From assembly GCA_028826165.1 (NCBI GenBank), contig JAPDFW010000011.1, positions 558,001 through 622,000 of the forward strand: DNA of 64,000 nt. Direction: 5' to 3'. The translations under genes and the position numbers were made by a program. Of this stretch, positions 1 through 64,000 are shown in pieces (the first letter of the stretch is position 1; each line of letters starts with the position of its first letter). A model generated the notes under the pieces. It saw nothing but the letters and a program-made list of their open reading frames with translations, searched no databases and was not told where the DNA came from. The stretch comes from Anaeramoeba ignava BMAN. Lineage: Eukaryota > Protista > Anaeramoebae.

Positions 1-33
1 TAATTAATTTTATATATAATTTTATAAATAATT

Positions 34-882
34 TTATACCATAAGCATTTGATAAGTATTTCTTTCTAGTTTATCTTTTCTTATTTCATCAAAAGATTTA
101 GGATGGTCATCTAAAGTCAAATCATCATTATCATCATCCAAACCCAAATCCAAATCATGATTATCATCAAAATCATCATCATCATCAACAGATAAATTAG
201 CCATTTTTTTTTTCAAAATATCAAGATCAGGAATATAAGGAAGAGGATTTACAAAAGAAAACGTCTCCTTAATTTTAGTAGCCAAATGAAAGCCGTCTTG
301 AGATTGCAAATAAAAGCCTTCTAAAGCAAGTAAGTTGATTAAATAATCCGTTAAATCTTTTCCTCCAATATTTAAAAAGGAAATTGAAGGTTTAATCACA
401 AGTGAATCATAAAAAGGTATGATTCTAGTTGAATATTGCCCAATGTCAATCACCATTCCGCTTTGTTTTTTATGAGATGCAATCAATCCAACAACTTGTT
501 CCATATTGTTAAAAAACGGAACTTCAAATTTTTCGAAAAAAATCTCGGCAATTTTCAAATATTCTTTTTTTGTTGCCATTGAAATTTGTGCATGAAGAAC
601 ATTAACTTCTTCCAAATTTATTTCAAGTTGGTCGTCAAAGACATAATCATAAAGACCCTCCATATAATCCCAATTAATCATGCCTTCTTCTCCGAATTCT
701 TTAACAATATATTCGTTTATAATATTTGGATCGTCAGTTTCTTTTAAAACTTGATCTCCAAAAATCTTCTCAAGAGACTGTGTATTTGCAACTAATGTTG
801 GTATTTGAATCTTGGGGTTTCGATCTCCCCCAAATCCTACATTAAGACTGCAAGAACCAAAATCAATAATAACTGTTTTCAT
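34..882 (-). CDS. Divergent actin-related protein (5' part; gene probably continues past the window start via an intron)
   Basis: Actin-fold motifs: VIIDFGS..VGFGG..P..IPT, I.NWDYME, IAEIFFEKFEVP, GMVIDIG..TRIIP, IGGKDLTDYL, KIKE. ORF ends at a GTATAA donor-like site; acidic insertion near the end. Confidence 0.85.
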   Translation of the reverse strand: MKTVIIDFGSCSLNVGFGGDRNPKIQIPTLVANTQSLEKIFGDQVLKETDDPNIINEYIVKEFGEEGMINWDYMEGLYDYVFDDQLEINLEEVNVLHAQISMATKKEYLKIAEIFFEKFEVPFFNNMEQVVGLIASHKKQSGMVIDIGQYSTRIIPFYDSLVIKPSISFLNIGGKDLTDYLINLLALEGFYLQSQDGFHLATKIKETFSFVNPLPYIPDLDILKKKMANLSVDDDDDFDDNHDLDLGLDDDNDDLTLDDHPKSFDEIRKDKLERNTYQMLMV

Positions 883-1215
883 TAAAAAATGAAAAAAAAA
901 AATGAAAAATTAAAATTAAAAACTTTTTTTTTTTGCTTTTTTTTTTTAATTTTTTTTAAAAAGAAAAGAGAAAAAATATTAATTTGAATTTTGATTTTTA
1001 ATTTGAATTTTAAATTGAATTTTGAATTTGAATTTGATTTTGAATTTGAATTTTAAATTTGAATTTGAATTTGATTTTGAATTTGATTTTGAATTTTGAA
1101 ATTCAAGAAAAAGAAAAAAAAAAATCAAAAAAAAAAGTGGATCAAAAAATGAGAAGAAAAAATTTTTTTTTTGAAAGTAAAAATTTTGATTAATTGATAT
1201 GAAAAAGTGAATGAA

Positions 1216-4200
1216 TTATTTATCTGAGACTCCATCTTTAACAATACTATCTTGAACTTCAAATTCTTCATCATCATCCATTGTTTTTCGAATATAATCA
1301 AGATCTGTAACAATAAATTCATCAAGAGTTTGTAACTTTTCTGTTAAATTTGTAACATCTTTAATTTTGCTGATAAGTTTTTCTGACATTTCAGATGTAT
1401 TATAAGGTTCTGGATCATCAAAGAAAGAAACTTGACCTTCTTGTTGATCAATCTTTGCAAAGACTTCACCTTTTTCAATCTTTATTTATTTTGAATTTAT
1501 TTTGAATTTATTTTGAATTGAATTTTGAATTGAATTTATTTTGAATTGATTTTGAATTTATTTTGAATTAAATTTATTTTGAATTTATTTTAATTTATTT
1601 TGAATTTATTTTGAATTTTGAATTAAATTTTGAATTAAATTTTGAATTTATTTTTGAATTAATTTTGAATTTATTTTGAATTTATTATTTTAAATTTATT
1701 TTGAATTTATTTTGAATTAATTTTGAATTAAATTTTGAATTGAATTTTGAATTTATTTTTAATTAATTTTGAATTTATTTTGAATTAATTTTGAATTTAT
1801 TTTGAATTTATTTTGAATTGATTTTGAATTGAATTTTGAATTAAATTTATTTTGAATTGATTTTTAATTTATTTTGAATTAATTTTTAATTTATTTTGAA
1901 TTAAATTTTGAATTTATTTTTTAATTTATTTTTAATTATTTTTGAATTGAATTTTGAATTTATTTTGAATTAATTTTGAATTAAATTTTTAATTTATTTT
2001 TAATTGAATTTATTTTGAATTTATTTTGAATTAAATTTTGAATTTATTTTTGAATTTATTTTTGAATTTAATTTTAAATTGAATTTATTTTGAATTGATT
2101 TTGAATTTATTTTGAATTAATTTTGAATTTATTTTGAATTGAATTTATTATTTTGAATTTATTTTGAATTTATTTTTTAATTAATACCATATCAAGAATA
2201 TAAAACTCAGCTTGTTGAGCAGATTTCAAATTAAATTCTTTTGCAATTTGTTCAAGAGGTAATTTAATATAAGTTTTAGTAAGTCTTTGGATACCTCTTC
2301 TAATAAGACTCTGAGCGCATTGTTTAGCGAGACCAATATTCTTATCTTTTTCGAAGATTTCATTATGAGTAGCAAGACACATATCAAGCTGACCCATATC
2401 ATGAGTATCATAAGCCTTAGCGAATTCTTCATAAGGTTTGCAGAGATTCTTTAATAAACGAACAACAACTGGTGAAGTATAACGAGGAAGTGATGGAGCC
2501 TTTCCAAATGCTAAAATGTGTGCGAAAATGTACTTCTTGTAACTTTCTAATACTATCGCAGATAATGCTTCTCCAGGAACTGTTATCGCTTGCTCAAAAA
2601 AATCTGTTGCATCTCGCCATCTCTTTAATACTCCATATATTATCCCTCCATAATAATAATAAAGAAGTACGTCTTTTACAGTAATGCTCAATTTCTTAGT
2701 ATCAATATCATAAACATCATTTTCAAGAACTATAAACCAAATTATAAATAAAATTATAAATTAAATTATAAATAAAATTATAAATAAAATTATAAATAAA
2801 ATTATAAATAAAATAATAAATAAAATTATAAATAAAATTATAAATAAAATTATAAATAAAATTATAAATAAAATTATAAATAAAATTATAAATAAAATTA
2901 TAAATAAAATTATAAATTAAATTATAAATAAAAATTATAAATTAAAATTATAAATTAAATTATAAATAAAAATTATAAATAAAATTATAAATAAAATTAT
3001 AAATAAAAATTATAAATTAAAATTATAAATAAAAATATAAATAAAATTATAAATAAAATTATAAATAAAATTATAAATAAAATTATAAATAAAATTATAA
3101 ATAAAATTATAAATAAAATTATAAATTAAATTATAAATAAAATTATAAATAAAATTATAAATAAAATTATAAATAAAATTATAAATAAAATTATAAATAA
3201 AATTATAAAAAAAAAAAAAAAAAATAAAAATAAAAATATAAAATAAAATTATAAATAAAAAAAATTATAAATAAAATTATAAATAAATTATAAATAAAAA
3301 AAATTAAATTATAAATTAAATTATTAATAAAATTATAAATAAAATTATAAATAAAATTATAAATAAAATTATAAATTAAATTATAAATAAAATTATAAAT
3401 AAAATTATAAATAAAATTATAAATAAAATTATAAATAAAATTATAAATAAAATTATAAATAAAATTATAAATTAAATTATAAATAAAATTATAAATAAAA
3501 TTATAAATAAAATTATAATTCTTGGTTTTTTTTTATTTTTTACTTGGTAAAGCTGCTCGATAATTGCGTGTATAAAGACAAACAAGCATAAAATGACTAT
3601 GAGATGGTGTAATTAATTCAGGAACTGTTTGTAAAAGTGGAATTCCTTTTTGTAATGGATAAACTGCTCTTTGTGGAACTTTTAAATCAAAAGCTAATTG
3701 TGTCATTCTAGTTAAGCAATTAGAATCTAAAATAAAAAAAAAAAAGTTAAAATTATAAATAAAATTATAAATAAAATTATAAATAAAATTATAAATAAAA
3801 TTATAAATAAAATTATAAATTAAATTATAAATAAAATTATAAATAAAATTATAAATAAAATTATAAATAAAATTATAAATAAAATTATAAATAAAATTAT
3901 AAATAAAATTATAAATAAAATTATAAATAAAATTATAAATAAAATTATAAATAAAATTATAAATAAAATTATAAATAAAATTATAAATTAAATTATAAAT
4001 AAAATTATAAATAAAGTTATAAATAAAAATATAAATTAAATTATAAATTAAATTATAAATTAAATTATAAATAAAATTATTAATAAAATTATAAATTTCC
4101 AAATAAATAAAATTATAAATAAAATTATAAATTAAATTATAAATAAAATTATAAATAAAATTATAAATAAAATTATAAATAAAATTATAAATAAAATTAT

Positions 4201-4594
4201 AAATTTCCAAATAAATTAAATTATAAATTTCCAAATAAATTAAAATTATAAATTTCCAAATAAATTAAATTATAAATTTCCAAATAAATAAAATTATAAA
4301 TTAAATACACCATTCAGGCATAATTTGAACTTGATTTTGAGTTGCACGAGGAATAAAACGTTCAAGTTGAACAAGATATTGTTCAGGATTTGTAGAACGA
4401 CTTTGGCCTTTCATTGAAAGTAAGAACATTTTACCAAGAGTATGCTTTGAATCCTCAAGTTGACCTATCATTCCATCAATAATTTGGAAATTCTTTAAAA
4501 CTTTGTCTTTTGATTCATTTAATGCTTTGCGAAGTTTATCTAAATCTTTTTGGTTTCCTGAAAGCTGAACAATTTGTTGAAGAAGTTTTTCCAT
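1216..4594 (-). CDS. CSN3: COP9 signalosome subunit 3 (PCI domain), 4 exons (~4594-4309, 3726-3544, 2729-2188, 1479-1216)
   Basis: LYYYYGG.IY, FEQAITVP..ALSAIVLESYKKY, KNIGLAKQ, IQRLTKTY..L.L PCI signature. GT-AG junctions keep the frame (W-Y, P-I, M-I); ends ...GVSDK-TAA. Confidence 0.9.
2735..4300. repeat. 12-bp satellite AAATAAAATTAT filling CSN3 introns 1 and 2
   Basis: Same unit on both sides of exon 3544-3726. Confidence 0.9.
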
Positions 4595-4824
4595 TTTGTT
4601 TTTTGTTTTTTATTTATTTTGTTTATTTGTTTTTGTTTTTTAAAAATAAATGAGAACTGAAAAATGAAAAAAAAAAATGAAAAAAAAAATTATAAAAAAA
4701 ATAAATAAAAAGGAGAAAAAAAATAAAAACAAAAAATATAAAAAAGAGAAATTTTTTTTTTCTTCTTTCATTTTTATTAAATTAAATTAAAATTTAATAA
4801 TAATTAATTAATTAAATAAATTAA

Positions 4825-7275
4825 ATGAGAAAATCTAGTTTAATTGATGCTAAATTTGCTGGAACAACTCAATCTCAAAATTGTACTTTAATTATCACTG
4901 AAGGAAATGCTATTCAATCACTTATTTTCTTTTCTCTAAATGAAAGCAACAAAGATTATTATGGAATTCTTTCTATAAGAGGAAAGATAATGAATATTCG
5001 TGGAGCTCGATCAGAAACTATTAAACAAAATGAGGAAATTCAATTAATAAAAAATTCATTAGGATTAAATTGGGAAAATATTGATTCACAATTAAATCAA
5101 CTTAGATATGGACATTTAATGATAATTAGTGATAGAGACTCAGACGGTTTTCATTTTACAGGTCTTATCATCAATTTTATTCATAAATTTTGGCCTTTTT
5201 TAATTAGAATTCCTGGTTTTTTATTGAGGTTTAATTGTCCAATAGCAAAATCTGTTTTTAATCAAGAAATCAAATATTTTTTTGGATTTCAACAATTGAA
5301 TCAATGGAAAAACCAAATCACTAATGAGAATGAATGGAAAATCAAATATTATCCAAGCGTAACCTCATTTACAATCTCAGAAATGAAAGAATATTTGGAA
5401 AAAATCCCTAAATTTTATCAAGAATTTATTTTTTCAAATGAAAAAGATATGGATTTAATTGACTTGTTATTTAATCCTAAAAGATCAACTGAAAGAATAG
5501 AATGGATATCAAAGCAAACTATCAATACACCAATGAATTGGAATTTACCTGCTTTGAAATACTCAACTTTTTTCAATGAAGAAATGTTTTTTTATATCCA
5601 AAACGATTTTCAACGTGCAATTCCTTCAATGGTAGATGGTCTCAAAGTAAACAAGAGAAAAGTTCTTTTCACTTGTTTGAAAAATGATTTCACGTCAGAA
5701 ATTAAACTCCAGCATCTATCAGCAGCAGTATTGATAAACACAAACTTCCCTTATGGAGAATATTCTCTATCAGCAACAATCACTTCATTAGCACAGGATT
5801 GCATTGGTTCAAATAATATCCCATTACTTCTCCCATTAGGCCAATTTGGCACCATTTTATATTCTGGAAATGATTCAGGAAATTTTCATCATTTATCTAC
5901 AAAATTATCTCCAATAACTCGCTTTATTTTCAGAAAAGAAGACGATCCACTTTTAGAATATATCGATGATTTTGGCATGAAAATTGAACCCAAAGTATAT
6001 TATCCTATTATTCCTCTTGTTTTGGTGAATGGAGTTGAAGGGATCAGTATTGGAGTATCAACAAGAATACTTCCATATAATCCTCGTGATATTGCTGAGA
6101 ATTTAAAAAGGAAAATACAAGGAAAGGAATTGTTCCGAATGAAACCATGGATTAGAGGGTTTCGTGGAATAACTGATTTGGATATTGGCGAAGCAACAAA
6201 GGATTCTAATTATGATCTTGGTAAATGTTTTTTAAAAGGTGTTTGGGAGAAATTGGATGATACTCATTTACAAATAACTGAAATACCTTTATATTCACGA
6301 TATTCTTCAATAATGAAATATCGCGAATTCTTAAATTCTTTACTTCCTGAACAAGGCAAAAATTTAATTCTTGATTTCAAAGAAAATCATACTCAAGAAT
6401 CAATTTGTTTCACAATTTCTCTTTTACCTCAACAAATGGAATTTATTGAGCAAATTGGAGTTGAATCTGTTTTTCAACTTGAATCAAAAATTAGTCTTAA
6501 TAATATAAATTTACTTGATGAAAATGAAAAAGTAAAACAATATTCAACTCCTGAGCAAGTTATTGAAGATTTTTATAATTTTAGAAGAAAGATTTATATT
6601 TTGAGAAAAGAATATATTCTTAATAAATTGAAGAATGAGCTTTCAAATCAAATTGAAAATGAAAATCAAAATCAAAATCAAATTCAAAATCAAATTCAAA
6701 ATCAAAATCAAAATGAAATTGAAAATCAAAATCAAAATCAAATTGAAATAGAAAATCAAATTGAAAATCTAAATCAAAATCAAAATCAAAATCAAAATCA
6801 AAATCAAAATCAAAATCAAAATCAAAATCAAAATCAAAATCAAATTGAAATGAAAATCAAAATCAAAATCAAAATCAAATAGCAAAATCAAATTCAAAAT
6901 CAAAATCAAAATCAAAATCAAAATCAAAATCAAAATCAAAATCAAATTCAAAATCAAAATCAAAATCAAAATCAAATTCAAATTCAAAATCAAAATCAAA
7001 TTGAAATAGAAAATCAAAATCAAAATCAAAATCAAAATCAAAATCAAAATCAAATTCAAAATCAAAATCAAAATCAAATTGAAATAGAAAATCAAATTCA
7101 AAATCAAAATCAAAATCAAAATCAAAATCAAATTGAAATAGAAAATCAAAATCAAATTCAAAATCAAAATCAAATTCAAAAACAAATTCAATTAATTCAA
7201 GAAACTTCTATTGAAACAATTTGGGAAAATGAAATTAATGAATTTCTTTTTGAATTAAAAAAATTAAACATTTAA
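4825..7275 (+). CDS. Degenerate DNA topoisomerase II-like protein (Toprim-WHD-tower core only; no ATPase, no catalytic Tyr); frameshift near 6850 in the NQ repeat
   Basis: [78 protein letters not shown]. After the repeat the frame resumes ...[15 protein letters not shown].. and ends at TAA 7273-7275. Confidence 0.85.
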
Positions 7276-7341
7276 AATTTTTTTTTTTCATTTTTTTCCT
7301 TTCATTTCTCTTTTTTTTTTATTCATTTCTTATAAAATAAA

Positions 7342-9025
7342 ATGAATTTCGTTTATTATCCAATTTCAGGTTTTTATAAAATAGAGAAACTTCCTAAAAT
7401 TAAAGATAAAGATAAAGAATTACCAAAAGATTCAGAAATAACACTTGATGATGATTCTGAAATGAAAGAAATTGATTTTGAAAAAGAAAGTGAAAATGAA
7501 AATTTTTCTTTTAATTTACCAGATGAAAGTAAAACTAAAAATAAGAACAAAAATAACTGAAAAAAAAAAAAGATTATACATTTATAATTCAAAAATTATT
7601 TAAATCAATAAAAAGTTCTTATGAAAATTTTCAAGTATTTAGATTTTCCTTATCAACTTGGAATTTGTTCTTGTGTAAATAAACAATTCCATAAAATAAG
7701 TGAATCAAATTATTTATGGAAAAGAATGATCAAAAAACATGCAATAATTTTAGATTTTCATAAGCTTTTTTTTCCTTATCAATATTCAATAAATCCAAGT
7801 TTTGATAGTAAATTCAATTCAAAAAATTCGAAAATTTTCAAAATAAATCAAAAATTAATTCTACTTTTTTTTTTTGGTTCTTTATGAATTCTCTTTTATA
7901 GCAAGATTTGGATTAGTTGATTATCTATTAAAAAAAAAAGAAGCAAAAACAACCCTTTTCGATTTTGATCAACCATCACCTTATGACTTTTTCACAAAAC
8001 AATATTACAGAGAAAATGAAGAATCTCTTGATTATTATGAAGTAGAATTAGTATCTCGACCACTTCAAAGTAATCATACAGATGAAGAAATAAGGAAAGT
8101 CTTGAAACATCCCAAAAATTTCTTTTTATCACAACGCCAAAAAGTTTATCAAGCAATTCAACTTCAAAAAAAGGATAATCAAATGGAAAAAAGCAAACAA
8201 AAAGTATCCTCAGCTTCAGGTGTTTTATTTAATCCAATAATAAGATTAATTCTTTATATTCTCGCATTTCCTTTAACAATGTATTTGACAATTTTCAAAG
8301 CGGATAATAAATTGGATATTCCTTGGATTGCTTGTTTTTGTCCGTTTTTTTTTGTGATTTTCTGTTTTACGTTGATAGCAATCCCTTTAACTTGTTATAT
8401 GACAAAAGTAAGCAGAAGATATTATGAAGCTTATTTATTTGCTTTTTTTCTCGTCTTCATTTTGCTCTTTGTTATTCTTCTTGGACTTAAATTGGACAAA
8501 AAGCCAGAAATGCCTTTAATTGTTGCTTCAATTCCAATGTTTTTACTTGCAATATTTTTAATTATTTTTACAATTCTTCACCACAAACACAATTCCAAAT
8601 CAAGAGATGATTATGAGATTCGAACAGATTTCCATTTTATGGTCTATTTACCAATAATATTCTCAACAATATCAATATCTCTCCTTCTAATTTCTGTTTA
8701 TACTGATTTTGAAAAAAGTGAGAACTTTTTATATGCCGGATTAATTGTTTTAATGGTTTTTGACTTTCTTCCCATGTTATTGGCAATTTATAGATATCCA
8801 AAATACAAAAGAAATAGTTTAGATCCCCCTTATTTTTGGTCTCAAATTTTAATGTTAAGTTTGACATTTCCTTCTTTTTTAACTGAATTGTTCATCTATT
8901 TAAAATTGAACAACACAATTTCTTCAAAATTTGTTTTGATTTCAATTCCAATTCAAATTCCTTCTATAATTATTTTTATTGCAATGTTAGCTGATTCAAT
9001 GAAAGAATTAAAATATTCTTGTTAA
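7342..9025 (+). CDS. F-box protein fused to a multi-pass TMEM185-like membrane domain (interrupted at 7558-7611 and at poly-T 7865; sequencing errors or pseudogene)
   Basis: VLMKIFKYLD...L..CSCVNKQFHKISESNYLWK is an F-box. Downstream ~7 hydrophobic helices with KAD...IPW...FCPFF and LGLKLD patterns. Confidence 0.6.
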
Positions 9026-9180
9026 TTTTCTTTGATTTTTCCTTTCACATTTTTTTTAATTAATTAATTTAAATAAAATTTAATTATTAAAAAATCTTGT
9101 TAATGTCAAAAAAAAAAACACAAAAAAAGAGGAATAAAAAATTTTTTTTTTTGGATCATTTTTATTTTTATTTTTATTTT

Positions 9181-9447
9181 ATGCAAAAATTAAAAAATTC
9201 TTTTCAAAAATTTGTTCAATCATGTAAAGAACCAAATTTATTTTCAAATGAAAATATAAGTAAGTAAGAAAACTTAAAAAATATTTTAAGTGGAATTGAT
9301 GATGTTTTGATTCAAGATAAAAAAGAAGAGATTTTACAATCATTTAATTCAATATCAACTGAAAAAATCTTAAAAGATAATTGTCTTAATCTTAAATTTA
9401 TTCCTTTTGATACTTCTGAATTAGATTTTGAAAGAGGATTTTTTTAA
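9181..9447 (+). CDS. Possible small hypothetical protein (79 aa if the 27-nt intron 9264-9290 is spliced)
   Basis: Protein-like codon composition in one frame, interrupted only by TAA at 9265 inside GTAAGA...TTTAAG; TCATTTT motif upstream at 9156. Confidence 0.35.
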
Positions 9448-9512
9448 TAAAAAAAAATTTAAAAAAATCAAAAAATTTTAAAATCATTTTTTTTCTTTTT
9501 TCTTTTTAAAAA

Positions 9513-11698
9513 ATGAAGCAAAAATTTATGCCAAAATCTGTTTCTTTTATTTTAATTTGTATTTTTGGAACAGCAACAGTTTGTCTTTCAAAAGCTTCTT
9601 TTCAGTTTTCTTCTAAAGGAACAAATAGCGAACATAAATTTGAAAAACCTTGGTTTATTTTTAAAATTCATTTATAAAATTAAAATTCATTTATAAAATT
9701 AAAATTCATTTATAAAATTAAAATTCATTTATAAAATTAAAATTCATTTATAAAATTAAAATTAAAATCTAAATTAAAATTCATTTATAAAATTAAAATT
9801 AAAATTAAAATTAAAATTAGGAGTTTAACTGATTTGGTTTTTTTAAGTTCAATTTTCTTGTTATTAATTGATAAAATTGGAAAATGTTGTGATAAAAAAA
9901 ATCAAAATTATCAACAATTACCAATTTATCGCAATCAAAAACAATGGAAAATTTTTCTTTATGTTATTGTTCCTTCAATTTTTGATTTAATTTCGAAAAT
10001 TTTCTTATTTGTAGCTTTAATTGATCGTAAAAAATAATTTAGAAATTAATTTAGAAATTAAAATCAATTTAGAAATTAATTTAGAAATTAAAAATTGGAA
10101 TAGGAATGAATTTAGAAATCAATTTAGAAATTAAAATCAATTTAGAAATCAATTTAGAAATCAATTTAGAAATCAATTTAAAAATGAATTTAAAAATTAA
10201 AATCAATTTAGAAATCAATTTAGAAATTAAAAATTGAATGAAATTAATTTAGAAATCAATTTTAGAAATTAAAATCAATTTAGAAATTAAAAATTGGAAT
10301 GAAATTAATTTAAAAATCAATTTAGAAATCAATTTAGAAATCAATTTAGAAATTAATTTAGAAATCAATTTAGAAATCAAAATCAATTTAGAAATCAATT
10401 TAAAAATTAAAATCAATTTATAAATCAATTTATAAATTAAAAATTGGAATGAAATCAATTTAGAAATTAGAAATTGGAATGAAATCAAATTAAAAATTAA
10501 TTTAAAACAAAATTAATTTAAAACAAAAAAAAAAACAAAAAAAGTTCCTGCTGGCATTTGGCAAATTTATCGAAGTTCTATTATTATTTTCTCTGGGATT
10601 TTTAGTCTATTTTTTCTTAATAGAAAATTTTATATTTTTAATTGGGTTGGTATCTTATTTATTATTTTTGGATTGCTTATCTCATTATTCTCAGAATATA
10701 TGAAATCAGAAAGTGTAAAAAAAATGCATTTAAATTTTTACTTTTTTAAATTAGAAAAATTAAAATTAACTTATAATAAAATTATTAAATTATCTATAGG
10801 ATAAAAATTCTAAATTAGTTGGTGTTATATATGTTCTAATTGCGTAAAAAAATCAATCAAAAAAAAAATTATATAATTTTAACTTCCAAAATTAATTTTT
10901 TTATAAAAAAAAAATCAACTTTAACTTTTATAAAGTCAATTCTTTTTATCAATTCAATCCATTCTTGAAAATCATTTATATCAAAGAATTTATATTTCTA
11001 AAATGAGGATTTCAGGATTACAAGGATTATTTTCTTTTATTTTAACTTCAGCAATAATTTCGTATTTATAAATATTATTACATTTCCAAAAAGTTCTATT
11101 TTTTTTAATTTGAAACCAAAAAAATTATAAATTATGAATTAGAATTATTTATTTTGCTATTGGAACAGAAAATAATGGACCTAAAGAAGATATAGTTGAT
11201 ACATTTCATATGTTAAAAAATAATCATAATTTACTTTATGTTGTTATTATTTTTTTCGTTACTTCTCTTTTTTATCAATTTTCTTCAATTCATGGTTTGA
11301 TTATTTTAAAAAATTTTTTTCAATTAAAAATTTTTATCCGATTTTTATTTTTAATATATTTTTAATATATTTTTAATATATTTATTTGTTTTTTTTTTAG
11401 GTTCTCTTTCTCGTTCTTCAAGAATGATTGCCTTAGCTGAATGTATAAGAATTATTTTAATTTGGGTTTTGGATTTAATTATTCATTATTTTTGGAGTGA
11501 TTCTTTTGGAGTTGAATGGAAATCAACTTATTCTTATTTACAATTAGTAATATTTTAATTTAATTTTAATTTTAATTTAAATTTAATTTTAATTTAATTT
11601 TTAATTAGGTTGGAATGATTCTTTTAATTTTTGGTATTTTCCTTTATTATTCGATTATAAAATTTTCTTGCTTTTTATATCCCAAAATTTTGGTTTAA
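9513..11698 (+). CDS. SLC35F6-like nucleotide-sugar/DMT transporter, ~8 exons
   Basis: Spliced frames give HKFEKPW, VPSIFDL, LPAGIWQIYRSSIIIFSGIFSLFFLNRK, SGLQGLF, ECIRIILIW, LQLVG. GT-AG junctions checked at 9653/9820 and 10027/10544. Confidence 0.8.
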
Positions 11699-11844
11699 AA
11701 AAATATATTTTTTTTTGATTGGGAAAAGTAAATTTTTTCCTCCAATTTTTAACGAAAAAGAAAAAAAAAAAACAATAAAAAGATAAAAGAAAAAACTTGG
11801 AATTGTTTTAATTAGCTTATCTTCTTTTTTAATTTGATTTGATT

Positions 11845-14800
11845 TTAATTTTGTTTTTTAATATCTTCTTCTTTTTTAATATCAGTTTCATTTAATTCAT
11901 CTTTTTTAATATCTTCTTCTTTTTTAATATCTGTTTCATTTAATTCATCTTCTTTTTTAATATCTGTTTCATTTAATTCATCTTTTTTAATATCAGTTTG
12001 ATTTAATTCATCTTTTTTAATATCTTTTTGATTTAATTCATCTTTTTTAATATCTTCTTCTTTTTTAATATCTGTTTCATTTAACTCATCTTCTTTTTTA
12101 ATATCTGTTTGATTTAATTCATCTTTTTTAATATCTGTTTCATTTAATTCATCTTCTTTTTAATATCTTCTTCTTTTTTAATATCAGTTTCATTTAATTC
12201 ATCTTTTTTAATATCTGTTTCATTTAATTCATCTTTTTTAATATCTGTTTCATTTAATTCTTCTTTTTAATATCTGTTTCATTTAATTCTTCTTTTTAAT
12301 AAGTATCTTCTTTTTAATATCTCTGTTTCATTTAATTCATCTTTTTTCAGTTTCATTTAATTCATCTTTTTTAATATCTGTTTCATTTAATTCATCTTTT
12401 TAATATCTTCTTGTTTTTAATATCAGTTTCTTTTTAATATCTGTTTCTTTTTAATTCTTTTTTAATATCTGTTTCATTTAAATTCTTCTTTTTTTTTTAA
12501 TATCTTTTCATTTAATTCTTCTTTTTTAATATCTGTTTGATTTAATTCATCTTTTTTAATATCTGTTTCATTTAATTCATCTTTTTTAATATCTGTTTCA
12601 TTTAATTCATCTTCTTTTTTAATATCTGTTTCATTTAATTCATCTTTTTTAATATCAGTTTCATTTAATTCATCTTTTTTAATATCTGTTTTATTTAATT
12701 CATCTTTTTTAATATCTTCTTCTTTTTTAATATCAGTTTCATTTAATTCTTCTTTTTTAATATCTGTTTCATTTAATTCATCTTTTTTAATTCTTCTTTT
12801 TTAATATCTGTTTCATTTAATTCGTCTTGATCCAAATTTTCCATTTGATCAAAATCAAAAGAATTATTTCGTTTATGAGGTTTTGGAGGTAAAAGTGGAG
12901 GTTTTTCATTATCATTTTCATTATCATCATTATTTTTATCATTTTCTACATATTCATTTTGATATTCTTGTTCTTGATTTTCATAATAATAATAATCATC
13001 ATTTTTTTGGTCTTGATCAAAATCAAAAGCATTATTTCTTTTATGAGGTTTTGGAGGTAAAGGTGGAGGTTTTTCATTATCATTTTTATTATCATTTTTA
13101 TTATCATTTTTATTATCGTCATTATTTTTATCATTTTCTACATATTCATTTTTATATTCTTGTTCTTGATTTTCATAATAATAATAATCATCTTCATTCT
13201 TTTCATCTTGATATCCATATTGATTTTCTAAATGAGTATCATCTGTAATTTTTTTGAGAAAATCATCATAATATCCATCATTTTGGTCATCTGTTGTATG
13301 AATAATTAAATCATCATCATCGTCATCAAACCAATCATCATTTTCAAGGTTATCAGGATTAAAAAAGCTATTTGGATCAACTTCCTATTTTTTTTGTAAT
13401 TTTAATTTTATTTTTAATTTTAATTTTAATTTTAATTTTAATTTTGAATTTGATTTTAATTTTAATTTTAATTTTAATTTTATTTATTTTAATTTTGAAT
13501 TTAATTTTAATTTTAATTTTAAATTTGAATTTAATTTAATTTTAATTTTAATTTTAATTTTAATTTTAATTTTAATTTTAATTTTAATTTTAATTTTTTT
13601 AATTTTAATTTTAATTTTAATTTTAATTTTAATTTTAATTTTAATTTTAATTTTAATTTTAATTTTAATTTTAATTTTAATTTTAATTTTAATTTTAATT
13701 TTAATTTTAATTTTAATTTTAATTTTAATTTTAATTTTAATTTTAATTTTAGAATTTTATAATTTTGAATTTTAATTTTAATTTTAATTTTAAATTTAAT
13801 ATTAATTAATACTTGTGTTTTCAAATCTGAATCATTATGAATTATAATATCATCATCATCATCAACAAAATCATCAGTGTCATTAAATGGATCATCACTG
13901 AATGTATGAGTTGTAGTAACAAATTCACCAATCATAGTTGTAGAAACTTTATTAACTTGTTCAAGTGTTGATCCAACAAAATTAATCCATTTTTCATTTT
14001 CTAAATTTATTTTTTAAATATTTTCATTTTTTAAATGTTTTAAATTTTTTTCAAATTAAAAAATAATTTACTATCCAAAATATTTTTAACATTTTCATTT
14101 TGTTCTGATATCTTAACAATTTCATTAGAAATATTATAAAAATGATGAATAAATCCAGAATTTCTAAAAGAAAAAAAAATAATAAATAAAATTTTTTGTT
14201 TTCTTTTCGAATTAAAATTAAATCAAAGTTGATTACATTTCCTTTTTTTCTATGGAATTAATTATTGTTTGAATTAAGTTATATTCTCCAAATAAATTAT
14301 TAAGAAAAATTTCTTTGTTCTGTCTTAAAGTATTAGTTATAATCTCATATATTTTAAGATGCATAAAAGTATTATTTGGGAATTTTTCAAATAAATTCTT
14401 TTAAAAAAATAAAATCATTTTAGAATATTTTTTTGTTTTCTTTTGTTTTTTGAAATTAAAAAACTTACAATCAAAATTGAAAATATTCCTTTTTCAATAA
14501 TAAGTTTATGCAATGGAGAATAATTTATATTAAGAATAACATCAATAAAATGAAGAATTTCCATTCTTCTTTGTCCATAAGGTTCAAATTCTCCATGAGA
14601 TAATTTTATTTTTTGCTCTTGAATCTTTTAAATCAAATTAAAATTAAAATTAAAATTAAATATTTTAAATTAAATTAAATTAAATTAAATTAAATCAAAT
14701 TAAAATTAAAATTAAAATTAAAATTAAATTAAATATTTTAAATTGAATTAAATCAAAATTAAATTAAATTAAATCAAATATTTTAAATTAAATTAAATTA

Positions 14801-16348
14801 AATTAAATTTTACAGAAATTTGCTCAATAAATTCTGTAAAATGTTCAATAACAAATTTGAGAGAAAATGGAATTTCTTGAATGTTTTCAAAATTGATCAT
14901 TTTTGTTTGAATTTTTAAAATTTCTGTGAAAACTTCAATTCTTTTTGTGTACATTTTGTTTGAATCCTTTTTAATTGAAAATAAAAGGAATTGAATTGAA
15001 TTCGAAAATATTTTTTCTTAAAATATTTAATGATTGAATTACTTTAGTAATTAAAAGGTTAAGAAGATTTGAAAGAATTTCTTCGCTTTCAATTTTTTCT
15101 TTTAATGGAGTATTGTATTCAAAATGTAAAGAATATAAACTTTTTAAACATCTGGAAGTATTTTCAAAATTCTAAAATTTTTTCAATGAATTTTTTCAAT
15201 GAATTTTTTTAATAAATAAAAATTGAACAAACAAACATTTTGATTTTTTGTTGGTTTAAGAAGCTCAATTAACTTGTTTATTAAATCATTCTTTTCAAAA
15301 TACTAAATAAAATTAAATTAAAATTAAAATTAAAATTAAATTAAAATTAAATTAAAATTAAATTAAAATTAAATTAAAATTAAATTAAATTAAAATTAAA
15401 TTAAATTAAAATTAAATTAAATTACATTTTGGATTTTTTCTGAAAATTTTTCTGAACTTAATTGAATAATTCTTTCTAAAACATCCGCACAATTTGAATC
15501 ATAAAGATGATTAAGTAATTTATCAATGATTTCGTTATTTTCTACTAAATAATCTAAAGTCTTTTGAATTAAGAATCGTTTAATTTTTTAATGATTTTTT
15601 TAATTCAAAATAAAATTTGTTTTTTTTTTTGATTTGGATTTTTAAATACTTCGTTTTCTTTTCGACGAAGTTGAATCAAAGCAGTTTTTGAAAAATTTGA
15701 TGAAAATATAGGATTTAATGGAGATGGATTATCTAGATATTGAAATATTTGATCCATTAAACTTTTTTCTTTTGAAATTGTTTCAATAATTCGAAAAATT
15801 TCCGAATTGATAATTTGACTTGAAACAAAAGGATATCTTTTTAAATTAAAAATTAAAATTAAAATTAAAATTAAAATAAAAATTAAAAATTTTCATTTTG
15901 TTGATTTGAATTATATTTTACTTTTGTCGTATTTTTTCATCAATTTCATCACTTTTTGGTGCAACAAGTTCATATTTTAAAAGTTTTGAAATAACTTCAA
16001 CTGATGAAATACTATTAATTATAAATTATAAATTAATTTTAAAAAAGAAAAAAAATTTTTTATAAATTTTTTTTATTCTTCTTTTATTCTTCAATTTTTA
16101 TTAAAATTAAATTTTAAATTGAAAAATTAAATTTTAAATTGAAAAATTTTTTTTTTCTAAAAATAATAAAGAATAAAATAATTTTAATTGGTTTTTATAT
16201 TAAATTACTAATTGGAAAGATCTCTTGAACCAAATCTACATTGTTGAATTATATCTTCTTGATCTAGAAGCTCTTCTAAAGTAAAAGATTCTTTTTGAAG
16301 AATCTTTAAAACTTCAGATTGCTTCATTTTAAGAAAGAAAGGCATCAT
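11845..16348 (-). CDS. SIT4/PP6-associated (SAPS domain) regulatory subunit, ~12 exons, with a long repetitive acidic C-terminal tail
   Basis: TLEELLDQEDIIQQCR, KYPFVSSQII, PLNPIFSSNFSK, PYGQRRMEI, FEKFPNNTFMH, SGFIHH..ISN, KWINFV; all inferred introns are GT-AG and in phase. The tail has indels, so the stop position is approximate. Confidence 0.85.
11850..12830 (-). repeat. Coding minisatellite, ~30 copies of a 30-33 bp unit encoding DIKK(E)DELNET
   Basis: Tandem ttttttaatatctgtttcatttaattcatc units on the + strand. Confidence 0.85.
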
Positions 16349-16509
16349 TTTGTTTAAAAATTATTTTTTAAAAATTATTTTGTTTTGTTTTGTTTTGTAA
16401 ATAAAAAAGAAAAAAAAAATATGAAAAAATAAAAATGAAAATTGAAAAAATCAAAAAAAAAACGTTAAAAAATTTATTTTTCTTTTTTAATAAATTTAAT
16501 TTGATTAAA

Positions 16510-18125
16510 CAATTTAAATATTATTTTTAAATTATTTTTAAATTTTATTATTTTCTTTGTTCCACTTTTATTTAAATATTATTTTTTAAATTTTTTTTAA
16601 TTTTATTATTTTCTTTGTTCCACTTTTGTTTAAATTATTTTTTTAAATTTTTTTTAATTTTATTATTTTCTTTGTTCCACTTTTATTTAAATATTATTTT
16701 TTAAATTATTTTAAATTTTATTATTTTCTTTGTTCCACTTTTGTTTAAATATTATTTTTAAATTTTATTATTTTCTTTGTTCCACTTTTATTTAAAAATT
16801 TTTTTTAAATTATTTTAAATTTTATTATTTTTTTTTGTTCTACTTTTGTTTAAATATTATTTTTAAATTATTTTTAAATTTTATTATTTTCTTTGTTCCA
16901 CTTTTGTTTAAATTATATTTTTTAAATTTTTTTAAATTTTATTATTTTCTTTGTTCCACTTTTATTTAAATATTATTTTTAAATTATTTTAAATTTTATT
17001 ATTTTTTTTGTTCCACTTTTATTTAAATATTATTTTTTAAATTATTTTTTTAAATTTTATTATTTTCTTTGTTCCACTTTTATTTAAATATTATTTTTAA
17101 ATTATTTTAAATTTTATTATTTTTGTTCCACTTTTTGTTTTAAATATTATTTTTAAATTATTTTTTAAATTTTTATTATTTTCTTTGTTCCCTTTTTATT
17201 TAAAATATTATTTTTTAAATTTATTTTTAAATTTTATTATTTTCTTTGTTCCACTTTTATTTAAATTATTTTTAAATTATTTTTATTTTTTTATTATTTT
17301 CTTTTGTTCCACTTTTGTTTAAAATATTATTTTTAAATTATTTTAGATTTTATTATTTTCTTTGTTCCACTTTTATTTAAATATTATTTTTAATATTATT
17401 TTAAATTTTATTATTTTCTTTGTTCCACTTTTATTTAAATTATTTTTTAAATTATTTTAAATTTTATTATTTTTCTTTGTTCCACTTTTATTTAAATATT
17501 ATTTTTTAAATTATTTTAAATTATTTTTATTTTCTTTGTTCCACTTTTGTTTAAATTTTATTTTTTAAATTATTTTAAATTTTTATTTTCTTTGTTCCAC
17601 TTTTGTTTAAATATTATTTTTTAAATTATTTTAAATTTTTATTTTTTCTTTGTTCCACTTTTGTTTAAAATTATTTTTAAATTATTTTTCAAAGTATTAT
17701 TTTTCTTTGTTTCACTTTTTTTTTTATTTTATTTTTTTACTTTTTTTTAAATTTTTTATTTTTTCTTTGTTCCACTTTTGTTTTAAATTTTATTTTTTAA
17801 ATTATTTTAAATTTTTATTATTTTCTTTGTTCCACTTTTGTTTAAATATTATTTTTTAAATTTTATTATTTTCTTTGTTCCACTTTTGTTTAAATATTAT
17901 TTTTAAATTATTTTAAATTTTTATTATTTTCTTTGTTCCACTTTTATTTAAATATTATTTTTAAAATTATTTTTAAATTTTATTATTTTCTTTGTTCCAC
18001 TTTTGTTTAAATATTATTTTTAAATTATTTTTAATTTTATTATTTTCTTTGTTCCACTTTTGTTTAAATATTATTTTTAAATTTTATTTTTTTCTTTGTT
18101 CCACTTTTGTTTAAATTTTATTTTT
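16510..18125. repeat. Tandem array of ~28 copies of a ~59-bp unit with core TTTTCTTTGTTCCACTTTT
   Basis: GTTCCACTTTT recurs at 16559, 16617, 16674, 16733 ... 18051 and 18098 with near-identical AT-rich linkers; occasional ~47-bp short units. Confidence 0.9.
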
Positions 18126-18132
18126 TAAATTT

Positions 18133-34545
<16,413 letters not shown>

Positions 34546-34646
34546 TTTTAAATAAAAAAAAAAAAAAGAAAAATTAATTTAAAAAAAAAAATGAAAAAAT
34601 TTTTGATAATTTTTTTTTCATTTTTTTTTCATTTTTTTTTTTAAAA
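34546..34646. promoter_or_regulatory. ~100-bp bidirectional promoter (BEACH/DDX27) with outward-facing TTTCATTT Inr-like elements
   Basis: AAAATGAAAA at ~34588 (minus-sense TTTTCATTTT) and TTTTCATTTT at 34615 and 34626 (plus sense). Confidence 0.65.
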
Positions 34647-37089
34647 ATGGATGATTTTATTATGACAATAGAAGAAGATACAGAAGTACCAAATCTTTCT
34701 TCAGATGATGAAGGTGATAAGAATTTAAATACAAACGTAAATTAAAATCAAATCAAATCAAATTAAATTTAAAATTAAAAAAAATTAAAAAATTATTTTT
34801 TTTTTTGAAATTTTAAAATAAAAAAAATAGAAGATAATTAATTTTTGAAGAAGATCAAAAACAAAAAAACAAAAAACAAAGTTGGAGTTTTCAAAATGCA
34901 TTAAAAACTGTTAGAGAAGATCGTTTTGGAACAACAACAGATGAAAAAATTAAAAAATTACAAGAAAATAAAAATAAAAATAAAAAACAAAAAAAAAAAA
35001 TAAAAAAAAAAAAAATTAAAAGAAAATGAAAATGAAAATGAAAAAGAAAATGAAAAGAAAAATGAATTTGAAGATGATATAACAAAGCCAATTAAAACAA
35101 AAAGAAAGAAAAAAGAGAAAAAACAAGGAAAAATTATAGTTGAAGATGAAAAAAATTTAAATGAAAAAAATTCAAATGAAAAAGATGAAAATGAAAAAAA
35201 TTCAAATGAAAAAAATGAAAAAAATTTAAATCAAAATTCCAAAATCCAAAAAATTGCTCAAAAATCCCAAAAGCTAGAATTTTTTGATTTCAATCTTTCG
35301 AGACCAATTTTAAAATCGATAAAAGAGCTTCAATACGATCAACCAACACCAATTCAAGAACGAGTAATACCTTTTATAATGGAAGGGAGAGATGTATGTG
35401 GGAGTGCAATAACAGGATCAGGAAAAACAGCATCATTTGTAATTCCCATTATAGAGAGACTTCTTTTCCGACAGAAAGAAATCTCAGCAACAAGAGTACT
35501 TATATTATCACCAACAAGAGAACTATCAGCACAATGTTTTTCTGTGATCGAAAATTTTACAAAATTCACAAATATCCGGAGTTGTCTTTCAGTTGGCGGA
35601 CTTTCAAACAAAATCCAAGAGGCAGGATTAAGGACACGACCGGATATAATTGTGGCAACACCTGGGAGAATGATCGATCACTTACTCAATTCGCAATCAG
35701 TGGGTCTTGAAGACATTGAGATTCTTGTACTTGATGAAGCGGATCGGCTACTTGAACTTGGATTTCTCGAGTCGATTAACGAAATCATCAGACAATGTCC
35801 CAAGAATAGACAGACGTTGATGTTTTCCGCAACAATTACACCAAATGTTCAAAAGTTGGCTCGGCAAATCCTTAAGAAACCCGTTTATGTTCATGTTGAT
35901 GAATTGTTCGAAATTCCGGCAGAACTTACACAAGAATTTGTGAGAGTTAGAAATAGTTCTGATTCAGATTTATATCGCGAAAGCCTCATTTTGAGTCTTT
36001 GTTCGAGAGAATTTATTAACCGCGTTTTAATTTTTTTTCCGACAAAAAGAGAAGCGCATCGAATGAAAATAATTTTCACACTGGCTGGCTTCAAAGCGGC
36101 TGAGCTCCATGGAAACCTCACACAAGAAGAGCGACTGGAATCTCTTGAGAGATTTACCAAACACGAAGTCGACTATTTGGTTGCTACTGATGTAGCCAGT
36201 AGAGGTCTTGACATCGAAGGAATTCGTGTTGTCATCAACTCAAGCATGCCAAAAACAGTTACTCAGTATGTCCACAGAATAGGTCGCACAGCCCGCGCAG
36301 GAAAACAAGGCAGGGCAATTACTTTCTTTGGAGAGAATGACAGATCCTTGTTGAAGGTTATTGCTAAAAATACTCACCAAAATGTCAAACGAAGAATTAT
36401 TCCAAATCAAATAATCCAATATTGGGAAAATAAAATCAAGGAATTCTCAAAAGACATCTCCTCAATATTATCCCAAGAGAAAGAAGAAATGAATCTCAGA
36501 ATTGCAGAGAGAGACTTCCAAAAGGCAGAAAATAATCTTTTGTTTGAAAAAGAGATTCTAAGCAGACCAAAAAAAGTCTGGTTCGAGTCAACAAAACAAA
36601 AATTGGTTTCAAAATCTAAAGATCTTGCTATGTATTTGGGTCAAGACCCCCAGCAAACAAATACACAAGATTCTCCTTCTGAAAATATTGATGATGATAA
36701 CCAGAAATCTAAGAAGCCAAGAAAGAATTTAACTCGTCGTCAAAGAAAAAATCAAATGCAAAATGAAGAAGAAAAAAAACTTCAATCTTTTATAACAAAA
36801 TCTGCAAAAAGATCTTTTAAAATTAAAAAAAGAGCCAAAGAAATGAATCAAAATAATCCCAGAACAAAATCTCCGCGTAAATCTAATCAATCTGAAAACA
36901 AAAAGAAACCAAATGAAAAATCAAATGAAATCAAATGAAAAATCAAATGAAAAATCTTTTGGATTTACAGAAGAATTAACAAATCCAAATTCAATTTCTT
37001 TAAGAGATTTTAATTTAAAAAAAGAAAAGAAATTTAAAAATAGAAAAGGTCGTTTTAAATCAAAAAAAAGATATAAAAGAAGAAAATAA
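34647..37089 (+). CDS. DDX27: DEAD-box RNA helicase DDX27/Drs1 (one 5' intron; homopolymer frameshifts near 35000 and 36935)
   Basis: Q-motif PTPIQ, TGSGKT, PTREL, TPGR.IDHL.NS.SVGL, DEAD, SAT, LTQEFVR, HRIGRTARAG, ILSRPKK.WF; basic C-terminus FKSKKRYKRRK. Confidence 0.9.
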
Positions 37090-37371
37090 TTCAAAAATTC
37101 AAATTAAAAATTAGAATTAAAAATTAGAATTAAGAATTAGAAATAAAAATTAGAATTAAAAATTAAAAATATTTTTGTTTTTGTTGTTTCATTTCTGAAG
37201 TTTTTAAAATCCTAATTAAATCAAATCAAATCAAATCAAATCAAATTAAAAGAAAAAAGAAGAAAAAAAAGAAAAACACAAAAAAAAAATTTTTTTTCTT
37301 TTGAGGAAATTTCAAAATTCCAAATTTACTTTTTTTTTTGGTTTTTTTGGTTTTTTTGTTTTTTAAACTCT

Positions 37372-40300
37372 TTAATACTTGAAAAGATAAGTTTTCTTTT
37401 CTTTCCTTACTTTTGGTTTTGGTTGAACTCTTTTAACTTTAGGAGTAGTTTTTTGAACTTTAAAAGTTGTTTTATTCTTAAGATGTGGATTAACAATATC
37501 ATCATGACAACGTTCACAAATTGGCTAAAAAAAGTAAAAGGATTAAATAAATAATTAAATAAATAATTAAATAAATAATTAAATAAATACATTTCCATAT
37601 TGTTCAAAAAATTTTGAAGTTGATAATTTTTTTCCACATCTTGAACAAATAAAACAATTTGGATGATAATATCGATTTAATGCTTCAATTGCTCCTGATG
37701 TAATAGCAAGATTGCATGTATGACAATAAAGACTTGGTTCTGATTTTACTATTGGTGATGTTCTTGTTGTTGTTCTTGTATTTTTAAAAGATGGTCCAGG
37801 TCCAACTTCTTTATCATGACATAATTCACAAATTGGCTAAATTTATATTTTAATTTTGATTTAAATTTTAATTTAATTTGAATTTTAATTTTAATTTTAA
37901 TTTTAATTTTAATTTTAATTTTAATTTTAATTTTAATTTTAATTTTAATTTTAATTTTAATTTTAATTTTAATTTTAATTTTAATTTTGATTTTAAATTT
38001 TAATTTTAATTTTAATTTTAATTTTAATTTTAATTTTAATTTTAATTTTTATTTTTAATTTTTAATTTTAATTTTAATTTTAATTTTAATTTTAATTTTT
38101 AATTTTAAATTTTAATTTTAATTTTAATTTTAATTTTAATTTTAATTTTATAAATGAATTTTAATTTTAATTTTGATTTTATAAATGAATTTTAATTTTA
38201 ATTTTAATTTTAATTTTAATTTTAATTTTAATATTAATTTTAATATTAATTTTGATTTTAATTTTGTAAATGAATTTTAATTTTAATTTTAAATTTTAAT
38301 TTTAATCTTCTTGAATAAAAAACACACTTTTCCATAATATTCATAAAATTTAGAAGGACGAAGTTTTAAACCACATTTAGAACAAAGAAAACAATTTGGA
38401 TGATAACTTTTACCAAGAGCTTCAACAACACCTGAAGAAATAGGCAAACCACAAGTTTCACAAGTTAAAGATTTAGAACGAGAATCAATAACATAATTAG
38501 TTTTAGAAGTAGTCATTAAATCAAGACATTTCTGACAATAATAATGACCATCTTCTTTAAAGAAAGGACGATGAGCAAGACCAATATCGCATCTGTAGCA
38601 AGTAAAGCAAGAAGGATGATAATCATTTCCATCAACTCTTGCAACTTCTCCTTCAATTTTCTTGAAGCATTTGGTGCATGTTGGTAAATCTTTGATATCA
38701 TATACTACTTGTGTGTTTGGGCTGCGTGTTCGATATGGTGATTGAGTTTTTGGTGTTGAATTTATTCTTGTTATGTTTCTTTCGGTTTCTTCAAATTTTG
38801 GTTTTGTTAATTTCTCATGACATCCTCCACAGTAATAATGTCCATTTTCAAAAAAGAATTCTGTTGTGCTTAATTGTCGATCGCATTTGAAACAGCAGAA
38901 ACATTGTTCATCTGTTGTTTTTTTTTAGATATTTTTTAATATTCCATTTTTATTTTCAATTTTTGATTTAATTCAATATTTAATTTAATTTAATATTTAA
39001 TTCAATTCAATTCAATATAATTCAATTTAATTTTTATATTCAATTCAATTCAATTCAATTTAATTCAATTCAATTTAATTCAATTTAATTTAATTTAATT
39101 TAATTTAATTTAATTTAATTTAATTTTATATTTAATACAATTCAATTCAATTTAATTCAATTCAATTTAATATTTAATTTAATTCAATATTTTAATTCAA
39201 TTTAATTTAATTCAATTCAATTCTAATATTTAATTCAATTTAATTCAATTCAATATTTAATTCAATTCAATTTAATTTAATTCCAATTCAATTTAATTTT
39301 ATTTAAAGTTTAAATTCAATTCAATTAATTTTATTTATTTAATTCAATTTTAATATTTATTCAATTCAATTTTTATTTAATTTAATTTAATTCAATTTAA
39401 TATTTAATTCAATTTTCAATTCAATATTTAATTCAATTCAATTTAATATTCAATTTAATTCAATTCAATTCAATTTAATATTCAATTTAATTCAATATTT
39501 AATTCAATTTAATTTAATTTTATATTCAATTTAATTCAATTTAATTCAATTCAATTCAATTTAATTCAATTCAATTTAATTCAATTCAATATTTAATTTA
39601 ATTCAATTCAATTCAATTCAATTCAATTCAATTCAATATTTAATTTAATTTAATATTTAATTCAATTCAATTCAATATTTAATTTAATTTAATATTTAAT
39701 TCAATTCAATTCAATTCAATTCAATTCAATTCAATTCAATTCAATTCAATTCAATTCAATTCAATTCAATTCAAATTTAATTCAATTTAATTCAATTTAA
39801 TTCAATTTAATTCCAATTCAATTTAATTTAATTCCAATTCAATTCAATTTAATTCAATTCAATTTAATATTTAATTCAATTTAATTCAATTCAATTTAAT
39901 TCAATTTAATTTAATTTAATATTCAATTTAATTTAATTTAATTTTCAATTCAATATTTAATATTAAATTTAAATAATAAATCAAAATAATTATCATTAAT
40001 TGTTCAAAAAAAAAAAACACTTACGATAATGTCTATCATCAACTTCAATAATTTTTCCAGTAATTTCTCTATGACAAGCAGAGCATCTATAAGTAGGAGA
40101 AAGATTATTAGTTGGAGAAGATCTATTAAAAGAATTATTAGTCGGAGAAGATCGATTAAAAGAAGTTTTAGGAGAACTTTTAGGAGAAGAATAAGAATCA
40201 GAAGGTCTCAAAAAGGTTCCACCGCTTCCCCAAGTTTTTTTCTTATTTCCAGCCTTGACTTGATCATGTCGCATTTTTTCAATAACTTCTGGTTGGTCCC

Positions 40301-40526
40301 GATAACTTGATAAATTCGCACCCATTCCATATCCACTTTGACGAAATAATCGGTTGTAACAAGTATGACAATAGGGTTGATTGTTGTGCTCAGAATACTT
40401 CGCCCGGTTCAATCGCTCCCCACATGATGTACATGTAAAACATGCTTTGTGCCAATGTCGATCAAGTGCATCGATTTTTTCCATTTGGTAGATTAACTTC
40501 CCACATTTGGTACAATACCAAGACAT
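37372..40526 (-). CDS. Five-LIM-domain protein (CRP/paxillin-like), 4 exons
   Basis: Five C..C...H..CF.C..C...C..C units after splicing at 40024/38912, 38327/37837 and 37590/37525. Confidence 0.85.
38960..39960. repeat. Pentamer satellite (ATTCA/ATTTA)n in LIM intron 1
   Basis: Pure (ATTCA)n run at ~39700-39772 in a mosaic of two pentamers. Confidence 0.85.
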
Positions 40527-40843
40527 CTTTTCAGTTGGTTTTTTTGTTTTTTTAAAAAAAATTTAATTGAAAAATTTAAAATAAAAAAGGAAAAAAAAAT
40601 GAAAAATGAAAAATGAAAAATTAAAAAAATATTTTTTGATTATTTTCAAAAATTAAAATTAAATTAAAAATTAAAATTAAAATTAAATTGGAAATTAAAA
40701 TTAAAATTAAAATTAAATTAAAATTAAATTAAAATTAAATTAAAATTCCAAAAAAATTTTTTTTGCTTTTTTCATTTTTTCATTTTTTTCATTTTTTTCA
40801 TTTTTTTCTTTTTCATTTTTTTATTTTTTTCTTTTTATAAAAA
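40527..40843. promoter_or_regulatory. Bidirectional promoter (LIM/RhoGEF) with 3 minus-strand and 5 plus-strand TCATTTT elements
   Basis: aaaatgaaaaatgaaaaatgaaaaa at 40596-40620; ttcattttttcatttttttcatttttttca...tttcatttt at 40771-40820. Confidence 0.65.
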
Positions 40844-43800
40844 ATGAAAAATATAGAACATGAAAATTTAATTGAAGAAATTAAACAAATTAACCTTCAA
40901 AATTTTTCCACAAATGAAATTTTTTTTGAAAAAGAAAAAAATAAATTAACAAAAAATCAAGAAGAAGAAATTTTTAATTCTTATAAAAATAAAGAATCAA
41001 GTTTAAATAAATTAACAATAATTGGATCTTTACTAAAAATTAAATTAGCAAAAAAAATACAATCCAAAAATGAATCAAAAAAAGAAAATCAAAAAAGTGC
41101 TGTTGAAGAAATTTTAACAACAGAAAGAAATTATGTTCAAAAAATATCAACATTAATTGAAGTTTTTGTGAAGCCTTTAAATAAGGAAAGTTTATTAAAG
41201 CATGGATTGATTAACTCAAATCAATTTTCTTCTTTGTTTAGTAATATTCAAGTTATTTTATCTCTTCATCAATCTACTTTGGATGAGTTGGAAGAAAAAA
41301 TTGATAAAAATCAAAGAAATACTCAAGTTGTTGCTGATGTTTTCTTACATTTTTCAAATTTCTTGAAATTATATCTTGTTTATTGTTCAAATTATGAAAA
41401 TTCAATTCAAACTCTTAATGATTTGACAAAGAAAAATGTCAAATTTACAAATTTTCTTGTTGTAATCTAAAAATCAAATTCAAATTCAAATTCCATTTAT
41501 AAATTCAAATCAAAATTAAAATCAAATTCGAAATTAAAATCAAATTTAATTCAAAATCAAATTTAAATCAAAATCAAATTAAAATAAAATTATTAAAAAA
41601 AAAGGAATGTTCCAAAAATTCAAAACTTGAATCTTTAAGTTTATCTAGTTACTTAATCCTTCCTGTTCAAAGAATCCCAAGATATAATCTTCTTTTACAT
41701 GAAATTTTTAAATCTATGGAAGAAGAAGATCCAGATAGACCTAAAATAGCTGAAGCTTTAACAAAAATTCATGATGTAGCTGATTATGTGAATGATAAAA
41801 TCAAAGAATTTGAAAATTTAAGAAAATTATTTGAAATTCGTTCTTCTTTTGATTCACATTGCCCAGTATTTTTCAGTTGAATAATTCCAAAAATATTTAA
41901 AATCAAAAAATATATTTAAAATTAAAAAATATTTAAATTCAAAAAATATTTAAATTCAAAAAATATTTAAATCCAAAAAATATTTAAATTCCAAAAATAT
42001 TTAAATTTAAAAAATATTTAAATTCCAAAAATATTTAAATTCCAAAAAATATTTAAATTCCAAAAATATTTAAATTCCAAAAATATTTAAATTCCAAAAA
42101 TATTTAAATTCAAAAAATATTTAAATTCAAAAATATTTAAATTCCAAAAAATTTAAAAATATTTAAATTCAAAAATATTTAAATTCCAAAAAATATTTAA
42201 ATTCAAAAAATATTAAAATTCAAAAAATATTTAAATTCAATAATATATTTAAATTCCAAAAATATTTAAATTCAAAAATATTTAAAATTTTGATTTAGGA
42301 ATTTCTTCTTCCTCATCGAAAACTTATTCGTTTTGGACCACTTTTAAAAATTTCACCAAAAGTAGTTGCTCAAAAAAGATACTTTTTTCTTTTTAATGAT
42401 CTTTTAATTTATGCAGATAAACCATTTCATAAATATAAACATAAGTTCTCAATGAAAATTGAATCAGCTTGGATTCAAGATCTTCCTGATATATTTCAAT
42501 ATTCAAATGCATTTTTCATTGTTACAAAAACAAAAACTTTAACAGTTTTTGCAGAAACACCAGAAATTAAAAAAAAGTGGATAGAAGATTTACGCAATGC
42601 ATTTGAAGAACAATCTGCAAAAAATCCAAATCGTAAAACAAAAATCAAAATTTAAAATTAAAATTAAAATTAAAATCAAATTCAAATTCAAATTAAAATT
42701 AAAATTTAAAATCAAAATCAAAATTAAAATCAAAATTAAAATTAAAATTAAAATTAAAATTAAAATCAAAATTAAAATTAAAATTAAAATGAAATTCAAA
42801 ATCAAAATCAAAATCAAAATCAAAATCAAAATCAAAATTAAAACCAAAATTAAAATTAAAATCAAAATTAAATTCAAATTAAAATCAAAATTAAAATTAA
42901 AATTAAAATCAAAATCAAAATTAAAATTAAAATTAAAATCAAAATTTAAATCAAAATTAAAATTAAAAATCAAAATTAAAATCAAAAATCAAAATCAAAT
43001 CCAAATTAAAATTAAAATCAAAATTAAATCAAAATTAAAGAAAAAAAAGCGGTTTTCTCACTTCCAAAGAAAATTAAATTAAAATTTTCAATTACACTCA
43101 AAATTTTGGGAATATTTGAAAATTTAAAACCACCAACTGAAGGATGTTATTCAGATCAATCAGCTTTTATTGAAGGCGATGATTTTATTGAAAGAAAAAT
43201 AACAAAATTAAATCTAAATTCACAAAATAAATCTTCAGAAAAAAAACATTTTCGAAAATCAGTTTCAATTAATCTTGTTAAATCATTAAGAAAAGATCGC
43301 AAAAAACCAAATCTTCCAAATAAAAGATCTTTCTTAAGAAATACAACTAATCTTTCTTCAGTTAGAAATTCTGAAAATTCATTAATAAATACACAAGAAA
43401 ATTTACAATATCAAATTCAAAATGATTCAAATACTAATAATTCATTATTAAAACAAAATCGACGAAAATCACAAGAATTTCCAAAAGAACAAAATTTTTA
43501 TAATTTATCAAGTAATCATCAAAATTTTATTGCTCAAAAGTTACTTAAGAATAGAAAGAATAGTAGAGTTGAAAAAAAACAAAGAAGAAAAATTGCAAAA
43601 ATGTTAGAAATTAATAAAGCAAAAGCAAAAACAAAACCAATTCCTCCTTCATTAGAAAGCAAACCCAAAAATTTGGATATTTATTATGAAAAAAATCAAA
43701 TTGACACTTTAATTGCAAATCAAAATCGAAATTCAATTCGAAATTCAAATTCAAATTCAAATCAAAATCAAAATCAAAATGAAAATTCAAATCAAAATCA

Positions 43801-44074
43801 AAATCAAAATCAAAATCATAATCAAAATCAAATTGAAAATCAAATTCAAAATCAAAATCAAAATCAAAATCAAATTCAAAATCAAATTCAAATTCAAAAT
43901 CAAAATCAAAATCAAAATCAAAATGAAAATGAAAATCAAAATCAAAATCAAAATCAAAATCAAAATCAAAATCAAAATCAAATTCAAAATCAAAATCAAA
44001 TTCAAGATCAAAATCAAATTCCAATTACAAAAATTTCATCTTTTTATTCAAAAAAAGTATCTTTCCTTCTTTAA
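40844..44074 (+). CDS. Dbl-homology/PH RhoGEF, 4 exons (40844-41461, 41605-41865, 42299-42632, ~43041-44074)
   Basis: EILTTERNYV, LFSNIQ, Y..YCSNY, LSSYLILPVQRIPRYNLLL, R..IR.GPLLK, RYFFLFNDLLIY, KKKWIEDL. Confidence 0.9.
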
Positions 44075-44257
44075 AAACAAAACAGTTTTTTTCTTTAGGA
44101 ATTTTATTTCCAATTTGTTTTTCCGATTTTATTTTTCTTTTTTAATTTTTTTCTTTGTTGAAATTTTTTTTTTTAAAAAAGAAAAAATAATAAAAATTTT
44201 TTTTTCAATTTTTATTTTTCATTTTTTTCATTTTTTTCTTTTATTCATTTATTTAAA

Positions 44258-46531
44258 ATGACAGCACCAGTTAATTTAGAAAATCCAAAAATATTAAAAG
44301 ATATTGGGAAAATTAGAGAAGAAATGTATGATCAATTTGTAAGAATAATATCAAGAGATGAAGGGAAAAAAACTATGATTTTTGATGAAGAATTATTAAT
44401 TCCATTAAGTTTAATAGTTAAACCAGAAGTTTTAAGAGTTAGTTTGAACAAGCATTTACTTTAAAATTAAAATTAAAATTCATTTTCAAATTAAAATCAA
44501 AATTAAAATTAAAATTCATTTTCAAATTAAAATTAAAATTAAAATTAAAATTAAAATTAAAATTCATTTATAAAATTAAAATCAAAATTCATTTATAAAA
44601 TTCATTTTAAAATTCATTTATAAAATTAAAACTAAAATTCATTTTGAAAATTAAAATTAAAATTAAAATTCATTTATAAAATTAAAATTCAAATTAAAAT
44701 TCAAATTAAAATTCATTTTGAAAATTAAAATTAATATAAATAAAAAAAGGCAAATGGTGTAGAAAAAATTGCATCGCTTAAAACACCACCACAAAAAAAT
44801 GATATGAAAATCTTCATATTTCTTGTGCGACCTAAAATGGATCTAATGCTTCAAATTGAAAGATATGTAAAATTTTATGACATGGACGAAGATCAAAATC
44901 GGAAGCAATTCTTTGTATATTTTGTACCACGAAAAACGGAGATTTGCGAGAACATTCTAGCGCAAAGAGGGGTTAAAGGGGGGTTAGTAATACGAGAATT
45001 CAAGATGGACATAGTTCCTTTAGATGAAGATTTATTGTCAATGGAATTCGAAGAATCGTTTAAGGAAATCATTGAAGGAGACATCACAAGTCTTTATGAT
45101 ATCGCAACAGCAATCCACAAAATCCAACGGTTTTTTGGATTGATTCCAAATGTAACTTCAATTGGCAAAAATGCAAAAGCAGTTTCTGAAATTTTAGAAA
45201 GATTGCGATATGAATCAATTATCGACGAGTCACTCGAACCCAAAATACAGAACCTTGTGATTATCGACCGCACCGCTGACATGCTGACTCCGATGGCAAC
45301 ACAACTGACTTATGAGGGGCTTGTTGATGAGTTATTTGGGATTAATCATAGTTTTATTGATTTAGAACCTGAGTATTTAGGCAAAAAGGGGAAAGAAAAG
45401 GAAAAATACCCGCTCAATTCTAATGATCTTGTTTTCGAAGAAATAAGGGATTTGAACATGGGAGAGGTCATGTCGTTCCTTCAAAACAAGGCGAAGTATA
45501 TTAGTGAATCATACGACTCACGACATCAAGCAAAAACAATCCACGAAATGCGAGACTTCATTCGGAAATTGCCGACGCTTCAGCAAGAACATCACTCGCT
45601 GGAGCTGCATTTCAAAATAGCCGAGGAAATCATCAACAGGACTCTCAGCAAACAAACATTCGTGAGCAGAATGGAGACAGAAATCAACCTGCTCACAGAA
45701 TCAACATCCGCTTTGGAGATGATCCAGGAAATGATTTGGAGAGAAGAACCAATTGTCAATGTTCTGAGACTTCTTTGTATGGAATCAATCGTCAATAACG
45801 GTCTAAAACCAAAGGACTTCGATCTTGTGCGCAGAGACATCCTTCAAGCCTATGGATACAAATACATATTCACTTTGGACAAAATGGAAGAGCAACATAT
45901 GCTCAATAAAGAAGATCCTTTAATAAAAAAAAACAAGAAGAAAATGTTCAGATTCACGTTCCCATTTCTGCGCAAAGAACTGAATCTGGCCAACGATAAC
46001 TTCTTAGAAACTGGTGATATCACTTCCGTTTTCTCTGGATATGCGCCTTTAAGTATCCGTTTGATTCAGAGACATTTGGAAAGACCTCCTCAATTTTATA
46101 ATCAAAATCCTTTTGATTTTCTTAAAGATGCTCCTTTTTATTTTCTTAGGCAAATACCCGAAAAAAAGGAACGGTTTTATTATAACCTAAAAGACACAAA
46201 AACAAACCCAGAAAGAAGAGAGAGCATCAATACTAATATCAACACAAATTCAATTTCAAATGCCAATCTCAGTACTAATATTCGTGATAATGAAGACAAA
46301 AATCAAGATTTTGATGAAAATTTGGATCAAGAATTAAATACTGAAAAAGAAGAACAGCAAAAATCTATTTGTCTTGTTTTCTTTGTTGGAGGTGTTACTT
46401 TTGCTGAGATTTCTTCGCTCAGAATTTTATCTCAAATGGAAAATAGTCGTTTTGAATATGTTGTTGCTACAACAAGATTAGTAAATGGAAATACAATGCT
46501 TAATGATTTCATTGAATCTTTAAATGATTGA
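44258..46531 (+). CDS. VPS33: Vacuolar protein sorting 33 (Sec1/Munc18 family), 2 exons (intron 44438-44749)
   Basis: IFLVRP, FVPRKTEICE..L, VPLDEDLLSME, IIDR.ADMLTP.ATQLTYEGLVDELFGI, SGYAPLSIRL, VFFVGGVTFAEISSLR. Confidence 0.92.
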
Positions 46532-46631
46532 TTTTAATTTTAATTTTTTTCGTTTTCATTTTTTTTTTCATTTTTCTAAATAAAAAAGAAAAAAAAATTT
46601 TTAAAATTTAAAATTAAAATTAAAAATTAAA

Positions 46632-49600
46632 ATGGAAAAACAATTAATTTCTTTATTAGATTTTTCAATGTGTGGAAATACTCATTTACAACAACAAGCT
46701 TTAAATGAATTGGAAACTGTAAATTATTTATTAATAATTTACCAATAATTTTAAATTTGTTTTTAAAAATTATTTGTTTTTTTTTTAGTTTTTCAAAAAT
46801 GAAGGATTTATTAGTTTTTTACTTCAATTTTTAATGAATGAAGAAACCCCAAGTCTTTATCAACAAATTACTTCAATTATTCTCAAAAATAAACTTGCAA
46901 ATCAATGGGAAGAAATTTTTGCAAGTGATAAAAAATATATAATTGAAAATATTTTGGATTCAATTATAAGTTCTGAATATTTAATTAAAAAACAACTTGC
47001 AGAAGCTTTTTATTCAATTATTTGTCATGAATTCCCACAAAATATGAATGGATTCATTGAAAAACTTGTTGAATATATTCAATCAGCAAATGTTCAAGAA
47101 GTTCACGGATCTTTGATTGCTATTCATAAAATTTGTTTTAGATATAAATTCAAGAATTATCAAAATAGAAAACCATTGTTTGAACTTATTGATAAAACTT
47201 TCCCTTTTATTTTGAATTTTTTTGAGAATATTCTTGAAACAAATTCTGAAGAAGAGTTTAAGCCTTATTTGATTTTATTGTTATCAAAATCATTCTTTTC
47301 AAGTATTAATGTAAAAAAAGCCAACAAATTTAAAAATTTTCCAAATAAAAAATTTAATTCTTTTATTATTTTTTTTAGTCAGCATTTCCTCAATATATTT
47401 TTGAAAATGATAATCTCTCTCGTTGGATTTCTGTTTTTTGTAAAGCATTGGAAATATCAATACAACTTTCTTCAAGTGAAAATAGAAATAATATTGAAGA
47501 AAAAATTTTATTAGTTTGGTGGAAATGTTCTAAAAAAATTTTAATGATTTTTTATTATTTGTTCCAAAAATTACCAAATTTATCAAAATTCAAAAATGAA
47601 AAAGAAAAAAAAATATCAATAGAATTTATGGAAAAACATACTCAATCAATTTTATCATCAATTTTAACATTACTTTCTGAATGGAAAAAAGAAGAAAATT
47701 ATCCTGAATCATTTGATCCAATTTTAAGATTATGTTTAAATATACTTAACAAAGGGTTTTTATTCAAATTCAAAAATAATTTTAATTTCAAAAATAATTT
47801 CAAAAATAATTTCAATTTAATTTCAATTTAATTTCAATTCAAATTCAAATTCAAATTTAAATTTAATTTAGAATGTTAAAATCAAAAACATTTCTTTTTC
47901 TTAAACCTCATATCTATGATCTACTTCTTGGTGTTATTTTACCAATATTAAATTTTAATGAAAAAGATGAAAATTTATGGGAAAATGAATCACTTGAATT
48001 TTTTATGAGAGAATTAGATCCTTATGGATATTCACTAATTTTAAAATCAGCAGCAAAACAATTATTTCATACAATTTTAACTTTAAGAACTGGTGATTTC
48101 TTACAACTTTTTATGGAATTTTGTGATAAAATTTTCTCTGATTATGAAAAAGATTCAAATAATCCAATTTTTGTTATTCAAAAAGAAACAGTTTTATCTT
48201 CTTTACAAATCATCTCCAAAAAAATCAAAAACACACAAAAATATTCAGGATTAATTGAAGATTTGATAGTTTTTCATGTATTTCCTGAATTTGATTCAAT
48301 TCATTCTTTTATGAGAGGAAGAGTAAATCAACTAAACAAAACAACAACAAAGCTTTATTTTTTAAATTGAATATTTTAAATTTAATATTATAAATTTAAT
48401 ATTCTCTTTATTTTTAAATTTAATATTTTTAAATTAAATATTTTTAAATTGAATATTTTAAATTGAATATTTTAAATTGAATATTTTAAATTAAATATTT
48501 TAAATTAAATATTTTAAATTAAATATTCTTAAATTTAATATTTTAAATTAAATATTTTAAATTAAATATTTTTAAATTAAATATTTTTAAATTAAATATT
48601 TTTAAATTAAATATTTTTAATTAAATATTTTTAAATTAAATATTTTAAATTAAATATTCTTAAATTAAATATTTTAAATTAAATATTTTAAATTGAATAT
48701 TTTAAATTAAATATTTTAAATTAAATATTTTAAATTAAATATTTTTAATTAAATATTTTAAATTGAATATTTTAAATTAAATATTTTAAATTTAATATTT
48801 TCTTTATTCTTAAATTAAATATTTTCTTTATTCTTAAATTTAATATTTTTAAATTGAATATTTTAAATTAAATATTTTAAATTTAATATTTTTAAATTAA
48901 GTATTTTAAATTTAATATTTTTAAATTAAATATTTTTAAATTAAATATTTTAAATTAAATACTTTAAATTGAATATTTTAAATTGAATATTTCAAATTGA
49001 ATATTTCAAATTTAATATTTTAAATTGAATATTTTCTTTATTCTTAAATTAAATATTTTCTTTATTCTTAAATTTAATATTTTTAAATTGAATATTTTAA
49101 ATTAAATAATAATTTAATATTTTTAAATTAAATATTTTTAAATTAAATATTTTTAAATTAAATACTTTTATATTGAATATTTTAAATTGAATATTTCAAA
49201 TTGAATATTTCAAATTTAATATTTTAAATTGAATATTTTCTTTATTCTTAAATTAAATATTTTCTTTATTCTTAAATTAAATATTTTCTTTATTCTTAAA
49301 TTAAATATTTTTAATTGAATATTTTAAATTAAATATTCTTAAATTAAATATTTTTAAATTAAATATTTTAAATTAAATATTTTTAAATTAAATATTTTTA
49401 AATTAAATATTTTAAATTAAATATTTTTAATTAAATATTTTTAAATTGAATATTTTAAATTAAATATTTTAAATTTAATATTTTCTTTATTCTTAAATTA
49501 AATATTTTCTTTATTCTTAAATTTAATATTTTCTTTATTTTTAAATTGAATTAAATTTTAGGCTTGTTCTTTCATTTCTGAATTTTCTAATATTAAATGG

Positions 49601-51388
49601 AAAGATATAAATCATTTATATCAAGCTTGTGATTTTGTTTTTAAATCTCTTAATGATTCATGTGTTTCAGTCCAAATTTCAGCAGCAATAGGACTGAAAC
49701 AATTATTGAAAACAATAAATACAGAATCAATTCAAATCAAAGAAATTATTCAAGATTTAATTCACAAATTAATTCTATTAGCAAATGAATTTGGAATCGA
49801 TGAAATTATTTCAACATTGCAAATCATGGTTTCTCGATTCCGCGAAGAAATAATTCCACATGCAGCACTTTTGTGCCAAAATTTATGCGACTCTTTTGCA
49901 AACATGGCATCATTTGAAACTGAAAATGAGGATCAAAAAGACAAAATAAGTCTTGCATTATTTCAGACATTGGACACAATTTCAACACTAATTGACATTC
50001 TACGACAAAATCCAGCAACACTTCAACAGATTCAGAATCTCTTGACAACATTTCTTGAGCAATATTTCAATTCAGAGACACCACAGTTTATTGAATCAAT
50101 TATTCACATCCTTCGCAAATTAACTTTTCATTCAAAACAAATTGAACCTAAAATGTTCCAATTTTTTGAATCATCAATTATGGCTGCTTTGAGTTATGCT
50201 GAAGATATTATCAAAGAAATTGTCCATTTATTACATATTTATATCTCGCGCGAAAACAATCTTTTCATAACGCTCGAGAATTCAAAATATCCTGATTTAG
50301 TTTTCCAACTTTGCAAAAGAGTTCTTTCATTAGAAAAACTTGATGAATATAATTCTATTGAAATTTGTAAACTAATTGAATCAATTCTCCAAAATTCAGT
50401 TGGAAAAATCGATGATTTTATCCCGCAATTTATCGATCTTGCTCTTTCTGCATTAAAAAAAGAAATATCCGTTCCTGCGTTGAAAGTTCTTCTTTTTGGA
50501 ATTGTTGGGAATTGTTTAATTTATAATCCTCGCCTTTCTTTATCTTATTTGCATTCTCTTCATTATGAAAATGAATTTTTCGAGAATTGGTTTTTATTGG
50601 TTGACCAAAAAAAACTGAAAAGTCTTCATTCCAAAAAAGTTGCTTTCTCTTCTCTTTGCTTCATTATGAAATCAATCGAAAATCCTGAGGATTGGATGAT
50701 ACGTTTGTCTTCACTCGTTTTGGATTATTGCTTTGTTTTATTTTCTCAAATTCAATCTCAACAGGATCAGGAAATTTTTGAAGCAGGAGAAGAACAAGAT
50801 TTTGAAATTGATTCCAAAAATCCAAACTTTGATTTGGGAAAGAATAACTTGAATGAAGATCCTGATTCAGATGTTGCTTTGTTTAATGTTACATTCGAAG
50901 GATTTGTAATGAATGGTGAAGAAAGTGATGGAGATGATGATATTGATGATAATAATTTTTTTGGTGATTTAAATCAAGATGAACTGAAAGATGATGAAGA
51001 TTATGATAATGATAAATTTATTGAAGTTGAAAATTTAAATGTTTATGATTTGAATGATTTAAATCAAGATGAAAATGTTTTTGATGGAATTGACAATGAA
51101 ATGGAAAATAATAAGAATAATATTATTAATATTAATTTTGATAATGATAGTGATAATTTTATTGATAATCAAGATGAAAAGAATATTGAAGATGATGAAG
51201 ATGATGATGAAGATGATATTTTGGAATTATTTGATTTTAATACTCCAATTAATTCAATTTCTGAAAAAGAAGTTTTTCTTGATTCAATTCGAATTTTTGT
51301 GAATTCTAATCCTAAATTTTCTGAAATTTGTTTGAATAATTTAGATCAAGAAAAACAAGATATTTGGTGGAAATTAATTGAAAACTAA
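46632..51388 (+). CDS. Importin-7/8-like karyopherin, 5 exons
   Basis: I.LKN....W, HEFP, WWKC.KK, LWE.E..EF..RE.D, HVFPEF.S...F.RGRAC, FREEI.PHA..LCQNL, acidic C-terminal loop. Confidence 0.85.
48365..49555. repeat. 14-15-bp satellite (AAATTAAATATTTT)n in the last importin intron
   Basis: Tandem units visible throughout the intron. Confidence 0.85.
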
Positions 51389-51391
51389 ATT

Positions 51392-52260
51392 ATAATTACA
51401 ATTACAATTACAATTACAATTACAATTACAATTACAATTACAATTACAATTATAATTACAATTACAATTACAATTACAATTACAATTACAATTACAATTA
51501 CAATTACAATTAAAATTACAATTAAAATTAAAATTAAAATTACAATTACAATTAAAATTAAATCTAAAATTAAATCTAAAATTAAATTATAATTAAATCT
51601 AAAATTAAATCTAAAATTAAAAATTAAAATTAAATCTAAATTAAAATTAAAATTATAATTATAATTAAATTAAATTACAATTAAAATTAAATCTAAAATT
51701 AATTACAATTTAATTACAAAAATTAAAATTAAAATTAAAATTAAAATTAAAATTAAAAAAATTAAAATTAAAATTAAAATCTAAAATTAAATCTAAAATT
51801 AAAATCTAAAATTAAAATTTAAAATTAATTTAAATTAAATTTAAAATTAAATTTAAAATTAACAATTAAAATTAAAATTAAAATTAAAATTAAAATTAAA
51901 TTTAAAATAAAATTAAATCTAAAATTAAATCTAAAATTGAATCTAAAATTAAATTTAAAATTACAATTACAATTAAATTTAAAATTAAATCTAAAAATTA
52001 AATCTAAAATAAAATCTAAAATTAAATCTAAAATTAAATCTAAAATTAAATTTAAAATTACAATTACAATTATAATTAAAATTAAATCTAAAATTAAATC
52101 TAAAATTAAATCTAAAATTAAATCTAAAATTAAATCTAAAATTAAATCTAAAATTAAATCTAAAATTGAATTATAATTAAATCTAAAATTAAATCTAAAA
52201 TTAAATCTAAAATTAAATCTAAAATTAAATCTAAAATTAAATCTAAAATTGAATTAAAAT
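51392..52260. repeat. Intergenic microsatellite between convergent importin and E2 genes: (ATTACA)n grading into (AAATTAAATCTA)n
   Basis: Pure ATTACA run 51395-51510; 12-mer run 51990-52250. Confidence 0.85.
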
Positions 52261-52545
52261 TAAAATCAAAATTCCTTTCTTCTTTTAATTAAGAATTTTT
52301 TTGAATGGTTTTTATTTACCAATCCAAAAAGAAAAAAAAGAAAAGGGAAAAAAAATCAATTAGAATGAAAAGCTTAAAAAAATTTTTTTTTTTGAATGTG
52401 TTTTTTTTTTCTTTTGTGAATGAAAAATCCTAACAAAAAAAAAAGAAAAGAAAAGAAAGAATTTGAAGAGAGAATAACAACTGTAAATTTTTTTTTTGGA
52501 TTTCAATTAAAAAATTTTTTTCTTTTGTTTCTTTTTAAAAGTTTT

Positions 52546-53491
<946 letters not shown>

Positions 53492-53721
53492 TCTAAAATT
53501 ATTAAAATGAAAAAAATGAAAAAAATGAAAAAATGAAAAAAAAAAAAATTAAAAAAAAAAATTTTTGTTTATTTTAAATAAAAGATCTTTTTCTATTTTT
53601 TGATACAATTACATCATTTAAAAAAAAAAAGAAAAAAAAAGAAAAATAAAATAAAAAAATTTTCATTTTTCTCCTTTTTTTTTCTTCTTTTCCTTTTTAA
53701 TAAAAATTAAAATAAAAAAAA
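53492..53721. promoter_or_regulatory. Bidirectional promoter (E2/VPS9) with TCATTTT elements
   Basis: Four AAATGAAA copies at 53504-53540; TTTCATTTT at 53661. Confidence 0.6.
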
Positions 53722-55461
53722 ATGAATCAAATTAATTTTGAAGTACAAAATAATCTTTTAATAAACTCACTTAGACATAATAAAACATATAATGATTTAG
53801 TAGAAATGATAGCAAAACAATCAGCAATTTTAATGGTTCCAAACAGTAAAGCATTAGAAACAATGATTTTCACAAGAGATTTTATTGAATCACATATTTT
53901 ATTAGTAAATCCTTTAGATCACACACTTTTTGTGACAGCAAATGGAATTACAGGAAGATTTACAAAGAAAAATCAAACAACCTATTTAGAAATACTTGCA
54001 AAACCACCTTCAAAACAGGAAAAAAAATTATTCCGTTCGGTTCAAAAGAAAAAATTCAATCCGTTTTTTTTGGATAAAGAAAGATTCCAAAAAAATCCTA
54101 TTCCTGAAATTAAAAATCCTTCTGTGATTGACAAAAACAAAATATATCTTTCAGAAAAACTCCCACAATGCATGTTGGCGATATTATCCCATCCCATTGA
54201 GTATCCAGGATGCTCATGGAAAAATACAGAATCTGAGAAACAAAACAATTTGAATTTCCCAGTCGAGGTTGGGGATAGTGATTCAAAAAACAAAAAAATC
54301 AGACACAGAAAAAGTCATGGAAGAAAAAGAGAAAAATCAACAAACCAAAAAACAGCAATTGGAAATGCGCATCAAATGGAGGTTTTTTTAAGCCAGTTTC
54401 CAGAATCGGATCTTTCTCGCGATGTTTCACTTTCTATAAATATTTTTTATGAAAAAAATTTAACTTCAGGTCAAGCTGGAAAGATGATGAACAATATACT
54501 TGGGAGTTTAGCGGAGAGATATCTCGACAAGAGGATATTCGCGACAAAAAACAACGAGGCTGAGGATATTTGGCAGTCAGAAATCGGCGAATATTATGAA
54601 CTCAAACAACAACAAGTGGAGTTTGTTTATGAAATTTTAGAAGAATATTTTACAGCCCATCTCTATGACTACCTGTATATTCTCAACCACAAGCATGTGG
54701 AGATGAATGATATGTTGCACACTCGATGCTTGGTTCTTTCCTTTGTCTCAGAAAAACACCTCAAAATTTTTTCGAAAATTTCCGATTTTTCAAAAATAAT
54801 CCAAATGTCAGAAAAAATACAAAATATGGATAATCACCAAACACCAAAGGGCAAGTTATCTTGTGTGTGCGAGTGCTGTTCGCTTGCATTACAAATACTG
54901 GGTGGTATCGAAAACCCACCAGAAACAAACGATGTTGATCAATTGCTGGCTTATTCCATTTTGAAGGCTTCTCCGCCTCATCTTTACTCGAATATCAAGT
55001 TCATCTCGCATTATCGAAACCCCAAGATTCTTTCGTTCACAGAAGAGGGTGCTTCTTTCCGTATGTTCTTGTCGGGGTTCCATTTCTTCCAAAACTTAAA
55101 AAGTGAGGATTTAGAAATTGATAAGCAAGAATACTTTGAAAAACTTCAAAAAAAAGAAAAAGAAATTGAGACACAAAAACAAAAGGAAATTGAAGACAGA
55201 AAAAGAAAAAAGATGGAGAAAAAGGCTAATGAGATTAAAAGGATATTATCTCAAGAAGATCCTATTGATCCAAGTGAAAGACACAAACGAAGAGAGCTTC
55301 AAGAAAATTTGTTTCCTTTTATGAATGTAAAATCAACTAAACAATTTTCAATCAAAGAAATGAAAATGTTGTTTAAAGAATATCAAAAAATGTTCTTCCA
55401 ATTCACTCAATTAAGAGATACTTTCCAAAACAAAAAGGAAATTAAAGAAAATCTTGATTAG
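53722..55461 (+). CDS. VPS9-domain protein with a VARP/ANKRD27-like N-terminus and no ankyrin repeats
   Basis: TPKGKLSCV, ILKASPPHLYSNIKFI VPS9 motifs; N-terminal ILMVP...FIESHIL...FVTANG. Confidence 0.8.
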   Translation: MNQINFEVQNNLLINSLRHNKTYNDLVEMIAKQSAILMVPNSKALETMIFTRDFIESHILLVNPLDHTLFVTANGITGRFTKKNQTTYLEILAKPPSKQEKKLFRSVQKKKFNPFFLDKERFQKNPIPEIKNPSVIDKNKIYLSEKLPQCMLAILSHPIEYPGCSWKNTESEKQNNLNFPVEVGDSDSKNKKIRHRKSHGRKREKSTNQKTAIGNAHQMEVFLSQFPESDLSRDVSLSINIFYEKNLTSGQAGKMMNNILGSLAERYLDKRIFATKNNEAEDIWQSEIGEYYELKQQQVEFVYEILEEYFTAHLYDYLYILNHKHVEMNDMLHTRCLVLSFVSEKHLKIFSKISDFSKIIQMSEKIQNMDNHQTPKGKLSCVCECCSLALQILGGIENPPETNDVDQLLAYSILKASPPHLYSNIKFISHYRNPKILSFTEEGASFRMFLSGFHFFQNLKSEDLEIDKQEYFEKLQKKEKEIETQKQKEIEDRKRKKMEKKANEIKRILSQEDPIDPSERHKRRELQENLFPFMNVKSTKQFSIKEMKMLFKEYQKMFFQFTQLRDTFQNKKEIKENLD

Positions 55462-55705
55462 TTTTTTATTATTATTTATTTAAATATTAAATTTTTATTT
55501 GCCATTTATTTTTATTTGATCAAATTAAACATTATTTTAATTTATTTTATTTTAATTTATTAATGATGAATTGGATTTTTTTTTTATTAATGATGAATTG
55601 GATTTTTTTTATTGATGGGGTTTAAAAAAATTCCTTTTTTCTTTTTAAATTAAAATTCATTTCTCTTTCAATTCTTTTCTTTTTTAAAAAATTAAAATTC
55701 AAACA

Positions 55706-56974
55706 ATGAATAATTTAAATAAGAATATTTTACAAATCAAATATTTTTTGGTTTTTTTATTTTTGTTTAAAATTTGTTATTCAACTAAAATTGGAATATT
55801 AAGTGATACTCATTGGGATTATTGGTATCAAAATGGAGCAGATGCAGATAAAATGTGTAGAAGTGGAAAAGGAAAAGCTGGTGAATTTGGTTATTCTAAA
55901 TGTGATACTCCTTTAATAATGCTTCAATCAATCGAAACATTTCTTTATTATGAAGATATTGATGTATTTTTCTATCTTGGAGATGCTTTACCTCATAAAT
56001 TCCCTGATACAAATCAAACAGCTCTTCAACTTGTTAAATATTTTTATTCTTCATTAATAAATTTAACTAATGAAAAAGGAATTCCTTTTTTTTGGACTTT
56101 GGGAAATACGGATTATGAACCAGATGGACAAATGCCTGCTCAAAAAAATTCATTTTATTATTTATTTGCTGATTTATTTCAAAATAAATTCTCAAAAGAT
56201 TCATTATTATCAATTCAAAAAGGAGGATATTATACTGAGAAATTTGGAAGCAATCAAAGAATTATTTCAATTAATTCAGTTATGCTTATGGAAGAAGATC
56301 AAGCAATTAATTTAACAAATCAAAATCCAGCTGATATGTTAACTTGGTTAGATCAAATTTTATCAGAAGCAGAAATTAATAATGAAAAAGTATGGATTTT
56401 AACACATGTTCCTTTAGGTGCAAAATTCCAAAGCAAGCATTTTACTTATAGAGATGATTTTAATGAATTACTTGTGAAAATTTATCAAAAATATTATAAA
56501 AATATTATTGCAGTTATTTCGGGTCATTTACATATTGATAGTTTTAGATTAATTTATGATACAACACATACTCAACCTCTTGTTGTTAATTTTATTTGTC
56601 CTGCTTCTACTTACTATGTTATGAAAAGTTATCCAAGTTATCGAGTTTTGAATTATAATGATTCAAATGAAGAAATATCAAATTGGATTCAATTTGTTAG
56701 TGATACAGAACAAGATAATTCACAAGGATTTGTTAATTTTTATAATTATTATGATACTAAAACATCATATGGAATCAATTTATTAACACCAAAAACAATT
56801 CATACTTTACTTAATGAAATGAAAGAAAATCAAGATTATTTTCAATCTTATTGGAATAATGTTCATGAAGGAATAAATTATGATTGTGATTCTTCTTGTG
56901 AAAGTTTAGAGTTATGTGCTTTGGAATATTGTTTATATCAAGAATTTGAAATTTGTAGGAATTCAACATTTTAA
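55706..56974 (+). CDS. Secreted acid sphingomyelinase-like metallophosphoesterase (SMPDL3-like)
   Basis: Signal peptide; SDTHWD, G.FG...CDTP, LGD..PH, LGN.D, GGYY, HVP, GHLH.DSFR, PSYR; Cys-rich C-terminus. Confidence 0.88.
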   Translation: MNNLNKNILQIKYFLVFLFLFKICYSTKIGILSDTHWDYWYQNGADADKMCRSGKGKAGEFGYSKCDTPLIMLQSIETFLYYEDIDVFFYLGDALPHKFPDTNQTALQLVKYFYSSLINLTNEKGIPFFWTLGNTDYEPDGQMPAQKNSFYYLFADLFQNKFSKDSLLSIQKGGYYTEKFGSNQRIISINSVMLMEEDQAINLTNQNPADMLTWLDQILSEAEINNEKVWILTHVPLGAKFQSKHFTYRDDFNELLVKIYQKYYKNIIAVISGHLHIDSFRLIYDTTHTQPLVVNFICPASTYYVMKSYPSYRVLNYNDSNEEISNWIQFVSDTEQDNSQGFVNFYNYYDTKTSYGINLLTPKTIHTLLNEMKENQDYFQSYWNNVHEGINYDCDSSCESLELCALEYCLYQEFEICRNSTF

Positions 56975-57306
56975 TTTAATTCAAAAATTTTAATTCAAAA
57001 ATTTAATTCAAAAAATTTAATTCAAAAAATTTAATTCAAAAAAAAAAAGATTAAACCTAAAAGAAACATTTTTTTTTCGTTCCACTTTTTTTTCACTTTT
57101 AAATTTGTTTATTTATTTATTAGTTATTAATTATTTATTTTAATTTCTTTAAATTAAGAAAATTAAAATTGAAGTTTCGAATTAAAAATTAAAAATAAAA
57201 AAAATAAAAATAATAAGATTTCATTTTTTTTTTTTACAATTTTTCAATAAAATTAAAATTAAAATTAAAATTAAAATTAAAATTAAAATTAAAATTAAAA
57301 TTAAAA

Positions 57307-59538
57307 ATGAATCCACCAAAACCAATAAGAAATTTACCACCTAAACCATTTACAAAAAATTTACCACCAAAACCGAAAACACTGCCACCAAAACCTGCTC
57401 TAAATCGAGGTAGGGGAATAAGTCCACCACCCAAACCAACTAATCCTCCTCCAAATAAACAAAATTTACAACAAGAAAATTTTCAGTTAAAAAAACCACC
57501 AACACCTCCCAAACCTCCAACATCACCACAATCGCCCTCAATACAGAAATATCAGTCACTGCCTTCATATAACATACCACCTGTTCGTAATGATCTCAAA
57601 TCACCGCGACAAGGAGCATTTCCTACAAACAAAACAGCATTTTTAGCACAAAAAGCAAATTTAGAAACAAAAGAAAATTTTGAAAAAAAAGAAAAATTTC
57701 AAACTGGAAATTTTTTGGCAAATAAACCAAAACAAAAAACACCATCTCCTCAACAAATCAACTTGCAAGAAGAAAATGGGAATATTAAGGAAGAAGATAT
57801 CAAAAAGGGGGATATTTTTAATGGAGAATTACAAGGGGAAGAAAAATCAAAACTAACAAGAAGAAAATTACCAAAAACACATTATGAAAAAAATGAGGAT
57901 TCACGACAACAACCCATACCTCCGCCCAGACCAACGCCGAAGAAAAGAGGGTTACCTCAGGTTCCTAATAGCGTGACAAATCAAAAAACGGAAGGGACAA
58001 ACTACACAAAAAAACTGCCACCAACCCCATTAGAAAGACCACTTCCGAATATTCCAACAAAAAACAAACAAGAGACACAGAGTCCAAACATAACGAGCAC
58101 AGTTTCTTTACCTGCAGGACCAAGAAAAAACATCCGCAGACAACTTCCACAAACTCCTAATTCAAAAACTCATTTGCCAGATCAAAGTTCTCAATTCCGG
58201 CAACCGCCAAATAATCCAAATATTTCAAATATAATCTCAACAAATCAAGACGATAATACAGACGAAAATGAGAGCGAGGATGATTTTCTTAATTCAATTC
58301 TTCTCCACGAATTCGCTTTTTCATCAAGACTTTTTGATGTTATTAAAAATAACAAAACAAAACATGATTCAATAAAAGATATTGGCGAGAAGGAAATTGC
58401 CGAAATGATGCAATCAATCCCAAGTTCTGAGTATGGAAACATCGAGAAAAATCCAGATCCAAAAAATCATCACAATGCTTTTGAAAATGTTGAAAATTTT
58501 GAAAATGTTGATTTAGGAATAGAAATTAAAAAGAAATGGTTTGGCAAAAAAAAGCATCGACAATCGCAGATGATACCACAACAACAAGAAATCACACCAA
58601 CACCGCAAATATCACAAGCTGTTCCTGAACCAACAGAGAAAAAACAGGGGCGATGGGCAAGATTTAAAAAGAAAACAACAAAACTGAAGGGGTTTTTAAC
58701 AAAGAAAAAAAACAAGGATAAAAAGTCTCAAATTGAAGATCCACTTCCTTCTCATTTGCAGACAAAAAACATCTCAACATCTCCGCAAACCAACAACAGC
58801 AACATTTCAAAAACAAAAACCAAAACCAAATCTAAATCTAAAACGCTTTCTCCAAACGATGCGATGTCGCCATCAAGTATAAAAAAGCAAATGGAAATGC
58901 AATCAAAAATTTTATTGGAACCAAGAAAAAAAATAATTAATGATAACGGCATTGCTTGCTTTGGAATACCCATTGAAACTCTATCTGAAAGAGAGCAAAG
59001 AGATTGCGCAAAGATTCCTGATTTTTTGACTCAAATTTTTGATTATATTGAAGAAAAAGCCAAATACACGACAGGAATATATCGTGTTTCTGGAATGCAT
59101 GATTCAATTGCTCAATATCAAAAAACAATTGATCAAGGAAAGCCCATTACTTTTTCTGATTTCGAACAACATGAAGCTTCGGGATTGCTCAAGTTATACT
59201 TCAGAATGCTTCCTGAGCCATTATTTTCAAATGAATTGAATCAAATTTTTTCAGAGAAATTTTCAGATGATATTTTTAGTGATGATCCTAATGTTGATAA
59301 ATATGATATTTTGAATCAAATCACTTCTTCAATGAAAAAATTATCACTTCCTAATCGTCTTTTGATTAATAAATTGCTTTCTCATTTGTTTGAGATTAGT
59401 TCTTATTCTCATTATAATAGTATGACTCCTTATAATTTGGCTATTTGTTTTTCGCCAACAACTCAAATTCCTATGCCTTTACTTACTTTTTTGATTAAGA
59501 ATTGGAATGACAATCGCTTAGATTGTAATGAAAACTAA
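57307..59538 (+). CDS. RhoGAP with a proline-rich N-terminus
   Basis: FGIPIE, IP.FL, GIYRVSG (Arg finger), ASGLLKLYFRMLPEPL, NSMTPYNLAICFSPT. Confidence 0.92.
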   Translation: MNPPKPIRNLPPKPFTKNLPPKPKTLPPKPALNRGRGISPPPKPTNPPPNKQNLQQENFQLKKPPTPPKPPTSPQSPSIQKYQSLPSYNIPPVRNDLKSPRQGAFPTNKTAFLAQKANLETKENFEKKEKFQTGNFLANKPKQKTPSPQQINLQEENGNIKEEDIKKGDIFNGELQGEEKSKLTRRKLPKTHYEKNEDSRQQPIPPPRPTPKKRGLPQVPNSVTNQKTEGTNYTKKLPPTPLERPLPNIPTKNKQETQSPNITSTVSLPAGPRKNIRRQLPQTPNSKTHLPDQSSQFRQPPNNPNISNIISTNQDDNTDENESEDDFLNSILLHEFAFSSRLFDVIKNNKTKHDSIKDIGEKEIAEMMQSIPSSEYGNIEKNPDPKNHHNAFENVENFENVDLGIEIKKKWFGKKKHRQSQMIPQQQEITPTPQISQAVPEPTEKKQGRWARFKKKTTKLKGFLTKKKNKDKKSQIEDPLPSHLQTKNISTSPQTNNSNISKTKTKTKSKSKTLSPNDAMSPSSIKKQMEMQSKILLEPRKKIINDNGIACFGIPIETLSEREQRDCAKIPDFLTQIFDYIEEKAKYTTGIYRVSGMHDSIAQYQKTIDQGKPITFSDFEQHEASGLLKLYFRMLPEPLFSNELNQIFSEKFSDDIFSDDPNVDKYDILNQITSSMKKLSLPNRLLINKLLSHLFEISSYSHYNSMTPYNLAICFSPTTQIPMPLLTFLIKNWNDNRLDCNEN

Positions 59539-59710
59539 TCTTAATCTAATCTAATCATTTTTCTTTTCTTTTCTTTTCTTTTCTTTTCTTTTCTTTTCTT
59601 TTCTTTTTGAATATGAAATTTATTAAATTTTTCAAACATTTTTAAAACATTTTTTAAAACATTTTTTAATGAATTTTAATTTTGATTTTAATCTTTCAAA
59701 TAAAAATCAA

Positions 59711-60517
59711 TCAAACATTTGAACAAATATTTAAACAAGAAGAAACAACAGTTCTACCAAAAGGAATATAAGATAAAGAGTACCAAAATAAAGAAAAAAT
59801 TTGCATTATAAGTAAAGGTATAACAATTATTGTTTTTTGAGATTTTGTTGCAACATAAAAAGTAAGAAAAGTCAAAAATAAATATAAAATTGAAGCAAGT
59901 CTTCTTGATTCTTCAAACATTGAACTAAATTGTTTTTTAAATCCAACTAAAAATCCTATACTTCCTATAATTATTAAATTCCCAAGTGTATACATTAATG
60001 CAAATTTTCGAGGACTAAAAGCAACTGGTGTTAATCTTATAAATGAGATTGCAATTGAAACAATTCCCAAAATAAACAATAAGACAAAACCTTTCAATCT
60101 CTTTTTATAAATTTTAATTTCAAAATGAATTTTATAAATGAATTTTAATTTCAAAATGAATTTTAATTTCAAAATGAATTTTAATTTTAATTTTAATTTT
60201 ATAAATGAATTTTAATTTTATAAATGAATTTTATAAATGAATTTTAATTTTATAAATGAATTTTATAAATGAATTTTAATTTTATAAATGAATTTTAATT
60301 TTATAAATGAATTTTATAAATGAATTATAATTTTAAAATAAATTTTGATTTGAATTTCAAAATGAATTTTAATTTCAATTTCAAAATGAATTTTAATTTC
60401 AAAATGAATTTAAATTTTATAAATGAATTATAATTTTACATCAGTTGTGCCAAGTGAATTATTTTCACTAGAAACTCCTTCTTTAATTGCATTAAATTTA
60501 TCTTTTATACTTTGCAT
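59711..60517 (-). CDS. SFT2: SFT2/Got1-family vesicle transport protein, 2 exons (intron 60101-60439)
   Basis: PRKFALMYTLGN, FLVGFKKQ..SMF...R, WYSLSYIPFGR; exon 1 MQSIKDKF...TTD. Confidence 0.85.
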
Positions 60518-60642
60518 TTAAATTTTTTAAAAATAAAAATGAAAAAAAAAATGAAAAAGTTTTTTTTTTAAAAATTTTTTAATTGAATTTTTTGGTTCTT
60601 TTTTTGATTTAAAAAAAAAAATTTTTATATAAATTTTCTTTT

Positions 60643-62392
60643 TCAAAAAGCAGAACGAGAAGATCGATTCGCAGCAAAACGAATAGCATTTGAGATAATT
60701 CTTGAACCATCAGTTTGGCTAAGCCAACCACCAATTAGATTTTTATCAGAAATAGGGAAAAAATTAAGAACAACAATTTCACCAGAATGTTCTTTTGGTT
60801 TTCGATGAATTATTAACGGAATTTCATTATCCCAGAAAGCAACAACCTCGCCATCATAAATATTCTGAGAATTCACACACAAACTTAATGTTCCACCATT
60901 GAAAGAATCGACACCTTCCATCAAAATATGATTTGGATCGAATTTTCCCATTTTTAAATTGCTTTTTTGATCCAAAATTGTTGATTTTTGAAATGGTATG
61001 AAATCATTGATAATTTCACCAACAAAATTGTCTTTTTCATGTCTTGTTGCAAGTAAATAAGGTGCACAAACAACTAATCCTCCTCCAAAACTACAGAATT
61101 GAAATAATACTTCACTAACTGCTGTGTTATCTTTCCAATTTGAATCTGAAAAAACAAATATAACATCATATTGTAAAAGAATTTCAATTTCTGGTGTAGA
61201 ATCTTTTCCATCTAATGTTTCGATTGTTAATATTCCACCTTCTTTGATTGAGTTAGTGATGTTTTGGAAGTAATCTGAGCGATCATCTGAAGAAAAGATA
61301 AGAACACTTATCTATTTTATATTAATTTTATAAATGAATTTTAATTTTATAAATGAATTTTAATTTTAATTTTAATTTTAATTTTAATTTTAATTTTAAT
61401 TTTAATTTTAATTTTATAAATGAATTTTATAAATGAATTTTAATTTTAATTTTAATTTTAATTTTAATTTTAATTTTAATTTTAATTTTAATTTTATAAA
61501 TGAATTTTAATTTTAATTTTAATTTTAATTTTAATTTTAATTTTAATTTTAATTTTAAATTTAATTTTAAAACAACCTCATCTAATCTTATTGGTGGCTT
61601 TCCTCTTCTTCCTTCATTCCTTGTTTCTTTTTCATTCGCTTTTTCTTGTAAAAGCATTATCATTTCTTGTGTATTAAAAAATTCAAAATCAAAAACTTCT
61701 TGAATTTCCTTTTTATTCATAATATCAACTTTAATATAAGGTAACAAATCAAGAATCTCTTCATAAAGAGAATTTCCAGTTGATTTGATTTGATTTCTTC
61801 CCCATTCAACAATTTGTTGAAACAATTCAAATTCTCTAATTGTGATTGAATTAGACATTAGAATTTCCTTAATAGTTTCTCTTGAAAAATTAACTAAAGC
61901 TTGAGAATCAGTAAGCAAATCAATAGAATTTTCACTGATAAAATCTGTTGTTTTTTTGACTAATTGATCAGTGGAAAAATACTTTCCAAACTCCAAAATT
62001 TGAAAACAATTATCTTGATTTATATTTTTCATCAAAACTTCAACACAAATATCAACTAATCCTAAAATGATATATTTATCAGCAGCTCTTAAAACATCAA
62101 AAACTGAATCACTATCAATATTGATTTCTCGAGTATAAACATATTCCATAACCTTAATAAAGGTTTCTGCTTGAAAATCAGGAACAACAACTTCTGCTAT
62201 TCTTTTTTGTGAAACCTCTTTCCATTTTAATCCATAAAACATTGTTTGCCACATTTCACTTGATGATGCTAACACTAGTTTGTGTGCATATACTATTTTT
62301 TTCTCTTCTCCACATATAAATTTCACATCTGCATATTTTTTATTGTTGATTAACTTTCTAAAAATATCTTCAATTTTTGGTAATTTTTCCAT
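60643..62392 (-). CDS. BTB/POZ-BACK protein with a C-terminal class-I-GATase/flavodoxin-like domain, 2 exons (intron 61312-61576)
   Basis: YADVKF, AHKLVLASSS..W..MF, AADKY, EFELF..IVEWG. Exon 2 opens at 61311: ISVLIFSSD...YDVIFVFSD...GGGLVV...HILMEGV.SF...A.W...PL...VVLNFFP.S. Confidence 0.85.
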
Positions 62393-62499
62393 TTTGTTAT
62401 TTTGTATTTAAGATTTTACAAAAAAAAAATGAAAAAAAAAATGAATTTTAAAAAAATATCAAAAAGAAAGAACTTTTTAAAAATAATTTAAAATTTTAA

Positions 62500-63210
62500 A
62501 TATTTGATTAAAAAATAATTCAAAAATTGATTTAATAATTGATTCAGAAATAATTCAAAAAATAATTCAAAAATTGATTCAAAAATAATTCAGAAATAAT
62601 TCAGAAATTGATTTAATAATTGAAATTCAGAAATTGATTCAGAAATGGATTCAGAAATGGATTTAATAATTGATTTAATAATTGATTTAATAATTGATTC
62701 AGAAATTGATTTAATAACTGATTCAAAAATAATTCAAAAATAATTCAAAAATAATTCAAAAATAATTCAAAAATAATTCAGAAATTGATTTAGAAATAAT
62801 TCAAAAATTGATTTAATAATTGATTCAGAAATTGATTTAGAAATTGATTAAAAAATAATTCAGAAATTGATTTAGAAATTGATTAAAAAATAATTCAAAA
62901 ATAATTCAAAAAATAATTAAAAAATAATTGATTCAGAAATAGATTCAGAAATTGATTTAATAATTGATTCAGAAATTGATTTAATAAATAATTCAAAAAT
63001 TGATTTGAAAATTGATTCAGAAATTGATTCAGAAATTGATTTAAAAATAATTCAGAAATTGATTTAATAATTGAAATTCAAAAATAATTCAGAAATGGAT
63101 TCAGAAATTGATTCAATAATTGATTCAAAAATTGATTCAGAAATTGATTTAATAATTGATTCAGAAATGGATTCAGAAATGGATTTAATAATTGAAATTC
63201 AGAAATGAAT
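62500..63210. repeat. Intergenic 11-12-bp mosaic satellite (AATTGATTCAGA / AAAAATAATTC / AATTGATTTAAT)
   Basis: Tandem units between the kelch stop codon and the BTB promoter. Confidence 0.8.
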
Positions 63211-63266
63211 TTGGAAAATAAAAAGAAAATTGAAAAATAAAAAGAAGAAAGAAGAAATAGAAAAAT

Positions 63267-64000
63267 TCAAATATCAGCGAATATATCCAATTCAAGAAAA
63301 TTCATCAATTCACTTTGAATATCCTTAACCAAATCCAATTTCCAAACATCATTCAAATGTTTAAAAGAATGTTCACGTTCCATAAATTCACCACCAAAAA
63401 TAATAATTGAATTATTTAAAATAGTTGCATTATGACAACTTCTTCTTGGGATTTTGAAGTAAATTTTTTTCTTTTTCCATTTATTTTCAATCAAATCAAA
63501 CTCAAAGGTTTCATCAAAATCTTCTCTTTTTGAAGATAATCTATATTGCCCGCCGACAATTATCATTCTAGATTTGTAAAGAAGAGCAGTTGGAGAACTA
63601 CAAGGTGGAGGGATAAGAAAATCTGAAGGTAAGATAATTTTCCTCCAATGACAGAAATCCAAAGAATAAGAATAAAGATCATTGAGAGCATCTTCATTTA
63701 AATCAACTCCACCAAAGATGTATATTTGATTTTCAAACAAAACTCCAACATGCGATGATCTTTCTGCTGGCACTTCTCCAAATCCTTTCACTTCTCGCCA
63801 TTTTTTCTCATTTAATGTGTAATACCACATGTCGTTTGTTCGAACTCCATCATGGTTTAATCTTCCTCCAAATATTATCATCTCATCATTGTGGAAAAAT
63901 GCTACATGTGAATGTCTTCCTTTTGGTTCTTGTGGTAGTGATTTCCAATTGTATGTTTTTAAATCAAGTTCAAAAAAATCATCTAAAAAATCAAATATAA
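63267..64000 (-). CDS. Kelch-repeat protein (LZTR1/Rab9-effector type), 3' part
   Basis: GRHSH, MIIFGG..NDMW.Y....W, RSSH..IYIFGG..LNDLY, RSCH..IIIFGG..LNDVW. Confidence 0.85.
   Translation of the reverse strand, partial: IFDFLDDFFELDLKTYNWKSLPQEPKGRHSHVAFFHNDEMIIFGGRLNHDGVRTNDMWYYTLNEKKWREVKGFGEVPAERSSHVGVLFENQIYIFGGVDLNEDALNDLYSYSLDFCHWRKIILPSDFLIPPPCSSPTALLYKSRMIIVGGQYRLSSKREDFDETFEFDLIENKWKKKKIYFKIPRRSCHNATILNNSIIIFGGEFMEREHSFKHLNDVWKLDLVKDIQSELMNFLELDIFADI

Follow-up and report, generated by a model that had tools for sequence, protein, structure and literature searches.

A core-only topoisomerase II duplicate in Anaeramoeba ignava: a probable DNA-binding protein without enzyme activity, or a recently dead gene

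INTRODUCTION

Type IIA topoisomerases rank among the most conserved of eukaryotic enzymes, and structural, non-enzymatic roles for topoisomerase II (Top2) have long been debated. The window analyzed here (64,000 nucleotides of the Anaeramoeba ignava BMAN genome, contig JAPDFW010000011.1, positions 558,001 to 622,000; coordinates below count from its first letter) holds an open reading frame (ORF) that reads as the core of a Top2 with His-His at the place of the catalytic Arg-Tyr. What could such a protein do, if it is made? The original prediction, drawn from the letters alone, was that it is not a working topoisomerase and might instead bind or bend DNA, modulate a true Top2, or act as a Tyr-independent Toprim nuclease. 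We find that the copy is probably a non-enzymatic DNA-binding protein, or else a gene dead only recently.

RESULTS

Gene boundaries and neighbors

A single ORF on the plus strand, at 4825-6882, runs for 685 codons without interruption up to a TAG, longer than the roughly 610 uninterrupted codons first estimated. Pfam, phmmer against the PDB, and an AF2 model all describe it as the DNA-binding/cleavage core of Top2, with neither a GHKL ATPase nor a transducer. Pfam assigns DNA_topoisoIV (PF00521, 4e-72) and TOPRIM_C (PF16898, 9e-18); the Toprim match (PF01751) is weak, at 17.8 bits under a cut-off of 23.1. Residues 6-606 align with Top2 cleavage cores (best 6ca8, E 1.4e-128), and the ORF start aligns with the linker immediately before Toprim, confirming that the reading frame opens at the Toprim boundary.

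Upstream lies the first exon of CSN3 (COP9 signalosome subunit 3; Pfam COP9_hel_rpt, E 2e-9), on the minus strand at 4301-4594, and an A+T-rich spacer of 230 bp (4595-4824) separates the two divergent start codons. The ORF list has no plus-strand ORF of at least 60 aa in this spacer, and with 230 bp available there is no room for an ATPase exon, as had been argued from the same distance. Elsewhere in the window, a Vps33a ORF is 100% identical to A. ignava KAJ5080378.1.

A Top2 core fold with an altered cleavage site

Structure prediction returned the fold of a Top2 core, with a pLDDT of 91.3 that is driven by the alignment of canonical Top2s. The model superposes on DNA-bound eukaryotic cores (for example PDB 6ca8, 4fm9, 2rgr, and 3l4j) with a TM of 0.82 and an rmsd of 1.9-2.2 Å, or about 2 Å; identity to these cores is 34-37% by structural superposition and about 40% by sequence alignment. 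The copy shares with them its domain order, from Toprim to the coiled-coil arm, as well as the metal ligands and the intercalating Ile. The PDB cores are laboratory fragments, whereas the copy is a natural stand-alone gene with His-His, changes at 37 of the 133 near-invariant Top2 positions, and repeats where the C-gate should be.

These changes are unevenly spread. The Toprim domain (residues 1-135, 4825-5229, plus strand, as are all features that follow) has an identity of 0.48 to the Top2 consensus, against a canonical minimum of 0.59. Its acidic metal ligands are kept (E26 at 4900-4902; D103, D105, and D107 at 5131-5145, that is, the E of EG and DRDSD), and around them EGDSAK has become EGNAIQ, so that the neighbors of E26 read NAIQ for DSAK, PLRGK has become SIRGK, and DGSHIKG has become DGFHFTG. 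The TOPRIM_C region (residues 136-260, 5230-5604; PF16898) is the most degraded part, with a consensus identity of 0.30 against a canonical minimum of 0.42 and YPSVTS in place of YKGLGT at 5350-5367. In the winged-helix domain (WHD; residues 261-370 by alignment, 5605-5934), YHHGE is FPYGE (5746-5760) and GTR is GTI, and the codons at 5887-5892 read CAT CAT, giving His355-His356 where alignment to Top2 cores places the catalytic Arg-Tyr. Alignment thus bears out the substitutions first read from the letters, at RY as well as at YKGLGT, YHHGE, and EGDSA. The tower, shoulder, and descending coiled-coil arm (residues 371-612, 5935-6660) are conserved within the range of working Top2 enzymes; GIGTG is GISIG at 6040-6054, with the DNA-intercalating Ile407 kept.

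The 37 changed near-invariant positions include every cleavage-site motif. The acidic residues and the Ile are retained as claimed, but with overall retention across near-invariant columns already at 72%, the keeping of all four acidic ligands (p ~0.27) is not significant by itself. Conserved basic positions have been lost at 11 of 30 sites, a loss that could weaken DNA binding.

Among 389 retrieved homologues, the catalytic Tyr is present in 387 and the Arg before it in 388. The only two others without the Tyr are proteins of Tanacetum coccineum, P0227 (GJS29791.1) and P0098, which read RF and TL. Their Toprim motifs are degraded, as in the copy; the plant proteins differ in keeping part of the N-terminal region (match from residue 189 or 296), are of independent origin and uncharacterized, and are possibly mis-annotated pseudogenes. 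We also considered the Tyr of FPYGE, which stands at the second His of YHHGE, as a relocated nucleophile; P0175 (Zasmidium) and P0246 have Pro/Ala-Tyr at this place with Arg-Tyr kept, and the idea was rejected.

A lineage-specific duplicate beside two full-length Top2 genes

The search for a full-length paralogue found two in the A. ignava genome, Top2A and Top2B (on C76 and C106), and the present copy is a third, fast-evolving one, 41-43% identical to them. The search for a stand-alone ATPase partner had the opposite outcome: the Top2-type transducer family PF00204 has two matches in the genome, both within the full-length genes, and no separate transducer/ATPase partner was found by this search. 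In a tree of the full core, the end branch of the copy is 3.98 against a median of 0.39, and placement was impossible; this tree was superseded by one of the conserved half (residues 361-612), in which the copy groups with its own Top2A and Top2B (UFBoot 93, SH-aLRT 87) and the trio joins three A. flamelloides Top2s (68/96). This second tree shows the copy to be a duplicate of an A. ignava Top2 gene that arose within this lineage. Rare shared residues were uninformative as a marker of origin, being dominated by A+T-rich sequences.

No orthologue emerged from an exhaustive search of 1.84 billion representatives, which found nothing closer than a match of 42% identity; a word-indexed search over 377-1199 aa likewise gave a best match of 42%. 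These blank searches are weak evidence, since the only sequenced relative averages about 37% identity to A. ignava (PMC11550330). The searched collections hold no protein record from the locus, exact look-ups included.

The frame and its conservation pattern argue for selection

When neutral decay was simulated from the species' own Top2A, the runs carried 16 stops on average at an amino-acid identity of 72%, and 33 at 41%. A stop-free frame came out of none of the 300 simulations (minimum, 7), and the other five frames of the ORF have 30-61 stops per 609 codons. Retention of inferred ancestral residues falls with site conservation, as 62/44/30/14% in residues 1-370 and 74/69/52/29% in residues 371-612. 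The two parts differ strongly in their match to the consensus: residues 371-612 score 0.90 of the canonical expectation, higher than 14 of the 71 working Top2s, and residues 1-370 score 0.63, beneath all 71. This difference was matched in 0 of 20,000 simulations. Base composition follows GC1 > GC2 > GC3, and GC3, at 0.17, lies within the range of neighboring genes and close to the genomic background.

Taken as sequence evidence, the open frame, the site-graded retention, and the domain asymmetry argue for selection, and a locus with this asymmetric pattern would not have decayed neutrally. A neutrally decayed pseudogene is not matched by the simulations, the graded retention, or the asymmetry, nor by the conserved tail beyond the TAG, which is in frame with the main ORF. 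The frame of residues 1-370 could, however, stay open merely through its position upstream of a selected C-terminal half.

Repeats in place of the C-gate and an in-frame TAG

Past the descending arm, TRF reports an array of 91 hexamer units (AAATCA) at 6645-7191, encoding about 180-190 residues of N/Q/I/E repeats. In alignments to Top2A and Top2B, these repeats stand in place of the globular C-gate dimerization elements, and only the start and the end of the arm are left. AF2 predicts that the arm helix extends into the repeat (residues 576-655). A phase scan and codon print locate, within the array, an island of about 30 nt (6852-6882) whose hexamer phase is off by 1 nt and which ends on the in-frame TAG (6880-6882); one nucleotide lost and one gained offset each other.

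By codon print and alignment, the same frame resumes after the TAG and continues at 6883-7275 to a TAA (7273-7275). The last 34 codons (7171-7272) correspond to the conserved end of the ascending arm helix of Top2, 56% identical to Top2B across 18 residues, and 7170-7275 is open solely in the frame of the main ORF. The gene range first given, to 7275, forms one frame only if the TAG is read through. The TAG is the only one in an open frame of 816 codons. Two ways around it were rejected: TAG terminates other ORFs of the window too, which speaks against a sense codon, and 6600-7275 contains no GT dinucleotide, which speaks against an intron that would excise it. We conclude that the TAG either arose as a recent lesion or reflects a mistake in the Nanopore-based assembly. 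If real, it deletes the ascending arm helix. The original prediction had included neither this TAG, nor the loss of the C-gate, nor the strong asymmetry of conservation between domains.

DISCUSSION

The conclusion that this Top2 descendant cannot serve as a strand-passage topoisomerase is supported, as far as sequence can speak to activity. With no GHKL domain and no transducer, hydrolysis of ATP should be impossible, and with His-His for Arg-Tyr and with EGDSA, YKGLGT, YHHGE, and the Arg of GTR altered, so should a covalent 5'-phosphotyrosyl DNA intermediate. The original prediction had reasoned that strand passage needs both the Tyr and the ATPase gate. The premise about the ATPase is outdated, as a Top2 core does not strictly require ATPase domains to pass strands (PMC10853770); the Tyr is present in nearly all homologues. 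Stripped of its ATPase domains, the human TOP2B core still binds DNA and is even capable of strand passage (Bandak et al. 2023, PMC10853770). The copy shares with it the missing ATPase domains, but the human protein has an intact cleavage site with its Tyr, and a C-gate, none of which the copy has, and residual strand passage therefore cannot be assumed for the copy.

The reading that we favor, with a slightly better than even chance of being right, is that the copy is a selected, non-catalytic, Top2-derived DNA-binding protein. We imagine that a core-only Top2 duplicate, lacking the canonical C-gate, turned into a pseudoenzyme. Selection would have held the frame open and preserved the tower, the shoulder, and the coiled-coil arm as well as in a working enzyme, together with the Ile whose intercalation bends the G-segment, while the catalytic parts of Toprim and WHD were free to drift. 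Such a protein may bind duplex DNA, and probably bend it, via the groove between WHD and tower without cutting it. Its arms, extended by the helical N/Q/I/E repeat, might stand in for the C-gate as an oligomerization or spacer element. DNA binding, a function apart from catalysis, and the part played by the repeat are what we infer; the homology, the losses, the origin within the lineage, and the non-neutral, domain-asymmetric pattern are shown by the analysis.

Less probable, though still to be taken seriously, is that a gene functional over a long period has died or is dying. It would be an unprocessed pseudogene at an early stage of decay, with a real TAG and a product truncated or unmade. 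The in-frame TAG flanked by two indels would fit this, as would the loss of all three gates or catalytic features, the long end branch, and a GC3 near the genomic background; the locus also has no protein model in the searched collections, and no RNA run was found for it. But one lesion in 816 codons is far from the 16-33 stops predicted by neutral decay, and the domain-asymmetric, site-graded conservation implies that most of the divergence occurred under selection. The lesion, moreover, sits inside a low-complexity array, a place where a Nanopore-based assembly (PMC11550330) could plausibly contain indel errors, and even the 685-residue product would retain every folded domain.

Toprim domains are hydrolytic nucleases in the OLD family and in Wadjet JetD/MksG. 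Like the copy, these proteins combine a Toprim metal center with an adjoining DNA-binding part of winged-helix type, and they lack covalent chemistry at a Tyr. Here, too, the E/DxDxD metal center might cut DNA with water or His355/His356 as the nucleophile, and the copy still has E26, D103, D105, D107, G108, H110, and the K of PLRGK. We nonetheless consider a Tyr-independent nuclease or a His-using cleavage enzyme improbable: the four acidic residues, on which alone a nuclease role depends, are retained at a rate that chance would give, and substitutions are heavy around the metal site and the scissile phosphate (at DSAK, at both His of YHHGE, and at the Arg in GTR and in RY). Toprim and WHD are also the least conserved parts, whereas a selected active site would lead one to expect the reverse. 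In OLD and JetD/MksG, prokaryotic defense proteins related to topo VI-A/Spo11 or OLD, the active sites are conserved, whereas the Toprim surroundings of the copy are its least conserved part. That the copy is expressed and still cuts DNA with its intact metal center, through a phosphohistidine intermediate or with water, strikes us as a long shot.

Nor does it seem at all likely that the copy acts as a dominant modulator, forming mixed dimers with full-length Top2A or Top2B and poisoning or tuning them, a reading less probable now than when it was first proposed. Dead subunits of dimeric enzymes often behave in this way, and the copy and its two full-length paralogues do belong to one fold family. 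However, repeats have supplanted the C-gate, through which Top2 forms its stable dimer; the N-gate is absent; the DNA-gate interface that is left lies in the most diverged domains, Toprim and WHD; and identity to Top2A and Top2B is only 41-43%. Finally, an artefact, with His-His an error in a working Top2 core, would be in keeping with a Nanopore-based assembly (PMC11550330) and can practically be dismissed, given that His-His is merely one of 37 changed near-invariant positions spread across the core, that its codons lie outside any homopolymer, and that DNA runs from two studies contain 61-94% of the sampled words of 4825-6640.

C. elegans CIN-4 is not known to have an ATPase part, and like the copy it is an extra Top2-homologous gene in a genome with a full-length Top2. 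It stands beside TOP-2 and has a genetic role in chromosome segregation, according to a passage of PMC11631511 that cites Stanvitch and Moore 2008, and it is called a Top2 orthologue in PMC5584148. Nothing points to a common origin, since in the tree the copy's nearest relatives are the other two Top2 genes of A. ignava.

A Top2 descendant without ATPase gate, Tyr, or C-gate and with a conserved tower and arm would be nature's own test of what Top2 is capable of when only its non-catalytic parts are left. Candidate roles are DNA binding or bending, scaffolding, and a new oligomerization through the repeat-extended arm. If the nuclease reading were true, it would give a eukaryotic Top2-derived nuclease and a new chemistry for the type IIA fold. 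If the gene is instead freshly dead, it would still illustrate clearly how such a gene decays stepwise, one domain after another, in a genome that is among the most A+T-rich known from eukaryotes. And if the copy is a selected DNA-binding protein, a structural role of Top2 would here have a gene of its own, which would make a long-debated question testable.

Results

The locus considered here, a topoisomerase II (Top2) core ORF that we call the copy, runs on the plus strand from an ATG at 4825 to 6882 (685 codons). Pfam recognizes DNA_topoisoIV (4e-72, residues 264-663) and TOPRIM_C (9e-18), with Toprim below threshold, and in a search of solved structures residues 6-606 align nearly gap-free to the DNA-binding/cleavage cores of eukaryotic Top2, the top matches being 6ca8 (E 1.4e-128) and yeast 3l4j (4e-119). 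The first residues align with the linker immediately before Toprim. Upstream, the first exon of the COP9 signalosome subunit 3 gene (CSN3; 4301-4594, minus strand) is separated from the copy by a 230-bp spacer with no plus-strand ORF of at least 60 amino acids; the structure alignment and the ORF list thus agree with the original prediction that the ORF begins at the Toprim boundary, next to CSN3. Downstream of that exon, a stretch of 0% G+C (3001-3500) and then a long array whose minus strand reads as FIYN repeats (ORF 3533-4234) are probably an intron or intergenic microsatellite.

The genome (42.8 Mb in 147 contigs) has an A+T content of 80.65% and was assembled from Nanopore and Illumina data (PMC11550330). 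It holds three loci of the Top2 A-subunit family, the copy and two full-length genes, Top2A (contig C76) and Top2B (C106), so that the proposed search for a full-length paralogue found two. The Top2-type transducer family is confined to these two genes, in keeping with the claim that the copy has no ATPase, and the stand-alone partner that had also been proposed did not emerge: none of the Top2 type was found among the 147 contigs. Top2A and Top2B are 70% identical, versus 41 to 43% for the copy and either of them. Top2B (L008 2377-7281, minus strand; G000:C106) carries an N/Q/E repeat insertion of more than 100 residues in its core, at the place of a short basic loop in Top2A, and ends in an S/K repeat tail several hundred residues long. 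Elsewhere in the window, a Sec1-family ORF (44804-46528, plus strand) is 100% identical to A. ignava Vps33a KAJ5080378.1, a second Vps33a paralogue of this species being only 44% identical; very long ORFs (738, 1,712, and 1,444 amino acids) occupy 18133-29819 on the minus strand, and the 738-residue one, with a BEACH domain and WD40 propeller, is therefore a neurobeachin/Lvs-type gene.

In the copy, the catalytic Arg-Tyr of Top2 is His-His (CAT CAT at 5887-5892). EGDSA has become EGNAI, YKGLGT is YPSVTS, YHHGE is FPYGE, GTR is GTI, and GIGTG is GISIG; the acidic metal ligands E26 and D103/D105/D107 are retained. Realignment upheld every item in the motif list first read from the sequence. Among 133 columns at least 95% invariant across 106 canonical Top2 sequences, 37 are altered in the copy, compared to 0 and 1 in the two full-length genes of the genome. 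Because so many such columns have changed, retention of all four ligands is not significant alone (0.72 to the fourth power, ~0.27).

The most informative result is an asymmetry between domains. When matches to the Top2 consensus are expressed relative to the level shown by 71 working enzymes, residues 1-370 (Toprim, TOPRIM_C, and winged-helix domain [WHD]) score 0.63, lower than all 71, and residues 371-612 (tower, shoulder, and descending arm) score 0.90, with 14 of the 71 scoring lower. The difference was matched in 0 of 20,000 simulations of uniform decay. The catalytic half thus appears to have been released or remodeled, with the tower and arm half, which includes the G-segment-intercalating Ile407, held as tightly as in real Top2.

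Neutral decay was simulated by applying mutations of the window's base composition to the Top2A core of this genome. Of 300 runs, none was still open, with a mean of 16 stops at 72% amino acid identity and 33 at 41%; the remaining five frames of the ORF have 30 to 61 stops per 609 codons. Retention of the canonical consensus drops stepwise with site conservation (72, 56, 46, 34, and 20%). Where Top2A, Top2B, and at least one A. flamelloides copy agree, the ancestral state is retained, by site conservation, at 62/44/30/14% in residues 1-370 and 74/69/52/29% in residues 371-612. G+C by codon position (0.37/0.30/0.17) follows a coding pattern, with GC3 inside the range of neighboring genes. Judged by its sequence, the copy is not a neutrally decaying pseudogene, at least for most of its history.

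Over the whole core, the branch of the copy (3.98 substitutions per site; median, 0.39) makes placement impossible. For residues 361-612 alone it is 1.20, not unusually long, and the topology of a careful tree is (copy,(Top2A,Top2B)); this trio is supported at 93/87, and its grouping with the three Top2s of A. flamelloides at 68/96. [quoted passage not shown] Top2A and Top2B are nearest to each other, and all three Top2 genes of A. flamelloides cluster together, implying independent Top2 duplication in each species. Neither a search of 1.84 billion cluster representatives nor a word-indexed one found a closer relative of the copy (best match, 42% identical), and the collections searched contain no protein product of the locus. 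A. flamelloides, the one sequenced relative, has a mean protein identity to A. ignava of only 37.3% (PMC11550330); given this depth, the blank search does not indicate a young gene.

The structure prediction that had been suggested gave an AlphaFold2 model of 685 residues (mean pLDDT, 91.3; pTM, 0.85) that matches DNA-bound Top2 cores (TM, 0.82; rmsd, 1.9 to 2.2 Å) and, since the input alignment was 71 canonical Top2 cores, shows fold compatibility and nothing more. The predicted arm helix extends into the hexamer repeat, over residues 576-655.

Discussion

With neither N-gate nor C-gate and without the tyrosine, the copy, as far as its sequence tells, cannot carry out strand passage. This was the original verdict, although its premise that strand passage requires the ATPase no longer holds: the human TOP2B core passes strands without it, but keeps the tyrosine and C-gate, neither of which the copy has (PMC10853770).

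Among 389 retrieved homologues, only two lack the tyrosine, both uncharacterized proteins of Tanacetum coccineum (P0098 and P0227 [GJS29791.1]). In these, TL or RF replaces the catalytic RY and the E of the Toprim EGDSA is K; they form another Tyr-less lineage of independent origin, or else are annotated pseudogenes. P0175 (Zasmidium cellare) and P0246 have Pro/Ala-Tyr at the His-His of YHHGE and retain the catalytic Arg-Tyr, so enzymes that seem intact can accommodate a Tyr at this site. Our literature search found no description of a Top2 pseudoenzyme. Caenorhabditis elegans CIN-4 is said to be without the ATPase part. It is a second Top2-homologous gene with a segregation phenotype (PMC5584148; reference in PMC11631511).

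We lean toward viewing the copy as a selected Top2 descendant without catalytic function, whose role is to bind and probably to bend DNA. The main competing view, tentative and clearly less likely, is that such a function was lost recently, with the single in-frame TAG at 6880-6882 as the first lesion. The reading frame first reported to 7275 does continue that far (TAA, 7273-7275, plus strand), but is interrupted by this TAG, which lies within an array of AAATCA hexamers (91 units, 547 bp). The codon phase of the array is constant from 6645 to ~6851 and the same again from ~6878 to 7190; the ~30-nt island between them is shifted by one base, creating the TAG at its end. Removal by a standard intron was ruled out, since 6600-7275 has no GT dinucleotide. 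The two single-base indels, which cancel out, could also be an error, as the array is of low complexity and the assembly Nanopore-based. Downstream of the array, the main frame is the sole one open and codes for the conserved final part of the ascending arm helix of Top2 (over 18 residues, 56% identity to Top2B). Between the arm helices, where both full-length paralogues have globular C-gate elements, the copy has the array instead; the C-gate loop of Top2B holds an NQNQNQ stretch, possibly the seed of the array.

That the copy is a nuclease is improbable, given that its conservation is lowest around the metal site, and a mixed dimer with Top2A or Top2B is slightly more doubtful still, the stable dimer interface having been lost. 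Given 37 scattered changes, a sequence artifact is, in practice, excluded.

If the copy is indeed a selected, noncatalytic descendant, its WHD/tower groove would bind and probably bend DNA, and its arms, lengthened by the helical N/Q/I/E repeat, would act as a spacer or a new oligomerization element. Run X4, from a second study (40 million letters of contigs), contains 61% of the words sampled from 4825-6640; if this run is RNA, the copy is expressed.
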